Assembly (NCBI GenBank): GCA_965261735.1
Contig: OZ253470.1
Span: 4,416,001-4,480,000, forward strand
Direction of reading: 5' to 3'
DNA from: Alphaproteobacteria bacterium
GTDB taxonomy: Bacteria > Pseudomonadota > Alphaproteobacteria > SHVV01
Length of the DNA stretch: 64,000 nt
Shown here: in pieces, positions 1 through 64,000 of the stretch
How the letters are laid out: every line of letters starts with the position of its first letter
How positions within the stretch are numbered: the first letter of the stretch is position 1
Made by a program: the position numbers and the translations under genes
The notes under the pieces: model-generated
What the model was told of the DNA's origin: nothing
Seen by the model: only the letters and a program-made list of their open reading frames with translations
Databases searched by the model: none

Positions 1-1841
1 CGCTGAACCGGGCGGCATCGGGGACGGTGACGGTGACGGCGGCGACCTCGGACGGCACGGCGGTGGCAGGCGAGGACTATGTCGCGAAGACGAAGACGGT
101 GACCTTCGCCGCGGGCGAGACCTCGCAGATCGTCCGGGTGCGGGTGCTCGACGATGCGCATGACGAGGGGGCGGAGACGATGACGCTCACGCTCTCGAGC
201 CCGTCGGGGGCGTATCTCGCCGACGGCACGGCGACGGGGACGATCACCAACACGGACCACATGCCGCAGGCGTGGATGGCGCGGTTCGGGCGCACGGTGG
301 CGGACCAGGTTCTGGATGCAGTGGAAGGCCGCATGACGGCGCCGAGGGCTCCGGGGACGGAGCTGAGCGTTGCGGGGCAGCGGGTCGGCGGCGGCAGCGC
401 CGCCGCGCCCGTGGCGGTCGATACGGGCGAGGCGGAGGCCGGTCTCGAAGTGCTTGCGGAGTGGCTGCGCGACGAGGAGGACGAGGACCGCACGGGCTTC
501 GAATCGCGACCGGTGGCAGGCCGCGACATCCTGACCGGCAGCTCCTTCGCATTCACCGAGGGCTCGGCCGAGGGCGGCTTCGGCGCGGTGTGGGGCCGGG
601 GCGCGATCTCGCGCTTCGACGGGCGCGAGGGCGACCTCACCCTCGACGGCGAGGTCGCGAGCGCGATGGTGGGCGCCGACTGGACGGGCGGTCGCGGCAG
701 TGCGGGGCTGGCGGTGGCGCATTCGCGCGGCGAGGGCGACTATCGCTCGCCGGCCGGCGGCGGCGCGGTGGAGAGCACGCTCACCGGCGTCTATCCCTAC
801 GGCCGCTATGACGTGAGCGAGCGGCTGTCGTTATGGGGCGTTGTGGGCTACGGCACGGGCACGCTCACGCTGACGCCGGAGGGCCAGGCGCCGATCGAGA
901 CCGACATGGACCTCAGCATGGCAGCCGTGGGCGGGCGCAGCGTGGTGGTGAGGCCGCCCGCCGACGGCGGGCTCGAGCTCGCGGCGACCGCGGACGCGAT
1001 GGTTGTACAGACCGCGTCCGACGAGGTGCGTGGGAGCGCGGGCAGAAGCCTCGCGGCCTCGGAGGCGGAGGTCACAAGGGTCCGCTTCGGTTTCGATGGG
1101 ACGTGGCGCGGGATCGAGACGGAGGGCGGCGGTTCGCTCGTGCCGGGCTTCGAGATCGGGGTACGCCAGGCCGGCGGCGACGCGGAGACCGGCTTCGGGG
1201 CCGATATCGGCGCAGGCCTCGCCTGGTCGGACCCCGCGCATGGGATCGCAGCGGATGTGATAGCCAGGGGCCTGCTGACCCATGAGGACGGAAGCTTCCG
1301 CGAGCACGGCTTCGCGGGCTCCTTCGCCTGGGATCCGGCCCCGTCCTCGGATCGAGGGCCGAGGTTCACGCTGAGCCAGACGGTGGGGGCGTCTGCGACG
1401 GGCGGCATGGACGCGCTGTTCGGGCCCGAGACCGCGCCGGCGCTGGATACGGCGAACGACGAGGGCGACGATCTGCTGCAGCGCCGGCTCGAGACGCGGT
1501 TCGGCTACGGGTTCCCGCTGTTCGGCGGTCGCTACACGGGCACGCCGGAGATCGGCTTTGGCCTTACGGAGACCGGCCGCGAATACATCCACAAGTGGCG
1601 TCTTGCAGAGGCGCGGAGCGAAGGCTTCGTGTTCGGCCTCGATGTAGAGGGCACGCGGCGCGAGAGCGTGACGGACAACAGCGGGACGGAGCACGTGATC
1701 GGGTTCGGGCTCGGCTGGCGGCTCGAAGGCGCGCGGCGCGAGGGCTTCGAGCTCAGGCTGGAGGGATCGCGGCTCGATGCCGCGAACGACGACCGCGCGC
1801 CTGAGGACCGGATCGGGTTGAGGATGTCAGCGCGCTGGTAG
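1..1841 (+). CDS. Calx-beta domain protein with C-terminal autotransporter-like beta-barrel (5' end outside window)
   Basis: Calx-beta motif ATSDGTAVAGEDY...VTFAAGET...VLDDAHDEGAETMTLTLS; Gly/aromatic-rich amphipathic C-terminal region ending in Trp; frame open to the window edge. Confidence 0.8.
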   Translation, partial: LNRAASGTVTVTAATSDGTAVAGEDYVAKTKTVTFAAGETSQIVRVRVLDDAHDEGAETMTLTLSSPSGAYLADGTATGTITNTDHMPQAWMARFGRTVADQVLDAVEGRMTAPRAPGTELSVAGQRVGGGSAAAPVAVDTGEAEAGLEVLAEWLRDEEDEDRTGFESRPVAGRDILTGSSFAFTEGSAEGGFGAVWGRGAISRFDGREGDLTLDGEVASAMVGADWTGGRGSAGLAVAHSRGEGDYRSPAGGGAVESTLTGVYPYGRYDVSERLSLWGVVGYGTGTLTLTPEGQAPIETDMDLSMAAVGGRSVVVRPPADGGLELAATADAMVVQTASDEVRGSAGRSLAASEAEVTRVRFGFDGTWRGIETEGGGSLVPGFEIGVRQAGGDAETGFGADIGAGLAWSDPAHGIAADVIARGLLTHEDGSFREHGFAGSFAWDPAPSSDRGPRFTLSQTVGASATGGMDALFGPETAPALDTANDEGDDLLQRRLETRFGYGFPLFGGRYTGTPEIGFGLTETGREYIHKWRLAEARSEGFVFGLDVEGTRRESVTDNSGTEHVIGFGLGWRLEGARREGFELRLEGSRLDAANDDRAPEDRIGLRMSARW

Positions 1842-2188
1842 GGCGTGCTGCGGTGGGTTTCCGTTCGGGGACCGGCGGCGGGGACGGACGGCCCCGTGTC
1901 TAGAGTCGCAACGCGATGAATGGGCGAAGCTTGCTGGCGACAGGAACCGCGTTCCGGGCGCAAAGCCAGTCTTGGACTCACGCATCTTTGGCTGCCTGGG
2001 GCCGGGGGTGGCGGTCGCCTGTTGTTAAGCGTCGAAGGCTGACCCCTCAGAGTCTAGCTTACTCAATAGGTTATCGCGCCGATCGGCGTCATTCCACCGT
2101 GCCGAACAACAGCGGCCCTTCCCTGCGGTCGTGGACGTTGTTTTGGAGTTCGCGCGCGCGTGCCCCCGAGCCGTCGACCGCTTACGAG

Positions 2189-3135
2189 CTACAAGCCCAT
2201 GACCGCTGCGATAGATTGCCCGACCCGCTCGGCCGCGGCCTCGATCTCGCGATCTCCCAGATGGGCGTAACGCAGCGTCGACCGCACATCGGAATGACCA
2301 AGCAGCCGGGAGACGACCGGAACCGGCACGCCGTTCATCACCGCGTGACTGGCATGGGTATGGCGCAGATCGTGAAGGCGAACGTCCTCGATGCCCGCCT
2401 CGCGCCGGGCGCGGTACCAGAACGGAAGGTTTCGGCTGCGGGGCCGGGCGGGATCTCTCGGGGACGGAAAGACGAACGGGCTTCCGCCGCGCGGCCGGCG
2501 TTCGAGAATGCGCCGGGCCGGGGTATTGAGGGGAACGATCCTGGGGCCCGTCTTGCTGTCGGCGAGGACCAGCCTGTCGCGATCGACTTCCGACCAGCGC
2601 AGCCGAAGGATTTCGCTCCTGCGGCATCCGGTCAGAAGCAGGAGCCGGATGATGTCCGCCTGCTCTCGCCTGTTGTCGCGGGTCTGCCTGTCCAGGACGC
2701 GATGGAGCCGAGCGGCCTCTTCGCGGGACAGAAAGCGCGAGAGGATCCGTCTCGGGTTCCTTTTCACGTCCCGCGCCGGGTTGGTTTCGAGGTGACCGCG
2801 GGCGATCGCGAAGTTGATAATCTGCGTGAGAAGGTCGAGCGCGTGATTGGCATTGCCGGGAGCGGTCCGGCTGAACCGGTCGAACCATCGCCCGACCTGG
2901 GCCGGGGCAATGCGGTCGAGCGGCTTCGAGCCGAAGGCGGGCAGCAGCTGGCGGTCGAGCAGGGACTGGACGCCCTTTCTCGTGGACGGCTTGTATCCGT
3001 CGAAATGGGCTTTCTTCCACGCACCCTCGACGAAGTCCCGGAACAGCGGAGCCGCGCGACTGGGCGTGCCAGTCGCTTGCGGCTCAGGGCTTGCCTTTCG
3101 CGCATGGCATTCGCGGCGGGCCTCGGCGACGGACT
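2189..3135 (-). pseudogene. Tyrosine recombinase/integrase lacking its N-terminal arm domain
   Basis: LLLTGCRRSE, HDLRHT, LGHSDVRSTLRY motifs; 5' end abuts a UvrD fragment. Confidence 0.8.
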
Positions 3136-3714
3136 TCAGCGACACCCGAAGCGCTCGTTGACGTACTGCATGATGGGCGCACAGGAGCGGAAATTCGTGG
3201 AGATCGGCAGGACACCATCCGGTGCATGCCCAAGAAAAGCATCTCGCGCCTGCAGGTAGGCGGCGATATCAGCGCCGCGGAAGCGATAGATCGCCTGTTT
3301 GGGATCGCCCACGAGGAACAGGGCGCCCTGACGGAGCTCGAAAGATGTCCAGTCACCGGTATCCGCGTTTGCCGGCAGGTCGCCGCAGAGACGCCAGAAT
3401 ATCTCGGTTTGCAGCGGATCCGTGTCCTGAAACTCATCGACGAGAACGTGGGTGTAGCGGGCCGCCAGCGCCCGGCGCACCTCGTCGTGATCGCGCAACA
3501 GATCGCGCGCGGCGAATATCAGGTCGTCGAAATCGAGAAGGGCGGCAGACCGCTTATGCTCGCGGAAGTGCTCCATAACCGGCCGCACGAGTTGGATCAA
3601 ATCGGCGAGGACGCGTGACGCAGCAGCTTGCACCAATGCAGTCCAAGTCTCACAGCACCGGTCGTAGTGAGTGCTAGCCACGGCATTCAGCCGATCGCCA
3701 TCGGCTTTCGCCAA
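3136..3714 (-). pseudogene. Internal fragment of UvrD/AddA-family helicase
   Basis: LDFDDL, VLVDEFQDTDPLQ, LFLVGDPKQAIYRFRGAD, TNFRS motifs; no Walker A and no C-terminus. Confidence 0.85.
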
Positions 3715-3846
3715 GCCTTATGTTCGATAAAAGTCCAACATGTATGTTTTTTTCTTTACCAGAATTGGTGTTGATAACATCCAGAGGAAGGGCAACTTCA
3801 ATCAATTTTTTCCGATATTCATCTTCAGCCATTGGGTCCTCTTTTT

Positions 3847-5531
3847 TTATGTAATTCGCGTATCGAGATGGGAAGGGAGCCAGCCGACAACGACATGCTG
3901 TTCCTCGTCATCCCAGAAAAGTAAAGCCGGAAGCAGCGTCGGTTGTCGTTATGCCCCGTGCCTTTCTTCAGATGCCGGTCTAATAGGACCCGGCGACCAC
4001 CGTAGCGAACGAAATACGTTTCGCCTTTTTCTCCATAACGCGTTCCGTGGAATGTCGGCTGTTCATCAAGACCTAGTTCGCGACATGCGTTCTCAAAGGT
4101 CTGTTTCTTCTCAAACCCACCTTCGCGCCGCATGGGCGCGTAATGATCACGCAGAACCAAAAGCGATTTGTAGATCAGGAACACATCTTCGTACTCTGAC
4201 TTCGCGACGCCCCGAAACGCGCGGTTGTGTAGTGCGACTGCCCCTGAAAGGTTTTCTTGGCACCATTCCTCGAAACCATCTAAATGGTTCGGGATTTCGG
4301 GCGTGGTTGAGTGGCCAGAGGCCTTCAGTTGGTTCTCAAGGCTCTCAATACGATGAAGAAGATGGATATTTCGGACGCGAGCCTGTTGAGCGGCTTCTTG
4401 CGCTTGGTTCCGTTCCTGCTCGGCCACGGAAAGTAGCCCATCGTGCTCCTTTTCCAAAACATCAAAGGAGTCCGTCATCTCCTCGATTTCCAGTTCGGCG
4501 AGTTCGAGAAGGTCGGCGTCAGATGAACCTTCTTCTTTTGCAGCATCTCTTCTCAACTCAGTCGCGATGCGACGAACTTCCATAAACGGTGGGAGCCTTC
4601 GTTCAAGCTCCTGATCGAATATAGATCGGATCAGTGCTTGTGAGATCAGAAGACGCTCGTAGGCGGCAGGACCGCCGCCTGGCCATTCGGCAATTCGACC
4701 GGGGAGACCAAGAGGGTGGGAGAAGAGTTCGTCCTTCCCGGGATCAAATCCAGGTCGATATGTCCGAGCTGCCTGCCGATAGACTGAGAACTCCTTCCCG
4801 ACGTGATCCGACAATGCGTAGCTCGCTGTCCCGCTGATCACGGCAACATGGGCCGCCCCGACGGTTCGCCTTGCAACTTCAACAGAGGAGGCGATTGTCT
4901 CGTCTTGATCAGAGGAGCCTTCCGGCAACGAGAACACAATTACGTCGCAGCGCCGATTGGGGTCGAGAAGTAAGCCGACAAGCTCTTCTATCTCCTCCTC
5001 GGATTCGATGAACCACGGCTCGACCGAGATCGTCCGGCCTTCGAGTTCCACCGAGTGCTGCTCGACGATATCCCGGACGAAACGCGGAATCGATCGGTCG
5101 AAGGCAATGTCGTCTCCGCGTGTGACGCACTGCAAACGGCAGCCCAACAAGGCTGTTCCGTCTTTCTGCTCGCCGATGCCTATTTCGGTTGTCCAGACTC
5201 GCTGTGCCACGCTCTTGTCGGCGTCGTCAAGCCGCGCGGCCCAATAGCGCGGGGTCGGAATGGCGACAGCCTCCGTTCTTTGGGCGCCGACATCATCCAG
5301 CGAGAATGACTCGCCGTGATGCGCTTCGTCAGGGAGACGCTTCCCCGCGCGCCGGGCCATCCATTCGAGGACGGTGCCGCGCGCGGCTTCGAAAGGCGGG
5401 CATTCATCTTCGGGCCGTAATCGAAGGATCACCTGACTAACGGGTCGCACCAGTCCTTCGCGTTGACGGCGCCGGGTCGCAACAGGCGCGAGATCTTGGG
5501 CGAATGGCGCGTTCCACGTGGTCCTTGTCAT
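3847..5531 (-). CDS. Uncharacterised helicase-coupled protein with coiled coil and RelE-like C-terminal domain; 1-nt frameshift near the 3' end
   Basis: ATGA overlap with the helicase stop at 5528-5531; adding one T at 3917-3920 gives RLYFFWDDEEQHVVVGWLPSHLDTRIT-stop. Confidence 0.65.
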
Positions 5532-8130
5532 GACGGCTCCTCCGCCCGCGCAAGCAGGTCCGCCATTTTGTAGGTTACGCTGGTCGCGCCGAAGTCCGGC
5601 TCTTTCCCGAAGGGCTTGCGGACATAGCACGGCTGCTGCGAAAAGCCGTTTGCGACCGCTACAATGGCAAGGATGAAGCCATTCGGCGCATTCAGCGCCG
5701 TCAGGATTTCATTACGTGTGACGGTTACGGTGTCCGCGCCGGCGACCCGGCCCTTGACCTCGATGAACCGGAGATTGCCCGAGTTTGGATCGTGGCTTTC
5801 TATGTCGTAACCGATGCGCTCCCGGCTTACATCACGCGGCTTGAAACCAAGCAGACGTTCGGCAGCGAATACAGCTTCCATGGCAAGAAGTTCGATCGCG
5901 GCCCGTGCGTCCGCTGATGCTTCAACAAAACCGCTGACACTTGCCGATTGCTCGTTCTGCGTTTTCTTCAGAAGTCCGCCCGGAACCACCAGCGCACCGC
6001 CATGCACGGACGGCGGCAGCGCAGAAATCTCGCGCTCGCGCTGAAGCTCCGCAAGGCGACGTTTTAGGCGGTCGGCCAGTTCATTTGCGCGCGCCTCGGC
6101 CTGACGGGCGTTGAAACGCCCGCCCCCCTTGCCGGCGCGCTCCTGTGCCTTCAGGTCCTCGGCGCGGTGATCCCAATATACGATCTCCCTCTTGAGCCTA
6201 GCAGTAACCTCTTGTTCGACCTTTGCAATTTCCGCAAGGCGGCGCTTTTTCACCTCCTCCACATGCGACGGCACCAGAGTAGTGATGGCGTGCGCTATGA
6301 CGTGACTCTCCAGATCGCCCGTGAGCCAGTCTGCCTTCAGATGATCCTCAAGAAGGGCTCTCTCTTCGTCGCGTAGCGGTCGGTAATCGAGATAGGGCGC
6401 CGGGCCGCCGTCTCGCGTCGCGCCGTCTGCGTCGATTTCAATGAACTGGAGCCGCTGCGAGACAACCTGTTGCTGGCCGGTGCCGGTCATCCGACCATCC
6501 TGAACCCTGTGCTTAAGATAGAACAGCGCGCGGATGTCCTCGCTCTCATCGGTTTCGTTCAAGAGAACCGCTCCACGTTTCATTATGTCACGGTAGCGTT
6601 CAAGAACAAGATCCACTGTGGCATCCAGCAACGGATGTCCGGGACAAAGGTAGGCGGCAAGCGGTGGGCCACTGATGAATTCCTTTTCAAAGCAGGCGCG
6701 CTCGTAGCGTTCCAGCACAGGCTCGGTACGGCCGATCTGACGGTCGCGCTCGCGTATCGAGCCGGGCACGCGGGTGATCTCCCAGCGCCCGGTCTCGCGC
6801 CGGTGTATCTGGCCGCCAAACTGTTTGAACGCAGCCAGAAAGAAGCTCTGAATGTAATGGGGCTGAAGTCGCCGCGCCTCGGCCCGTTCCATTTCCTCGC
6901 GGATCGCCGCGACACTCGCGGCGGTCATGCTGTCGCGCACCAGTGCGCGTTGTTCCAGAAGGTCGAGTAGGTGTTTGTGATCTACCGCTTGATCTACCGC
7001 TTCGAACAACCGCTGCTTTACGTCGGGGCGTTCGCCGTAGCGGATCGCCTCGACAAGCAGATCACGCAACTCCGTACCCTGAAACAGGCGGCCCAGAACA
7101 TTATAGACGCGACCACCTAGGGTCGTACGTGCTGTTTCAAGCTTTTCGAGTAGGCGGGAATAAACCTCGCCCTCGCGAGTATCGCTGGCGACAAGGTTCC
7201 AAAGATGGCAAACCTCGGTTTGTCCGATGCGGTGAATACGCCCGAAGCGTTGCTCAAGTCTGTTCGGATTCCAGGGCAGATCGTAGTTCACCATCAGATG
7301 GGCGCGCTGAAGATTGATGCCTTCGCCCGCCGCGTCATTCGCGACCATGACCACCACGTCCTTGTCGTGGGTGAAAGACTCGACCGCCTTGCGCCGATCC
7401 TTGCGTCCAACGCCACCATGGATCACGACAACGGCTTCATGGCGTCCGAGCCGCGTTCGGATTTTGTCGGCAAGGTAATCCAACGTGTCGCGCGGCTCGG
7501 TGAAGATGATCAGCTTACGGCGGTTGCGAGCCTCATCAATCATAAGTGGATGATCGAGAATGGTGTTGAGCTGCGTCCATTTCGTGTCCACACCGGAACG
7601 GCGAAGGTCGCGCGCCTGTGTTTCAAGCTGGCGCAGCATCTCGATCTCGGTTTCCAGCTCGGGGATCGTGCGTGCCGCCGTCGCGCGGTCGAGTACGGCT
7701 TCTTCGCTCACCTCGACCTCTTCCTCGGTCGCCTCCTCGAGCTCTTTAGGATCGTATGCGACCTGCGAGTCGTCGGTCAGTTCACCCTGCGCGCCCGCAA
7801 CAGTCTGTCCGCGCGATACGAGACGAGCCTCGGCAAGGCGCTTCTCAAGGCGCTCCCGCCTGCGGCGCAGGCTCTCGTGAATAGCGGCGGGAGAGGATGC
7901 CAGCCGACGTTGCAGAATCTGGAGGGCGAAGCCGACATTCATTCTCTGCTTGTCATCGCCTTCCGCGAAGCGCTCGGCGCGGTTCATCTCTTCTCGAACG
8001 TAAGTAGTCACGGCAGCGTAGAGCGCGGCCTCCTGATCCGACAACTCGTATTCAGCGGTGTAAGCCCGCCGTTCCGGGAAAAGCGGACGTCCGTCGAACT
8101 TCAGAAGCTCTTCCTTCGTGAGGCGGCGCA
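5528..8130 (-). pseudogene. SNF2-family helicase with C-terminal DUF3883/NOV_C PD-(D/E)xK-type domain, 5'-truncated at IS256
   Basis: DAAGEGINLQ, NYDLPWNPNRLEQRFGRIHRIGQ, GYDIES...FIEVKGR; ATPase lobe 1 missing; first 29 aa of the listed ORF derive from the IS256 end. Confidence 0.85.
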
Positions 8131-9515
8131 TCGAAAGTGGTGGAAATTTGAGGATGGCGTAATCTCCGGGTGACAAGACAACCACCCAATCGGCGGCTAG
8201 CACCGCCAAGGAGATCACGCCATGAAGAACACTACCGAGACTTCCGCGCTTTCGCTACTGGCCAATGACGCCGGCTATGATCCGCTCGAGGACCGGCTGC
8301 GGGAGAACATCAGATCCACGATCGAGGCCGTTTTTGAGGAGGAACTTGCGCAGTTTCTCGGGCGCTGCCGATACGGTCGAGAGGACGCGCTTCGGCAAGG
8401 GTATCGGAACGGGCACCGGGAGCGGCAACTGACGGGGACATTCGGGACCGAGAGGGTGAGCGTGCCGCGTGCGCGGATCGTTGAGGAAGACGGTCGGGCG
8501 TCGGAATGGCGTTCGCGGGCGCTGCCGCGCTACCAGCGGCTGACCAGAAAGGCCGAGGCGCTGATCGCTTCGGTGTATCTGTCCGGAACCAACACGCGGC
8601 GGGTGAAACGCGCGCTGTTCGGGCTCTTCCGGGGTGCTGTGAGCAAGGACGTTGTGAGCCGGGCGTGGCGCAAGGTGAAGGTCGATTGGGACGCCTGGTG
8701 CAGCCGTGGCCTCGCGGATGAGGATATCGTTCGGCTGATCCTTGACGGCACTGTGATCAAGATCCGACTGGACCGCAAGGCCACCAACATCTCGGTTCTC
8801 GCGGCTATAGGGGTGCGCCGGGATGGCCAGAAGGTCTTGCTTTCGATCGGGAATATGGGCGGAGAAAGCCAGGCGGCGTGGCGCCAGTTCCTCGACGACC
8901 TTGATGCGCGTGGACTGAAACGGCCCGGGTTTGTCATCGTCGATGGCGCGCCGGGACTGGAGGCGGCTCTGTCGGCGCTTTGGGGCGATGACCTTCCCGT
9001 TCAACGCTGCACCGTGCACAAGCACCGCAACCTTCTGGGTCATGCTCCCAAACACATGCATGACGAGCTGAGCGAAGATTACCGCGATATGATCTATGCC
9101 GACACTGCCTCCGAGGTGGAAACCCGCCGCAAGGTGTTTGTCCGCAAGTGGCGGCTGAAATGCAGGGCCGTCGCGGACAGCCTCGCAGAAGCGGGCGACA
9201 AGCTCTTTACCTTCACGCGCCTGTCCAAGAGCCAATGGAAATCAGCCCGAACGACCAACGCCATTGAGCGTCTCAACGAGGAGTTCAAGCGCCGGATCAA
9301 AACACAGACCGTGCTGCCGTGTCCCGAAACAGTGCCGATGCTCCTCTGGGCGCTCCTCGCTTCCGGCCAAATCCAGATGCGCAAAGTCGATGGATGGGAA
9401 ACCCTCGATCAGCTAATCGCCGACGAAACCCTTGACCGCGCGGCCTGACCGCCGCAAAACTCAACCCGCTCGGAGAGGCGCCAAAACCAATTTCCACCAC
9501 TTTCGAGACACAACC
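8131..9515 (+). mobile_element. IS256-family element copy 1 (first 9 bp of left end missing)
   Basis: TIR GG(C/T)TGTGTCTCGAAAGTGGTGGAAATT complete at the right end, truncated at the left. Confidence 0.9.
8222..9448 (+). CDS. IS256-family (mutator-type) DDE transposase
   Basis: GYRNG, LILDG, VIVDGAPGL, QRCTVHK, RTTNAIERLNEEFKRR motifs; 408 aa. Confidence 0.95.
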   Translation: MKNTTETSALSLLANDAGYDPLEDRLRENIRSTIEAVFEEELAQFLGRCRYGREDALRQGYRNGHRERQLTGTFGTERVSVPRARIVEEDGRASEWRSRALPRYQRLTRKAEALIASVYLSGTNTRRVKRALFGLFRGAVSKDVVSRAWRKVKVDWDAWCSRGLADEDIVRLILDGTVIKIRLDRKATNISVLAAIGVRRDGQKVLLSIGNMGGESQAAWRQFLDDLDARGLKRPGFVIVDGAPGLEAALSALWGDDLPVQRCTVHKHRNLLGHAPKHMHDELSEDYRDMIYADTASEVETRRKVFVRKWRLKCRAVADSLAEAGDKLFTFTRLSKSQWKSARTTNAIERLNEEFKRRIKTQTVLPCPETVPMLLWALLASGQIQMRKVDGWETLDQLIADETLDRAA

Positions 9516-10597
9516 GTGCATGGAGCCGCGATGGTGTGATCGCCCATTCCCCGGTTGGTTAACGGATCCTGATTGTGTTTGGTTTCGCCGCACGGATAGA
9601 GCGATTGAGTACGTCGATCTGCATGGCGATTTCGGTTTGTTGGGATTGGAATGTGCGAGCGTTGAGCTTGCCGCCGTTGAGCCTCTTGACGCGAGCCATG
9701 GCTGTTTCGCCAAGCGCTCTCAATCCGTAGCCCTGTCGTTTCTGCCAGTTCATCCTTCCCTTCGACGCGATCTCCGCCGCATGGTGCTCCCGTTCCGATC
9801 CGCCATGAGGCGTGTCCGGGGGAGGAATGGATGTGGCGCGTGGCGGGATGATGATTTCAGGTGGTGAATTCGGTGGCCGAGCTTCTCGGATCGCTTTTGT
9901 CACGGGCTCCCCGTCATAGGCGCCGTCGGCAAACACGCGCCGGATCATCCCACCGGAACCGGCGACCAGCGGTCCCGCCATCGTCGCATCGGCCGTGTCG
10001 TCACCGGTCAGTTCATGCGTCCGGATCTCGCTGCTGGCCGGGTCAACCGAGATATGCAGCTTGCGCCACGAGCGCCGCGTTTCACCGTGCTTGGCGCGAG
10101 CCCACTCGCCAGTGCCAAAGAATTTCAGGCCCGTGGAATCCAGCACGATATCCGTAGACCGCTTGTTCGTGCTGGTTTCCACAACGACATCCACCGTTCG
10201 CCGCCGCCGCGACAGCGTGGTGTGATCCGGCACCGGCAGATCGCACCCCATCAAGTCCACGAGGGAACGCACAAAGCCTTCCGTCTGGCGCAGCGGCAGT
10301 CTGAAGACCACCCCCAGCATCAGTGTCGTGGAAATCGCCAACTCTGAAAACTGCCGCTGGCCACCAGGAGTTCGCCGCTTGGCTGCGTCCCATTGCTCCA
10401 GGGCGCTCTCATCAATCCAGAAACGAATGTCGCCGCGCCGAACCAAACCACGGTCATAATCCGGCCAGTTCATGACCCGGTACTTGGCTCTGGGGATATG
10501 GTGGCGACGCGATGCGTGGAACTTGAAAGGCATGACAAACTCTCAAAGACGGAAGCGGAGCCAGATATACTAATCCTTAGGTCCATGCACCAAAGCC
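9516..10597 (-). mobile_element. IS5-family (IS903-group-like) element, right end clipped by IS256
   Basis: Left end GGCTTTGGTGCATGGA; remnant GTGCATGGAG directly after the IS256 right end. Confidence 0.8.
9559..10533 (-). CDS. IS5-family transposase
   Basis: NWPDYDRGLVRRGDI, LPLRQTEGF, PDHTTLSRR, DSTGLK, WRKLH, ADGAYD. Confidence 0.92.
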   Translation of the reverse strand: MPFKFHASRRHHIPRAKYRVMNWPDYDRGLVRRGDIRFWIDESALEQWDAAKRRTPGGQRQFSELAISTTLMLGVVFRLPLRQTEGFVRSLVDLMGCDLPVPDHTTLSRRRRTVDVVVETSTNKRSTDIVLDSTGLKFFGTGEWARAKHGETRRSWRKLHISVDPASSEIRTHELTGDDTADATMAGPLVAGSGGMIRRVFADGAYDGEPVTKAIREARPPNSPPEIIIPPRATSIPPPDTPHGGSEREHHAAEIASKGRMNWQKRQGYGLRALGETAMARVKRLNGGKLNARTFQSQQTEIAMQIDVLNRSIRAAKPNTIRIR

Positions 10598-11605
10598 CTC
10601 GAGAACCCCTTCATCCTTCTGCATGAAAAGAAGCTCTCGGGCCTCCAGTCGATGCTGCCGCTGCTCGAAGCGATCGTGAAGTCGGGTCGGCCTCTGCTGA
10701 TCATTGCCGAGGATATCGAGGGCGAGGCGCTGGCGACGCTGGTGGTCAACCGCCTGCGCGGCGGGCTCAAGATCGCCGCGGTCAAGGCTCCCGGCTTCGG
10801 CGATCCCCGCAAGGCGATGCTGGAAGACATCGCCATCCTCACCGGCGGCCAGGTGGTCTCGGAAGATCTCGGGATCAAGCTGGAGAATGTCACCCTCGAC
10901 ATGCTCGGGAACGCGAAGAAAATCGCGATCACCAAGGACGAGACCACCATCGTCGATGGCGCCGGCAAGAAGGCCGACATCTCGGGCCGCTGCAGCCAGA
11001 TCCGGGCGCAGGTCGAGGAGACTTCCTCGGACTACGACCGCGAGAAGCTGCAGGAGCGGCTTGCCAAGCTCGCCGGCGGCGTTGCGGTGATCCGCGTCGG
11101 CGGGGCGACCGAGGTCGAGGTGAAGGAGAAGCGCGACCGCGTCGAGGATGCGATGAACTCGACCCGCGCCGCGGTCGAGGAAGGCATCGTCGCCGGCGGC
11201 GGCACCGCGCTGCTGTTCGCCTCGCAGGGGCTCGCGAAGATCAAGCTCGACAACCCTGACCAGCAGGCGGGCGTCGAAATCGTGCGCCGTGCCCTGCAGT
11301 CGCCGGTCCGGCAGATCGCCGAGAACTCCGGTTTCGAGGGCTCGATCGTGGTCGGCAAGATTCTGGAATCGAAGGCCGCCAATTACGGGTTCGACGCCGC
11401 GGCGTGCGAGTACACCGACCTGGTCAAGGCCGGCATCATCGACCCGACCAAGGTGGTCCTGGCGACGATCCAGGACGCGGCGTCGATCGCCGGGCTGCTG
11501 ATCACCACTGAGGCGATGGTGGCCGAGAAGCCCGAGAACAAGACCGCTCCGGGCATGCCCCCGGGCGGCATGGGCGACATGGGCGGCATGGGCGGCATGA
11601 TGTAG
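10598..11605 (+). pseudogene. groEL: Chaperonin GroEL, 3' ~60% only
   Basis: [48 protein letters not shown] tail; starts exactly at the IS5 end. Confidence 0.95.
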
Positions 11606-11651
11606 CCATCGGCCGCAACCGGCCGCGGATCGCGGCCGGCGGTAGAGTAGG

Positions 11652-11683
11652 GAAGGGCCGCCTCCGGGCGGCCCTTCTTTATT
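11652..11683 (+). terminator. Rho-independent terminator after groEL
   Basis: GAAGGGCCGCC-TCCG-GGCGGCCCTTC perfect stem followed by TTTATT. Confidence 0.8.
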
Positions 11684-12070
11684 CGCCTGCCAGAAGGGCC
11701 TCGGCGTGCGCTTCGCCACCGCCCCCACCTGTTCCACGAGCTGATCGAGGCGCGCGACGAGAAGAGGCTGCTCCGCCTCCAGGACCAGCTCGCCAGGGTG
11801 AACCTGCTGATCGTCGACGAACTCGGCTACGTGCCCCTGTCGCAGACCGGAAGCGAGCTGCTGTTCGACGTCTTCAGCCGGCGCTACGAGAACGGCGCCA
11901 CCATCGTGACCTCAAACCTGCCCTTCCAGGAATGGACGACGGTGTTCGCCAGCGAGCGCCTCACCGGCGCGCTGCTCGGCCGCATCACTCACCATGTCCA
12001 TATCCTGGAGATGAACGGCGAGAGCTACCGGCTCAAGCAGAGCCGGTCACGACGCCGGCAACCGTCCGAA
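11684..12070 (+). pseudogene. istB: IS21-family helper ATPase IstB, 3' fragment
   Basis: LLIVDELGYVP, TIVTSNLPF, ALLGRITHH, MNGESYRLK. Confidence 0.88.
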
Positions 12071-12153
12071 TACCTGTCCCTCCCATTTATTCCATCTATC
12101 GCAGAAACCTTGGAATTTTGCATCACCACCGGATACCCTTTCCGGCATGCATA

Positions 12154-13315
12154 ATACCAACGGCACTAATTATTGACCTGAAATCGCCCAATCTCTCATT
12201 CCGATGGACATGATCGTCTCGGGCTGGTCGATTAGTTTGTTCCAGGCTTGGCAACCGGCCTCGATGATGGCGTCGTAATCTTCGAAGACGCGGTTAGAGA
12301 GCCAATTCTGGCGGAGGTATTGCCAGATGTTCTCGACCGGGTTCAGCTCGGGCGAGCGCGATGGCAGCAGGATGATGGTGAGGTTCTTGGGGACCTTGAG
12401 CTGGTCGGTGCTGTGCCACCCGGCGCGGTCCATCAGGACGACGCCATGGGCCTTGGCGGCGACGTTGCAGCTGATCTCGTCGAGATGCATCTGCATGGCG
12501 GCTGTGTTGGCGAAGGGGAGCATGAGAGCGGCACCCTTGGCTCCCATGGGACAGATTGCGCCAAAGAGGTAGGCGTTCGTGTAGCGCTGATCGGCGGGCA
12601 GGCGTGGCCTTGTTCCCTTCTTCGCCCAAATGCGCACACGCCCGTTCTTCTGTCCCAGCCTGGCCTCGTCTTGGAACCAGATCTCGACCCGCTTGGTCTT
12701 GGGCAGACCGGCTAGGTGGGCAGCGAGCGTGCGGGGGAAGTTTTTTTGAACGCCTCGATCACCCGCTGGTCCTGCTTGGGGTGCTGCGGCCGGGCGCTGA
12801 TGTGGGAGAAGGACAGCGCGACGAGAAGGTCGGAGATCGCCCGCTCGCTATAGATCACGCCAAAGCGTTCTTCGATCACCCGTTTCAGGTCAACCCGCCG
12901 CCAGCGAACCACACCGTCAATCTCTGGATCGGGGCCCGTTTCGACGATCACCGACAGTTCGCCCATCTGCTCGTCGGTCAAGAGCCGGGGGCGGCCCGCA
13001 CAGGGACGGTTCTTCAAGCCGTCTGCCCCTTCATCGTTGAAGCGGTGCGCCCAGTCTCTCAGCGTCTGGCGATCCATGCCGCCGACCTTAGCGGCTTCCG
13101 CTCGGCTCATGCCGTCGTAAACCGCCGCCAAGGCCAAAAGCCGGCGAACTTGGCGGGGATCGCGACTGTGCTTGGCCAAACACCGGAGCTCAATGCTGTC
13201 GTAGTCGTCCCGAAGAGCAATGCATACTGACATGGCGAATCTCCTTCGCCAGCCTTGAATCACATCCAGCCCAAAAAGGGAATCCCTTGCGAGTCAGAAT
13301 TTTGCGCCGTTGGTA
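12154..13315 (-). mobile_element. IS630-family element inserted at a TA
   Basis: Inverted ends TACCAACGGC; TA at 12152-12153 and 13316-13317. Confidence 0.85.
12170..13233 (-). CDS. IS630 transposase split in two ORFs with a probable programmed -1 frameshift
   Basis: HTH ORF ends FKKT at AAAAAAAC (12740-12747); second frame has WFQDEAR, MDRAGWH, SPELNPVENIW. Confidence 0.88.
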
Positions 13316-13317
13316 TA

Positions 13318-14315
13318 AGATCATCGAAATCTTCGCGGACCGCGCGGCGCTCCACACAGAAATCCTTGCCCTGCGACAGCAGGTAGCTGTCCTGAAACGG
13401 AAAAGGCCCCGGCCATCGCTTCGGAAGGCAGATAGGGTTTTCTGGGTCATCCTGTCTTGCCTATGGCCTGGCTGGCGCCACGCCCTGGTAATCGTCAGGC
13501 CCGAGACCGTCATCGGTTGGCACCGCAAGGGGTTCAGGCTTTTCTGGACATGGAAGTCGCGGCGGAGAAAGCCGGGCCGACCACCGGTGTCGAGGGAGAT
13601 CCGCCATCTGGTCCGACGGATGTCGCGGGAGAACACACGGTGGGGCGCACCTCGGATCCATGGCGAGCTTTTGAAGCTTGGCTTTTCCATCTCCCAGGCC
13701 GCCGTCTCGAAATACATGGTCCGTTACCCATCGCCGCCATCGCAGTCGTGGCGGACATTCCTTACAAATCACGCCAATTGCCTGGCGTCGATCGATTTCT
13801 TCGTGGTCCCCACGGCCACGTTCCACCTCCTGTTCGGGTTCATCGTGCTCCACCACGAGCGCCGCCAGATCGTGCATTTCGGTGTAACGGCGAACCCGAC
13901 GATGGCGTGGGTCGCACAGCAGATCCGAGAGGCATTCCCGTGGGGCACGGCGCCGCGGTACCTGATCCGCGACCGGGACGGCGCATACGGGCAATCGTTC
14001 CGCTCGACCGTGACGGCGATGGGCGTGGAAGAGGTCGTTACGGCGCCACGGAGCCCGTGGCAAAATCCGTATGTGGAACGCCTGATCGGCAGCGTGAGGC
14101 GCGAATGCCTGGACCATTCGATCATCCTCAACGAGCGGCATTTGCGGCGCATTCTTGGCTCATACCTCGACTATTATCACGGTTCAAGGACCCACTTGTC
14201 GCTCGGCAAGGACACACCGGATGGACGACCCGTTCAGCCGGCCGGGTCCGGAACGGTCGTTTCCTTGCCCAAGGTCGGCGGTCTGCATCATCGTTACGAA
14301 CGCCTCGCGGCCTGA
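13318..14315 (+). pseudogene. Integrase-core (rve) transposase of the IS481-like element, separated from its start codon (12147) by IS630
   Basis: WGAPRIHGEL, SIDFF, LIRDRD, PWQNPYVERLIGSVRRECLDH; removing IS630 restores ATG CAT AAG ATC (MHKIIEIF). Confidence 0.85.
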
Positions 14316-14533
14316 CCACTCCCGCTCGGATTCGATCAATTCCTCTCTGTGGCAACGTGGACGCTGCCGGCATCCGCATGCCCTTGCATAGGTTCGCTGG
14401 CACGATCCGGCGGAATAAGCATCGTGATGACCGCGCCCATGGTCGATTACAAAATCCACTGGCTCAAAATGATGTCCGTGCCGGAGAGCCGAGCCGTCGT
14501 TGGGAGGCACGATGGAATAAATGGAAGGGACAG

Positions 14534-14566
14534 GTTGGATTTGAACCAACGACCTTCAGGTTATGA
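14534..14566 (-). other. tRNA-Met(CAT) 3'-half remnant, probable att site
   Basis: Minus strand TCATAACCTGAAGGTCGTTGGTTCAAATCCAAC = anticodon loop, variable loop and T-arm; no D-arm or acceptor; 220 bp before an integrase. Confidence 0.75.
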
Positions 14567-14786
14567 ATTTGCGTAAAAGTTAAGCCGACAATTGCAGTCA
14601 TGCGCGCGCAAGGATGCGCTGATGTGTGATAATTGCCTATTTTACAAGGCGTTTGTGGACGGTGCAAGAGCCGATTACCATGACAACCGTGCGCACGGAT
14701 GCGCAGAGTTTGTAATCCTGATGATTCCCATGTGATTCCCAGTATGATATGGTGCTTCCCATTGCCGAACACACCGGGGATCCGCC

Positions 14787-15962
14787 ATGCCCGCTCAGAT
14801 CAAGATCACCAAGCGAATCGTCGACAGGATCACCGGCGACGGATCGGACAAGTTCTATTGGGACGACGATCTCCCCGGTTTCGGCCTGCGTGTCCGCGCC
14901 TCGGGGCGCAAGTACTATGTTGTCCAATTCCGCGCCAACGGTCGGCTACGTCGCATGACCCTGGGCCGCCATGGGGCGGTGACGCCGGAGACCGCACGGC
15001 GGCGTGCCATGGCGCTGATCTCGGAGGCCAAGGGCGGTAAGGATCCGGCCGCCCTCCGAGACAAGGGCCGCAAGGCGGCAACGATGAAGGTTCTGGGCAA
15101 GCGGTTTTTGGAAGAGTATGTCCCGGTCCATTGCAAGCCGAGCACGGCCTACGAGTACCAGCGTTCGGTGAAGTTCTTCATCGACCCCAGGATCGGAACC
15201 CGCAAGGTGACGGAGATTCAGCGGAGCGACATCGCCGAACTGCACCATGGCATGCGGGAGACTCCCTATCAGGCCAACCGGACCCTCGGGGTGCTTTCAA
15301 AAATGTTCAACTTGGCCGAGTTGTGGGGTCTGCGTCCGGACGGCTCAAACCCCTGTCTGCACGTCAAGCGCTACAAGGAGGAGAAGCGCGAACGATTCCT
15401 GAGCGCGGAGGAGTTCACCCGGCTTGGCCAGGTTCTCGACGAGATTCTGGGGGACGGATCGGAGACCCGCTCGGCGGTAGCCGCAATCCGTCTCCTGATG
15501 CTGACCGGCTGCCGGCTGTCGGAGATCCAGAAGCTGCGCTGGGACCATGTCGATCTCGACGCGGGCGAGCTGAGGTTGCCCGACACCAAAACCGGCGGGC
15601 GGGCGGTCCCGCTTGCGCCCTCCGCCGTACGGTTGCTGACCTCCCTGCCCCGCGACGAGGACAATCCATGGGTGATCGCGGGCCGCAAGCCGGGCTGGCA
15701 CCTCACCGACCTGCAGCACCCCTGGCGGCGTATCCGAGCCCGCGCCGGACTCGACGGGGTGAGAATTCACGACCTCCGCCATTCGTTCGCTTCCCGCGCG
15801 TTGGCGCTCGGCGAGGGCTTGCCCATGATCGGCAAATTGCTGGGACACACGCAGGTCCAGACGACCGCTCGATACGCCCATCTTGCCCGCGACACCGTCA
15901 AGGCATCCGCCGCCCGCATCGGAGACAGTATAGATCAGGACCTCGACGCGGCGGAGAGGTAG
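14787..15962 (+). CDS. Tyrosine integrase with N-terminal arm-type DNA-binding domain
   Basis: WDDDLPGFGLRV arm motif; TGCRLSE, HDLRHS, LGHTQVQTTARY. Confidence 0.93.
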   Translation: MPAQIKITKRIVDRITGDGSDKFYWDDDLPGFGLRVRASGRKYYVVQFRANGRLRRMTLGRHGAVTPETARRRAMALISEAKGGKDPAALRDKGRKAATMKVLGKRFLEEYVPVHCKPSTAYEYQRSVKFFIDPRIGTRKVTEIQRSDIAELHHGMRETPYQANRTLGVLSKMFNLAELWGLRPDGSNPCLHVKRYKEEKRERFLSAEEFTRLGQVLDEILGDGSETRSAVAAIRLLMLTGCRLSEIQKLRWDHVDLDAGELRLPDTKTGGRAVPLAPSAVRLLTSLPRDEDNPWVIAGRKPGWHLTDLQHPWRRIRARAGLDGVRIHDLRHSFASRALALGEGLPMIGKLLGHTQVQTTARYAHLARDTVKASAARIGDSIDQDLDAAER

Positions 15963-16153
15963 TGATTACCGGGCAACCCGCGGGTGCGGCTCACGTGGTT
16001 GTATCTGGCCCGGTCGCGAACACGCGTGGTCATTGTGCGGCAGCTCGCACGCTTGACGGCGGTTCGATTGAACTGTGTTCTCGCACGGTCGAAATCGCGC
16101 CGCTTGCTCTTCACCTGAAGCGGCACTGCTCGAGCTGAGGAGGGATTACCCTG

Positions 16154-17665
16154 GTGGCGCGGATTGCGATAGGCGGGTTTCAGCACGAGACCAACACGTT
16201 CGCGCCGGTCAATGCCACATTCGACGATTTCGCGCGAGCTGACGGCTGGCCCCCGTTGCTAATGGATGCCGGATTGGAAGGCGCCGTGGCCGGAATGAAC
16301 TTGCCGATCGCAGGCTTCATCAAAGCCGCGCGCGACCTCGGCCACCAACTGATTCCTCTCGTTTGGTGCTCGGCGACCCCGTCAGGGCCAGTTACCGAGA
16401 GCGCATTCGAGCGTATCGCCGAAATGCTGCAGTCCGGCCTGGCCGCGGCCTCGAATGTCGACGCGGTCTACCTCGACCTCCACGGCGCGATGGTCACGAC
16501 GGTTCACGCCGATGGCGAGGGCGAGCTGTTGCGCCGCATCCGGACCGTGCTGCCTCGGGACTTGCCGGTCGTAGCCAGTCTCGATCTTCACGCCAACATC
16601 ACGCCGGCCATGGTCGAGCGAGCGACGGCGCTGGTCGCCTATCGCACCTACCCCCACGTCGATATGTCGGACACCGGGCGCCGGGCCGCGGCTCTGCTGG
16701 ATCGCATCCTCGCGCGGGGCCGCCCACCGGCACGCGCCTTCCGCCAGCTCGATTATCTGATACCCATCGTGAGTCAATGTACCCTGAGCGAGCCCGCCGC
16801 GGGTCTCTACCGTGTGCTCGAGAAGCTTCAGGGCGGCGCCGTCCATTCCGTCGACTTGGCTCTCGGCTTCCCCGCCGCCGATGTCGCCGATTGCGGGCCC
16901 TCCGTCGTGGCCTACGGGTCGGACGATGGGGCGGTGAGGCAGGCCGCGGACGCGCTGTCGGACGCCATCAGCGCTGCCGAGCCAGCGTTCCGGCTCGATG
17001 TATGTTCCCCGGACGAGGGCGTCGCGCGGGCCATCGCGCATGCGGGGGAAGCCGCCCGGGGTCCGGTGATACTCGCCGACACCCAGGACAACCCCGGTGG
17101 TGGCGCCGAGAGCGACGGAGTCACGATTCTAAAGACGCTATTGCGCCACCGCGCCCAAGGGGCCGCGGTGGGTATCCTTTATGACCCTGAGGCGGCGCGT
17201 GCGGCGCACGCCGCGGGGCGAGGCGCGGAGATCAACCTCTCTGTCGGCGCGCGCTCCGGATACGGGGACGAAACACCGCTTGCCGCCCCGTTCCGGGTAG
17301 AGGCGCTGGGTGAGGGTCGGTTTTCCTGTTCCGGCCCCTACTACAAGGGATGCCGCATGGACCTTGGCCCGATGGCACGGCTTCGCACCGGCGGCATCGA
17401 CATCATCGTCGCGAGCCGTAAACAGCAGGCCGCCGATCAGGCCATGTTCCGCCACGTTGGCGTGGACCCTGCCGCCCAGAGAATACTCGCGCTCAAGAGC
17501 TCGGTGCATTTCCGAGCCGACTTCGGCCCCATCGCGCGGGAAATCCTCGTGATCGCCGCGCCCGGCCCTAATCTCGTGGATCCCGCGCAACACCGCTTCC
17601 GGCGGTTGCGCAAGGGAGTCCGCTTGCGCCCTCTCGGCCCCGCCTTCGCTGGTGCCGCCGACTGA
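16154..17665 (+). CDS. M81-family metallopeptidase (MlrC-like)
   Basis: HETNTF, LDLHGAM, LDLHAN, YRTYPHVD, DTQDNPGGG, KSSVHFRADF. Confidence 0.9.
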   Translation: MARIAIGGFQHETNTFAPVNATFDDFARADGWPPLLMDAGLEGAVAGMNLPIAGFIKAARDLGHQLIPLVWCSATPSGPVTESAFERIAEMLQSGLAAASNVDAVYLDLHGAMVTTVHADGEGELLRRIRTVLPRDLPVVASLDLHANITPAMVERATALVAYRTYPHVDMSDTGRRAAALLDRILARGRPPARAFRQLDYLIPIVSQCTLSEPAAGLYRVLEKLQGGAVHSVDLALGFPAADVADCGPSVVAYGSDDGAVRQAADALSDAISAAEPAFRLDVCSPDEGVARAIAHAGEAARGPVILADTQDNPGGGAESDGVTILKTLLRHRAQGAAVGILYDPEAARAAHAAGRGAEINLSVGARSGYGDETPLAAPFRVEALGEGRFSCSGPYYKGCRMDLGPMARLRTGGIDIIVASRKQQAADQAMFRHVGVDPAAQRILALKSSVHFRADFGPIAREILVIAAPGPNLVDPAQHRFRRLRKGVRLRPLGPAFAGAAD

Positions 17666-17688
17666 GCGGCGCCGGTAACGGAGCTCGA

Positions 17689-18393
17689 CTAGCGCTCGCT
17701 CTCGCTTTCAGCTGGACCCGGCCGCGCACTGGAGCGTTTGATATCGGACTGGGTTTCCTGGACGTTTTGCAGATGCTCGAACACGACTTGCTCGGCACGC
17801 GCGCCATCGCCGGCGCGCAGCGCGGCGACGATCTCGCGGTGCTGACTCTGATGCTGACGAACCAGCTCCGTATCGTAGAGCGGGAGCGTCTGCTCGGTGA
17901 CCGAGTAGTCGTAGTACTCCTCTATCAACTTAACGAGTAGTGCGCTGTGCGATCCCTTGGCGAGGAGGAGGTGGAAGCGAAAATTGATCTCGCGCCTCTC
18001 CACTAGGGACATTCGCTCGACCGCCGCTCCGCCGGCATCGCACGCGGCCTGTAGGGCATCGAGCTCGCGCGCGCCCATGCGCTCAGCCGCGAGGCGCGCC
18101 GCGAACCCCTCGAGGCGCTGGCGAATCCCGAGGATAACCGCCCCATCGGCGACCACATCGCCGACGACGAGGCCACCGCCGCGAACGCGGTGCACGAGCC
18201 CCTCCGCCTCGAGGCGCGACAACGCCTCGCGAATCGGGGTCCGGCTAACGCCGAGCATGTCGGCGAGCTGGGTCTCGATCAACCGAGCCCCGGGTGCGAG
18301 CCGCCCCTGGACGATCGCCTGGCGCAGCTCGCGGTGAGCCTGATTCACCGCCGTCACTGGCGTCACGATCTTGGCGAGGATCTGATCCGTCAC
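17689..18393 (-). CDS. GntR/FCD-family transcriptional regulator
   Basis: LGVSRTPIREAL HTH; FCD-like NFRFH and H...IVAAL. Confidence 0.92.
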   Translation of the reverse strand: MTDQILAKIVTPVTAVNQAHRELRQAIVQGRLAPGARLIETQLADMLGVSRTPIREALSRLEAEGLVHRVRGGGLVVGDVVADGAVILGIRQRLEGFAARLAAERMGARELDALQAACDAGGAAVERMSLVERREINFRFHLLLAKGSHSALLVKLIEEYYDYSVTEQTLPLYDTELVRQHQSQHREIVAALRAGDGARAEQVVFEHLQNVQETQSDIKRSSARPGPAESESER

Positions 18394-18408
18394 CGGCCCC
18401 CCCCCCTC

Positions 18409-19584
18409 TCAGCGGACGAACAAGCGGCGCTCGACGCTGGTCAGGCGCTCGCACCCGTCGGCCGCTACCAGGATCGTATCGCTGAACGCCATCCCCCGCG
18501 CCGCACCATACATGTGGAACACCATGCCCTCCTCCAGGACCCACTCGGCGCTCGGTAGAAAGCAGCGCGTGAAGTCGCTCGTTCTCGGCGTTCCCAGAAA
18601 GCCGATCGTGTAACCGGTGGTGTTGTCGTAGCGCTCGCGCAGCCCGGCCGCTATTGCTCCCTCGCGCAGGATGCGGTCGACCTCGCGCGCCCGCGCGCCG
18701 GGCCGCATCGCGGCGAATTGCCTCTCCTGGAGGTCGATCAGGCGCTCCGCGGCGCCCACCGTCTCGGGCGCCGGATCGCCAATGATGGCCGAGCGCATCA
18801 GCCGCGCGCTATAGCCGCGATAGGCCGGGATAGACTCGACGTGCAGGATATCGCCGGCCTCGAGAACGTGATGACCAAGGGCGCCATGAAGCGAGTCCGA
18901 ACGCCTCCCGCTGGCGATCAACGCCATGCGGCCGTTGTCGGCCCCCTCTCTGATCGCCGTGGCATATAGCGCGGCCGCCGCCTCGCGCTCGCCCTTACCA
19001 GGCCCGGCGGCGTCGATCGCCGCGAGCATGGCCGCATCGGCAATCCGTGCGGCTTCACGCAAGTAAGCGATTTCTTGGGCCGACTTCCTGATGCGCATCT
19101 CCCAAAGGACACGGGAGAAGTCAATGAAACGCGCGTGTGGCAGAGCCGCCTTGATCGATTCGTGTCGCCACACCGGCAAGTAGTGCGAGTCCGTTTCGAC
19201 CGCAAACGTTTGGTGCTCCCAACCGCGGCGCGTGATTTCTCGCCGCAACACTTCTGTGGGATCCTCCGAGTCGGTGAAGCACGTGTAGTCGCGTACCCAC
19301 GATTGCTCGAGGAACGTCGGCTCGTCGAGCCCGCGCAGGACCATCACTGGCGTGCCGGCGGCCGGAATGATGGCGACCTGATACATCGATCCGCCCGGCA
19401 TGAAGCCCGTGACGTAACCGAGATGCTCGAAGGAGTCGGCGAGCAGGAAGTCGGCGCCGCGCTCACTCAGCTTGGCCTGCACTGCGTCCAACCTGGCGCG
19501 ATACTCGCCGTCGCTGAACGCGCGGGGCCCGGCGGGCCGATCCGCAGACGGCCGATGCTCCATCCCGCTGCTCGCGTCGTTCAT
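18409..19584 (-). CDS. M24-fold hydrolase, creatinase/ectoine hydrolase (DoeA)-like
   Basis: RIRKSAQEIAYLREA; metal ligands replaced (TGYTIG, GMVFHMY). Confidence 0.8.
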   Translation of the reverse strand: MNDASSGMEHRPSADRPAGPRAFSDGEYRARLDAVQAKLSERGADFLLADSFEHLGYVTGFMPGGSMYQVAIIPAAGTPVMVLRGLDEPTFLEQSWVRDYTCFTDSEDPTEVLRREITRRGWEHQTFAVETDSHYLPVWRHESIKAALPHARFIDFSRVLWEMRIRKSAQEIAYLREAARIADAAMLAAIDAAGPGKGEREAAAALYATAIREGADNGRMALIASGRRSDSLHGALGHHVLEAGDILHVESIPAYRGYSARLMRSAIIGDPAPETVGAAERLIDLQERQFAAMRPGARAREVDRILREGAIAAGLRERYDNTTGYTIGFLGTPRTSDFTRCFLPSAEWVLEEGMVFHMYGAARGMAFSDTILVAADGCERLTSVERRLFVR

Positions 19585-19606
19585 GGGCCTCCTCGATCGA
19601 GAGGGC

Positions 19607-20734
19607 CTAGCATAGGCTGATTAACTCCTTAGGCGCCGTACTGAAGACCTCGCAGCCGTCCTGCGTGACCGCCGTGATGTTCTCGATGCGCACGCCCCAG
19701 CGCCCCGGAATGTAGATACCCGGCTCGTTCGAGAACGTCATGCCCGGCTCGAGCGGCGTCTCATTGCCCTCGACGATGTAGGGGTGCTCGTGCGCGTCGA
19801 TGCCGATGCCGTGCCCCACCCGATGGATGAAGTAGGAGCCGTAGCCCGCATCCGCGATCACGCGTCGCGCGGCGCGATCGATCTCCTGGCAGCTTACGCC
19901 GGGGCGTATGGCGGCTTGCGCGGCCTCGTGCGCGGCCCGGTCGATATCGTAGATTTCGACGAAGGCCGGGTCCGGTTCTCCGGCCACCGGCGTGCGGCAC
20001 GTGTCGGCCCAATAGCCGTCGAGCGAGGCCGCGAAATCGATGACCACCGGATCGCCGGGCTCGACGACGCGATGCGACCAATGATGCAGCGGAGAGGCGC
20101 CGTTGGGGCCGCTGCCGACGTCGCACCAGCCGATCTCCTCCATCCCGTGTGCCGTCATGAGTTCGCGCAGCCTTGTCTGAATGTCGAACTCGGTGCGCCC
20201 GATGAGGGTGTCGGTGGTGCAGAACTCGCCCCATAGAGCGTCGAAGCGCCGCGTGGCCTCGCGCAAGCCCGCGATCTCGCTGTCGTCCTTGACGCGGCGC
20301 AGGCGCGACAGCACCTCGGCACCATCGCGATACTGCGCATCCGGCACAGCCTGCTGTAGGCGCAGTAGAAAGCCGCTCCACAGATGGTCGTTGACCGCCA
20401 GCGACCGTGCCCCGTGGCGTCGGGCGAGCTCGGCGACCAATGCGATCGGGTCCTGCGTCTCGTCCCAATCGATTACTTTCGCATCGATCGGCAGGCCGTC
20501 GAGCAATGGCCGCTGCAGCTTCGGGACGATCATGGTCGGCGGCCCCTCGACCGGGATCGCCAGGGCCGAGAGCCGCTCGGTCAGGGGCATGCGACGGCCA
20601 AGGAGGTAGAACTGGTCAGCCGAGGGGGCGATGATCAGGAGGTCGAGCTCGTGCTCCGCCATTACCATAGTGGTGCGTTCCAGGCGACCGGCGGCGACGG
20701 CGCGTTGGGCCTCGGTTGGCGTTGGCGCAGGCAT
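19607..20734 (-). CDS. Xaa-Pro peptidase (M24B)
   Basis: Canonical ligands: IDF...DTCRT, HRVGHGIGIDAHE, NEPGIY, RIEN. Confidence 0.9.
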   Translation of the reverse strand: MPAPTPTEAQRAVAAGRLERTTMVMAEHELDLLIIAPSADQFYLLGRRMPLTERLSALAIPVEGPPTMIVPKLQRPLLDGLPIDAKVIDWDETQDPIALVAELARRHGARSLAVNDHLWSGFLLRLQQAVPDAQYRDGAEVLSRLRRVKDDSEIAGLREATRRFDALWGEFCTTDTLIGRTEFDIQTRLRELMTAHGMEEIGWCDVGSGPNGASPLHHWSHRVVEPGDPVVIDFAASLDGYWADTCRTPVAGEPDPAFVEIYDIDRAAHEAAQAAIRPGVSCQEIDRAARRVIADAGYGSYFIHRVGHGIGIDAHEHPYIVEGNETPLEPGMTFSNEPGIYIPGRWGVRIENITAVTQDGCEVFSTAPKELISLC

Positions 20735-20749
20735 CGGGCCCTCCCCGTC

Positions 20750-21592
20750 TTAGTTCGCGCGCGCCGTTGGCTGGACATAGCCGCGCGCGCGCCTCAGCAA
20801 ACCCAGCGAAATAAGGACCAACAGAGCGACGCCAATCAGGAAGGAGCTGACGGCTGCGATGGTTGGCTCGATCTCGAGAAGGACGCTATTCCAGATCCGG
20901 ACCGCAAGGGTTTGCGCATTGGGGCCGCCGAGGAAAAGCGGAATGATGAGCTCATCGAATGAGGTCAGGAATGCGAACAGGGCTCCTGACATAATGCCCG
21001 GCGCGATCATCGGCAGAGTGACGCGGCGAAACGCGGTGGCCGGTCCTGCACCTAGACTGATCGCGGCCTGCTCGATGCGCTCGTCGAACCCCTGCAGCGT
21101 CGCCGAGACGATGATGACCACGATCGGCAGGGCGACGATCGTGTGGCCGAGGGCAATGGCGAGGACCGTTCCGACAATGCCGAGCCGCGCGAAGAAGAAG
21201 AAGGTGCCAATCGCCGTGACGATGACTGGGACGATCATGGGCGAAAGGATCACCGCATAAATCAGCGTTTTGCCACGAAAGCGGCCGCGCACCAGCGATA
21301 GCGACGCGAGCAACCCGAGCACCGAGGTTAGCACCATTGACAGCGTGGCGACTTCGATACTAACCCAGACCGATTCCAGCCATTCGGGCCGGCTGAAGAA
21401 TCGCTCGTACCATTGCAGGGAGATGCCGGTGGGCGGGAAAGTGAGGTACTGCGCCGGGCTGAAGGACACCGGCACGATGACGAGAAGGGGCCCGATCAGG
21501 AACAGGATGCCGAGACCCGCGGCGAGGTAAAGAGCGAGCAGCTTGCCGGCACGCCGCCAGCTCTGGAGGAGATGGCCAACGAAGGCCATCAC
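20750..21592 (-). CDS. ABC transporter permease (PotC-like)
   Basis: EQAAISLGA EAA loop, FLTSFDE; hydrophobic helices. Confidence 0.92.
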   Translation of the reverse strand: MMAFVGHLLQSWRRAGKLLALYLAAGLGILFLIGPLLVIVPVSFSPAQYLTFPPTGISLQWYERFFSRPEWLESVWVSIEVATLSMVLTSVLGLLASLSLVRGRFRGKTLIYAVILSPMIVPVIVTAIGTFFFFARLGIVGTVLAIALGHTIVALPIVVIIVSATLQGFDERIEQAAISLGAGPATAFRRVTLPMIAPGIMSGALFAFLTSFDELIIPLFLGGPNAQTLAVRIWNSVLLEIEPTIAAVSSFLIGVALLVLISLGLLRRARGYVQPTARAN

Positions 21593-22497
21593 GCCCGGCT
21601 CTCGAACAGCGTGCGCAACCCGACCAGCCAGGCGTAGAGCCCGAACCCGACCAGCGTGATGATGAGCAGGATCGCGGCCAGGGCGGAAGCGAAGTTCCAG
21701 TTGAGCAGAAGGTCGACCTGGTAGTCGATGATCGTCGCCATCATCTGGTCTCGGTTGCCACCCATCAGGCGCGGCGTGATGTAGTAGCCGACGGCGAGGA
21801 TGAACACGAGCAGGCTGCCGCCGACGACGCCCGGCATCGAATGCGGCAACAGAATGCGCCGAAACACGTTCCAGTCACTGGCGCCCAGGCTATACGCCGC
21901 CCTGACCAGCTGAAAGTCGATACCCCGCATGACGCTGTAGAGCGTGAGCACCATGTAGGGGAGCAGCGTGTAGGTCATGCCGATGAGCACGCTGGTACGG
22001 TTGTAGAGAAGCTTCACCGGATCGATTCCGAGGCCACCCAGCATCTGATTGAGAAGCCCCTCGGGGCCGAGGATCACCATCCAGGCATAAGTGCGGACAA
22101 GAATGCTGGTGAAGAACGGAATCAGCACCATCGCCATCAGGATGGCCGCCGTGCGGCCCGACGCGGTCGCTAGGACGAAGGCCAGCGGATAGGCAATGAT
22201 GAGCGCGAGAACCGTCACCGAGCCGGCGATTTCGAACGTAATCAGCAGAACGCGCAAGTAGATGGAGCGGTTGAAGAAGCGGCCGTAATGTTCGAGGGTG
22301 AACCCCTGGTCGCTGTCAAAGCTGCGCATCAGGATGTCGATCATGGGGTAGGCGAAGAAGACGGCCAGGAACCCGAGTGCCGGCAACAGCAGCAGGATCA
22401 GTGTCCATCCGCGCGGGCCCTGCCGGGCCAGGTGCATCGGCAGGGCGAGCACATCTCCCTCGGCGAGCCCGTCGTGCACCTGGCGCTGCGTACTCAT
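21589..22497 (-). CDS. ABC transporter permease (PotB-like)
   Basis: TSILVRTYAW, AAYSLGA, TPRLMGG. Confidence 0.92.
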   Translation of the reverse strand: MSTQRQVHDGLAEGDVLALPMHLARQGPRGWTLILLLLPALGFLAVFFAYPMIDILMRSFDSDQGFTLEHYGRFFNRSIYLRVLLITFEIAGSVTVLALIIAYPLAFVLATASGRTAAILMAMVLIPFFTSILVRTYAWMVILGPEGLLNQMLGGLGIDPVKLLYNRTSVLIGMTYTLLPYMVLTLYSVMRGIDFQLVRAAYSLGASDWNVFRRILLPHSMPGVVGGSLLVFILAVGYYITPRLMGGNRDQMMATIIDYQVDLLLNWNFASALAAILLIITLVGFGLYAWLVGLRTLFESRA

Positions 22498-22506
22498 GCG
22501 TCGGCT

Positions 22507-23682
22507 CTAGCCGCGTGAATCGGGCGCGAGGATTTTCGTGTACTCCGGCGCCCACGTCACCGTGACGGCGTCGCCAGCCGAAAAGCGCTGGGCGCCATCG
22601 CGCCGGTACTCCTTGACGACCAGTGTTTGGGCGAGGGTCGGCCGCGTCTCGCCGACCACCACCGCGTATTTGACGGCATCGCCGAGAAAGGTGACTTCGC
22701 TGACCCGCCCCTGCCATGAATTGCCGTCCGAGGGCGCTTCCCCATTCGTTAGCGCCAGTCGCTCCAAGTGCACCGATGCCCGGACTTGGTCGCCGTGCCG
22801 GGCATCGCCGCGGCGCAGCGCGCGAAAGACGCGACCCGCCGGATGCTGGACCACCACCGCGCGCTCGTCGATGTCGGTAACCGTACCTTCAAGCAAGTTG
22901 CTCTCGCCGACGAAGTTGGCCACGAACACGGTCAACGGCTCCTCGTACACCTGCTCCGGCGTGCCCGCCTGCTCGATCTTGCCATCACGCATGACGACGA
23001 TCTGATCGGACATCGTGAGCGCCTCTTCCTGGTCGTGGGTGACATACACCACGGTCACGTTCAGGCGCTGCTGTAGGTGCTTGATCTCGAGCTGAAGCGC
23101 GCTCCGCAGCTTCTTGTCGAGGGCGCCGAGCGGCTCGTCCATGAGCAGGACACGGGGCTCGAACACGATCGCCCGGGCGAGCGCGACGCGCTGCTGCTGC
23201 CCGCCGGAGAGTTGGCCCGGATAGCGGGCTTCCAGTCCGGTAAGCTCGACGATCTCCAGCACGCGCTTGACTCGCTCACGCACCTCGGCGCGCGTGCTGC
23301 GCCGCATCTGCAATGGGAACGCGACGTTCTCGAACACCGTCATGCGCGGGAACAGGGCGTAGTTCTGAAAGACCACGCCGAGATCGCGCTTTTGCGGCGG
23401 CAATTTGGTGATCGGACGTTCGTCGACGAAGATCTCGCCGCGGTCGGGCTGCGCGAACCCGGCCAGCATCATCAGGGTCGTCGTCTTGCCCGATCCGCTG
23501 GGACCGAGCAGCGTGCAGAATTCACCCGCCGCGATGGTCAGGTCGCAACCGGCAACCGCAATCGTGTCGCCGTAGGTTTTCCATAGGTCCGAAAGGCGAA
23601 TCGCCGCCCCTCCAACGGAGCCGGCACGCGGGGTGCCGGCGGGAGGAGGGGCGGCGATTTCCTCAGAAGCCGATCGAGCCAT
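22507..23682 (-). CDS. ABC transporter ATP-binding protein (PotA-like, TOBE domain)
   Basis: [35 protein letters not shown]. Confidence 0.95.
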
Positions 23683-23685
23683 GCG

Positions 23686-24795
23686 CTAGGTAAGTAGGAA
23701 CTCCTGCCAGCGCTCGAGCACTTCTGCCCTGTGCTCTACCCACCATGCGCCACTGTTGTCGAAGCCGATCTCGCGGTTTTTCGGTGCCGTTGGCAGGGTT
23801 GCCGCCACCTTCGCGTCGATGAAGTTGAAGGCTTTCTTGTTGGCGGGACTGAGCAGCACTTTCGGCAGGGTATTGGCTTGCGGCTCGGGGGAAAGCTCGA
23901 AATCGAGCAGACGGTATGCGTTGTCGAGATTCTTCGCGGACTTCAGAATGGCGCCCGCTTCGAGCATGCGCATACCCTCGTTCCACTCGATACCAAGAGG
24001 CGCACCCTTGTCGATCAGAACCTGCGCGCGGTTTGCCCACAGGCTCGTGGCCACGACCGTCTTCTCTGCGATCATAGACGCACCGAGCGCGCCGCTATCG
24101 AAAAACTTGGGGATGTGCGGCTTGATCTCGGTCAACTTCTTGAACGCGCGGTCGACGTCAATGGGGTACAGGTTGGCTCGGGACACGCCGTCGGCGAGTA
24201 GCGCGAACTCGAGATTGGGAGCGATCGCCTTGGCGTCCTGCAACGACCGCGGCCCCGGAAATGTGTCGATGTCCCAGAATTCCTTCCAACTGCCGGGATG
24301 CCGACTGGGGAACGCCTCCTTGTTGTAGACGAGCACCTCGGCGAACACAGAGTAGCCGAGATAGTAGTCGGTAACGGGCGTAATGTCGGCAAGGTCGGTG
24401 AACTCGAACTTCGACTTGTCGAGCTTCTCCAGCGCACCTTGATTGCGTAGCGTTATGGTCGCGGGCTCGTTGCCGGCGATCAGATCGAGACCGCCCTCAC
24501 CGGCTTGGACCATGGCCAGCATTTTCGCCGTGTTGGCGGCGACGGGAACAACCCGTATCCCGGTCTTCGCTTCGAAGACGGACCAAGTGCCTTTCTGAAG
24601 CGCGTCCTGGTACGATCCTCCGGACGTCCGTACGTAGACCTCTCCCCCCTTCTGGGCGCGCACGATGTTCGGGAACCCGAGCGCGGCGACTCCGGCGCCC
24701 ACCGCCAGACCCTTAAGGACCTTACGCCGGCCGTGGTCCTGGCTCGACGTGGCTCCCTCATGAGCGGCGATTCGCCCTTGTGAAACTTTCGTCAT
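23686..24795 (-). CDS. ABC substrate-binding protein (PotD/PotF-like) with Tat signal
   Basis: GRRKVLKG twin-arginine signal; SGGSY, WKEFWD...FPGPR, LEFALLADGV. Confidence 0.88.
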   Translation of the reverse strand: MTKVSQGRIAAHEGATSSQDHGRRKVLKGLAVGAGVAALGFPNIVRAQKGGEVYVRTSGGSYQDALQKGTWSVFEAKTGIRVVPVAANTAKMLAMVQAGEGGLDLIAGNEPATITLRNQGALEKLDKSKFEFTDLADITPVTDYYLGYSVFAEVLVYNKEAFPSRHPGSWKEFWDIDTFPGPRSLQDAKAIAPNLEFALLADGVSRANLYPIDVDRAFKKLTEIKPHIPKFFDSGALGASMIAEKTVVATSLWANRAQVLIDKGAPLGIEWNEGMRMLEAGAILKSAKNLDNAYRLLDFELSPEPQANTLPKVLLSPANKKAFNFIDAKVAATLPTAPKNREIGFDNSGAWWVEHRAEVLERWQEFLLT

Positions 24796-24924
24796 TACCC
24801 TGTCTCCCTTTGATTGTTGTCCTCTGTCACGTGCGATACCGCCGCGCTCCCAGTCGTCGGCTCACGCGGTATCATCCCCCACAAATGCTCGACTACACCT
24901 TGGGCCGCGCCCGCGCCCCGGCAC

Positions 24925-26190
24925 TCAGGCCCGTGCCTGAACCGGCTGCTTCGTCGACGACAGCCCGAGGTCTTCCCAGGTGGGCGTCTTGTCGAACTTT
25001 TCGCCGTACTTGATCTTTGAGAATTGTTTGCCGCCATCGAGTATCCCGTCGGCGAGGAGGCGCATGAGTTGCGTGTCCCTGGTGTGCAGAGAGCTGGTCC
25101 GAATCTCGCGCCACATACGCTCGATGGGATGGAACTTGAAGAGCGCACGCGTGCCGCAAATCTCGAAGGCCTTCGTCGCGCCCGATATCGCGGCCAGCTT
25201 CGCGGTGTGGAGCGCGCGGATCGAGGCGAGCCCGGCTTCGTCGTAGCGGTGTTCACTCCAAAGCCAGATCGCGTACCACATCGAAGTGCGCACAGACTGC
25301 AGCGCAGCATCCATCTCCGCCAGAGCGAACATCAGCACGTCATCCTCGTTGAGGTAGGGCCGCTCGTGGATGAAGTCGACGACAAAATCGAGGATGCCTT
25401 CGGCGGCACCAAGCAGATGCGCCGTGTGTGACACTTCGTACGTGTGTGGATCCTTCTGCACGAAGTCACCGGGCTGGCCAATGACGTTTTCCCAGGGGAC
25501 GAAGACATCTTCGAGCTTCGCGCTCCAGCTCACCGAGCCCCGCAGGCCGGTGATCTCATCCCAGCCATTGTCGAAGAAGATGAGGCCTTTGCTGTCCTTG
25601 GGTATGATCGCCTGCGTCAGACCCTCGCCGTTGTTAGTCGTCCCGGGCGCGAGCGCCCACAGCAGCAGGTAGTCCGAGACCGGACCCATCGAGCAAAAGT
25701 GCTTGGTGCCGTTGGCCAGGAAGCCGCCTTCGACGGGCTTGAACTGGGACTCGAACACAAGCCGGGTTTGAACGTTCAATCCTTTGAGCTGCGCCGGATT
25801 CACCTCGCTTCCCAGCGACCCCGTAAGGGCGCCGTTGTCGACGACGTCGGCGAACACGCGGCTCTTCTGCTCGTCGCTCGCGAGCCGCGCCATGACGCCG
25901 ACCTGATGGAAGTGAATGAGGAGATTCCAGGACGTGGTCGGGCACGCACGGGCAAGCACCTGGGCTACCGTGTACTGCAACAGCCCGACATTGCCGGCTG
26001 GTCCCGCGTAGCCGCCATACTCTCTCGGGACGGCAAGCTTGTGAAATCCCTCGGCCTTGAGCTCCTCAAAGTTTTCGGCTGGGTAGGCTGCGGCCTCATC
26101 GTACTGGCGCGCCCGTTCGGCGAATTTCTTGGCCACGCGTTCCGTTTTTTCCACCCATGCCTGCTCTTCTTTACCGAGTGCGAAGTCCAT
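24925..26190 (-). CDS. Acyl-CoA dehydrogenase-fold flavin-dependent monooxygenase (DszC/SfnB-like)
   Basis: LAVPREYGG, NGTKHFCS, W...GLRGSVS, IERMWRE...LH; likely start MDFALG at 26190. Confidence 0.8.
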   Translation of the reverse strand: MDFALGKEEQAWVEKTERVAKKFAERARQYDEAAAYPAENFEELKAEGFHKLAVPREYGGYAGPAGNVGLLQYTVAQVLARACPTTSWNLLIHFHQVGVMARLASDEQKSRVFADVVDNGALTGSLGSEVNPAQLKGLNVQTRLVFESQFKPVEGGFLANGTKHFCSMGPVSDYLLLWALAPGTTNNGEGLTQAIIPKDSKGLIFFDNGWDEITGLRGSVSWSAKLEDVFVPWENVIGQPGDFVQKDPHTYEVSHTAHLLGAAEGILDFVVDFIHERPYLNEDDVLMFALAEMDAALQSVRTSMWYAIWLWSEHRYDEAGLASIRALHTAKLAAISGATKAFEICGTRALFKFHPIERMWREIRTSSLHTRDTQLMRLLADGILDGGKQFSKIKYGEKFDKTPTWEDLGLSSTKQPVQARA

Positions 26191-26326
26191 AAACGAATCT
26201 CCGTGCGCGGGGAGCGGTCCCTCCAGCGCTATCAGGGGCCGCTCTTGCATGCAGCATGCAGTGCATCGTATTCTCCGAGGGCGCCCGCGTCAAAGCTGTT
26301 CTTCAGAGCATCGAAAGTCGACCCGA

Positions 26327-26614
26327 ATGACCGCGTACTTCATAGCCGAAGTGACCGTTACCGACCCGGCCGGATACGACGCCTATAGGGTTCAGGTTCC
26401 GCCAACGATCGAAAAGTATGGTGGCCGTGTGGTGGCGCGCGCCGCCAACGTGACCCTCCTAGAAGGGTCGCAGGCGCCGGAGCGACTGGTGATCATCGAG
26501 TTCGACGATCTCGACGCGCTAAGGCGCTGGTATGACTCGCCCGAGGCGCAACCGTTGAATTCACTTCGCCAACGAGTTTCCAAGTCCCGTGCCATCGCCT
26601 TCGAAGGCGCCTGA
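26327..26614 (+). CDS. DUF1330-family protein
   Basis: MTAYFI...YGGR...LEG...IIEF...WYDSPE. Confidence 0.85.
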   Translation: MTAYFIAEVTVTDPAGYDAYRVQVPPTIEKYGGRVVARAANVTLLEGSQAPERLVIIEFDDLDALRRWYDSPEAQPLNSLRQRVSKSRAIAFEGA

Positions 26615-27200
26615 CGTGGGGTGGCGGCAAGCGGACGCGGTTTCGGCACTGCGGTTCGACGACGTGGGAAAGCCTCGACAGAGAGCGCGCACGAAGGTTG
26701 TCGAGCCACCATCGCCGGAGCCCCGCGTCCTTCGAGAGGCCTTAGGGTGCTTCGCCACGGGGGTTACCGTCATCACCTGCAGCGACGAAGCGTCGCGGCC
26801 CTGCGGCGTTACCGCGAACTCATTCAGCTCGGTCTCGCTCGAACCGCCGCTGATCCTGTTCAGCCTGGCACGGTCGCTCAATAGTATCGGCGCATTTCAA
26901 CGGGCGTCCCACTTTGCCGTCAACGTCCTGGGCACCCACCACAGAGACCTGTCCGAGCGATTCGCGACCGCGTTGAGCGACAAATGGCGGGGAGTGCCCC
27001 ATCGGCCGGGTATGCGGGGTTGCCCGATTCTCACAGACGCGCTAGCGGTACTCGAGTGTGAGGACTGGCACCAGTATGACGGCGGTGACCACGTGATCTT
27101 TGTATCCCGCGTGATGAGGGTCTCGTGGGATACGCGCCGCGAGCCGTTGCTCTTCTTCCGCGGGGCGTACACCTCCGCGGCGCTTCCTCGCCAGCGATAG
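26615..27200 (+). CDS. Flavin reductase (HpaC/RutF-like); start uncertain
   Basis: LGCFATGVTVIT, TANSFSSVSLEPPL, GGDHVIF, PLLFFRG. Confidence 0.9.
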
Positions 27201-27748
27201 CCGCTCCCGGCGGGCGCAGGCCCGCTCACCCACGAATCGGGTATTGTTCCGCCAAGTTGACCCCCCGATTCGGCGGCAGGACTTGAAGAGCTGTGGCGGC
27301 CAAATCGTGAGCGCGCGCCTCTACCCCTCAAATCAAGTCTGCTTTGTCATCCCAAACCTGACGAACCAGTGCGATGACCGAGATGACGGCTAGGGGTCAC
27401 AAGCCGACTCGGCGCTACCGATCTTGCTTGGTCCGATAAGAGCCGCTAAGCCGACGCGGCAGGTATTTTCGGGAAACCGGCTTCCGCCAATGTTTGCAAT
27501 CCGTATGCAAACGCCCCCGAGTTCGCTTTTGTTCTCGGCGCGCCTAGCTGCTAACCTCTTGAAAAAACGGGCGGATGGGGTGGCGAGCGCCTGCCGCGCG
27601 CCATCCCGCCACTCGGCATAGCCGGGGCGGCGGCAGGCTGACCGGGTTGCCATGGATGAATACCAACGCGGCAACGACGCCGAGCGGCGCACGTTAAACG
27701 GGGTGGGGAGCGGACGCAGGTCGGCGGAGGAGTTCAGCAAACTTACCA

Positions 27749-28020
27749 TTGTCCTTGACTGGGGTGGCCAAGCTGCTCGGCCACGCCCTGGTCGAGACCA
27801 CCGCGCGATATAGGCCTCTCTCGGACCAGTCGATATCCGACGCCGCCGACCGCGTGTCGGGCCGCATCCGGGCGGCCCTGGCCGGAAGCGGCGCGGGGCA
27901 GGAGGGGAGGAGCAGTCATGCCGACAATTGAGTTCACGCCACGCCGCGCCCGCGAGGCCCGGCCCGGCATGAAGGACACCATCCTGTTCGACCGCGCGCT
28001 GCCCTTCGGGCGCGTTTGAT
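27749..28020 (+). pseudogene. Tandem integrase remnants: C-terminus of one followed by the arm-domain start of the next
   Basis: VAKLLGHALVETTARY; overlapping MPTIEFTPRRAREARPG..TILFD from 27918. Confidence 0.7.
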
Positions 28021-28084
28021 CGCGCCGTCTTGCGGGAAGTGCGGCTGCGGTAATGGCGAAGGAGACGAGCCGGATTAGATCAGC

Positions 28085-28352
28085 GGAACGATAAGCCGCA
28101 TCAGTTGGCTGGCAGTCAGCACGGTCATGCCAAACATGAGGTGGGCGAGAACCTTGTCGTATCCACGCACGCGGACATGGCGGCCGCCGAACGCATCCTT
28201 GAGCCGCCCATTGACCCGTTCGGACCCTCAACGCTCGACGTAGCGACCCTCTTCGGGAAAGACGAGAGCGAGCGTCCGCCGCGCCTTCTTCTCTCGCCTC
28301 AACGCCTCTTGCATGTCGACCGAGCTGCGGGGGTTTACGTCGATGATCGGCT
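28085..28352 (-). pseudogene. DDE transposase C-terminal fragment
   Basis: ERVNGRLKDAFGGRHVRVRGYDKVLAHLMFG with an in-frame stop just upstream. Confidence 0.6.
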
Positions 28353-28821
28353 TGTGGCCACCGGACGCCGCCGGAACGAAGTGCTGAATCTGCGCTGGCG
28401 GAACGTCGGCGGCGACGCGTTGAACCTCGATGACTCCAAGACCGGCCCGCGCGCAGTGCCGCTCGGCGAAGCCGCGCGGGCGCACATCACTGCGCCTCCC
28501 GATGCTCGCGGCCCCGGCGCGTTCCTGTTCCCGCGCTACGCCGAAGGCCGGGGCGCCTACAACCTTGAAACTTGCTGGCGGACAGTTTGCGAAGACGCGA
28601 AGCTCGGGAGCCTTCGCCTGCACGACCTGCGGCATACCGCCCCTAGCCAGGCCATCATGGCGGGCGAGAGTCTGCCCCTGGTCGGCAAGCTGCTCGGGCA
28701 CCGGCGCCACCGCACAACGGCGGGCTACGCCCACCTTGCCGACGCGTATCTTGTCGAGGCGGCGGAAAAGGTCGGAAGCATCATCACCGAGGCGATGGAG
28801 TTAAAAGTCCGTTTGCGTTAG
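28350..28821 (+). pseudogene. Tyrosine integrase catalytic-domain fragment
   Basis: TGRRRNE, SKTG, HDLRHT, LGHRRHRTTAGY. Confidence 0.85.
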
Positions 28822-28862
28822 CCTCGGTCATTCATTCTCATCCAGGCAAGAGGACCTTGGGG

Positions 28863-29382
28863 GTGGCGTCCGTAAGCATCACAAAGCCCTCAGCAGCTCA
28901 GCGGCAGATTGATGCGGCTATACGAATCCTGTTTTCGGGGGAAGACATTCTGGCCGTGCATACTGTTGTTGCGGCCGCACATCGTATTGTTTTGGATTTG
29001 GCGGAGAAGCGCAACTTGGCCCCCTATACTGAGTCCATTAGAACAACCATCGCTACCCTATATCGCCAACAGTTTGAGGAAACAATTCCGAACCACAAAT
29101 TGCAAAATTGGGCAGCACAATTCGAGAAAAAGTATTTTCGTCCATATTTGAACCGTCCTGCCAACTTCCTTAAGCACGCTGACCAAGATGCTGGCAAGGT
29201 ATTGGATCATGATAGACCGACACACTCTTGCTGGCCTCGTGCGTTAGGTATGCGGAACTCGGGCTAGGGTACACGCCCGAGATGAAAGCCTTTTTCCTAT
29301 GGCATCTCGCCGTTTATCCTCACGAAGATGGCGACGAGATTAAGACCGCTTCTGGTTACGTACATGACCTTTCACGTGCTCA
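28863..29382 (+). pseudogene. Uncharacterised NFxKHAD-motif protein (HEPN-like), frameshifted and truncated
   Basis: AAQRQIDAAI...NRPANFLKHADQD; continues in another frame from ~29213; similar to 32028-32673. Confidence 0.6.
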
Positions 29383-29514
29383 TCGCTGGAACTCGGGTAG
29401 CGAATGCGGGAATGGGAGATCGGCGCGGTCGAGAACATCCATGGCGCGCTCCCCTATATCCGGTTTGCGCCCATTCTAGCCCTAGTGGGCGTGGGTGTAA
29501 ACCGGATAGGCAAG
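29383..29514 (-). mobile_element. IS1595-family left-end remnant
   Basis: Near-identical to 36370-36501 and 42149-42280; terminus CTTGCCTATCC. Confidence 0.85.
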
Positions 29515-29921
29515 TTTCAATTGATGATGTTTACGTTAGTTTGATGGACGTAAAACTCGGTGAGTCGGACGAGAATGTCGCTCTGGCTGCAATGAATACC
29601 AAGCTGTCGTTTGTTGGTGCCGTTTTATTCGCTCTTTCAAATAGAACGGTGAGGATGATTTACGCAGTGCCCAGAGAATACAATCCGTTGTATTGCGAAG
29701 GCGTCGGTAAATCTATGCGTATTGACATCACCGCGCTGGTACGCGGGGCCAATACATGAAAGAGGGCGTTGATCGTTAGCCACAACATCGAGAATAACTC
29801 CTCCACAAACTACATGTATATAATCTCGACTTCATCTGGCGAGCCCTCATGTTGCTTTTCTCCCCGAGGTCTGTCAGCGTCCCAGACGTGTGATCGTACA
29901 CTTGGGAGCGTGCCGCCGCAG

Positions 29922-31316
29922 GGCTGTGTCTCGAAAGTGGTGGAAATTTGAGGATGGCGTAATCTCCGGGTGACAAGACAACCACCCAATCGGCGGCTAG
30001 CACCGCCAAGGAGATCACGCCATGAAGAACACTACCGAGACTTCCGCGCTTTCGCTACTGGCCAATGACGCCGGCTATGATCCGATCGAGGACCGGCTGC
30101 GGGAGAACATCAGATCCACGATCGAGGCCGTTTTTGAGGAGGAACTTGCGCAGTTTCTCGGGCGCTGCCGATACGGTCGAGAGGACGCGCTTCGGCAAGG
30201 GTATCGGAACGGGCACCGGGAGCGGCAACTGACGGGGACATTCGGGACCGAGAGGGTGAGCGTGCCGCGTGCGCGGATCGTTGAGGAAGACGGTCGGGCG
30301 TCGGAATGGCGTTCGCGGGCGCTGCCGCGCTACCAGCGGCTGACCAGAAAGGCCGAGGCGCTGATCGCTTCGGTGTATCTGTCCGGAACCAACACGCGGC
30401 GGGTGAAACGCGCGCTGTTCGGGCTCTTCCGGGGTGCTGTGAGCAAGGACGTTGTGAGCCGGGCGTAGCGCAAGGTGAAGGTCGATTGGGACGCCTGGTG
30501 CAGCCGTGGCCTCGCGGATGAGGATATCGTTCGGCTGATCCTTGACGGCACTGTGATCAAGACCCGACTGGACCGCAAGGCCACCAACATCTCGGTTCTC
30601 GCGGCTATAGGGGTGCGCCGGGATGGCCAGAAGGTCTTGCTTTCGATCGGGAATATGGGCGGAGAAAGCCAGGCGGCGTGGCGCCAGTTCCTCGACGACC
30701 TTGATGCGCGTGGACTGAAACGGCCCGGGTTTGTCATCGTCGATGGCGCGCCGGGACTGGAGGCGGCTCTGTCGGCGCTTTGGGGCGATGACCTTCCCGT
30801 TCAACGCTGCACCGTGCACAAGCACCGCAACCTTCTGGGTCATGCTCCCAAACACATGCATGACGAGCTGAGCGAAGATTACCGCGATATGATCTATGCT
30901 GACACTGCCTCCGAGGTGGAAACCCGCCGCAAGGCGTTTGTCCGCAAGTGGCGGCTGAAATGCAGGGCCGTCGCGGACAGCCTCGCAGAAGCGGGCGACA
31001 AGCTCTTTACCTTCAACGCGCCTGTCCAAGAGCCAATGGAAATCAGCCCGAACGACCAACGCCATTGAGCGTCTCAACGAGGAGTTCAAGCGCCGGATCA
31101 AAACACAGACCGTGCTGCCGTGTCCCGAAACAGTGCCGATGCTCCTCTGGGCACTCCTCGCTTCCGGCCAAATCCAGATGCGCAAAGTCGATGGATGGGA
31201 AACCCTCGATCAGCTAATCGCCGACGAAACCCTTGACCGCGCAGCCTGACCGCCGCAAAACTCAACCCGCTCGGAGAGGCGCCAAAACCAATTTCCACCA
31301 CTTTCGAGACACAACC
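29922..31316 (+). mobile_element. IS256 copy 2 with inactivated transposase
   Basis: Both TIRs; 9-bp target duplication CCGCCGCAG (29913-29921, 31317-31325); TGG>TAG at 30466-30468 and +1 A near 31015. Confidence 0.95.
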
Positions 31317-31595
31317 CCGCCGCAGGCATTATCAGGTTAACTGATTGTGGGCGATTTTCGGCATTTTCCATGATGCTAAGCCATTGAAATTGCGTAAAGC
31401 CGTCGACAATTTACCAAAATTTCGGAGTGAATCCGGTTAACTTCACAAAGCCCCTAGAAGACTGGTTCAGGGACTCGATAGTCGAGCGCTGGCGCGACGG
31501 CACTGCGCTTGCTCCCCGATTGTGCCTGCGAGATTGAGGCGTGCGGCACAGACTTAGGCACTCATCGGCAACCAGAGATTTTGGAGAACATGAAA

Positions 31596-31727
31596 ATGCC
31601 GATCGACTTTTCTGATATGCTGGGTGACGACCACGAAGTCGCTCTTCATCCTCGCGACATCTTCTTTACGCTTAATCGTGCTCCAAGTTTCTCATTTCCT
31701 CGGGACATACAGACCGAAGTCATGAAC
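31596..31727 (+). pseudogene. N-terminal remnant of a probable DEAD/DEAH-box helicase
   Basis: MPIDFSDML...PRDIFFTL...FPRDIQTEVM Q-motif-like start; sequence diverges afterwards. Confidence 0.45.
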
Positions 31728-32027
31728 GTCGCGGAGCAAGAATGGCGTCAGAACCTTGGCTCACGGGAAGTTTGAGCTCCTGCCGGACCGCGGAAGCGGG
31801 GGGACGGCGCATAGTTCAGTGACCGAAGGCGGAGCGAGAAACTTGTGCCGAATACCACCGTTTGGCGTACCTCCAGTCGTTTCTTCTGGAGAAAGGCCTG
31901 GGTGATGGGGTTCTGGCCGAAGTATCACAACACTGAAGGCACGGGTACGGACTCCGTTGGCGACGAGCGAGACGGAATTATTGGGACCTTCACCAAATCT
32001 GGTGGTATGAACGACTGAGGTAAGACT

Positions 32028-32673
32028 GTGGCTCACAAGAGGGTAACCGTAACCAAGAGTGAAACTGCAACATGCCAGTTGGAGACGGCCATAAAGCTGT
32101 TTCTCGAGAATCGCGATTTGATCTCTGCTTACACACTATGCTGTGCCGCAGATGGCATTCTCGAGGGGATTTATAGAAACGAGCGCGACCAAATTCTCAA
32201 GAAGCAACTTGATCAATCAATAGCCCCGGGCGGCTTGCGCTTCTCGTGGGGGGGAAGAAGTGGAGATCCGGATCAAACCGGAACATCAGAAAGAGATGTT
32301 TCGAGTGCTAAATTCCGCGCAAAACTTTTTCAAGCATGCTGACAAGGATCACGACAGTTCCTACCAATTTCCAGATTGGGAGCTGACTGGAGTGCGGCTC
32401 ATTACGACGGTTATGAACTACAATTTAGTGTTTCGAGAAATCACCCCGGCAATGAACTTGTATTTCACTCTGTATGCGATCGTAAACCCCGGTCTGTTGG
32501 CGGAAGGGAATCCGCTACTGGATGTAATGGCATCCATGCCCGATATCAAAGCAATGTCGAAATGCCTGTCGCGTGAAGATATAGCCGCAATAGGGTATTC
32601 CACTCTCAAGTCCATCTGCCCAAAGCTGTTCGAGCAACCTGCCATCGTTAGCGGCAATTGGCCGCAACTATAG
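32028..32673 (+). pseudogene. Uncharacterised NFxKHAD-motif protein (HEPN-like), split at a G7 run
   Basis: ATCQLETAI...NSAQNFFKHADKD; removing one G at 32248-32254 fuses two ORFs to 214 aa. Confidence 0.65.
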
Positions 32674-32769
32674 AGTTGGACAAATTTTAAGGCTTATCCC
32701 TTTGCTTCCGGTCTAGCGAAAAATGCATAAACGGAAGCGACAGGTGGGCGCGGTTGCCAGTTATAGCTG

Positions 32770-32915
32770 CCGACGAGCCCGTCGCAATTCCAGAGCATGA
32801 AGAACTCGGTGGCGGCGGGGGTGCACGTTGCGGTGGTGACGACGAGACGATCGCCACCGCGCATCTCGGGCTCCATGGACTTACCGCGCACCTTGAGATT
32901 GCATAGCGCCTCGGG
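32770..32915 (-). pseudogene. S24 (LexA/CI-type) peptidase remnant
   Basis: KVRGKSMEPEMRGGDRLVV motif. Confidence 0.55.
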
Positions 32916-33446
32916 GTAGCCGTCATCCTTGTGGCGGGATTCTGCCTTCGAAGATGCTCCGACGGGCCTTGGCCTTGCGCGAGATTAGGGAAGGGGAACG
33001 GTTCGCGGGTAGCGCAAGGTACCGTATGAAAGACTGCGAGATGGCTGGGATTGCGATTTGCGCCCAATTGAAGGGAGGTCGCCGGAGAGCACCCTGCCAG
33101 AGACTTTCTCAAGCCGCGGCACCGGCTCAATCCGAATCGGTCCGTCGTCAATTCATAGCGGCTCCGGATAGAACCCGAACGCCTTCTTGGTCTTGCTCAG
33201 GAATTTCACCGCGTCTCGCAATAACTCAGTGGCCTGCGCCGACGCCACTCGTTTCAGAATGAAGACGTACCCGCGGGCAGGGCATTCCGGTTTCTTACTC
33301 TTCGTCAGCGCTTCCCCGACGAGAAGGCCCAACGGAATTTCTCCAGTCGGGGAGACACGTCGTCCGCGCCGGCTCCCTCAATGACTCAACACTCTGAAAC
33401 GGCGCAATCCCGCCGCGCTCCTTTCACTGTTCAAGTGCACAACGAC

Positions 33447-33493
33447 GTGACACAATGTCGGAAGATCCAACCTAATGACCGGCGTTTAGTCAC
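33447..33493 (+). promoter_or_regulatory. Imperfect inverted repeat directly before abiEi, probable autoregulatory operator
   Basis: GTGACACAATGTCGG / CCGGCGTTTAGTCAC, 11 of 15 complementary. Confidence 0.5.
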
Positions 33494-34120
33494 ATGATGC
33501 CCGCAGCCACGACATCGCAGAGGAATCGTGCCATCACTCTTCTCAAGGCGCGCGGCCCCATGCGTCGCATCGAGCTCAGCGACGCCGGGGTCCACCCGGA
33601 AACGCTCGCGCGCATGCTTGAGGACCGCATCCTGACCCGCGTCACCCGCGGGCTCTACCAGCTCGCCGATGCCGAAGTCACGGCACCGCATGATCTCGCC
33701 GAGGTTGCCAAGCTTGTACCTAAAGGAGTCATCTGCCTCGTCTCCGCCCTTCAGTTCCACGACCTTATGCTCCAGACACCGGGCCGCGTATGGCTCGCCA
33801 TAGGTCCGAAAGCGCGAAAGCCCAAGATCGACTATCCCCCAACCCGAATAGTGCGGTTCGGACCGCGATCGCTTTCCCTCGGCGTGCAAACCCACACTGT
33901 AGACGGCGTCTCGGTGCCTATTTTCGATCCAGCCAAGACAGTCGTCGATTGCTTTCGATTCAGGCAGCACGTCGGTCTCGATATCGCGCTCGAAGGTCTC
34001 CACAATGTCATGAGGTCCGGCAAGGTCAAACCGGCGCAGATCGTTGACTACGCCCGCGATATCCGCATCTGGTCCGTTTTGCGGCCCTATCTGGAAACCG
34101 TGGTCGCCAATGGTGCGTGA
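33494..34120 (+). CDS. abiEi: Type IV toxin-antitoxin AbiEi-family antitoxin
   Basis: N-terminal wHTH (RVTRGLYQ), GVICLVSALQFH, AKTVVDCFRFR. Confidence 0.88.
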   Translation: MMPAATTSQRNRAITLLKARGPMRRIELSDAGVHPETLARMLEDRILTRVTRGLYQLADAEVTAPHDLAEVAKLVPKGVICLVSALQFHDLMLQTPGRVWLAIGPKARKPKIDYPPTRIVRFGPRSLSLGVQTHTVDGVSVPIFDPAKTVVDCFRFRQHVGLDIALEGLHNVMRSGKVKPAQIVDYARDIRIWSVLRPYLETVVANGA

Positions 34121-34247
34121 ACCGAGGAATGTCGCCGCTTCTGTGCGTGCGCGGCTGCAAAACCTCGCCAGGGAGCAACAGGCCAATTTCCAGCGCGTGC
34201 TTACCCGATATGCCCTTGAGCGGCTTCTCTTCCGACTGAGCGTCTCG
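34110..34247 (+). pseudogene. abiEii: AbiEii nucleotidyltransferase toxin, 5' fragment
   Basis: NVAASVRARL...RYALERLLFRLS; ends before the LKGG motif, at IS1595 sequence. Confidence 0.82.
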
Positions 34248-34690
34248 CGGCAGGTATTGCTCGGCAACCTCTGGATCACCACACTCGGCAACAGCGAAGT
34301 GCTCATAGCCGCGCTTACCGAGGCCAGCATAGCCGCTCCAATCGTCAGTAACGATCAGCGATCGCGGCGCGACGGTGCTCTCGACGAACCCACAGAGCGA
34401 CTCGGCGCTACGGTCGAGCACGACGGCGAGCCGAACGCGTCCGGCATAGCGTCCGTCTTTCCGGTTGTCGAGCTTGGTGCCCGGCTTTCGATGACGCACC
34501 TCGATGGCACAGGAGACGGGAACCTTGTGGTGAACACCACGGCCTTCCCCACGCGTTCGCCCGCCAACCCAGGTTTCGTCCACCTCAACATGGTTCTTGG
34601 GCTGTCCACCGATCCTGTCTTGGTTGGGCCGCACCATGCCCGAGCGGAGCTTGTGGAGAATTTGAAAGGCCGTCTCGTAGCGCGAAAGAC

Positions 34691-36084
34691 GGCTGTGTCT
34701 CGAAAGTGGTGGAAATTTGAGGATGGCGTAATCTCCGGGTGACAAGACAACCACCCAATCGGCGGCTAGCACCGCCAAGGAGATCACGCCATGAAGAACA
34801 CTACCGAGACTTCCGCGCTTTCGCTACTGGCCAATGACGCCGGCTATGATCCGCTCGAGGACCGGCTGCGGGAGAACATCAGATCCACGATCGAGGCCGT
34901 TTTTGAGGAGGAACTTGCGCAGTTTCTCGGGCGCTGCCGATACGGTCGAGAGGACGCGCTTCGGCAAGGGTATCGGAACGGGCACCGGGAGCGGCAACTG
35001 ACGGGGACATTCGGGACCGAGAGGGTGAGCGTGCCGCGTGCGCGGATCGTTGAGGAAGACGGTCGGGCGTCGGAATGGCGTTCGCGGGCGCTGCCGCGCT
35101 ACCAGCGGCTGACCAGAAAGGCCGAGGCGCTGATCGCTTCGGTGTATCTGTCCGGAACCAACACGCGGCGGGTGAAACGCGCGCTGTTCGGGCTCTTCCG
35201 GGGTGCTGTGAGCAAGGACGTTGTGAGCCGGGCGTGGCGCAAGGTGAAGGTCGATTGGGACGCCTGGTGCAGCCGTGGCCTCGCGGATGAGGATATCGTT
35301 CGGCTGATCCTTGACGGCACTGTGATCAAGACCCGACTGGACCGCAAGGCCACCAACATCTCGGTTCTCGCGGCTATAGGGGTGCGCCGGGATGGCCAGA
35401 AGGTCTTGCTTTCGATCGGGAATATGGGCGGAGAAAGCCAGGCGGCGTGGCGCCAGTTCCTCGACGACCTTGATGCGCGTGGACTGAAACGGCCCGGGTT
35501 TGTCATCGTCGATGGCGCGCCGGGACTGGAGGCGGCTCTGTCGGCGCTTTGGGGCGATGACCTTCCCGTTCAACGCTGCACCGTGCACAAGCACCGCAAC
35601 CTTCTGGGTCATGCTCCCAAACACATGCATGACGAGCTGAGCGAAGATTACCGCGATATGATCTATGCCGACACTGCCTCCGAGGTGGAAACCCGCCGCA
35701 AGGCGTTTGTCCGCAAGTGGCGGCTGAAATGCAGGGCCGTCGCGGACAGCCTCGCAGAAGCGGGCGACAAGCTCTTTACCTTCACGCGCCTGTCCAAGAG
35801 CCAATGGAAATCAGCCCGAACGACCAACGCCATTGAGCGTCTCAACGAGGAGTTCAAGCGCCGGATCAAAACACAGACCGTGCTGCCGTGTCCCGAAACA
35901 GTGCCGATGCTCCTCTGGGCACTCCTCGCTTCCGGCCAAATCCAGATGCGCAAAGTCGATGGATGGGAAACCCTCGATCAGCTAATCGCCGACGAAACCC
36001 TTGACCGCGCAGCCTGACCGCCGCAAAACTCAACCCGCTCGGAGAGGCGCCAAAACCAATTTCCACCACTTTCGAGACACAACC
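34691..36084 (+). mobile_element. IS256 copy 3, complete
   Basis: Both TIRs; 8-bp target duplication CGAAAGAC (34683-34690, 36085-36092). Confidence 0.95.
34791..36017 (+). CDS. IS256-family transposase
   Basis: 408 aa, differs from 8222-9448 at two residues. Confidence 0.95.
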   Translation: MKNTTETSALSLLANDAGYDPLEDRLRENIRSTIEAVFEEELAQFLGRCRYGREDALRQGYRNGHRERQLTGTFGTERVSVPRARIVEEDGRASEWRSRALPRYQRLTRKAEALIASVYLSGTNTRRVKRALFGLFRGAVSKDVVSRAWRKVKVDWDAWCSRGLADEDIVRLILDGTVIKTRLDRKATNISVLAAIGVRRDGQKVLLSIGNMGGESQAAWRQFLDDLDARGLKRPGFVIVDGAPGLEAALSALWGDDLPVQRCTVHKHRNLLGHAPKHMHDELSEDYRDMIYADTASEVETRRKAFVRKWRLKCRAVADSLAEAGDKLFTFTRLSKSQWKSARTTNAIERLNEEFKRRIKTQTVLPCPETVPMLLWALLASGQIQMRKVDGWETLDQLIADETLDRAA

Positions 36085-36501
36085 CGAAAGACCAAGTTGC
36101 CGCTGAAACTGCACGGCGGACATGCCGGGCGTCTGACTGGCGACCAGATAAGCGGCCCAGAACCAGACGTTCAGCGGAGTGTGGCTACGCTCCATCACTG
36201 TTCCCACCGTCAGCCCGGTGTTCTGGCGGCACTTGCGGCAGCGCAGGACGCCAGGGCGGTTTTCAAAGTGGAACGGCTCTCCCGCCGTGCCGCAGTGCGG
36301 GCAGGCAAAGCCGTCTCCCCAGCGGGCTTTCTCCAGGTAGGCGGCGCAGGCCGCATCATCGGGGAAAAGTCGCTGGAACTCGGGTAGCGAATGCGGGAAT
36401 GGGAGATCGGCGCGGTCGAGAACATCCATGGCGCGCTCCCCTACATCCGGGTTGCGCCCATTCTAGCCCTAGTGGGTGTGGGTGTAAACAGGATAGGCAA
36501 G

Positions 36502-36948
36502 GTCCGTTGGTCCGTTGTTTGGCGGCGAGATCAAGCGGCGGCGGGTCGACCTGCGCAACTGGTCGAACTGGCGCTGGCATCTTGATGAGGTGTCCGTCCG
36601 CATCAACGGCGAGCCACATTATCTATGGCGCTCGGTTGATCACGAAGGAGAGGTGCTCGAGGTCTTGCCACGAAACGGCGGGATCGCAGGGCTGCGCACA
36701 AGTTCCTGAGGCGCGCCATGAAACGTTATGGCCGGCTACAGTCCATCGTCACGGACAGGCTTCGGTTATATCGGGCGGCGTTGAAGGTGATCGGCAACGA
36801 GGTTTGTCAAGAGACCGGGCGTTGGCTCAACAATCGGGCCGAGAACTCGCACCAGCCGTTCAGACGACGAGAACGCGCAACGGCCAAATTCAGGGACGCA
36901 AAGACCCTGCAGAAATTCATTGCTGTCCATACCTCGATCCACAACCAA
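36502..36948 (+). pseudogene. IS6-family transposase fragment (frameshifted)
   Basis: WHLDEV, LWRSVDHEGEVL, IVTD, NNRAENSHQPFRRRER. Confidence 0.85.
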
Positions 36949-38274
36949 GACCGCCTGACCCGGTCCTTGGCCGACTTCGCACGCATGATCGAGATCTTCG
37001 ATCGCCGCCGGGTCAGCTTCGTCAGCGTCACCCAGGCCTTCAACACCACGACCAGCATGGGCCGCCTGACACTGAACGTGCTCTTGTCCTTCGCCCAGTT
37101 CGAGCGCGAGGTGACGGGCGAGCGCATCCGCGACAAGATCGCGGCCTCCAAGGCCAAGGGCATGTGGATGGGCGGCACTGTGCCGCTTGGCTACGACCCG
37201 CCTGGGGATGGCACGCGCGCCCTGGCGGTCAACCAGGAGGAGGCCGAGATCGTGCGCACCATCTTCCGAGCCTATATCGACCTCGGCTCGGTGCACGCGC
37301 TGCAGCGATGGCTTGAGGACCGGGGCATCCGTTCGAAGCGGCGGGTGACGCGGGCGGGTCGACTATCCGGCGGCCGACCGTTCAGCCGCGGCGCGCTCTT
37401 TCAACTGCTGCGCAACAGAGTCTATCGCGGCCTGATCGTCCACAAGGGGAGGGTGCATCCGGGCCGGCACCAGGCCATCATCGATGCCGATCTCTTCGAG
37501 GCTGTCCAGGCGCGCCTCGATGCGAACACTCGCCGTCGCGCATCGAAGCTGGAGCAGAAGTTGAATGCCCCTCTGGCCGGGCGCCTCTTCGATGCGGATG
37601 GTCGGCCGATGTCGCCGACCTTCTCCCACGGGAGAGGCGGCAAGCTCTATCGCTACTACGTCTCGGCACCGCTTCAGCAAGGTGCAAGGCGCGATCCGTC
37701 CGACACAGCCATCCGGCGTATCTCCGCACCATCGCTCGAAGTCGCCCTCGCGGCTGCGCTGCGTCGCGTGATCCCGGGATGTCCGGTTGATCCCATCACG
37801 CTTGTTGTCCGCGCCGAGCTCCACGATCAGTCGCTGCACTGCTTGCTGCCGATCGACCGGGTCGTCGCGATGCGCGAGCGCCTCGAGCCCCACGAACGGG
37901 TCGAGCCGGATCCAGTGGATGCGCGCCTCGCCAGGCTGCATCTGCCCCTGGTCCGGCGTCGCGGTCAGACCTGGGTTCTTAAGGGCCAAAGTCCGGGACA
38001 CATGCCGGACCCGGTTCTGGTCAGGGCGCTCCGCTCCGCTCACGCCATGCTGCACTATGACGATGACGGGCTGCCGGCACTCACTGCAGTACCCGATACG
38101 CCCCATCGACGCCGGCTCGTCCGCCTGGCCTTTCTGGCGCCAGAGATCCAGCGGGCGATCGTTGAAGGTCGCCAATCCGCAGGCCTGACACTGTCACGGC
38201 TCCTCAAGGGCCCGATGCCGCTCGACTGGTCGCAGCAAGCCGCCCGCTTCCCGTTTGCGGCATCGCCGGAATAG
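36949..38274 (+). pseudogene. Large serine recombinase lacking the catalytic N-terminus
   Basis: DRLTRS, SFAQFEREVTGERIRDKIAASKAKGMWMGG, GRHQAII, YRYYVS. Confidence 0.88.
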
Positions 38275-38353
38275 GGATCGGCACGGGAAAGTTTGTAAGG
38301 CATTGATATTACGGGAGGCTCTCGGTTTATTGGTTGGAAAACCCGCAATATTC

Positions 38354-38782
38354 TCCCTGTTTTGAGGCCGAAATCGCAAAAATTCCCTGTTTCCGCCAAA
38401 CTCACCCTTGCATCGCGCTCGCGGAGACCGCACACCGCGAAGCCCGGTAATTGCCGGAAATGCTCCCGCGTTCAGGAGCTGCGAATTCCGATTGACCGCG
38501 AAACAGGCCCTGTTTTCCGTGGGTTGGCCGCGCCATGCGATGAAGAGACTGCCTCGCCGGGGTGGCTGGCTGTGCAGGCAGTCTCCCGCGAACTCGTCTC
38601 TGAGGCCAATTCCCTGCTTAACAGGGAAAATACAGGGAAATTTTCTCTTTTGCAGGGATTCAGAAGCTTTCCTGTGTTTAAAACATGGCAGAAACGCTAG
38701 TGTTTTCGGTCCAATTCCCTAAACCATGTAACAGGGAATTTATTTGAACGAACAGGGATTTTGTTCGGGAGAACAGGGAATT
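38354..38782. repeat. Cluster of direct and inverted (A)ACAGGGA(A/T) motifs
   Basis: Copies at 38354, 38381, 38608, 38713 (inverted) and 38620, 38631, 38652, 38730, 38751, 38772 (direct). Confidence 0.8.
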
Positions 38783-38992
38783 CTACTGGTCCACGGCGGC
38801 AGCCGAAACATGACCGCGCCCGGCGCCGGCGCCGGGTCGATGTGGTTCATGAGTTGGCGGGAGCCTGAGGCCGCTTGGTTGTGGGTCTTGCAGGTCCGAC
38901 CCAGTTAGTCTGATGGTATGGACGCCCCCTACGGCTTCACGATGAGCCATACTGGAGTGTGTTGAACAACCCAGACAGAGGGAGCGTCCACG

Positions 38993-40012
38993 ATGGATAT
39001 TACGACAATTGGGTTTGATCTGGCAAAGACGGTGTTCCAGGTTCACGGTGCTGATGGTGAGGGACGACCGGTACTACGGCGGAAGCTGCGCCGCGGGAAG
39101 GTGCTGGCGTTCTTCGCCGGATTGCCATCCTGTCTTGTCGGTATGGAAGCCTGTGCCTCTGCGCACTATTGGGCTCGGGAACTGCAAGCACACGGGCACA
39201 AAGTTCAGCTGATTCCGCCTCAATACGTTCGTCCCTTCGTCAAAACGAATAAGAACGACGCAGCGGATGCGGAAGCGATCTGTGAGGCAGTGACGCGTCC
39301 GACGATGCGCTTTGCACCGGCGAAAAGCGCCGAGCAGCAGTCGGTTCTGATGCTGCACCGGGCCCGAGAGCTGTTGGTCCGTCAACGCACGATGGTGATC
39401 AATGCGCTGCGCGGCCACTGTGCGGAGTTCGGACTGATCGTCGCTCAGGGGGCGTCGAAGGTGGAGGAACTGGTTGCCATTATCGAAGATCCCGGCGATG
39501 TGCGACTGCCGCCTCTGGCACGCGAGGCGCTTGGCTCTCTGGTTGAGCAGCTCCGCTCTGCTCAGGCCCGGATCAAGCAGCTGGAAGTGACGCTTTTGGC
39601 ATGGCACCGCTCCAACGAGGCGAACCGCCGTCTTGCGACGATCCCCGGCGTCGGTGTCATCACCGCGACGGCGCTGGTCGCGACGATCGGAGATGGCGCG
39701 CAGTTTCGCTCGGGCCGGCAGCTCTCGGCCTGGCTCGGTCTCGTGCCCCGACAACACTCGAGTGGCGGCAAGGACAGGCTGGGGCGGATCTCGAAGCGCG
39801 GGGATGGCTATATCAGGCGCTTGCTCGTGCATGGTGCGCGAAGCGTGCTGCGCTGGCGCCGCGCCAAGCCGGGCACGGGGCCTGGCTGGACCGACCGGCT
39901 CCTGGCGCGGCGGCCGACAAACGTCGTGCTGGTCGCCATGGCCAATAAGACAGCCCGCGTCGCCTGGGCACTGCTCAGATACGAGCGTATCTACCGACCG
40001 ACGCCCGCCTGA
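38993..40012 (+). CDS. IS110-family recombinase (DEDD + Tnp20)
   Basis: GFDLAK, GMEAC, KNDAADAEAI, GLVPRQHSSGGK. Confidence 0.95.
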   Translation: MDITTIGFDLAKTVFQVHGADGEGRPVLRRKLRRGKVLAFFAGLPSCLVGMEACASAHYWARELQAHGHKVQLIPPQYVRPFVKTNKNDAADAEAICEAVTRPTMRFAPAKSAEQQSVLMLHRARELLVRQRTMVINALRGHCAEFGLIVAQGASKVEELVAIIEDPGDVRLPPLAREALGSLVEQLRSAQARIKQLEVTLLAWHRSNEANRRLATIPGVGVITATALVATIGDGAQFRSGRQLSAWLGLVPRQHSSGGKDRLGRISKRGDGYIRRLLVHGARSVLRWRRAKPGTGPGWTDRLLARRPTNVVLVAMANKTARVAWALLRYERIYRPTPA

Positions 40013-40182
40013 CCAGCTGGAAAGCGGATACAAACTTAAGAAGGTAACGACGATTTGATGGCGAAACAGGGCTCCACCCGAGATCGGCCAAACCCGAGGC
40101 ATTGTCAGAGCTTTGAGCTCGTTAATCTGACTGGGCGTCGATCTTTCGGATTCCATCAAGGCCAGCGGTCAGCGTACCGCAG
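40013..40182 (+). ncRNA. Predicted bridge/seek RNA of element A (3'-truncated)
   Basis: GTTAATCTGA (40121-40130) matches left flank GTTAGTCTGA (38904-38913); CCATC is complementary to the element end GATGG. Confidence 0.6.
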
Positions 40183-40328
40183 AGAGCGGAACCTTGTGGC
40201 TGGTTATGGTGCCGTTTACGGTTTCCTTGCTCATCTATGAGGGCTTCTTGCTGATCCGCGGAGCCAAATAAGGACTTGTCTAGTCATGTATATAAGCCCC
40301 AAATTAAATACCGACCTGGAGGGGAGAG

Positions 40329-40545
40329 ATGACAGAGCCGACGAGGCGGCGATTTTCGCCGGAATATAAGGAACAGTCGTTGCTCGGCTGTCGAAGCCGG
40401 GTGCGACGCATGGCAGTGTGGCTGCCGAGCTCGGCGTCACACCAACGCAGTTGAAGGCTCGAGCTTGAGGCCGCGGGCTCGGCCGCGGCGACCGCGGCGC
40501 AGAAAGCCGAGGCCGCTGAACTGGTGCAGCTTCGCCGGGATAATT
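40329..40545 (+). pseudogene. IS3-family OrfA remnant
   Basis: MTEPTRRRFSPEYKEQ...VAAELGVTPTQLK...ELVQLRRDN with frameshifts. Confidence 0.7.
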
Positions 40546-40687
40546 TCGCGGATGCGGTGCGCCAAATGCCATGCCGTTTTCTGAGTGGTACTCACCTCGC
40601 GGTCAAGATCCTGCTGATTATCATGGATCAGCAGAAATATTTTTGATACCGATTCAAGCCCCGGTCAGCTGATTACGAGGACAACCG

Positions 40688-41254
40688 ATGCTTCTCCGTT
40701 CGAATTTCGTCAGTGAGCCTAGAATAAGTATCGTAGCCGCCGCGATCATAATTGCGTTTATGGCCGCAGCCTTTTCGACAGCCAGCCAAGCGGCCGATTT
40801 GAAGGTTTCTTTCGCCGATGCAGCCTGGGACGGCAAAAAAGTTCCAAAGGGGCAACAATGCAGCAAGTTCGGGGGAAACGGCGCGACACCAGCGCTCAAC
40901 GTTGAGAACATCCCGGCCGGCGCCAATGCGATCATCGTGGAATTCAATGACCGAAGCTATCAGCCGCTTTCCTACGATGGGGGCCACGGCAAGATCGGCT
41001 ATTGGATCGAGGAAGGCTCGACCAGTGCCATGTTGCCTTCAGTTCCAGGCGAGGCGAAGGATTTGCCTGAAGGTTCCTTTGTCGAGAAGCGCAACCGGGC
41101 GACCGGTGACTACGCAAGGCCGGGCTACCTGCCTCCTTGCTCTGGTGGCCGCGGGAACAAGTACTTTGCCGAGGTGAAGGCAGTACAGAAGATCGAAGGC
41201 AAGAAAAAGCCCGAGGTGCTAGCCAAGACGAAGATCCAACTCGGCAGGTACTAG
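40688..41254 (+). CDS. Secreted YbhB/YbcL (PEBP)-like protein
   Basis: Signal peptide; TPALNVENIP, GGHG, YLPPCSGGRGNKY. Confidence 0.65.
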   Translation: MLLRSNFVSEPRISIVAAAIIIAFMAAAFSTASQAADLKVSFADAAWDGKKVPKGQQCSKFGGNGATPALNVENIPAGANAIIVEFNDRSYQPLSYDGGHGKIGYWIEEGSTSAMLPSVPGEAKDLPEGSFVEKRNRATGDYARPGYLPPCSGGRGNKYFAEVKAVQKIEGKKKPEVLAKTKIQLGRY

Positions 41255-41504
41255 GCGGTTCTCCGCGCCCGGATTGCCGCACTTCAACCACCCGGACCCC
41301 CATGTGAGGGCGCCTCGACCGTCCGCCGGACTGCACCCGCCGGATCGTGTTTCCACGCGGTCATCGGTATGGGGTGCAGGCGCTGACTACGGTTTATGAG
41401 CGGCGAACGAACACTTCACCGCGCGGTCCGTCCGCTTTGCATCCATCGCGCACTCGGCGATGGAGGAGCCGTAGTTGTCCCAGATGTGGCGGCTCCAGCC
41501 GCCG

Positions 41505-41630
41505 CTCGGGTGGTGGGTCGCAGCGCCCAAGCATGACGCGCTTGTTGGGGGCCTTCCTGCCACCGTCGCCGGCGCGGTAGTTGACGATGTAGGACTTACG
41601 GCCCGAGGGATAAACACGGACGCCAAAGCC
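41505..41630 (-). pseudogene. Integrase arm-domain fragment
   Basis: GFGVRVYPSGRKSYIVNYR...RVMLGR. Confidence 0.7.
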
Positions 41631-41654
41631 AGTATGCTCCGCTCCCGACGTGCT

Positions 41655-41800
41655 ACGGCCCAAGGTCGTAATCGCCGCCTCGTAGGCCGCAAAGTAGCGC
41701 TCGGCATCATTCGCCGTGTGCGCGGCCTCCCCGAGCATGTCGAACGACGCGGCCGCGCGCGCCTGCTTGGCGCGGCCAAGGGCTTCCTCGATCGTGTGGC
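41655..41800 (-). pseudogene. putA: Proline dehydrogenase (PutA) internal fragment
   Basis: GHTIEEAL...SFDMLGEAAHTANDAERYFAAYEAAI. Confidence 0.75.
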
Positions 41801-42004
41801 CGGAGACGATCCGCGAGAAATGTGCGGGGATCACGCCGTCCCGCTCTCCGCCGTCACCCTGGAGCTCGACTGGAAGATCGCGGTCCGGCTCGAAATGGTC
41901 GAGCGCGCAAGGGACATTATCGCGAGTGCGTACATGCTGGACTCCCTGGATCCCGCTCTGCCGACCGTATTGGCCGCCGTCATAGAAGGAAGAGGACTCT
42001 TCGA

Positions 42005-42280
42005 GCGGCACTTGCGGCAGCGCAGGACGCCAGGGCGGTTTTCAAAGTGGAACGGCTCTCCCGCCGTGCCGCAGTGCGGGCAGGCAAAGCCGTCTCCCCA
42101 GCGGGCTTTCTCCAGGTAGGCGGCGCAGGCCGCATCATCGGGGAAAAGTCGCTGGAACTCGGGTAGCGAATGCGGGAATGGGAGATCGGCGCGGTCGAGA
42201 ACATCCATGGCGCGCTCCCCTATATCCGGTTTGCGCCCATTCTAGCCCTAGTGGGTGTGGGTGTAAACCGGATAGGCAAG
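42005..42280 (-). mobile_element. IS1595-family 5' remnant
   Basis: MDVLDRADLPFP...CRKCR identical to the 36429 copy; same terminus. Confidence 0.9.
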
Positions 42281-42323
42281 GATGGAACAAGTATCATGAA
42301 CCGAGAGCGGCAGGGACAAATGG

Positions 42324-42416
42324 ATGGCAGATCAGCAACCTGACCTCAAATGGAGCGTCGAACGCCGCTTCGAATTCATCAAGTTCCGGCTCTGTTGGGA
42401 AGGCCGCGTGAACCGT
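42324..42416 (+). pseudogene. N-terminal remnant of WYL-domain regulator (BrxR/CapW-like)
   Basis: KWSVERRFEFIKFRLCWEGRVNR wHTH start. Confidence 0.65.
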
Positions 42417-42421
42417 GGAGT

Positions 42422-43531
42422 TCAGTCGCGCGCAGCGACAAGCCAGCCGAAAAGAGCTGAGACAACAACAACGCTGAGACCGGCGATCAGTAAACTCAGT
42501 CGGAGAGACTCGCCACTGCGGTTCAGCTCCTCCACATCGAGTTCGGCGACCACGGCCCATTTGACGCCTATCCAGTCGAACGGCTGGTATGCGGACAGAA
42601 CCGGAACACCTCGGTAGTCAACGACAATCCCGAATCCGGTTGCGCCGGCCAGAGCTCCCTCGACAGAGGGAGTGGCGACCTCCCGGGTGAGAACGGTTTC
42701 GTCCAGGAATCTTGATTGGGAGACCATCAGGCGATCACCGTTCACAAGGTAGGATTCGAAAGAGTCCCCCAGGCTGTGTGCACCTTGCATGATGCTGTTG
42801 AACGGATCCAACCGCAGTTGCAGGATGAGCGCACCCGCAAAGCGTCCGTCGTGGTGAAGGGGAGTCCCGATGAACGCCGCCGGGATATTCTTGCTGGGGG
42901 CGTAGCGGGCGAAGCCGGTGCCGACGACGCTTCCCGGCGGGCTCTCGACGGCCTCCTGGTAGGCGTCGGCGATGGGCGCTCCATTGAGCGTTCCGGTCAG
43001 CAGGTTTGTGCCAAGGTCGTCTTCCTTGAATACCGTGTAGACGATATTCCCGTCGGGATCGACCAGGAAGAGATCGTAGTAGTCCCGCGCGCTGACCAGG
43101 CCGCTGAGCCAAGCGTGATAGACACTGTGGAGGTCGCTGTACTCGGAGCCGTCATCCGCTTTGAGGAGCTTGTGCCGGGAAGTTACTCCGTGGGGGTTCT
43201 CCTCGATGTACACACGCTGGAGCTCCGTCATCGGATCGGGGCCGAGATCATGAAAAGCACGCGAGAAGTCTCCCACGGCTGCTTGTACCAGGGACAGGGA
43301 TCCGACGATCTTCAGATCGTTCTCCACCGACCTGGCGTAGCTTCCCAATTCCTGCACGCGTGACTGCAAGGAGGTTTCGAGCACAGCACGGAAGTGGCCG
43401 CGCAAATCATCGTCGAAAATCCGGATCGCCAGAGCAGATGCAAGGGCGAAGGCGACCGCGGAGACGGCGGCCAGCGTGATCGACAACCTCAATCGGTTGG
43501 ATCCAGGCCGCCTGGCCACCGGTTCAGTCAT
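42422..43531 (-). CDS. Membrane-anchored Cache-domain protein without cytoplasmic output
   Basis: TM - YYDLFLVDPDGNIVYTVFKEDD...FARYAPS...DYRGVPVLSAY - TM, then stop. Confidence 0.8.
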   Translation of the reverse strand: MTEPVARRPGSNRLRLSITLAAVSAVAFALASALAIRIFDDDLRGHFRAVLETSLQSRVQELGSYARSVENDLKIVGSLSLVQAAVGDFSRAFHDLGPDPMTELQRVYIEENPHGVTSRHKLLKADDGSEYSDLHSVYHAWLSGLVSARDYYDLFLVDPDGNIVYTVFKEDDLGTNLLTGTLNGAPIADAYQEAVESPPGSVVGTGFARYAPSKNIPAAFIGTPLHHDGRFAGALILQLRLDPFNSIMQGAHSLGDSFESYLVNGDRLMVSQSRFLDETVLTREVATPSVEGALAGATGFGIVVDYRGVPVLSAYQPFDWIGVKWAVVAELDVEELNRSGESLRLSLLIAGLSVVVVSALFGWLVAARD

Positions 43532-45693
43532 TTTGTCCGCGCCTCGTAGACGCCATCCCAGTCATCCGGCGGCGGCGACCGATCAAAATCAACCGCGCGT
43601 GCGCGAAAGATGTGGGCCGCGGCGTCATCCGGGTAATCCCGGACGTGGCGGTCGAACTCGGCGATCGCCTCCGTCCACCGACGTTCGGTGTAAGCGTCGT
43701 AGCATATGCCCCAGCTTTGCATATGTGCTCGGGCGCCGGCGTGATCTCGCGCGTATTGACCGGGCGCGAGGAGTTCGAATACGGGCACCGGCCGGGTAGT
43801 ACCCTTGGGCAAGACCACGTCCACGGCGCGAACGGGAAAATCCGTCTCCAGGGCATCAACCGCAGACTCGGAGAGGAGAATTCGCGTTCCGAGCTGCTTG
43901 TTGAGACCCTCGAGCCGAGCCGCAAGGTTCACGGACTCGCCAAGAGCGGTGTAGTTGAGCCGCTCATCGGAGCCGACGTTGCCGACCACGGCATCGCCCT
44001 TGTGAAGACCAAAGCGTGTATGGAATGGGGGCTTTCCCTCCGCGACCCGCCGAGTATTGAGATCGTCGATCGCGGCTGCAGTATCGAGCACCCCCCGGCA
44101 CGCCAAATCGACGTGCCCGTCCTGACGCACCGGCGCGTTCCAGATGGCCATGATCGCGTCGCCCATGTACTTGTCGATCGTTGCCCCGTTCCGAATCAAT
44201 CTCCGGCTCGCCACGGCGAAGTACTCCGACACCTCGCGCATCAGCACCGTAGGCTCCATGCTCTCGGAAATCGACGTGAAGTCGGCGATGTCGGTGAACA
44301 GCAGCGTCACCTCGCAACGATCGCCACCAACATCCGCCGTCACGTCGCCAGCCACCAGGCGTCTGACCAACTGTGCCGGGACGTATCGCGCGAAATCTCT
44401 GAGCGAGCGCCTCAGGGTCTGAACCGCCTGTGACAGTTGATCAACCTCGACTATCCGGGACCTCACGGGCGCACGTTCGTCCAGATCAAAGTTGCGCATC
44501 TGGTACGCCTCGCCGGTGAGCGTCCGGATAGGTCTCGAAATCGCACCGGCGACGATCCAGGCAATCAGGAGACCGATGCCAACACCGAACGCGGCGATCC
44601 AGAGGCTGAGGCGCATTCGCTCCGAGACCTCCGCGAACACCTCGTCGGAAGGCGCGACGATGCCCATGGTCGCGCTGCGGTCCCCTCCCAGGTCAAGTGG
44701 CGAGATCCAGACGACCCACTTCTTCCCATCCGCCTCCACCTCGTGCACACCTTCGCGCTGTCCCGAAGCGTTGAGGCGACTGAGGGCTCGATAAGGGGCA
44801 AATTCGGTGCTGGCAAGCGTTTGCTGGATGACAAGTGGGCGCTCGTCATGGCGAACTACCTGCAGCACGTGATCGATGTCGGATGCCGCGAGGACGGATG
44901 TCTTCGCATCGAAAACCACCGTGTGCGAGTTCGCAGTTGCACGCTTTGCGCCGAGCATCTGGGACAAGGTCCGAAGGGTCAGGTCGCCGCCCACGACGCC
45001 GTGCCCGTCCCGTGTACGGGCCGCAACCGTGATACCGATGTCATTGGACTCGAAGTAGACGTAGGGCGGGGTCTGAACGGTCCGGTCGGCAACCATCGCC
45101 CCGTGGAACCACGGGCGGGTGCGCGGATCGTAACCGTTGTGCTGCCGATGATCCGTCGAAACGATCCCGTAGTCGCCGTCCAGCATGATCACCGTTTGAT
45201 CAAACTCGCTCGGGCTCGGGCGCTGGATTATCCAGGACCGATAGGCTGGCCCCGCCCCCGGCGTCGCAACGGCGAGGTTGAACACAATGGCGAAGTTCCC
45301 TTGCCTATCCCCGTAATAGAGAGCGTCAAGCCCGTCGGTCTCGGATAATCGCTGGGCAAATAGACGCACGGTGTCTATCGAAAAGATGCCATCCGCCGGT
45401 AGCAACGAAACGGTGGCAACAGTAGCTTCAACCGCTGTCTCGACGGGACCCCGCCGCGCTTGAAGCTCAATTCGAACGATTTCGCCCAGGTTCTGAAACG
45501 ATTCCTTGGCGTACGCGAGAGCGGCGCGACGTCCAGCAATTTGGTCGTTCGCCACTATCATACCCGCTACCAAAACCAGAAGCACAGAAACGATGCTCGC
45601 AATACTTACGTGAAGCGGGATAAGCGTTCTTAGGAACGCGCCGATATCGGGGCGAAGGCGGAGGCCCAACATGGTTCGATCAGTGTTATCCAA
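43528..45693 (-). CDS. Class III adenylate cyclase with Cache and HAMP domains
   Basis: YDPRTRPWF, FTDIADFT, DKYMGDA, NYTALGESVNLAARLEG, WDGV tail. Confidence 0.92.
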   Translation of the reverse strand: MDNTDRTMLGLRLRPDIGAFLRTLIPLHVSIASIVSVLLVLVAGMIVANDQIAGRRAALAYAKESFQNLGEIVRIELQARRGPVETAVEATVATVSLLPADGIFSIDTVRLFAQRLSETDGLDALYYGDRQGNFAIVFNLAVATPGAGPAYRSWIIQRPSPSEFDQTVIMLDGDYGIVSTDHRQHNGYDPRTRPWFHGAMVADRTVQTPPYVYFESNDIGITVAARTRDGHGVVGGDLTLRTLSQMLGAKRATANSHTVVFDAKTSVLAASDIDHVLQVVRHDERPLVIQQTLASTEFAPYRALSRLNASGQREGVHEVEADGKKWVVWISPLDLGGDRSATMGIVAPSDEVFAEVSERMRLSLWIAAFGVGIGLLIAWIVAGAISRPIRTLTGEAYQMRNFDLDERAPVRSRIVEVDQLSQAVQTLRRSLRDFARYVPAQLVRRLVAGDVTADVGGDRCEVTLLFTDIADFTSISESMEPTVLMREVSEYFAVASRRLIRNGATIDKYMGDAIMAIWNAPVRQDGHVDLACRGVLDTAAAIDDLNTRRVAEGKPPFHTRFGLHKGDAVVGNVGSDERLNYTALGESVNLAARLEGLNKQLGTRILLSESAVDALETDFPVRAVDVVLPKGTTRPVPVFELLAPGQYARDHAGARAHMQSWGICYDAYTERRWTEAIAEFDRHVRDYPDDAAAHIFRARAVDFDRSPPPDDWDGVYEARTK

Positions 45694-45889
45694 CCGGAGC
45701 TACGTAAAATGCATGCCCCGATTCGTAAATCACCGCAAGCGCTCTGGCGAGAGAACGTAGTAACCCAGTGCCACTGTCGCGGCACGTCATTGCGTCATCA
45801 CTTTTGCTGTGGACCGAGAGGTCATCCACAATCCTCGCGCATGTAACTCGCTAGGTTGTTCGGCATCAATCGGCAGCTCTGCTCATCGC

Positions 45890-46082
45890 AGCACGGTATG
45901 ACCGAAGCCGGTCAGTGACGATAGAAGCCGGCCGGCCGTAGCGTTTCATCGTAGACTTCAGTAACTTCAGCGCGGCTCTTCGATTCCGCCATTTCGTTGC
46001 AAAAGCCTCGAGCACTTCGCCTTCGTGGTCAACGGCCCGCCACAAAACAAATAGTACGTCTTTCCGTTGATCCGCACTTTCG
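45890..46082 (-). pseudogene. IS6-family transposase fragment
   Basis: VRINGKTYYL / RAVDHEGEVLE...MKRYGRP..IVTDRL. Confidence 0.75.
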
Positions 46083-46411
46083 GACCATGTAGGTGTTGGA
46101 CTCCAGGGTCCGGGCTTGACGTCCGAGGAACTTGTCCGCGAGTTCGGTCATCGGGTACCCCGGCGTCCTGGGGCCGTTGCCCCTCTTCACCGGCTCGACG
46201 TACGTTCACGATTCGACCTGCTCCACTATCAGGTCGAGCCGCAGGATACGGGTGTCCTCGCCACCTGCCAGCTCAGCGACCGCTCACGCCCTCACGCCGC
46301 CCGCGTCGGCGTCTCCACCCCGGATGCTCCCGCCAGCCGCCGCCTCATGACGGCGACCTGGGCACATCCCCTATGGGATCGCGTGACACGAGCGTAGTGG
46401 ATACGCTCCCG

Positions 46412-47422
46412 CTAAAACCTGAAGGTGAAGATCCTGAGACCCTGTACGGGTCTGCTGAAGCCCGGGTCCTTGTACCGCTCGGGCACGGTCGACCAGTTTT
46501 CGTAGACGTCGCCGCCGAAGTAGAAGCGCCGCGTCCTGTTGGACTCGGTGGTCGAGCTGCCCGTCACGAAGAGCTCATAGGAATGCTCCGGCGGGCGCGG
46601 GCCGGTTCGATCAACGTGAGGCACGTACTCCTTGCGACCGTCGCCGTCGAGGTCCACTCGAATCCATTCGAGTTGGAGCAGGCGATGGTAACTGCGGTCG
46701 GCGATCATGCCGCGCAGCTCCGCGTTGAACCGCGGGATGATCCACCAGGCGTCCGGATGCGACCGGCGGACGGCGAGGTGAAGGGAGCGTGTAAGCAGCG
46801 GCGTCGAGCCGAACGCCAGTCTCGTTCGAGCTGCTTCTGCGTGATTGCGAATGAGGTATTGGATGACAAGCTCGTCCATCAGCGTGTAGTCCACCTCACC
46901 GTTGAGGAGTCTTGCGACGCTGTCCTCTTCGCTGTTCGAGCCGACGAAGATCGGACCGCCCGTTGTCTCGACTGCCTCGCCATACGCGTATCCGGCGACC
47001 AGGGCGATCCGCTTGCCGGCGAGGTCGGCCAGCGAGGTCGCGGACACGTCGCCGCCTTGCCGCCCGACGAGGATCAACCGGTTCTCGAGATACGGCTGCG
47101 AGTAAATCAGCGCGCGTTCGCGTTCCGTATCCTTCCAGAGGGCCGCGCTTCCGTCGAATTCGCCGCTCAGCAGTGAGGGCGTCAATCTGGCCTCATCCAC
47201 GATGACCGTTTCGGCGAAGATCCCGATGCGTTCGAGAGCCTCTTCGACCAGATCGAGGGCGAACCGCGGCTGTCCTGGCGCGTTGGTGAACGGCGACCAC
47301 GCCGTCGACACGAGCTGCAACTGCCGATCCTGCGCTGTCGCCATGACCGGAATTGCGATGATCAGGAGTAGCAGCGCTCCCGTCGCCCACCGAGCCCAAC
47401 GAAGAAGCCGTGGCTGGCGCAT
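46412..47422 (-). CDS. Family-3 substrate-binding protein with a DxDGDG-containing C-terminal extension
   Basis: WSPF, ERERALIYSQPY, LADLAGKRI, GYAYG; DLDGDGRKE. Confidence 0.75.
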   Translation of the reverse strand: MRQPRLLRWARWATGALLLLIIAIPVMATAQDRQLQLVSTAWSPFTNAPGQPRFALDLVEEALERIGIFAETVIVDEARLTPSLLSGEFDGSAALWKDTERERALIYSQPYLENRLILVGRQGGDVSATSLADLAGKRIALVAGYAYGEAVETTGGPIFVGSNSEEDSVARLLNGEVDYTLMDELVIQYLIRNHAEAARTRLAFGSTPLLTRSLHLAVRRSHPDAWWIIPRFNAELRGMIADRSYHRLLQLEWIRVDLDGDGRKEYVPHVDRTGPRPPEHSYELFVTGSSTTESNRTRRFYFGGDVYENWSTVPERYKDPGFSRPVQGLRIFTFRF

Positions 47423-47637
47423 GGGTCGTGAACTGTCTAGTTTCCGTCCGTCGTTCGCTGGCACGTCGTTTCTCCTTTGCCCATCCCATAATTATTCGAC
47501 AGGCAACTCTTGGGCACCATTCTCCTGACAAATTGCAGTCGAGTGCATCAGGGTACGTCGGGCCGCGGCCGCGGCCATCGGGTCATGACGCTTCCCGCCT
47601 CCGCGTGAGCGCGCGCAGGTTGCATCGCGGAAGCGCT

Positions 47638-48906
47638 TCAGGCCCTGACACAGCGGATGGGAAGGGAATCGAGGCCACGTAGCACGATGCTGTTGCGGAA
47701 GCGCGGGTTCTCGTCGAGCAGGCTGATTTGGGAGAAACGCTCGAGCAGCATCTCAAGGACGATGCGCCCTTCCAGGTGTGCGAGCGGAGCGCCGAGGCAG
47801 TGATGGATCCCGCGCCCGAACGACAGGTGAGAGCGGTCGCCCCGGCCGACATCGAGCCGGTCGGGGTCGTCGAACACGTCCGGGTCCCGGTTGGCCGCGC
47901 CGAGAAGGACGACGATGTTGTCGCGTCGCCGCACGGCAAAGCCGTTCACCTCGCAGTCCTCGAGCACGCGCCGGAAATCGGTCTGCACCGGCGAATCGAA
48001 GCGCAGTAGCTCGTCCACCGCCGCCGGGATCAGGCTCGGATCGTCTCTCAACCGCTGCAGCTGATCCGGATGGCGCAGCAGGGCCAGGATGCCGTTGCCG
48101 ATCAGGTTGGTGGTGGTCTCGTTGCCGGCAATGAGCAGCAGGCGCAGCATGTTCAGCATCTCGCGCTCGGTCAGCCGGTCGCCTTCCTCTTCCGCCTGCG
48201 CAAGCGCGCTCACGATGTCGTCCTGGGGCGCCGCCCGCCGTTCCTGGATAATCGGCCGGAAGTAGGCGTCGAGCGCCTTCGCGGCGGCATCGGAGGCCGC
48301 GCGTTCCCGGGCGTCGATCACCGGCTCCAGCGTGCGTGCGCGCTGGTCGGACCAGATCTTGAATTGCGCTCTGTCTTTCGGCGGCACGCCCAGCATCTCG
48401 GCAATCACGATCACGGGCAGCGGCTGGGCCACCGCCTGCATCAGGTCGAAGCCGGCCGGGTCGTCGATCTCGTCCAGCAGGACCCCGAGCAGGTTGCGAA
48501 TGTGGGGCTCGAGCGCGTTCACCGCCTTGGGCGTAAAGGCCTTGTTGACGAGCGCCCTGAGCCGCTTGTGGTCCGGCGGATCGAGAAACAGCATGGTGAA
48601 CTCGTCGTCCGGCGGCAGGTTGGCGCGCTGCCGACGATTGAGCTCGCCCTTGCGGGGGTCGTTGCCGAAGTGCCGATGGTCGCGCAGGATCGTGTCGATG
48701 TCCACATGCCGGGTAAACAGCCAGGCATTCATCAACCGGCTCCGGTGCACCGGGTCCCTTTCCCGCAGGACCGCGTAGACTGGATAGGGGTCTTGGGCGG
48801 TCTGCCTCGACAGCGGGTTGTAAGCGACGCCGCTCTGCCAGCGTTCCCGCGCGAGCACCGCACCCACGACGATGGACCGTATCGCCTGCTGCATCGAGAA
48901 CATCAC
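47638..48906 (-). CDS. Cytochrome P450
   Basis: DPPDHKRLR, AGNETT, ELLR, FGRGIHHCLG heme motif. Confidence 0.95.
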   Translation of the reverse strand: MMFSMQQAIRSIVVGAVLARERWQSGVAYNPLSRQTAQDPYPVYAVLRERDPVHRSRLMNAWLFTRHVDIDTILRDHRHFGNDPRKGELNRRQRANLPPDDEFTMLFLDPPDHKRLRALVNKAFTPKAVNALEPHIRNLLGVLLDEIDDPAGFDLMQAVAQPLPVIVIAEMLGVPPKDRAQFKIWSDQRARTLEPVIDARERAASDAAAKALDAYFRPIIQERRAAPQDDIVSALAQAEEEGDRLTEREMLNMLRLLLIAGNETTTNLIGNGILALLRHPDQLQRLRDDPSLIPAAVDELLRFDSPVQTDFRRVLEDCEVNGFAVRRRDNIVVLLGAANRDPDVFDDPDRLDVGRGDRSHLSFGRGIHHCLGAPLAHLEGRIVLEMLLERFSQISLLDENPRFRNSIVLRGLDSLPIRCVRA

Positions 48907-49109
48907 CGCCTCCTCGCTGCCGCGCGTCTCGCGGCGCCGTCAGGCACACGAGAGAATAGCGCGACAACCAGAGCACGCGCCAACCGAGAACGCTTTTCCA
49001 CGGCGCCAGCCAGCGAAGCGCCGAACAAAACGTCCTGTCTGAAGAGCCGCCGTGCCACGGCGTCGGCGCATTCGCCCTCCGCCGTTGCTGCCTCGGGCAC
49101 CTCTTGGGC

Positions 49110-50189
49110 GCGCATTCCGACGAAAGCAGCCACTGATTCCGATCCAAAACGGCCACTTTCCCGGATATCTCACGAGGCCATTTTGTATCGCTGGATTTGC
49201 GATCTACTGGGCGGGTCTGAGTGGCGGTGTGTCGATGTTGTGTTTTCTGTTGGTCCAAAGTGGGCAGGGCCGCGTAGCTGGGTTCGGAAAGGGATTGGAA
49301 GCTTCGCCTGCTGGGACGTCTTGGCCTTTTTCGGTTGTCGCAGAGGGGTTGGGACTATGGGGGCGCCAGAGCGGCGTGAGCCTTGAAGAACAGGGTTTTG
49401 CCGGGACAGGCGTCGGGCAGGGAGAGCTTGATGTCATTTTCGTTCGGCGTGGTCAACGTCGTTGGCGTTGAAGTTCTCGGCGATGGTCTTTCGCATGGAG
49501 GGCCCGTCGAAGTTGATTCTGTGGGAGTTGTGGACGATACGGTCGAGGATGGCGTCGGCGTAATCGACGAACAGCTTGTCGCCGGCGACATGGGTCTGGC
49601 GCATGGTCGGGGCGAGCCGGCCGCGCCAATCCCGGTAGAGATCGCAGAACCGGCTGTAGCCGTAACCGTCGCGATGAACGGCGCGGTATTCCTCCCACAA
49701 GAGCGACAGGGTCACGCCGGGCCGCTTCAACTCGCGATGCATCAGCGGCCAGTCGGGAAGCGGCCGGCGATCGGGCGAAACCGCCGGCAGCGGCGCGAAC
49801 AGCAGCCGTTCCAGCGCCTCGTCCGAAAGCCCCTCGGGCAGCGGCCAAGCCAGACCCGCGCGGCGCGCCCGGCGGAGATAATCGCCGACCGCCTGGCGGC
49901 CGATGTTCAAACCGACGGCAATCCGCCGCTTCGACAATCCGCCGGCATGCAGCCGTAGAACGTCGTGTATTTTACGCATGGGCAATCTCTCCCTGGGCAT
50001 CCTCGCTCCTGGAAGCCGGTCTCTCGTAGTCGGCCAGCTGCTTGCGAAGCGACGGCACCGGAGAACCGCCGCATACGCCCAGTTGGCGACGGGCACTCGT
50101 CGAGGCGGTGGAAGGGGTCGGCAAGTTCACTGCGAAGGCTATGATCGTCGGCTCCAGCGATCGTCCATCGCGCCGCCTTGACATCAACA
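49110..50189 (-). mobile_element. Internally deleted IS21-family element (istA-istB fusion ORF 49434-50000); ends approximate
   Basis: IstA start MRKIHDVLRL...GYSRFC...LFVDY joined to IstB end ADAILDRIVHNSHRI...GPSMRK; repeated TTCCGA...GCCACT units near 49110-49157. Confidence 0.8.
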
Positions 50190-50663
50190 CTGACAGCCTG
50201 TTCCTCGCGAGGCCGAATGGGGAATGCGGGGGAGGCTAGGGAGGTTCTGATGCAACCGATTTCGGGGCCGCGGCCCAAGTCCTGGTTAATTGTGTTGAGC
50301 CTGATGACCGTCCCACTGTTCGCGATGGTCTGCGCTTCCGATGCGCGCGCCGACACGCCAGTAGAGGTCGAGCAGGAAGTCGCCGAGGAAGCGGAGGTCG
50401 AGGTCGGGCCATCGGCCAGTGCTACGACCACACCGCTTATCCCCCGCAAGCTCCTGTTCGGCAACCCGGACAAGATAAACGTTCAGATCAGCCCGGACGG
50501 GCGTTTCCTGAGCTACGCCGCCCCGGTGGACGGGGTGCTCAACGTCTGGGTGGGGCCGGTGGACGACCCGGCGGCGGCCCGGCCCGTCACCCGGGACACG
50601 TTCGGGGGAATCGGCAACTACTTCTGGGCCGACGCCAGCGATCACATCGTGTGTGGACGCCCC

Positions 50664-50916
50664 CGTTGATGCAAGCAGTTTTTGGTCGGCTCGGTGCATG
50701 CGGTCAGGTGCTGTCGTGTGTCCGGCCTCTCTATGCGGCAGATGACACGCCGCGGGCCCGTATGGAGATACGCGGATTGGGTCCAAATCGGTTACGCGAG
50801 CTTGAAAGCTCTCCGTTCGGATGCTGGTTTTCCCAACCCGGTCTCGTTGACCTTTGCCCTTACCTGTCCTCCGTCGTGCCCACATCCCCGACGGCTTCCC
50901 GCACTTCGCCGTTCTC
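50664..50916 (-). ncRNA. Predicted bridge/seek RNA of element B
   Basis: Contains GTAACCGAT identical to the target flank and ACACACGA identical to the predicted donor junction. Confidence 0.7.
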
Positions 50917-51939
50917 TCAGGCGGTGGCGGGAGCCCGGTAGCTCTCCTTCTTCGTCAGTAGCGCCCAGACGATGCGCGCCATCCTGTTGGCCAGCGCCAC
51001 CGCGACGAGCATCCTCGGCTTGCGCGCCAGCATCCCGGCCAGCCAGGGGTCCGTCGTCACGCCGCGCCGAACCGCCCAGCGGACCACAGTCATCGCGCCT
51101 GTGATCAGCAGCCGTCTCAGATCGCGCTGGCCCATCTTCGATATCTTGCCCAGCTTCGGCTTGCCGCCGGTCGTGTGCTGGCGCGGCACGAGGCCGAGCC
51201 AAGCGGAGAAGTCGCGGCCGCGCCGGAAACTCTCCATCGGCGGTGCGAAGGCCTGGATTGCCATCGCGCTGATCGGCCCGATCCCCGGCACGCTCATCAG
51301 GCGCCTCGCCTCCTCATCCTGCCGTGCTCTCACGTGGACCTCCCTCTCCAGGCCCGCAATCTTCGCATCGAGGCCGGCGATCTGCTCAAGCAGAAGGCCG
51401 GCCAGCTCGCGGACCGCTTCCGGCAACCTCGAAGCCGGTCCCTCAAGCGCCGAGGCCAGCCGGCCGACATGAGCCGGCCCCTGCGGGGCAATGACACCGA
51501 ACTCCGCTAGATGGCCGCGCAGCGCATTAATCGTCTGGGTGCGCTGGCGCACCAGAAGATCGCGCGTCCGGAACAGCATGCCCCGAGCCTGCTGTTCCTC
51601 CGTCTTCACAGCCACAAAGCGCATGGTCGGCCGCGACGACGCCTCGCAGATCGCCTCCGCATCCGACGCGTCGTTCTTTTGCCGCTTGACGTACGCTTTG
51701 ACGTAGATCGGTGGGACCAGTCGCACCGCATGGCCGAGACTGCCGATCTCCCGGCCCCAATGGTGCGCGCCGCCGCACGCCTCCATCGCCACCGTGCAGC
51801 GTGGCTGCGCAGCCACAAAGTCCAACAGCTTCGCCCGGCTCAGCTTCTTGCGGAACGCAACCGACCCATCCGCCCGCGCACCGTGCAGCTGAAAGCTGTT
51901 CTTCGCCAGATCGATCCCGATCATGTGAACCTGTTCCAT
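50917..51939 (-). CDS. IS110-family recombinase
   Basis: GIDLAK, AMEAC, KNDASDAEAI, GLVPRQHTTGGK. Confidence 0.95.
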   Translation of the reverse strand: MEQVHMIGIDLAKNSFQLHGARADGSVAFRKKLSRAKLLDFVAAQPRCTVAMEACGGAHHWGREIGSLGHAVRLVPPIYVKAYVKRQKNDASDAEAICEASSRPTMRFVAVKTEEQQARGMLFRTRDLLVRQRTQTINALRGHLAEFGVIAPQGPAHVGRLASALEGPASRLPEAVRELAGLLLEQIAGLDAKIAGLEREVHVRARQDEEARRLMSVPGIGPISAMAIQAFAPPMESFRRGRDFSAWLGLVPRQHTTGGKPKLGKISKMGQRDLRRLLITGAMTVVRWAVRRGVTTDPWLAGMLARKPRMLVAVALANRMARIVWALLTKKESYRAPATA

Positions 51940-53899
51940 GGACGCCCCCTTCCTCGCTTGGCGTTAACAACACCGCCAACCTGGCACATCGCGATGCCGT
52001 CGGGAGGGGCGTCCACCCCATCGGTTACCTCATGGACTGGCAAGGCGACGAGAACGCGCATCTCTATTCCGTCGAATTGGATACCGGCGCGATCTGGGAC
52101 TTGACCCCAATGGTCGGCGCGCGTGCGGTCATCGTGGGGAGCAGCCCCAAGTTCCCCAACGAGCTGCTTGTGGGTCTGAACGGCCGCGACCCCCGATACA
52201 ACGATATCTATCGGATCAACGTCAGAACCGGGGAAAGGCGGCTGGTGCAGGTGAACGACCAGTTCGCCGGCTTCCTCATCGATGACGATTTCAACATTCG
52301 CTTCGCCAGCCGTCCCACCAAGGACGGGGGCAGCGAACTGCTGCGCTCCACCGCTGGCGGCGGCTGGGAGTCGTTTATCAAATTCCCGCTGGAAGATATC
52401 GAGACCAGCAAGATCTTCGGGTTCGACCGGACGGGGCGGGTCCTGTATCTGGCGGACAACCGGGGGCGGGATACCTCCGCCCTTACCGCCTTCAACCTGG
52501 ACACCGGGGAACAGACCGTCATCGCTGCCGACGCCAGGGCCGATGTGCACGGCGTGATGGCGCACCCTACCGAAAGGACCCTCCAGGCCGTCGACTTCAT
52601 CTATGAACGCAGGGAGTACCGCATTTTGGACGACTCCATCGCCCCCGAAATGGAGTACTTGCGAACGGTGGCCGTTGGCGACTTTCAGGTTATCAGCCGC
52701 ACCCTGGACGACAGCCGCTGGATCGTGGTCTACCCGGTGGATGACGGGCCGGCGCGCTACTACAGCTATGACCGGGCCAGGAAAGAGGCGACGTTCCTGT
52801 TCACGCACGCGAAAGAGTTGGAGGGGCTACCGCTGGCCAAATTGCACTCGGTCGTTATCAAGTCGCGCGACGGGCTGGACCTGGTGGGTTACTACATGCT
52901 GCCGGTGGAGAGCGACAAGGATGGCTCGGGGCGTCCGGACCATCCCTTACCGATGGTATTGCATGTGCATGGCGGCCCCCATGAGCGGGTAGAGTGGAAC
53001 TATTGTCCGTTGTGCCAACTCCTGGCCAACCGGGACTACGCCGTGTTGACCGTAAACTTCCGGGGCTCTACCGGGTTCGGCAAGGCGTTCGTCAACGCCG
53101 CCAACCTGGAGTGGGGCGGCAAGATGCACGACGACCTGATCGACGCCGTGCAGTGGGCCATCGAGCAGGGGATCGCCGACCCGCAACGGGTGGCGATTTA
53201 TGGGGCCAGCTACGGCGGCTACGCCACTCTGGTGGGCCTGACCCTTACCCCGGACACCTTCGCCTGCGGCGTGGACATCGTCGGCCCTTCGAACCTGGTT
53301 ACCCTGCTCAGCAGCATTCCACCGTACTGGGAGCCGGCGATCGAGCGGATGGTCCGTCAGATCGGCGACCACCGCACCGAGGCGGGCCGGGCCTTCCTGA
53401 CCGAGCGTTCCCCGCTTACGCACGTCGAACGCATCAGCAAGCCCCTGCTCATCGGCCACGGCGCCCATGATCCTCGGGTCAAGCAAGCCGAGGCGGAGCA
53501 AATCGTCCGGGCCATGCTGGACAGGAACCTCCCGGTCACTGCCGTCCTCTATCCCGACGAAGGGCACGGCTTCAATCGGCCCGAAAACACACTCTCCTTC
53601 CTGGCAGTAGCGGAAGCCTTCCTGGCCGAGTGTTTGGGAGGACGGCACGAACCGGTGGGGGACGACTTCGCGGGCTCGTCCATCATCGTGCCGGTCGGGG
53701 CGGAGCATATTCCAGGCCTCGTGGAAGCCCTCGAATAGCGACCGGTGGCAAGACGTGATTGGGCGAGAAACGCGGCGCTTGCCCCACGGCTTCGCAATGG
53801 AAGACGGGTCGGTCTCCGTTGCGCGGCAGCTCACCGCTTGTGCCGTCCTGCCCGGTGTCATAATCCGGAGGCCAGGGCTCTCGCGTCTACGCGTGGATC

Positions 53900-54086
53900 G
53901 GATTGATACCGCGCTCGAATAGCAGATCTTCGACCTGTCTCACCGACAACGGGTAGCGGACATAACATCATCACCGCGAGGCGGATGACCTCGGGCGAGC
54001 TGTTGAAGTAGCGGAAGGGATTTCGCATCCGGCAAAACTATGGATGCCCCATCCTGCGCATCAATCCATTCTTGTCTGACACCGCC
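53900..54086 (-). pseudogene. IS6-family 5' remnant with left end
   Basis: MRNPFRYFNSSPEVIRLAVMM / VEDLLFERGI; end GGCGGTGTCAGACAA. Confidence 0.7.
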
Positions 54087-54126
54087 CCCATTACTTTTTC
54101 CTTGGCGAGGATTTATTCGTCCGTTG

Positions 54127-54929
54127 GGCATTGACACGTTAAGTCGGTGGCCGGATCGGGCAGGGGCCGCTACCGTCGGCGTATGACGCCAATTTCTTTC
54201 AAGCGACATCGTTTTTCGCCAGAGATCATCCAGCATGCGGTCTGGCTCTATGCTCGGTTCACGCTGTCATTTCGCGATGTCGAGGACCTGCTGGCCGAGC
54301 GCGGTATCGATGTCTCGAACGAGACGGTGCGACGCTGGTTTCTGAAATTCGGGCGCCTGATCTCAGGCAATCTTCGCCGCAGCCGTCCACGTGCCAGTGC
54401 TCGTTGGCACCTTGACGAAATGGTCATCAGGATCCGCGGCCGAAGACATTGGCTGTGGCGGGCGGTCGACGACGAAGGTGAAGTTCTCGACTTCCTGGTC
54501 CAGCCACGACGCTGCGCCCGATCGGCGCAGAGGTTGCTGCGGAAGCTGCTGAAGAAGCAGGGCTTTGCGCCGAAGCGCATTACCACGGACAAGCTCAAAT
54601 CCTACGCTGTTGCGATCCGCAAAGAGCGACTTACCGCTATTCACGATCAGGGATTGCGGGCGAACAATCGAGCCGAGAATTCACACCAGCCGGTACGTCG
54701 ACGCGAACGAAAACAACAGCGGTTCAATTCACCGGGATCCGCCCAACGGTTCCTTTCAATCCACGCCGCCGTCTACAACGCTTTCTACGTCCAGCGCCAT
54801 CTTTTACCCCGCCGCATTTTCAAGGCGTTTCGAGCCGAGACGTTCGCTGTCTGGAACCAAGGCTGGTGTGCTGCCTGATCCAGATCACGATCCAATTGTG
54901 CCGAACGCGGCAGTTAACGTGTCAATGCC
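54127..54929 (+). mobile_element. IS6-family element, complete (transposase 54183-54878)
   Basis: Perfect 16-bp TIR GGCATTGACACGTTAA; WHLDEM, TTDK, NNRAENSH. Confidence 0.93.
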
Positions 54930-55056
54930 GGGGGACGGGATGCGGCCGCACACCCGAGGCCATTGTCCGGCGCGCAAACTCGATTCCTTGGATTCCAATC
55001 AGATCAATTGCTTGGCGTGCCGATCGGCGTCGAACCTGCGCGCCGCCCCGCAGCTA

Positions 55057-55977
55057 TCAGGAGGGGGTCACGCCAATGCAGGCGGACAAAACCTCTTCCA
55101 CCGGAGTAGGGCGAATGCCCAGGTCTTCCAGGGTCAACGCCTGCCGCCCGACGACATTGTGCCGTGACATCAATTTCACCTGATCGCGGGTCAGCGGCGG
55201 ATCGGGGTGAAATGCCGTCACGGCCGCGAGGATGTCCCACACGAGGAAGGGGACCGGGATCATGACCGTACGCCTGCCGATCCCTTCGAGCACCAACTGT
55301 ACGAGTTCCTTGTAGGCGTATACCCGCGGCCCACCGAGTTCGTAGACGCGGCATCGAGTGGAGGGATTGGCTAGAACCCTCACGCAGGCTTCCGCGACGT
55401 TTTCCACGAACACGGGTTGCAGTCTCGTGCCTCCAATTCCGAACAGCGGCAGCACCGGGCTTTGCCGTGCCAACATGGCAAGTCTGTTCAGGAAGGAATC
55501 ATCCGGACCGAATATCACGCCGGGGCGCAGGATCGTGACGCCATCGAAGGCCTCCTTGACGAGGCTTTCTCCGGTCCCCCGGGCACGGACGTAAGGCGAG
55601 TCCGACCCGGGATCGGCGCCCAGGCCTGAGATATGGATCAGTCGCAGGACCCCCGCCTGCTTCGTCTGCCTGGCGACGTGCAGGGCTCCTTCGCCGTGGA
55701 TCCTATCGAATGTCGTGCCTCCTTTCTCGACATAGTGGCCGACGGTGTTGATGACCGAAGTCGCGCCGTTCACCGCCCGTGTGACCGTCGCCTCGTCCCA
55801 TACATCTGCGTGCACCAGCTCGATCCGGCCGTCCGCGTCGAGCCGCCGCAGGAAGGCGGCGCGGTCGGGATGGCGCACGCCCACACGCACGTCGTGCCCC
55901 GCTGCGGCCAGGTGTTCCACGATCCGGTGGCCGAGGAATCCCGATCCCCCGAAAACCGTCACTAATTTGGACGCCAT
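55057..55977 (-). CDS. NDUFA9-like atypical SDR (NAD(P)-binding)
   Basis: VFGGSGFLG, HISGLGA, LRPGVIFGPDD, LQPVFV. Confidence 0.88.
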   Translation of the reverse strand: MASKLVTVFGGSGFLGHRIVEHLAAAGHDVRVGVRHPDRAAFLRRLDADGRIELVHADVWDEATVTRAVNGATSVINTVGHYVEKGGTTFDRIHGEGALHVARQTKQAGVLRLIHISGLGADPGSDSPYVRARGTGESLVKEAFDGVTILRPGVIFGPDDSFLNRLAMLARQSPVLPLFGIGGTRLQPVFVENVAEACVRVLANPSTRCRVYELGGPRVYAYKELVQLVLEGIGRRTVMIPVPFLVWDILAAVTAFHPDPPLTRDQVKLMSRHNVVGRQALTLEDLGIRPTPVEEVLSACIGVTPS

Positions 55978-56000
55978 CGGCTCGACACCAGATACCCCGC

Positions 56001-57521
56001 TCAGGAAACGGCGTAAGGCCGGCCCGGCCGGCCCACGGCCGCGAGGAACATGACCGATTTGTCGGCCGCGTGGGGCGAGAAGAATGCGGTCACGTCGTCA
56101 TCGAGGAAGGTCAGCCCCGTGGCCTCCAGTCCCAGCGCATAGGCGGCGAGATAGACCCTGCCGCCCCGTATCCCCCCTTCGAGCTCGGCCGCGCGATAGC
56201 CGCGATCGCCGAAGCGCGCCGTCACGCGTTGCAGGTTGGCGAGGAAGTAGAGGTTGACGCTGGCCTCGCCCGCCAGGTCCTGCCCCAGCGCCAAGGCCGT
56301 CGCTTCCTCCCGAAACGTTCCCTCGCGGAGCGGCTCCAGCCCGCCGTGCGCGGGCCTGTATGCGTAGGTTCCTGCGGGGAGCCCGTCGACGGCGTTGACG
56401 ATCAGATAGAGGTCGCAGAGGGACGCTCCGGAGGGGGCCAGAAAGTCCGCGGCAATGGCGCGGTCGGTCCGGTCCAGGATCGTCGAGAGCGCGGTGAAGG
56501 AGATGCTTTTGCCGGTAAACCGGCGGCTCGATCCGCGACGCCGGATCACGGCCTCCAGCGGTTCGGCCGGAACCGCATCGTCCGCCGCTGGTTGCAGGGG
56601 GACGAGCCGGTCTGGAGAGGCTTCGGTGCCTTCGTCCATGGCCCCGCGCCACGCGGCCGCCTCGGCTCCAGTGTTCAGGCAGGAAGCGGCGTGGACCGCT
56701 GGAATGTTCGGGTACGCCACCTCGTGATGCGAGAGCGGCTCCGTCGACAGTCCGAGCGGGGCAAGCCGGGGCGGATGCGCCGCGTGAGCCGGACCGCCGC
56801 GCCCGATCGGCATCAGCATCAGGGACGCCTCCTTCTCAGGATCGACGTCGAGCAGCCGGTTGACGGGGTCGTCGGCATAACCGGCCACCAAGGCGGCCGG
56901 GAGCTCCAGGGCCGCCGCCTGCGCCAGGAGGTTGGCCGCCATGCAGCCCGAATCCCACCAAGCGTGGCGATAGGCACGCGCCTGATACTTCCAGGCGTTG
57001 CGCCACCACGTGCTCGTCAGGACCAGCACCACCGGCGCGTCGGCCACGGCGGCGTGCGCGCCGCTCGCGTCGATGAGGACCTGCCGGCAATCGCCCGGCC
57101 GTAGCAGGCACACTGAGGAATCCTTCGGCTGGAACTGATAGACGCCGGCCGGCAGGTCTTTCAGGTCGGTGCAGATCACGTAGACCTCGATGTGGTAGAG
57201 CGCGCCGGTGCAAGGCGCACCGCGGAACAGCATCTCGCCGCCCGGATAGCGCCGCCGCTTGGTGATGCCGACAGCCGACAGCAGGTGCGCCAGCTCATTC
57301 CGGCCCGCGACCCGGTCGCCGCCGGCGTCTACTCCCGGTTCTGCCAGCGCGGCCAGCGCCGGAACCGCCGAGTCCGGCAAATCGGTCGAGAGCGGCTGGC
57401 GCGCCAAGTCGATATAGATCTTGAAGGGGTGCGGCATGTTCGCAAAGTCGAGGGAGTGGGGATTGGCGCGAATGCGCTCCCACGAATGCTTGGTGGACTC
57501 GTGGTAGTCCAAGGCCCTCAT
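56001..57521 (-). CDS. SagB/ThcOx-family flavin dehydrogenase (tandem nitroreductase domains)
   Basis: YHESTKH, RGAPCTGALY, WKYQARAYR...DSG, RRRGSSRRF, GDRGYR. Confidence 0.85.
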   Translation of the reverse strand: MRALDYHESTKHSWERIRANPHSLDFANMPHPFKIYIDLARQPLSTDLPDSAVPALAALAEPGVDAGGDRVAGRNELAHLLSAVGITKRRRYPGGEMLFRGAPCTGALYHIEVYVICTDLKDLPAGVYQFQPKDSSVCLLRPGDCRQVLIDASGAHAAVADAPVVLVLTSTWWRNAWKYQARAYRHAWWDSGCMAANLLAQAAALELPAALVAGYADDPVNRLLDVDPEKEASLMLMPIGRGGPAHAAHPPRLAPLGLSTEPLSHHEVAYPNIPAVHAASCLNTGAEAAAWRGAMDEGTEASPDRLVPLQPAADDAVPAEPLEAVIRRRGSSRRFTGKSISFTALSTILDRTDRAIAADFLAPSGASLCDLYLIVNAVDGLPAGTYAYRPAHGGLEPLREGTFREEATALALGQDLAGEASVNLYFLANLQRVTARFGDRGYRAAELEGGIRGGRVYLAAYALGLEATGLTFLDDDVTAFFSPHAADKSVMFLAAVGRPGRPYAVS

Positions 57522-57531
57522 GATCCACACG

Positions 57532-58191
57532 TCAGTGGTGCTCGCCCTGCCATAGCGGCTTGCTCAGCTCCGCCGCGTAGCCGGACAGCATGACGTTGAA
57601 GCTCACGCTGATCCGGTCTCGATCGCCGCGGTTGGCGTCCACCGAATGCGGCAGCCACGCCGGGAACAGCAGGACCGTGCCCTCGGCCCACCCGCACGAC
57701 CACCTGGTCGGTATTATCGGCGGTGAGCTCGACGACGGGCGGCCGCAGAATCTCCGTCTGGATGCGCGGATCGTGAAAATTGATGGTGTCCCGCCATTCG
57801 GCACCCGCACATAGTAGACGCCGCTCAGGAAGTTGTTGGGATGGCTGTGGAGCCCGTGTGCGGCGCCCGGCGCATTCATGTTGGCCCAGCAGCCGGACAT
57901 CTCCAACGCCACTTCGCCGACACGCAGATAGTCGAGGACGTCCCTCACGGTCACGCCGATGCTTTCGGTCAGTTCGCGAAACTCATGCAGCTCGTGCAAA
58001 TCGTGCCCCGACTGCCATCCGCGGCCTGCGGCGGGGTTGGCCGTTCCGCGTCGCAGCGCGGCGAGCTTGGTAACGATCGCCTCGTTGATGCGACGGCAGG
58101 CATCGGGCCTGATCTCGGCCCTCCACACGACGGTCGGGAAGAGCCGCATCGCACCGGCTTCCATGATCGGGGACTGTTGCGGTCCCTCCAC
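57532..58191 (-). CDS. Putative 2OG-Fe(II) oxygenase with compensating internal frameshifts
   Basis: LFPT, GWQS, WAN, HSHPNNFLSGVYY, FPAWLPHSV, RISVSFN. Confidence 0.85.
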   Translation of the reverse strand: MEGPQQSPIMEAGAMRLFPTVVWRAEIRPDACRRINEAIVTKLAALRRGTANPAAGRGWQSGHDLHELHEFRELTESIGVTVRDVLDYLRVGEVALEMSGCWANMNAPGAAHGLHSHPNNFLSGVYYVRVPNGGTPSIFTIRASRRRFCGRPSSSSPPIIPTRWSCGWAEGTVLLFPAWLPHSVDANRGDRDRISVSFNVMLSGYAAELSKPLWQGEHH

Positions 58192-58256
58192 CGGCCCCTC
58201 CGCCGCCGCTCCGCTTCAACCGAGGCCATGCCGCCAACGCCAGGAAGGCGCCCGAC

Positions 58257-59062
58257 GGCATTGTCACGTTAACAGCGTGGCTTCGGCACGGCCGGTGCTT
58301 TAGCATCTCTGGATGTGCAAGATATCCTACCGTCGTCACCGCTTTCCACCGGTCATCATCCAGCATGCCGTCTGGCTCTATTGCCGTTTCACGCTGAGCT
58401 ATCGGGACGTTGATGACCTGCTTGCCGAGCGTGGTCTCGACATCTCGTATGAGACAGTTCGAAGATGGGTCTTGAAATTCGGTCGGGCCTATGCGCGGCG
58501 GATTCAACGTCGGCGGCCACGACCGACCGAACGCTGGCACCTGGACGAGATGGTCGTCGTAATTCGAGGGAGGCAGTTCTATCTCTGGCGTGCCGTGGAC
58601 AGTGAGGGCGAAGTCCTGGATTTCCTGGTTCAATCCCGCAGGAACGCTCGGGCGGCAATTCGGCTGATGCGGAAACTCTTGAAGAAGCAGGGCTTCGCGC
58701 CGGCGACGATTGTAACCGATAAACTCCGCTCCTACGGCACCGCGATCCGTTTGCTTGCCCTCTCGGCTCAGCATGAGCAAGGCCTGCGAAAGAACAATCG
58801 GGCAGAAAATTCACATCAGCCGGTGCGACGACGAGAGCGAAAGATGCAGCGGTTCAAATCGCCCGCGTCCGCGCAGCGGTTCCTCGCCGTCCATGCGACC
58901 GTCTACAACCTCTTCAACGTCCAACGCCATCTGGTCTCCCGCCGAACACTCCGCCAATTCCGCGGCGACGCGATGAGACAGTGGCGGCAAGTGACGACCG
59001 TTGCATAATCTCCGGCGTCGGCGCCCACAAGCTGGTTACACGGTGGTTAACGTGACAACGCC
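58257..59062 (+). mobile_element. IS6-family element, complete (transposase 58313-59008)
   Basis: TIR GGC(A/G)TTGTCACGTTAAC; WHLDEM, VTDK, NNRAENSH. Confidence 0.93.
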
Positions 59063-59127
59063 CTGCCGACGGTTCGCAGCCGGCTGCAGGCGCGGCCGGG
59101 CCCCCAGGCCGGGGCCCCTGTCCGTCG

Positions 59128-60186
59128 TCAATCGGCGCTGAGGCACCTTTCAAACGCGTTGCCGAGGCCGCGCACGATCTCGAACCAGGCATCCGGGCCG
59201 GGCCGGGCGGCGACGCCGATCGGATCAAGGGCCCCGGTGCGGACCTTTGTCCCCTCGACGACGGTCCGCACGAGATCCGGCTCGAATTGCGGTTCGGTGA
59301 ACACGCACAGGACGTTGCGCGTGACGAGCGCCCTGCGCAATTCGGCGAGCCGCCTGGCGCCCGGCGGCCGGGCGGGGTCGACGGCAACCGCCCCGACACC
59401 GGTGAGCCCGAACGCATGCTCGAAATACCGGTAGCCGTCGTGAAACACGATGAAGGCGCGCTTGCGCACGGGCGCCAGTTGCTTGCGCAGAGCCGCCACC
59501 TGCGCATCGATCCGCTTGCGCATCGCGGCTTCGTTGCGGCGGTAGGCTCCGGCATTGGCGGGATCGACCCGGATCAGCGCATCCGCGACGACGGAGACGA
59601 TCCGGCCGGCATTGCCGGGATCGAGCCAGATGTGCATGTCGAACTCGTCATGCTCGTGGCCGTGGTCGTCCTTTTCGTCCTTATGGACTTCCGCGGCCTC
59701 TTCTTCCTTCCAGACCCCGCCCTCGCGATTGGGCAGCAGACGCATCCCGGCCGCTTCATGCAACGTCACGACCGTGGCGCCGCTGCCGAGATTGGAGATC
59801 GGACGGTCGAGGAACGTCTCCAGATTTTCGCCGACCCAGACGATGAGATCGGCATTGTGCAGCTTCTTCGCTTCGGACGGCCGCATCAGGTACATGTGAG
59901 GTGACGCCGCACCGGGCACCATCAACCAGGGCTCGCCCACCCCGCGCATCACGCCGGCGACGAGGGAATGGACCGGCTTGATGCTGACGACGACCTCGGG
60001 CGCGGCATTGGCGCCAGGCGTGTGCATGCCGGCGACCAGAAAAGTCGCCGCGCATATCAACTTTTTGGGGCTTATATACCGGGGTTGACGCAACGAGGGA
60101 GGGTCGAGGCATGTGGTGTCCTCGGCATTTGCGCTATTCATCCTCAAGAAACCGCCATTGGTTTTTCGAAGACCTCCCGATTGCAC
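59128..60186 (-). CDS. znuA: Zinc ABC transporter substrate-binding protein (orphan); start uncertain
   Basis: SIKPVHSL, ASPH, His/acidic loop, DMHIWLDP, VFHDGY, EPQF. Confidence 0.85.
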   Translation of the reverse strand: MQSGGLRKTNGGFLRMNSANAEDTTCLDPPSLRQPRYISPKKLICAATFLVAGMHTPGANAAPEVVVSIKPVHSLVAGVMRGVGEPWLMVPGAASPHMYLMRPSEAKKLHNADLIVWVGENLETFLDRPISNLGSGATVVTLHEAAGMRLLPNREGGVWKEEEAAEVHKDEKDDHGHEHDEFDMHIWLDPGNAGRIVSVVADALIRVDPANAGAYRRNEAAMRKRIDAQVAALRKQLAPVRKRAFIVFHDGYRYFEHAFGLTGVGAVAVDPARPPGARRLAELRRALVTRNVLCVFTEPQFEPDLVRTVVEGTKVRTGALDPIGVAARPGPDAWFEIVRGLGNAFERCLSAD

Positions 60187-60225
60187 TCCATGACCGATAA
60201 CCTCTGGGCGATTTCCAGTTTATCT

Positions 60226-60757
60226 TCATCTTTCCGCAAGCTGGCCCCGAAGTGAATTGATCGTCTGCGTGCGTTGGCGGACAAGCAGCGCGCGGGTGCG
60301 GAACAGCATTGCATCCGCCTGCGCTTCTTCCGACTTCACTGCCACGAACCGCATGGTGGGGCGCTGTGCCGCCTCGACGATCGCGGCCGCGTCGTTACTG
60401 TCATTCTTCTGCCGTTTCAGGAATGGCTTGACATAGATCGGCGGGATCAGCTTGCACGTGTGGCCAAGAGCGAGAATCTGTCGACCCCAGTAATGCGCGC
60501 CGCCGCAGGCCTCCATCACAACCAGGCACGGCGGCGCTTCGGAGAGGAATACAAGGAACTTTTCTCGCGAAAGCTTTTTGCCGAACACCGGCTTGCCTTC
60601 CGCCGTTGCCCCATGGAGTTGGAAACTCCTCTTTGATATATCGATGCCAATGATGTTAATCCGGTCCACGGACGCCTCCTTCGTTGATCGAACGCACCCC
60701 ACGTGCGTTCCTTCCTGGCGCTTATGACGCCGTCAGATGGGGGCGTTCACCCCATCG
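60226..60757 (-). mobile_element. IS110-family element C, 5' part only (GTG start 60669)
   Basis: GIDISK, MEAC, KNDSNDAAAI; left end CGATGGG-GTGAACGCCCC. Confidence 0.88.
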
Positions 60758-61668
60758 CTTCAGGAGATGAGCGATGCTCTCTTGCAACACCTTGTTGGCG
60801 GGCAGCCGGATGGCGTAGGGCATTCCTTCGGCTTCGAGGTAGTCGTAGATCTCCGGTGAGGCGAAGGCCGCATCGCCGCGGAAGTAGGGGCGGATGGCTC
60901 GTTCCTTGTAACGTTCGACCACCGGTACCAGGCATCACGCCATCCGTGGGCGCTGTGCACGTTGCCGGGGCGCAGCGCGCAACGCTCCAGGTCGCCGAAC
61001 TGGTTGAAAACGAACAGCGGGTGATAACAGGTGCAGCCGAAGTGGCCGTTATAGGCCGTGCTCTCCTGCTCACCGAATGTCGGGCTGACGGAGCTGTCCA
61101 TGTCGAGCACCACGCGCCTCGGCGGATCGTGGTCGTGAACCCGGTCGATCCACATCCCCGACAGGTCCGCAAGGGCCGCGAGGTTCTCGTTGTTCGCCAG
61201 CAGCTCGGTCTCGAACCGCCCCATCTGGCTGGTCGATGCCCCGCCGCGCTCGACCGCCTTGCCGCCGACGATCCAGCGCATCGCGGGATCACGCCCGAGC
61301 CGGTCGGCGTCGTTGACATCCTCGTAGCCGGCGAGACGCCCATAGACGGACTGGCGAAGGAGGCTGACGATGCCGTGCCAGCTGTTCCTGCCCGTGCGGC
61401 TATCCGCGAGCACGCCGCCCGCCAGTGCGGTCAGCCCGAGTGCGTCGTCCAGTTCGCGATAAGCGAGCAACCCCGCATCGGAGGTCACCCGCGATCCGTG
61501 GAACTCCAGTTTCAGGCGGCGGTCGAAAAGGGGCCGGAGTGGCCCATGATCCGATTCACCCTCCGGGTTCCGCATCCGGGCCGCCCTCCGACACCCTCAA
61601 GCCAGTGATTCTTATAGCAGAATCGTGCCAATCCGGCATCAGGCGAAGCGGTCACTTGAGAAATGCGG
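60758..61668 (-). mobile_element. IS1380-family element, frameshifted and cut by IS110 C
   Basis: [24 protein letters not shown]...YHPL, LRPGN / RGDAAF. Confidence 0.88.
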
Positions 61669-61670
61669 CG

Positions 61671-61805
61671 TTAGTCACCGGTTCGCTTGAGCAGCTGGTG
61701 CCCGGGGATCACGTCCTGGCCCGTGTGGACCGTGTTCTCGATCTGGGCTGGCTGCACGAGGAAGTAGCGGACTGCTATTGTCCGGGCAACGGTCGCCCGG
61801 GTATC
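61671..61805 (+). pseudogene. IS1182/IS5-type transposase N-terminal remnant
   Basis: SLEQLVPGDHVLARVDRVLDL...GRPGI. Confidence 0.7.
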
Positions 61806-61813
61806 GGACTAGT

Positions 61814-63124
61814 CTACCTTTGAGTGAGCTTGAACTCGATGCGACGGTTTCGGCGATAAGCTATTTCGTCGCCGCGATCATCGATCGGTTGGAATTCACC
61901 AAAGCCGGTCGCAGCTAATCGGGTGGGCGCGATACCTAGGCCCACCAGGAACTCAACAACCGATACCGCGCGGGCGGTTGACAACTCCCAATTCGATGAA
62001 AAATGCTCGGTAACGATGGGAACTCGGTCAGTGTGGCCATCAACGCGCAGTATCCAATCGACATCTGCAGGAATAAGCGCCGCTAACTGCTTGATCACGA
62101 GGGCGAGTTGGGCGAGTTTTCGCGTTCCGGATTGGCCGATCCGCGCCGAGCCCGACGCAAATAGTATTTCGGACTGGAGCACGAAACGATCGCCTACCAC
62201 GCGTACATCGCTTTGGTCACCGAGCACGTCCTGAAGACGACCGAAGAACTCTGACCGATACTTTTCGAGTTCCCGCACCCTTCCGGCAAGTGCTGCGTTC
62301 AACCGCCGGCCAAGCTCATCGTTATTTTCTTTCTGGGCAGCCTCGCGAATCCGCGCCTGTGCAAGCGCGGCCTTGAATTCCTTAAGGTCGGCGCGGAGCG
62401 CCGCAACTTGATTGCTGAGGGTCACAATCTCGGCTTGCCGCCGACCGATCTCGCTGGTGCCCAGGTCAATCGCAGCGTGTGCGGATTTTAGATCGGCATT
62501 GAGGGCGGAGCGTTCTCGACGGAGCGCGGACACGGTCTCGGTTAGGGTGTTGCCCTGCCGAGCGAGAGCGTCGCGGACAGCGCGTTCGCTCTCCATCTCA
62601 ACCGTCAACGCCGCGAGTTGAAGCTGAAGGTCGTTCAATTGTTGTTTGGTCCGTTGCTCGGCGGATTTGAATTCGTTCTCAAGCGTCGTTCGAGCGCTGG
62701 TCATTTTATTGAGCTGTTGCTTGAGCGCACTGGCCTTGACCACGAGTGCCCCACTGACTCCCCGCTCACTTTTTAGTTCTTCAGTTACTGCAGCGAGTTG
62801 CTGCTGCATTTCACGTGTGGCGGCAAGGGAGGATTTTTCTAGTGCGCGGTGCGCATCGCTGATTTCGCCAAGTTGCCATTGGAGCATAGCGTTCTTTGCT
62901 CGTAGCGCTTCGTTTTGCGCTTCGATCTCGGTAAGGCGGACGATGGCCCGCTGGACTTGGCTCATTAAATATTCCAGCTCCCCCCGCCTCGCGGTTGTGT
63001 TTTCGACAACGGCTCTAGCGCGTTCGATTGGTTCTGAAGCCGTGGGTTCCCCGGCCGTGGGAGAGCCGATGGTGGCCAATAGAACTATGGCAAAGAATTT
63101 GAATGCATGCCGGGTTTGCATCAT
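61814..63124 (-). CDS. Coiled-coil protein with C-terminal OmpA/MotB peptidoglycan-binding domain
   Basis: Signal peptide, long coiled coil, YRSEFFG, GHTD, NWELSTARA, NRRIE. Confidence 0.88.
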   Translation of the reverse strand: MMQTRHAFKFFAIVLLATIGSPTAGEPTASEPIERARAVVENTTARRGELEYLMSQVQRAIVRLTEIEAQNEALRAKNAMLQWQLGEISDAHRALEKSSLAATREMQQQLAAVTEELKSERGVSGALVVKASALKQQLNKMTSARTTLENEFKSAEQRTKQQLNDLQLQLAALTVEMESERAVRDALARQGNTLTETVSALRRERSALNADLKSAHAAIDLGTSEIGRRQAEIVTLSNQVAALRADLKEFKAALAQARIREAAQKENNDELGRRLNAALAGRVRELEKYRSEFFGRLQDVLGDQSDVRVVGDRFVLQSEILFASGSARIGQSGTRKLAQLALVIKQLAALIPADVDWILRVDGHTDRVPIVTEHFSSNWELSTARAVSVVEFLVGLGIAPTRLAATGFGEFQPIDDRGDEIAYRRNRRIEFKLTQR

Positions 63125-63471
63125 CTGGAATCCACCCCATTCTCTCCGGTTCCTCGAGGGGTCTTGAGATCCTCCCGCTCCTAATTTTCTTGGCTGGGAT
63201 TTCCCATATAGAACCCTCCAGACCAGTAGAATGTCAGGGGAATCGGATAGATGAATTTATCCTGCGATGAGGCTTTGGGGGAAGTCGTCGCCCCATGTTG
63301 CCAGGCTTCGTCTGACACGGAGATTGTCTTTACCGGTAGCGCTGGTCTGCCCCCGTTGAGTAGTCCAGTCCGATTGTCTGTTGTTAAGCGCGCCTTGTTG
63401 ACCCCTCGCAATCCAGCGAGATCAATGGATTACCGCGCCGATCGGCACCGAACCCATGCGCCGATCAACAC

Positions 63472-63718
63472 CAGTGCGGCCAGCCCGAGCGCGTCGTCCA
63501 GTTCGCGATAAGCGAGCAACCCCGCATCGGAGGTCACCCGCGATCCGTGGAACTCCAGTTTCAGGCGCCGGTCGAAAAGGGGCCGGAGTGGCCCATGATC
63601 CGATTCACCCTCCGGGTTCCGCATCCGAGCCACCTTCCGACACCCTCAAGCCGGCGATTCTTATAGCAGAATCGTGCCAATCATGCATCAGGCGAAGCGG
63701 TCACTTGGGAAATGCGGG
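63472..63718 (-). mobile_element. IS1380 left-end remnant (second copy)
   Basis: Near-identical to 61422-61668. Confidence 0.88.
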
Positions 63719-63924
63719 TATAGTCTTTCCGGCTAGGTAGACCATCCCGAGGACCGGTGAGACGGCATCGACCGCCGTGCGGGCCGCCGGATTGGCGAAG
63801 TTGATGTGTTTTGAGCGTTGTTTACGGATGGCCGTGTCCCGTCCGTTTGAAAGCTCACAGCCACCGTCAGCGGGCAGGTCTAAACTCAGACAGTGTTAAA
63901 TCCCTAAATATGTCCCAATTACCT

Positions 63925-64000
63925 TTGCACCGTATTCGCAGCCGTGCCGGGATCAGGGACGTGCAACTCCACGACCTGAGGCACACTTGTGCAGCATGAT
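63925..64000 (+). pseudogene. Tyrosine integrase fragment
   Basis: RIRSRAGIRDVQLHDLRHT. Confidence 0.65.

Follow-up and report, generated by a model that had tools for sequence, protein, structure and literature searches.

The closest described relatives of the element reported here are insertion sequences of the IS1111 group. These carry, downstream of the gene for the transposase, a non-coding region in which a top-strand match to the target lies 5' of a bottom-strand match and the two matches overlap (PMC11187229). The seekRNAs of the group occur in a short version, 70-100 nt in length, and a long one of 145-170 nt (PMC11187229), and for 93% of IS1111 elements a bridge RNA has been predicted in the right end (PMC11208160). 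The RNA-guided mechanism that would apply to element A is already published (Durrant 2024; Siddiquee 2024) and is unchanged by the present data.

Element A, located in the window (the whole 64,000-nucleotide stretch of DNA that was analysed), belongs to the IS1111 group within the IS110 family. It resembles ISEc11, ISPa11, ISKpn4 and ISPst6, as described in PMC11187229, in its transposase of about 340 amino acids (339 in ISEc11), its sub-terminal inverted repeats, its long downstream non-coding region and its overlapping target matches with the same strand order. The long seekRNA form described in the same paper is close in length to the RNA scaffold found here, which spans 154-161 nt across elements. 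Element A is unlike these relatives in its guides and its target, an IS6-type terminal repeat. The bridge RNA of IS621 (PMC11208160, PMC11208158) is, like that proposed for A, a two-module RNA with target and donor loops, each of which reads both strands around a shared crossover dinucleotide, and the IS621 recombinase is of the DEDD type like that of A. Unlike A, IS621 belongs to the IS110 group, carries its RNA upstream of the gene in the left end, has the strand matches in reversed order and has inverted repeats of 2-3 bp (PMC11208160, PMC11208158).

We consider it about 90% probable that element A is an RNA-guided IS1111-type insertion sequence with a two-module seekRNA or bridge RNA, and that the copy in the window is a 3'-truncated mosaic. 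The DEDD transposase would work with an RNA of ~155 nt encoded directly downstream of its gene. By analogy with the published relatives, this RNA is expected to be made, to bind the transposase and to direct recombination.

Element A and its downstream RNA region

The features of the window copy up to the end of the first RNA module, all on the plus strand, are as follows.

38904..38912, +: left half of the target used, GTTAGTC and then the crossover dinucleotide TG
38913..40182, +: element A, window copy, cut at the 3' end (1270 of 1354 bp kept)
38916..38929, +: left sub-terminal inverted repeat, GTATGGACGCCCCC
38993..40012, +: transposase gene, intact, 339 aa, with DEDD (RuvC-like) and Transposase_20 domains
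40080..40145, +: target-binding module of the RNA, a stem-closed loop holding both target guides and a small hairpin
40098..40107, +: 5' target guide, GGCATTGTCA, reverse complement of TGACAATGCC
40108..40120, +: small hairpin between the target guides, GAGCTTTGAGCTC, a single exact copy in the window
40121..40130, +: 3' target guide, GTTAATCTGA

The transposase matched the Pfam families PF01548 (DEDD_Tnp_IS110; 6.8e-14) and PF02371 (Transposase_20; 3.1e-28) and scored 352.9 bits, with a cut-off of 140, against the NCBIfam model NF033542, 'IS110 family RNA-guided transposase'. Its length of 339 aa falls inside the 330-350 aa of the IS1111 group. Asp-9, Glu-52, Asp-89 and Asp-92 (D9, E52, D89 and D92) are invariant among the transposases of elements A to E (below) and, on the basis of the published motif, probably form the catalytic tetrad. 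The GL-P----S/TG motif is present as GLVPRQHSSG in A and GLVPRQHTTG in B. The sub-terminal inverted repeats of A fit the IS1111 pattern of 7-17 bp with short extensions beyond; GGGGGCGTCCATAC, the partner of the left repeat, is found in intact A copies only and is absent from the window copy. Non-coding DNA amounts to 80 bp upstream of the transposase gene (38913-38992) and, in intact copies, to ~250 bp downstream, the longer region being the downstream one as in the definition of the IS1111 group.

The stem of the target module pairs 40080-40088 with 40137-40145 and then 40093-40096 with 40132-40135. TGACAATGCC, the complement of the 5' guide, consists of the crossover dinucleotide and the right half of the A target. 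The 3' guide GTTAATCTGA reads in the same direction as the target's left half, TG and the first base of the element, and is identical at 9/10 positions to the left flank GTTAGTCTGA (38904-38913). The two target segments match opposite strands and overlap at the crossover site, with the top-strand match on the 5' side. In this first module the 5' guide would pair with the target top strand (crossover dinucleotide and right half) and the 3' guide with the bottom strand (left half and crossover dinucleotide), and the guides would overlap at the dinucleotide of strand exchange, TG in A and CG in B. An earlier, sequence-only reading of this DNA had reported the flank at 38904-38913, the hairpin, the guide at 40121-40130 and their 9/10 match, and these strings and coordinates were confirmed in the sequence. 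It had seen the 3' target guide and missed the second target guide, GGCATTGTCA.

A covariance model, R1, was built from five elements that included B and an intact copy of A, the window copy being left out. R1 had exactly two matches in the window, one to B (50863-50706, minus strand, 155.6 bits) and one to A (40057-40219, 72.3 bits). It places GUUAAUCUGA of A and GCGUAACCGA of B at identical positions of the model, immediately 3' of the small hairpin, which agrees with the earlier proposal of one scaffold common to both elements. In the structure alignment 94.2% of cells were paired, against 27.6-42.5% with the partners slid. Changes on both sides were observed in 22/25 RNA pairs, in an alignment fitted to the model and hence favouring structure; in helix 3, the small hairpin, this was so for 4/4 pairs. 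Single-sequence folds were weakly better than shuffles (z = -1.69 for the A RNA and -1.95 for the B RNA); support for the structure comes from covariation rather than from these folds. Four outermost pairs proposed by RNAalifold (columns 21-24 with 99-102) would bury the 5' donor guide and are broken in 2/5 sequences; they were left out of the model. No Rfam family reached its gathering score in the window, and a permissive Rfam scan of the B non-coding region gave a chance-level match only (gut-2, E = 6.4).

Contigs from RNA libraries span the RNA region, and contigs cannot prove transcription. One such contig had a depth of 61 over the RNA region against 18.6, a difference that is no evidence of transcription. 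In the public-run data, which consist of contigs only, no joined-end (circle) junction on an intact A copy was found. At the intact right end, TTGCAA was noted by eye 17 nt before CATGAT, which spans the joined ends, and the two form a putative junction promoter.

The second RNA module and the element ends

The part of the second module that is kept in the window copy comprises two features.

40150..40158, +: 5' donor guide of A, ATTCCATCA, near reverse complement of TGATGGTAT
40160..40182, +: 5' strand of the donor hairpin, inner stem and loop (GGCC A GCGG ... CCGC AG), with the break directly after

TGATGGTAT combines the crossover dinucleotide with the start of the A left end. In its layout the second module repeats the first, and it would read the joined ends of the element, that is, the right-end tail, the crossover dinucleotide and the start of the left end.

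Elements from other genomes were compared. A usable full R1 match lay directly after the transposase gene in 81/84 sources, and the ends could be defined without use of the target guides in 70/81 loci, by a rule in which ATG or TTG starts and identical crossover dinucleotides take preference. The end rule failed for 11/81 loci, which were dropped (L072, L051, L029, L017, L076, L034, L033, L086, L050, L074 and L080). In 60/70 loci, including the rare dinucleotide types AA, AG and CG, the 3' donor guide agrees at 7/7 positions with the tail of the right end and the crossover dinucleotide. Across 17 end types the donor guide matched at 107/119 positions, against 75.5 for shuffled pairings, and 0/5000 shuffles reached 107. 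The 5' donor guide fitted less well (4-7/7, mostly 5-6).

These data bear on the alternative that survives best, in which only the first module is a guide, as in a short seekRNA. The second would then be a protein-binding scaffold or processing signal that does not read the ends, and truncation would matter only through loss of the right inverted repeat. An 82-nt short RNA did suffice for ISEc11, and PMC11187229 leaves the role of the long form open; the moderate fit of the 5' donor guide and the small number of kinds of right-end tail (17 types) are also compatible with a single guide module. The 3' donor guide nevertheless tracks the tail and the dinucleotide to an extent that no shuffle reproduced, and donor-complementary loops are reported for IS1111 elements in PMC11208160. 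We therefore regard this alternative as improbable and retain the two-module reading, in which the second half of the RNA follows the ends of the element.

Guides, flanks and the target of element A

The second element in the window, B, lies on the minus strand.

50648..52030, -: element B with flanking target (transposase gene 51939-50917; RNA 50863-50706)
50820-50813, -: B 5' guide, CCGAACGG
50811-50798, -: B hairpin
50797-50788, -: B 3' guide, GCGTAACCGA; B left flank, AGGTAACCG

Five elements of this one genome, A to E, have a common scaffold, each with its own guides and flanks, and the transposases of the others are 48-53% identical to that of A. Their 3' guides and left flanks are given below.

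Element A: 3' guide GTTAGTCTGA, left flank GTTAGTCTGA
Element B: 3' guide GCGTAACCGA, left flank AGGTAACCGA
Element C: 3' guide GCAAAAATGA, left flank GCAAAAATGA
Element D: 3' guide GCAAAATTGA, left flank CCAAAATTGA
Element E: 3' guide ACAGGGTAAA, left flank GAAGGGCAAA

Over the 70 loci, the 3' guide matched the left flank plus crossover dinucleotide at a mean of 6.54/9 positions, compared with 3.74 for the guides of other elements. The corresponding values for the complement of the 5' guide and the crossover dinucleotide plus right flank were 7.30/9 and 3.84. With one representative for each of the 36 guide types, 376/504 positions matched, against 209.8 (sd 9.7) when shuffled, and 0/5000 shuffles reached 376. 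In locus L016, which has a 77% identical transposase, guide and flank are both GTTAATGTG (9/9; guide GTTAATGTG, flank GTTAATGTG). That guides change with the target between related elements, a natural re-direction, is supported. The covariation test on homologues suggested in the sequence-only reading has thus been run, and its proposal of RNA-programmed insertion is borne out by the five elements, the 70 loci with 36 guide types and the compensatory changes in scaffold pairs.

It could be supposed that the 9/10 match is due to chance or shared ancestry, that the protein alone picks the target and that the downstream region is a terminator or structured UTR. A lone 10-mer match is indeed weak: with ≤1 mismatch allowed, GTTAGTCTGA is found 3 times in the window, where 1.16 occurrences are expected (both strands, 64 kb), an expectation that scales by arithmetic to ~0.0015 for a GTTAGTCTGA-like 10-mer in a 170-nt non-coding stretch. 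Left flanks in several copies match poorly; 12 A left ends agreed with the 9-mer of the guide of sub-lineage A1 (below) at 9, 9, 9, 8, 8, 8, 7, 7, 6, 5, 4 and 3 of 9 positions. The right flanks of 5/14 B copies, including the one in the window, are unrelated to the 5' guide. However, guides and flanks covary over the 36 types, the opposite flank is matched, on the opposite strand, by a second guide, and RNA was required in the experiments on relatives described in PMC11187229. We consider this supposition very unlikely.

The target of A, GTTAnnnTG followed by ACAATGCC (as in GTTAGTCTGACAATGCC), is the inverted repeat at the termini of IS6-type elements and of their small derivatives, and the left flank of the window copy appears to be the inner part of such a repeat. 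Right flanks match ACAATGCC at 7-8/8 positions in 9/10 A right ends. Empty sites, GTTAnnnTG-ACAATGCC, were found in the genome, and in contigs of 4 public runs the left flank passes directly into CAATGCC (CAAAGCC in one run), again as empty sites. The ORFs of the repeat to the left of the window copy (38352-38913) had no Pfam match. The window also contains an IS6-family element.

58257..59062, +: IS6-family element, terminal repeats GGCATTGTCACGTTAAC and GTTAACGTGACAACGCC, both ends unoccupied

This element has an IS6-type DDE transposase (PF13610, 9e-38; NF033587, 231.8 bits) between short terminal inverted repeats of 17 bp and is ~0.8 kb long, as is characteristic of IS6 elements. Its terminal repeats are the kind of site targeted by A.

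GGCATTGTCA and the outer 10 bp of the IS6-type repeats in the genome have the same sequence, and the target-matching segments might on this account be a captured piece of such a repeat rather than guides. The halves, though, stand in swapped order on opposite strands with a conserved hairpin between them and overlap at the crossover dinucleotide, and elements B to E and at least 30 other guide types share this layout with quite different targets. We consider capture very unlikely and continue to read both segments as guides.

Two other IS1111-group elements, IS4321 and IS5075, reportedly use the 38-bp terminal repeats of Tn21-family transposons as insertion sites (Partridge and Hall 2003). They are like A in being of IS1111 type with the terminal inverted repeat of another mobile element as a specific target, and unlike A in that their hosts are Tn21-family transposons, those of A being IS6-type insertion sequences and derivatives of ~132 bp. 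A literature search that covered few subscription journals found no IS1111 element targeting IS6 ends, and no later IS1111 seekRNA structures beyond the papers cited; the supplementary tables of PMC11187229 and PMC11208160 (target logos, predicted RNAs for ISfinder elements) may list such elements or the target.

Truncation and mosaic origin of the window copy

Three segments describe the composition of the window copy and its 3' junction.

38913..39612, +: part derived from A1, the majority lineage, with five A1 copies differing at 0-3 positions per 100 nt and A2 at 4-23
39713..40182, +: A2-derived part, 0-3 differences per bin from copy 1989066, L014 and L015; holds the whole RNA region
40183..40300, +: foreign sequence beyond the break, the final 118 bp of a ~445-bp element bounded by repeats

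Six full copies of A (1354-1355 bp), intact copies of the kind that the sequence-only reading had proposed to look for, lie elsewhere in the genome. All other copies in the genome run past the equivalent of 40182 with 83 shared bases ending in GGGGGCGTCCATACATGA. In the window copy, CCATCAAGGCCAGCGGTCAGCGTACCGCAG runs up to 40182 and is followed by unrelated DNA. The break at 40182 is a deletion or rearrangement inside the donor module. A full copy of the ~445-bp element found at the break is present at genome positions 377173-377621. From 40301 onward a remnant reads, by eye, like the first ORF of an IS3-type element.

The window copy has kept an intact transposase gene, the complete target module and the 5' donor guide, but together with the right inverted repeat it has lost the 3' donor guide and the donor hairpin's 3' strand; because of these losses it cannot be excised. 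The earlier suggestion that the element is probably immobile therefore stands. The accompanying reading, in which the donor guide and right inverted repeat appear to be missing beyond ~40182, holds for the 3' donor guide and the repeat and fails for the 5' donor guide ATTCCATCA, which remains. Although many BLAST matches stop at the same query position, it is hardly credible that the window copy is a complete short variant. The shared BLAST end marks the point of divergence of the window copy; the 83 shared bases leading to the right inverted repeat are present in L014 and L015 and in all other copies of both lineages, and what follows 40182 is the end of a different repeat.

Sub-lineages A1 and A2 have recombined in the window copy, with the crossover within 39613-39712. 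The left end of the copy and ~700 bp derive from A1 and its 3' third, including the RNA, from A2. The A2-derived part differs from A1 mostly at 4-15 positions per bin, with 1 in bin 39813-39912. As a consequence of the mosaic structure, the guide and the left flank of the window copy are not a pair by descent. The 9/10 match of GTTAATCTGA, taken earlier as that of a guide to its own flank, is real but has to be read in this light; GTTAGTCTGA, the guide belonging to the lineage from which the left end came, matches the flank at 10/10 positions, and the single mismatch is gone.

Two tentative ideas follow, which together we hold to be unlikely, if less so than the alternatives weighed above. With an A1 left end and an A2 RNA joined in one copy, homologous recombination between diverged copies, by swapping whole guide modules, would be a natural route of re-targeting. 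With its intact transposase gene and complete target module, the counterpart of the short RNA that was enough for ISEc11, the truncated copy may still act in trans, as an immobile helper, on other A copies or IS6-type ends.

Element A is a case of an insertion sequence specialising on the ends of a different family, the IS6 type. The tracking of element ends by the second module provides sequence-level support for donor reading by the latter half of the long seekRNA of IS1111-group elements. RNA-guided IS110/IS1111 recombinases are under development as genome-editing tools, and a natural series of re-targeted guides is therefore useful raw material: one genome offers five related scaffolds with different guides, and the 70 loci offer 36 guide types with targets that can be read from the flanks.

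Element A, its gene and its target module

Two insertion sequences of the IS1111 group (IS110 family) lie in the window: element A (38913..40182, plus strand) and element B (50648..52030 with flanks, minus strand). The genome that holds them (window at 4416001-4480000) is a single contig of 5.03 Mb. The element A protein matches the NCBIfam model NF033542, "IS110 family RNA-guided transposase", with 352.9 bits (cut-off 140). The IS110-family genes in the window are as follows.

38993-40012, plus strand: element A transposase ORF, 339 aa, domains DEDD_Tnp_IS110 and Transposase_20
51939-50917, minus strand: element B transposase gene, 340 aa, 51% identity to A
60226-60702, minus strand: N-terminal fragment of an IS110-family transposase, 158 aa, 57% identical to A over aa 3-145

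Element B has 14 full copies in the genome (identity >99%). Element A is represented there by 12 left and 10 right ends, and a search for intact copies, as an earlier sequence-only reading of 38904..40182 had proposed, found six that are uninterrupted, each of 1354-1355 bp. The first bases of element A are ATGG and its last are ...ATACA, followed by TG; its inverted repeat pair is GTATGGACGCCCCC (38916-38929) with GGGGGCGTCCATAC, the latter part of the terminal GGGGGCGTCCATACATGA. In elements A and B alike, a near-copy of the complement of the left inverted repeat stands directly before the start codon (A, GGGAGCGTCCA, 38980-38990; B, GGGGGCGTCCA, 51951-51941). Such repeats could pair back onto the left end in read-through transcripts, masking the ribosome-binding site.

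The flank, hairpin, and guide described in the sequence-only reading were all found in place. The left flank of the window copy is GTTAGTCTGA (38904-38913), the hairpin GAGCTTTGAGCTC (40108-40120) has its sole exact copy in the window here, and the 3′ target guide GTTAATCTGA (40121-40130) agrees with the flank at 9/10 positions. A 10-mer with at most one mismatch is expected 1.16 times on both window strands but, by simple arithmetic, only ∼0.0015 times in a 170-nt non-coding stretch; a chance match is unlikely, although taken alone this is not decisive. A second target guide, GGCATTGTCA (40098-40107), overlooked in that reading, adjoins the hairpin on its 5′ side and is the exact reverse complement of TGACAATGCC. 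Of the 10 A right ends, nine have a flank that matches ACAATGCC at 7-8/8 positions, and the tenth adjoins another A copy. TG forms the last bases of every A left flank, with left-flank matches over the 12 left ends ranging from 9/9 to 3/9. Taken with the element ends, these flanks define GTTAGTC-TG-ACAATGCC as the target, with strand exchange at TG. In the proposed loop the 5′ guide would serve the top strand (crossover dinucleotide and right half) and the 3′ guide the bottom strand (left half and crossover dinucleotide), the two overlapping at the crossover. The arrangement is that published for IS1111-type seekRNAs (PMC11187229). An empty target site, ...GTTAACTTGACAATGCC, is present in the genome at 338858, in the repeat family that also lies to the left of the A copy at 1963848. 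Contigs from four public runs hold further empty sites, where the 1963848-type left flank joins CAATGCC directly (CAAAGCC in one run). For an intact A copy, the run contigs showed no junction of a circular form.

Covariation of guides and flanks

The genome contains five distinct elements, A to E (C, D, and E being relatives outside the window), with transposases 48-53% identical to A. Their RNA regions can be aligned, and the guides are particular to each element.

Guides, flanks, and donor segments of elements A to E (element; 3′ target guide; left flank; crossover dinucleotide; 3′ segment of second module)
A; GTTAGTCTGA; GTTAGTCTGA; TG; ATACATGA
B; GCGTAACCGA; AGGTAACCGA; CG; ACACACGA
C; GCAAAAATGA; GCAAAAATGA; TG; ACAGATGA
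D; GCAAAATTGA; CCAAAATTGA; TG; ACAGATGA
E; ACAGGGTAAA; GAAGGGCAAA; AA; ATACAAA

The 5′ guides complement the right flanks, as in B (CCGAACGG for CCGTTCGG) and C (CGTGGTACA for TGTACCACG). The sample was extended by 80 related loci from other genomes (transposases 52-97% identical), and a covariance model built from A to E was searched against 84 sources. It gave 89 matches, with a usable full match directly after the transposase gene in 81/84 sources; no RNA was detected by the model beside the 60226-60702 fragment. Element ends were set by inverted repeats alone, without use of the target guides, at 70 of the 81 loci, and the remaining 11 were dropped. Across the 70 loci the 3′ guide matched the left flank and crossover dinucleotide at a mean of 6.54/9 positions (3.74 for the guides of other elements), and the complement of the 5′ guide matched the crossover dinucleotide and right flank at 7.30/9 (3.84). 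When each of the 36 guide types is represented once, 376 of the 504 flank positions agree, compared with 209.8 (sd 9.7) on shuffling, and 0 of 5000 shuffles reached 376. The claim that the guide differs with the target at a fixed scaffold position is thus borne out in five elements and 36 guide types. Non-equivalent positions of the matching segments in A and B had been named as grounds for rejecting it; the covariance model places window A's GUUAAUCUGA and B's GCGUAACCGA at the same positions. In a locus of A's own clade (77% identical), guide and flank are both GTTAATGTG.

Five B copies out of 14, the one in the window among them, have a right flank unrelated to the 5′ guide; in the window, ATGTGAT (50641-50647) stands where the guide would predict TTCGG. 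One possible cause is that copies recombined and exchanged flanks; the mosaic described below is an example of recombination between copies. The four element C copies (one fetched locus, L011, and genome positions 3422170, 4173330, and 4347627) share ∼40 bp of left and ∼60 bp of right flank, so either C is also located in repeated sequence or it is longer than assumed.

In 82 distinct aligned rows, standard pairs occupy 94.2% of cells (80.2% on shuffling; 27.6-42.5% when the partners are slid). Fitting of the alignment to the model favors the structure, but the slid controls lie far lower. Both sides change in 22 of the 25 pairs. Single-sequence folds were marginally better than those of shuffles, and Rfam contained no family matching the element RNA region. 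The scaffold measures 154-161 nt, in agreement with the 145-170 nt of the "long seekRNA", whose role was left open by Siddiquee et al. (PMC11187229).

A second module lies 3′ of the target module and repeats its layout: 5′ segment, GGCC/GCGG hairpin, and 3′ segment. The 3′ segment equals the right end's final five bases followed by the crossover dinucleotide, with 7/7 positions matching at 60 of the 70 loci and 6/7 at another 9. Agreement over the 17 end types is 107 of 119 positions (75.5 when shuffled; 0/5000 shuffles as high). The 5′ segment (ATTCCATCA in A) nearly complements the first bases of the left end, with a weaker fit of 4-7/7. By its sequence, the second module is a predicted donor-binding loop in the sense of Durrant et al., reading the element's own ends; that paper (PMC11208160) predicted bridge RNAs for 93% of IS1111 elements, in their right end. 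The right end of A also has TTGCAA 17 nt ahead of CATGAT, the latter spanning the joined ends, which would agree with a promoter at the junction, as PMC12288879 describes in this family.

The window copy is truncated and mosaic

All element A copies except that in the window continue for 83 shared bases, closing with GGGGGCGTCCATACATGA, beyond the equivalent of 40182; the window copy is therefore truncated there. The DNA that follows (40183-40300) is the final 118 bp of a repeat-bounded element of ∼445 bp, a full copy of which is at 377173-377621 in the genome. Two truncated elements adjoin at 40182, so the break is a deletion or rearrangement junction. The ∼445-bp element is bounded by 24-bp inverted repeats, GGGGCTTATATACATGACTAGACA, and has one small ORF that looks membrane-protein-like; beyond the 118-bp tail is a remnant that looks like an IS3-type first ORF. 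The break falls past the inner stem of the donor hairpin. The donor guide and right inverted repeat had been supposed to be deleted: the right inverted repeat and the 3′ donor guide are indeed gone, together with the 3′ strand of the GGCC stem, whereas the 5′ donor guide is kept. With its right end missing, the copy is probably immobile, as the sequence-only reading held, and we infer safely that it cannot be excised.

The window copy was compared with the other A copies in 100-nt bins. Over 38913-39612 it has 0-3 differences per 100 nt from five copies of the majority lineage, A1, and 4-23 from lineage A2 (the copy at 1989066 and two copies in other genomes, L014 and L015). Over 39713-40182 it differs from A2 at 0-3 positions per bin and from A1 mostly at 4-15 (1 in bin 39813-39912). 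The window copy is an A1/A2 mosaic with its crossover inside the gene, at ∼39613-39712, and the ORF remains open. Its hairpin variant GAGCTTTGAGCTC and guide GTTAATCTGA are A2 characters, the A1 equivalents being GAGCATCAAGCTC and GTTAGTCTGA, and the A1 guide matches the window left flank at 10/10. With an A1 left part and an A2 RNA part, the guide was not co-inherited with the left end and flank. The 9/10 match arises because the guides of the two lineages are closely related, not because a cognate pair is slightly imperfect.

Mobile DNA as target and surroundings

Sequences to the left of A insertions fall into conserved families; divergence of the flanks begins directly after ACAATGCC. Two IS6-family elements of ∼0.8 kb lie in the window, with repeat types GGCATTGACA... 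and GGCATTGTCA....

54127-54929: IS6-family element
58257-59062: IS6-family element, PF13610 9e-38, NF033587 231.8 bits

The terminal repeats of the latter, GGCATTGTCACGTTAAC and GTTAACGTGACAACGCC, match the A consensus target at 14/17 and 13/17 positions (hand count); both ends are unoccupied and target-like for A. Elements of ∼132 bp bounded by GGCATTGTCAAGTTAAC-type repeats also occur in the genome. The A copy at 1963848 is inserted in one of these, with unoccupied relatives at 338858 and at window 31325-31341. From this likeness to both sets of element ends, A targets IS6-type terminal repeats. IS4321 and IS5075 likewise aim at the repeats of another mobile element, there reportedly those of the Tn21 family. 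The repeat to the left of window A (38352-38913) ends in sequence of the same kind; its ORFs gave no Pfam match. Within the repeat that A entered, the motif AACAGGGAA(T/A)TT occurs at least nine times over 38340-38800, on either strand; three copies form a tandem run with a 21-bp period (38730-38792), and the array resembles iterons or protein-binding sites.

The genome is dense with insertion sequences overall. A repeat of ∼418 bp (36085-36502), probably a non-autonomous mobile element, occurs at well over 150 places with 98-100% identity (estimated from BLAST rows). At 36718-38274 one open frame joins a C-terminal portion of an IS6 transposase (aa 3-78) to a large serine recombinase whose catalytic domain is missing its beginning; the recombinase part (36949-38284) occurs four times in the genome. 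Two further genes have Mutator-family transposase domains (PF00872), which we take to be IS256-type.

8222-9448: Mutator-family transposase-domain gene, 408 aa
34791-36017: Mutator-family transposase-domain gene, 408 aa

Collection of homologues and their guide-flank covariation, the course suggested by the sequence-only reading, support its view that insertion of element A would be RNA-programmed. Element A is an ordinary, if nicely documented, member of a class of elements that was described in 2024. What is new is a second target guide, the donor module and the precise point at which it is broken, the mosaic of A1 and A2, and the IS6-type target.

Follow-up and report, generated by a model that had tools for sequence, protein, structure and literature searches.

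A complete IS1111-group element in an alphaproteobacterial S9 peptidase gene, with candidate RNA guides in its 3' non-coding region

The stretch of DNA analysed here (the window; 64,000 nucleotides of an alphaproteobacterial genome, contig OZ253470.1) carries an IS110-family insertion, and short strings in the non-coding end of this insertion recur at its own junctions. Does the element encode, beside its recombinase, a structured RNA that specifies both its target and its donor? The original prediction read the locus as a natural set of recombinase, guide and target. Protein models, genomic copies, covariation and structure support this reading, and we consider it very probable (about 93%) that this is a complete, recently active IS1111-group element whose recombinase is directed by a structured RNA from the 267-bp region downstream of its gene. 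The features are collected in Table 1.

Table 1. Features of the element and of its insertion site (positions and strand are those of the window).
Feature	Position	Strand	Basis or remark
Complete IS1111-group, IS110-family element	50650..52021	minus	1372 bp; ends set by 14 genomic copies
Left CG core copy	52022..52023	minus	Constant at both junctions, 14/14 copies
Right CG core copy	50648..50649	minus	Alignment of genomic copies
Left target flank GTAAC	52024..52028	minus	Matches left target guide
Right target flank ATGTGATC	50640..50647	minus	4/7 against right target guide, a poor match
Left end, non-coding	51940..52021	minus	82 bp; begins ATGGGG; contains sub-terminal inverted repeat
Left sub-terminal inverted repeat GTGGACGCCCC	52006-52016	minus	11 bp, 5 nt from terminus
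Right sub-terminal inverted repeat GGGGCGTCCAC	50653..50663	minus	11 bp, 3 nt from terminus
N-terminal part of split S9 peptidase, in upstream ORF	50178..50649	plus	ORF list; putative start
C-terminal part of split S9 peptidase	52022..53738	plus	Pfam Peptidase_S9, E = 7e-43
Recombinase gene, 340 aa	50917..51939	minus	PF01548 and PF02371; NF033542
3' non-coding region with putative bridge/seek RNA gene	50650..50916	minus	267 bp
Small 5' hairpin GGUC-AACGA-GACC	50840..50852	minus	Helix 1, invariant pairs
Target-loop basal stem, 5' strand	50832..50839	minus	Helix 2; partner 50774-50781
Target-loop basal stem, 3' strand	50774..50781	minus	Helix 2; partner 50832-50839
Right target guide block CAUCCGAACGG	50813..50823	minus	Hypervariable; tracks right flanks
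Right target guide CCGAACG	50814-50820	minus	Complement of top strand CG-TTCGG
Apical hairpin AGAGC-UUUCAA-GCUCG between target guides	50797..50812	minus	Helix 4
Left target guide GUAACCGAU (GUAAC + CG + AU)	50787..50795	minus	Guide-flank covariation
Putative right donor guide CCAU	50762..50765	minus	Complement of ATGG, left end's first four bases
Donor-module scaffold, stem GGCC/GGCC	50724..50758 (50755-50758 with 50724-50727)	minus	Helices 5 and 6
Hairpin GCGGC...GCCGC inside GGCC/GGCC stem	50735-50753	minus	Helices 5 and 6
Left donor guide ACACACGAC (ACACA + CG + AC)	50713..50721	minus	Covariation with right end
Conserved TTGCAT, possible -35 box	50669..50674	minus	Sequence and conservation

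The element, its recombinase and its insertion sites

The genome contains 14 copies of the element that are 99.4-100% identical, and five additional copies of a relative with 81-82% identity. Across the 14 copies CG was the only sequence that stayed constant at the right junction. The core is therefore CG, and AT, which had been counted into a CGAT core, forms the first two bases of the element. In the ~82% relative the core is TG instead of CG at both junctions. The 14 insertions are specific in both sequence and orientation and have the short core at both junctions, as is typical of IS110/IS1111 elements. The 11-bp inverted repeats fall in the range of the IS1111 group (7-17 bp, with short terminal extensions) and, again as in that group, the recombinase gene is followed by far more non-coding DNA (267 bp) than precedes it (82 bp).

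As had been proposed, the element splits an S9 peptidase gene, whose domain is recognized in the downstream part. In two public runs there are contigs from which exactly 1374 nt are missing (50640/50644 to 52015/52019), the length of the 1372-bp element plus one CG. These contigs carry the empty site GATCACATCGGTTACC, the very sequence that had been rebuilt in the original prediction, and join the two peptidase parts in frame. Empty and occupied forms coexist in the public data. Public contigs from other copies share the sequence up to 52028 and diverge past 52028, and two public runs contain loose ends reading ...CCGAA-CG from the flanks of other copies. No circle-junction joint was found among the contigs of four public runs, a kind of data that would seldom show one. 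Empty sites of two other copies were sought in 30 relatives, in which the best homologue was 77% identical and diverged at the site. We also compared deletions of 1370, 1372, 1374 and 1376 nt for restoration of an open reading frame at the 14 sites. The 1374-nt deletion gave the longest spanning frame at six sites, including that of the window copy (667 aa), another size did so at seven, and one site had no spanning frame; the comparison is uninformative because many reading frames of this 66% G+C genome stay open over long distances.

The recombinase has an N-terminal RuvC-like DEDD domain (PF01548, DEDD_Tnp_IS110, E = 1.7e-15) and a C-terminal Tnp domain (PF02371, Transposase_20, E = 3.8e-22), and it scored 321.2 bits against the NCBIfam equivalog NF033542, "IS110 family RNA-guided transposase" (cut-off 140). 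Judged by these models it is a genuine RNA-guided transposase of the IS110 family. HMMER alignment with IS621 and ISCro4 chains placed D10, E53, D90 and D93 in the DEDD columns of IS621 and T257-G258 opposite S241-G242 of IS621, with E = 4.9e-10 to the solved IS621 chain. By this alignment T257 stands where IS621 has its catalytic serine, and, by analogy with the family, recombination may proceed through a covalent threonine intermediate. The motif GLVPRQHTTG fits the pattern GL-P----S/T-G, and a TG instead of SG is a reported IS1111 variation of the GL-P----S(t)G motif (PMC11187229). The contrast drawn originally between HTTGG here and HSSGG elsewhere holds, the former lying at residues 255-259 and the latter in a second IS110-family ORF near 39737 (plus strand).

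The expectation that other copies would sit at similar sites was borne out. All 14 copies have the same guides and occupy 12 distinct left flanks with the consensus G-(C/T)-A-A-C, followed by CG (G in 10/12, C or T in 10/12, A at -3 in 12/12, A at -2 in 11/12 and C at -1 in 12/12). On the right side there are 13 distinct flanks, seven of which have the (G)TTCG that the right guide predicts. Four have no match to this guide; all four begin with A, and three with AT.

Every string cited in the original prediction was found where it had been placed, including CCAT (50762-50765) and CATC (50820-50823). The 9/9 match between guide and target is GTAACCGAT, which the minus strand carries at 50787-50795 and again at 52020-52028; in the window it occurs four times against 0.24 expected, a count that 0 of 100 shuffles reached. 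The second match, ACACACGA, is also present, at 50714-50721 and again across the right junction (50647-50654), but is not significant alone (two copies against 1.19 expected; two were reached by 33 of 100 shuffles). Genome-wide, the 40 sites of GTAACCGAT comprise 16 instances of the guide itself, five left junctions, four sites in another repeat and 15 singletons. A surplus of unoccupied GTAACCGAT sites was considered and rejected, as there was no enrichment and the counts resembled those of other dinucleotide extensions of GTAACCG.

Guides and scaffold in the 3' non-coding region

Alignment of relatives yielded a consensus structure of 30 pairs in seven helices, in which 98.8% of cells were paired as compared to 29-47% in slid controls. 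Eight pairs had changed on both sides, a number reached by 0 of 500 shuffles. Five of the eight pairs of helix 2 had changed on both sides, and one pair of helix 4 occurs as AU (15), GC (12), UA (5), GU (2) and CG (1). G-U substitutions are also found in the scaffold, at one pair as GC:28/GU:11 and at another as UA:23/UG:14. The guides sit between the helices. The original proposal that they lie in loops and not in stems was borne out by this structure with its compensatory changes, and the hairpin said to separate them, GAGC-TTTCAA-GCTC, was recovered as helix 4. A single-sequence minimum free energy fold of the 267 nt was long-range, with the guides partly paired, and it was superseded by the alignment-based structure.

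As in bridge RNAs and seekRNAs, two guides lie in a loop, each complementary to a different strand of the target, and the complement of the top strand (50813-50823) lies 5' of that of the bottom strand (50787-50795), which is the IS1111-type order. The left target guide has the same sense as the top strand and would therefore pair with the bottom strand. CATC, which had been taken for the right target guide, does belong to the right-guide block but is out of register, the functional segment being CCGAACG (50814-50820).

In the donor module, the left donor guide matches the predicted circle junction, which consists of the right end CACACA, the core and the first base of the left end. The putative right donor guide CCAU was invariant in 39/39 aligned relatives and its partner ATGG was near-invariant too, so this pairing is beyond the reach of covariation. 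An alignment search found no covarying helix that closes the donor module.

A promoter could possibly be completed only at the circle junction, where TTGCAT would be followed by a 17-nt spacer and CA+CG+AT. GCTTGC is near-invariant among the aligned relatives, and a scan of the linear element for sigma-70 promoters returned 0 sites. RNA-library contigs span 50702-50989, but contigs are not evidence of a transcript or of its ends or strand, and they may stem from carried-over DNA. Contig depth over the non-coding region was not used as a measure of expression because individual gene parts cannot be ranked from contigs and the DNA run has the same peaks. At E up to 10, the non-coding region had no match to any Rfam 15 family, and at the same threshold a scan of 50000-52600 gave just two chance matches, both within the ORF; the missing Rfam match does not weigh against function, as Rfam may lack an IS1111 bridge RNA model.

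Guide-flank covariation and the proposed mechanism

The guides of the element and of its relative differ, and so do their flanks. Listed as left guide with flank, right guide with flank and left donor guide with right end, the present element combines GTAACCGAT with GTAAC-CG, CCGAACG with CG-TTCGG and ACACACGAC with CACACA-CG. Four copies of the relative combine AAAAATGAT with AAAAA-TG, GTGGTACA with TG-TACCAC and ACAGATGAC with CACAGA-TG, while in its fifth copy AAAATTGAT is found with AAAAT-TG and GGGTCA with TG-ACCC.

We extended this comparison to the family, in which 69 delimited elements gave 42 distinct guide pairs. Left guides matched their flanks at 192/210 positions (60.1 +/- 7.8 when permuted), the longest exact runs of the right guides summed to 274 (129.9 +/- 7.0), and the three variable bases of the left donor guide matched the element's own right end at 125/126 positions in 42 variants (73.3 +/- 4.8). 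None of 5000 permutations, which ignore relatedness among the elements, reached the observed value in any of the three tests. Guides thus change together with flanks and right end across the 42 distinct guide pairs; this natural reprogramming is what was to be expected if, as the original prediction had it, changing the segment shifts targeting. Handshake-type covariation of the left flank with the base lying 3' to the core complement of the right guide was inconsistent by eye and was dropped.

We propose that the recombinase is directed by a structured RNA encoded 3' of its gene, in the 267-bp region. In the target loop, which a hairpin divides into two sides, CAUCCGAACGG on the 5' side would pair with the top strand across the core and right flank (CG-TTCGG), and GUAACCG-AU on the 3' side with the bottom strand across the left flank and core (GTAAC-CG). 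The donor module would read the circular junction CACACA-CG-ATGG by means of ACACACGAC and CCAU, the left and right donor guides, placed on either side of the GGCC/GGCC stem and its inner hairpin. The predicted junction of the circle is ...GTCCACACA-CG-ATGGGGTGGAC. Exchange at the common CG core would then insert the circle in one orientation and leave CG at both junctions.

It could be argued that the guides work as single-stranded DNA in the end of the element, with DNA-DNA pairing selecting the target as it does through the sub-terminal hairpins of IS200/IS605, and that no RNA is involved. Guide-flank covariation is itself silent on RNA versus DNA, and the transcript is predicted. This explanation is nevertheless very unlikely, as the protein is an IS110-family DEDD/Tnp recombinase and not an HUH transposase, the scaffold has RNA-type G-U substitutions, and four IS1111 relatives and one IS110 relative have been found experimentally to need, and to co-purify with, RNA from this non-coding region, according to the published reports. 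Still less credible is that the matches direct nothing and are due to chance or to passive copying of a flank in a past recombination. The insignificance of ACACACGA alone in the window would agree with this, but the guides are at fixed positions of the scaffold, one sense and one antisense, and covary with their flanks beyond any permutation. Copying from each flank is contradicted because the 14 copies with identical guides occupy 12 different left flanks, which have the guide-matching bases in common.

A different doubt concerns the window copy, which might be a dead end of a true bridge-RNA element. The right flank reads ATGTGAT where the guide predicts TTCGGAT (4/7 positions), and published work indicates that the donor must be flanked by a correct target. 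With a right flank unfit for the right guide, the window copy may therefore be unable to excise. On the other hand, it has an intact ORF, two intact ends and a full set of intact guides, and it is 99.4-100% identical to the 13 others; the coexistence of empty and occupied forms shows insertion, not excision. We regard a dead end as possible but rather improbable.

We would advance one wider idea only tentatively: that the clade amounts to a natural library in which a single scaffold has been rewritten 42 times or more, including variants aimed at siblings, and that the AU of the left guide compensates for an absent right-guide match. Variant L022 lies exactly within the bridge-RNA region of a sibling, L051 and L091 lie within the right sub-terminal repeats of siblings, and in all three the guides match the sites, which suggests competition between related elements. 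The extra AU of the left guide equals the first two bases of the element, and right flanks without a right-guide match start with A or AT, hence the 9/9 pairing noted above. The left guide may therefore be the main determinant of capture, or a handshake-like contact may exist on its side. No description of sibling targeting or AU compensation was found in the portions of the IS1111/IS621 literature that were consulted.

Comparison with known systems

The transposon-end guides of IS200/IS605 are likewise short sequences internal to the ends that set the target by base pairing. In those elements DNA pairs with DNA and the enzyme is an HUH transposase, whereas the present element encodes a DEDD/Tnp recombinase.

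No new mechanism is revealed here; the example is clean and well supported and its mechanism is known. The specificity, which had been thought possibly new, is the only new part, because both the mechanism and the threonine variant have been published. Its value is that of a fully delimited natural set of recombinase, guide, target and donor of IS1111 type, accompanied by dozens of naturally reprogrammed relatives (recombinases 66-99% identical) on one conserved RNA scaffold. These relatives are raw material for defining the programmable scaffold positions in the less-studied IS1111 branch, and the set is also useful for testing a threonine-nucleophile recombinase.

With the IS621 bridge RNA (Durrant et al. 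2024, PMC11208160; Hiraizumi et al. 2024, PMC11208158), the element shares the two-module logic: a target loop whose left and right guides pair with bottom and top strands, and a donor module, putative here, that also has a left and a right guide. Also shared are a 2-nt core that target and donor have in common and that the guides cover, and a composite RuvC-Tnp active site. In contrast to IS621, the RNA is in the right and not the left end, the order in the target loop (right guide, hairpin, left guide) is reversed, the core is CG (TG in relatives) and not CT, the sub-terminal repeats are long, the donor segments flank a stem without an enclosing helix, and Thr replaces Ser241. According to Durrant et al. 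(PMC11208160), 93% of IS1111 elements have a predicted bridge RNA in their right end, with donor nucleotides often placed in a multiloop.

By their published description, the IS1111 elements ISEc11, ISKpn4, ISPst6 and ISPa11 of Siddiquee et al. 2024 (PMC11187229) are also close to the present element, which is known computationally. These elements likewise have a recombinase of ~340 aa with DEDD and PF02371 domains, sub-terminal inverted repeats and a long non-coding region 3' of the gene. Their seekRNAs likewise contain two short target-matching segments, the one complementary to the top strand lying 5' of the one complementary to the bottom strand, and ISEc11 and ISXne4 offer a similar case of natural re-direction, with guide bases replaced on a conserved stem. 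The present element differs from them in its target, GTAAC-CG-TTCGG, and in its hosts, which are uncultured Alphaproteobacteria and other MAGs.

Element A and its copies

The insertion sequence that splits the S9 peptidase gene, element A, belongs to the IS1111 group of the IS110 family. All strings cited in the original prediction, and the identity of the interrupted gene, were found as described. Both Pfam DEDD_Tnp_IS110 and Transposase_20 match its ORF, and the NCBIfam equivalog “IS110 family RNA-guided transposase” scores it at 321 bits (cut-off 140). The solved IS621 and ISCro4 recombinases align with it, placing the DEDD columns at D10, E53, D90 and D93 and T257-G258 opposite the S-G of IS621 (...YESGSS...). 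This pair is S241-G242 in the structural paper (PMC11208158), and we infer a two-residue offset between the IS621 chain and native numbering. Threonine at the nucleophile position is not new, since Siddiquee et al. (PMC11187229) state SG or TG at this motif for IS1111 transposases. A regular expression run over the best 80 of 537 relatives found T-G in 66/80, S-G in 4, no motif in 9 and one spurious match.

Features of element A in window coordinates
Feature	Position	Strand	Remark
Complete element, 1372 bp	50650-52021	-	
Left end, 82 bp	51940-52021	-	begins ATGGGG
Left sub-terminal repeat	52006-52016	-	GTGGACGCCCC
Recombinase ORF, 340 aa	50917-51939	-	
Non-coding region, 267 bp	50650-50916	-	
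Right inverted copy of sub-terminal repeat	50653-50663	-	GGGGCGTCCAC, then ACA
RNA basal stem, 8 bp	50832-50839 with 50774-50781	-	double changes at 5 pairs
RNA apical hairpin	50797-50812	-	one pair: AU 15, GC 12, UA 5, GU 2, CG 1

A second IS110-family ORF lies at ~39737 (+) with the motif GLVPRQHSSGG (the original prediction's own “element A”). Ten genomic matches at 72% identity to 217 nt of the recombinase gene suggest another multi-copy IS110-family element.

The genome, a single contig of 5.03 Mb, carries 14 copies of element A (99.4-100% identity), all with identical guide segments, five copies of a relative, B (81-82%), and several fragments. Left junctions of element A invariably read ...CG-ATGGGG and right junctions ...CACACA-CG, with differing sequence beyond. 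This makes CG the duplicated core and assigns AT to the element. The CGAT repeat originally proposed is apparent only, because the right flank of the window copy happens to begin with AT. In 12 distinct left flanks the five bases before the core were G (10/12), C or T (10/12), A (12/12), A (11/12) and C (12/12), consistent with the guide GUAAC, whose U would form a U-G wobble at sites with C in the top strand. The 13 distinct right flanks began with TTCG (5), GTTCG (2), GTTG (1), A (4, three of them AT) or GGCG (1), and that of the window copy matches the right guide at 4/7 positions. In this genome, all four right flanks that the right guide does not match begin with A (4/5 A-start, post-hoc binomial p ~0.004 with P(A) ~0.17); such a base would extend the left-guide pairing into the guide's AU.

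The reconstructed empty site was recovered from public data: contigs from a DNA-type run (X15) and an RNA-library run (X1) join ...GATCAC to ATCGGTTACC... with an exact 1374-nt skip over the element. Public-run contigs of other copies are common to the window through 52028 (GTAAC-CG) and diverge beyond. In two runs from different studies ...CCGAA adjoins CG before 50648, as expected from the right guide, which calls for the right flank CG-TTCGG. These samples are contigs, in which neither transcription nor RNA ends are visible. One X15 contig has 50729-50824, the stretch with the left target guide and the CCAU segment, replaced while both sides match; it looks like a relative with other guides on the same scaffold.

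The proposed GTAACCGAT repeat occurs four times in the window (0.24 expected). ACACACGA is likewise present, but is not above chance by itself (33/100 shuffles reach two copies). Unoccupied GTAACCGAT sites lie at 5807-5815 and 58712-58720 (+), the latter within a 4-copy repeat (cgacgatt GTAACCGAT aaactccg), and such sites showed no genome-wide enrichment. GTAACCGATGGGG, comprising left flank, core and the left end's initial 6 bases, occurs without the remainder of the element at minus-strand offsets 4592403 and 4702817 of the genome contig (G000:C1); this may reflect chance or a scar of the left end. Four copies of B (439467, 4173238, 682918(-) and 1608375(-) on the same contig) have nearly identical 38-nt flanks on each side (0-3 differences); they were probably carried along in a larger repeat, not inserted four times independently.

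Guide segments and predicted RNA scaffold

Aligning A with B reveals a conserved scaffold with four short changing blocks.

Guide blocks and the DNA that they match in A and B
Element	Left guide	Left flank	Right guide	Right flank	Left donor guide	Right end
A	GTAACCGAT	GTAAC-CG	CCGAACG	CG-TTCGG	ACACACGAC	CACACA-CG
B1-4	AAAAATGAT	AAAAA-TG	GTGGTACA	TG-TACCAC	ACAGATGAC	CACAGA-TG
B5	AAAATTGAT	AAAAT-TG	GGGTCA	TG-ACCC	as B1-4	as B1-4

This comparison places the true right target guide of the window element at 50814-50820. The CATC segment originally proposed (50820-50823) does lie at the 5' edge of this block, but had been paired out of register. CUCCAU complements the left-end start ATGGAG and, with one G-U, ATGGGG in A.

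The best 80 of 537 confirmed relatives (66-99% protein identity) come almost entirely from metagenome-assembled genomes of Alphaproteobacteria, Binatia, Longimicrobiales and others. With the three types of the source genome they give 83 sequences, 72 of them delimited at both ends by repeat motifs; 11 had no recognisable end (L021, L028, L029, L031, L032, L046, L059, L061, L093, L094 and L100) and three had two possible right ends each (L058, L068 and L098). Among the remaining 69 elements, 48 non-coding regions and 42 guide pairs are distinct. Flanks were permuted 5000 times among one representative per guide pair, ignoring relatedness. Left guides matched their own left flanks at 192/210 positions (permuted 60.1 +/- 7.8); the right-guide complement against core plus right flank gave a summed longest exact run of 274, mean 6.5 (permuted 129.9 +/- 7.0); and left donor guides, over their three variable bases, matched the element's own right end at 125/126 (permuted 73.3 +/- 4.8). 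In each case 0/5000 permutations reached the observed value. The signal ties a hypervariable block within the element to external DNA. CCAU and its partner, ATGG, hardly vary, and for this reason their pairing is a putative right donor contact.

Some relatives sit within siblings. L022 (1-2420; 97% protein identity) is inserted into the non-coding region of a sibling, its left flank being sibling positions 561-1169 and its right flank 1170-1368; its guides GCAAA-CG / CG-GTCAA match this conserved site, just 5' of the target-loop stem of the sibling. L051 and L091 lie within a sibling's right sub-terminal repeat, with left flanks matching the sibling to position 1364, differing outer flanks, and guides matching GGGGG-CG-TCCATAG. 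In the right flank of L092, three tandem copies of the element's last ~125 nt (1250-1372) follow the element.

A structural alignment of 39/42 representatives (near-duplicates L042, L043 and L097 left out) gave an RNAalifold consensus of 30 pairs in 7 helices, with 98.8% of cells paired (29-47% with 3' partners slid) and both-side changes at 8 pairs (0/500 shuffles reach this). The hairpin originally noted is the consensus apical hairpin, one pair of which varies among relatives. As anticipated, the guides occupy loops and not stems: basal stem and apical hairpin bound an internal loop with the right target guide on one side and the left on the other. A GGCC/GGCC stem enclosing a GCGGC/GCCGC hairpin is directly flanked by the donor segments on its 5' and 3' sides. 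A search for a covarying helix around the donor module found none, in agreement with the remark of Durrant et al. (PMC11208160) that IS1111 donor nucleotides are often in a multiloop.

Proposed mechanism and relation to known systems

Element A is site- and orientation-specific with a CG core, and its loop guide blocks track target and donor. By analogy with family work, the non-coding region would be transcribed, the RNA would be bound by a recombinase tetramer, and T257 would form a covalent 5' link beside the core. A conserved TTGCAT (50669-50674) is separated from the right terminus by 19 nt; circularisation would put it 17 nt upstream of CA+CG+AT (CACGAT), plausibly as a junction promoter like those described for the IS110 family (PMC11208158).

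New here, in a comparison that lies outside ISfinder and the papers' supplements and figures, are the member, its specificity and the large natural series of reprogrammed relatives. Element A shows every defining feature tested of the IS1111 group and, of its seek/bridge RNA, the two target guides in a loop of a structured scaffold. Compared with IS621, its guide order is reversed, as in the IS1111 seek/bridge RNA.
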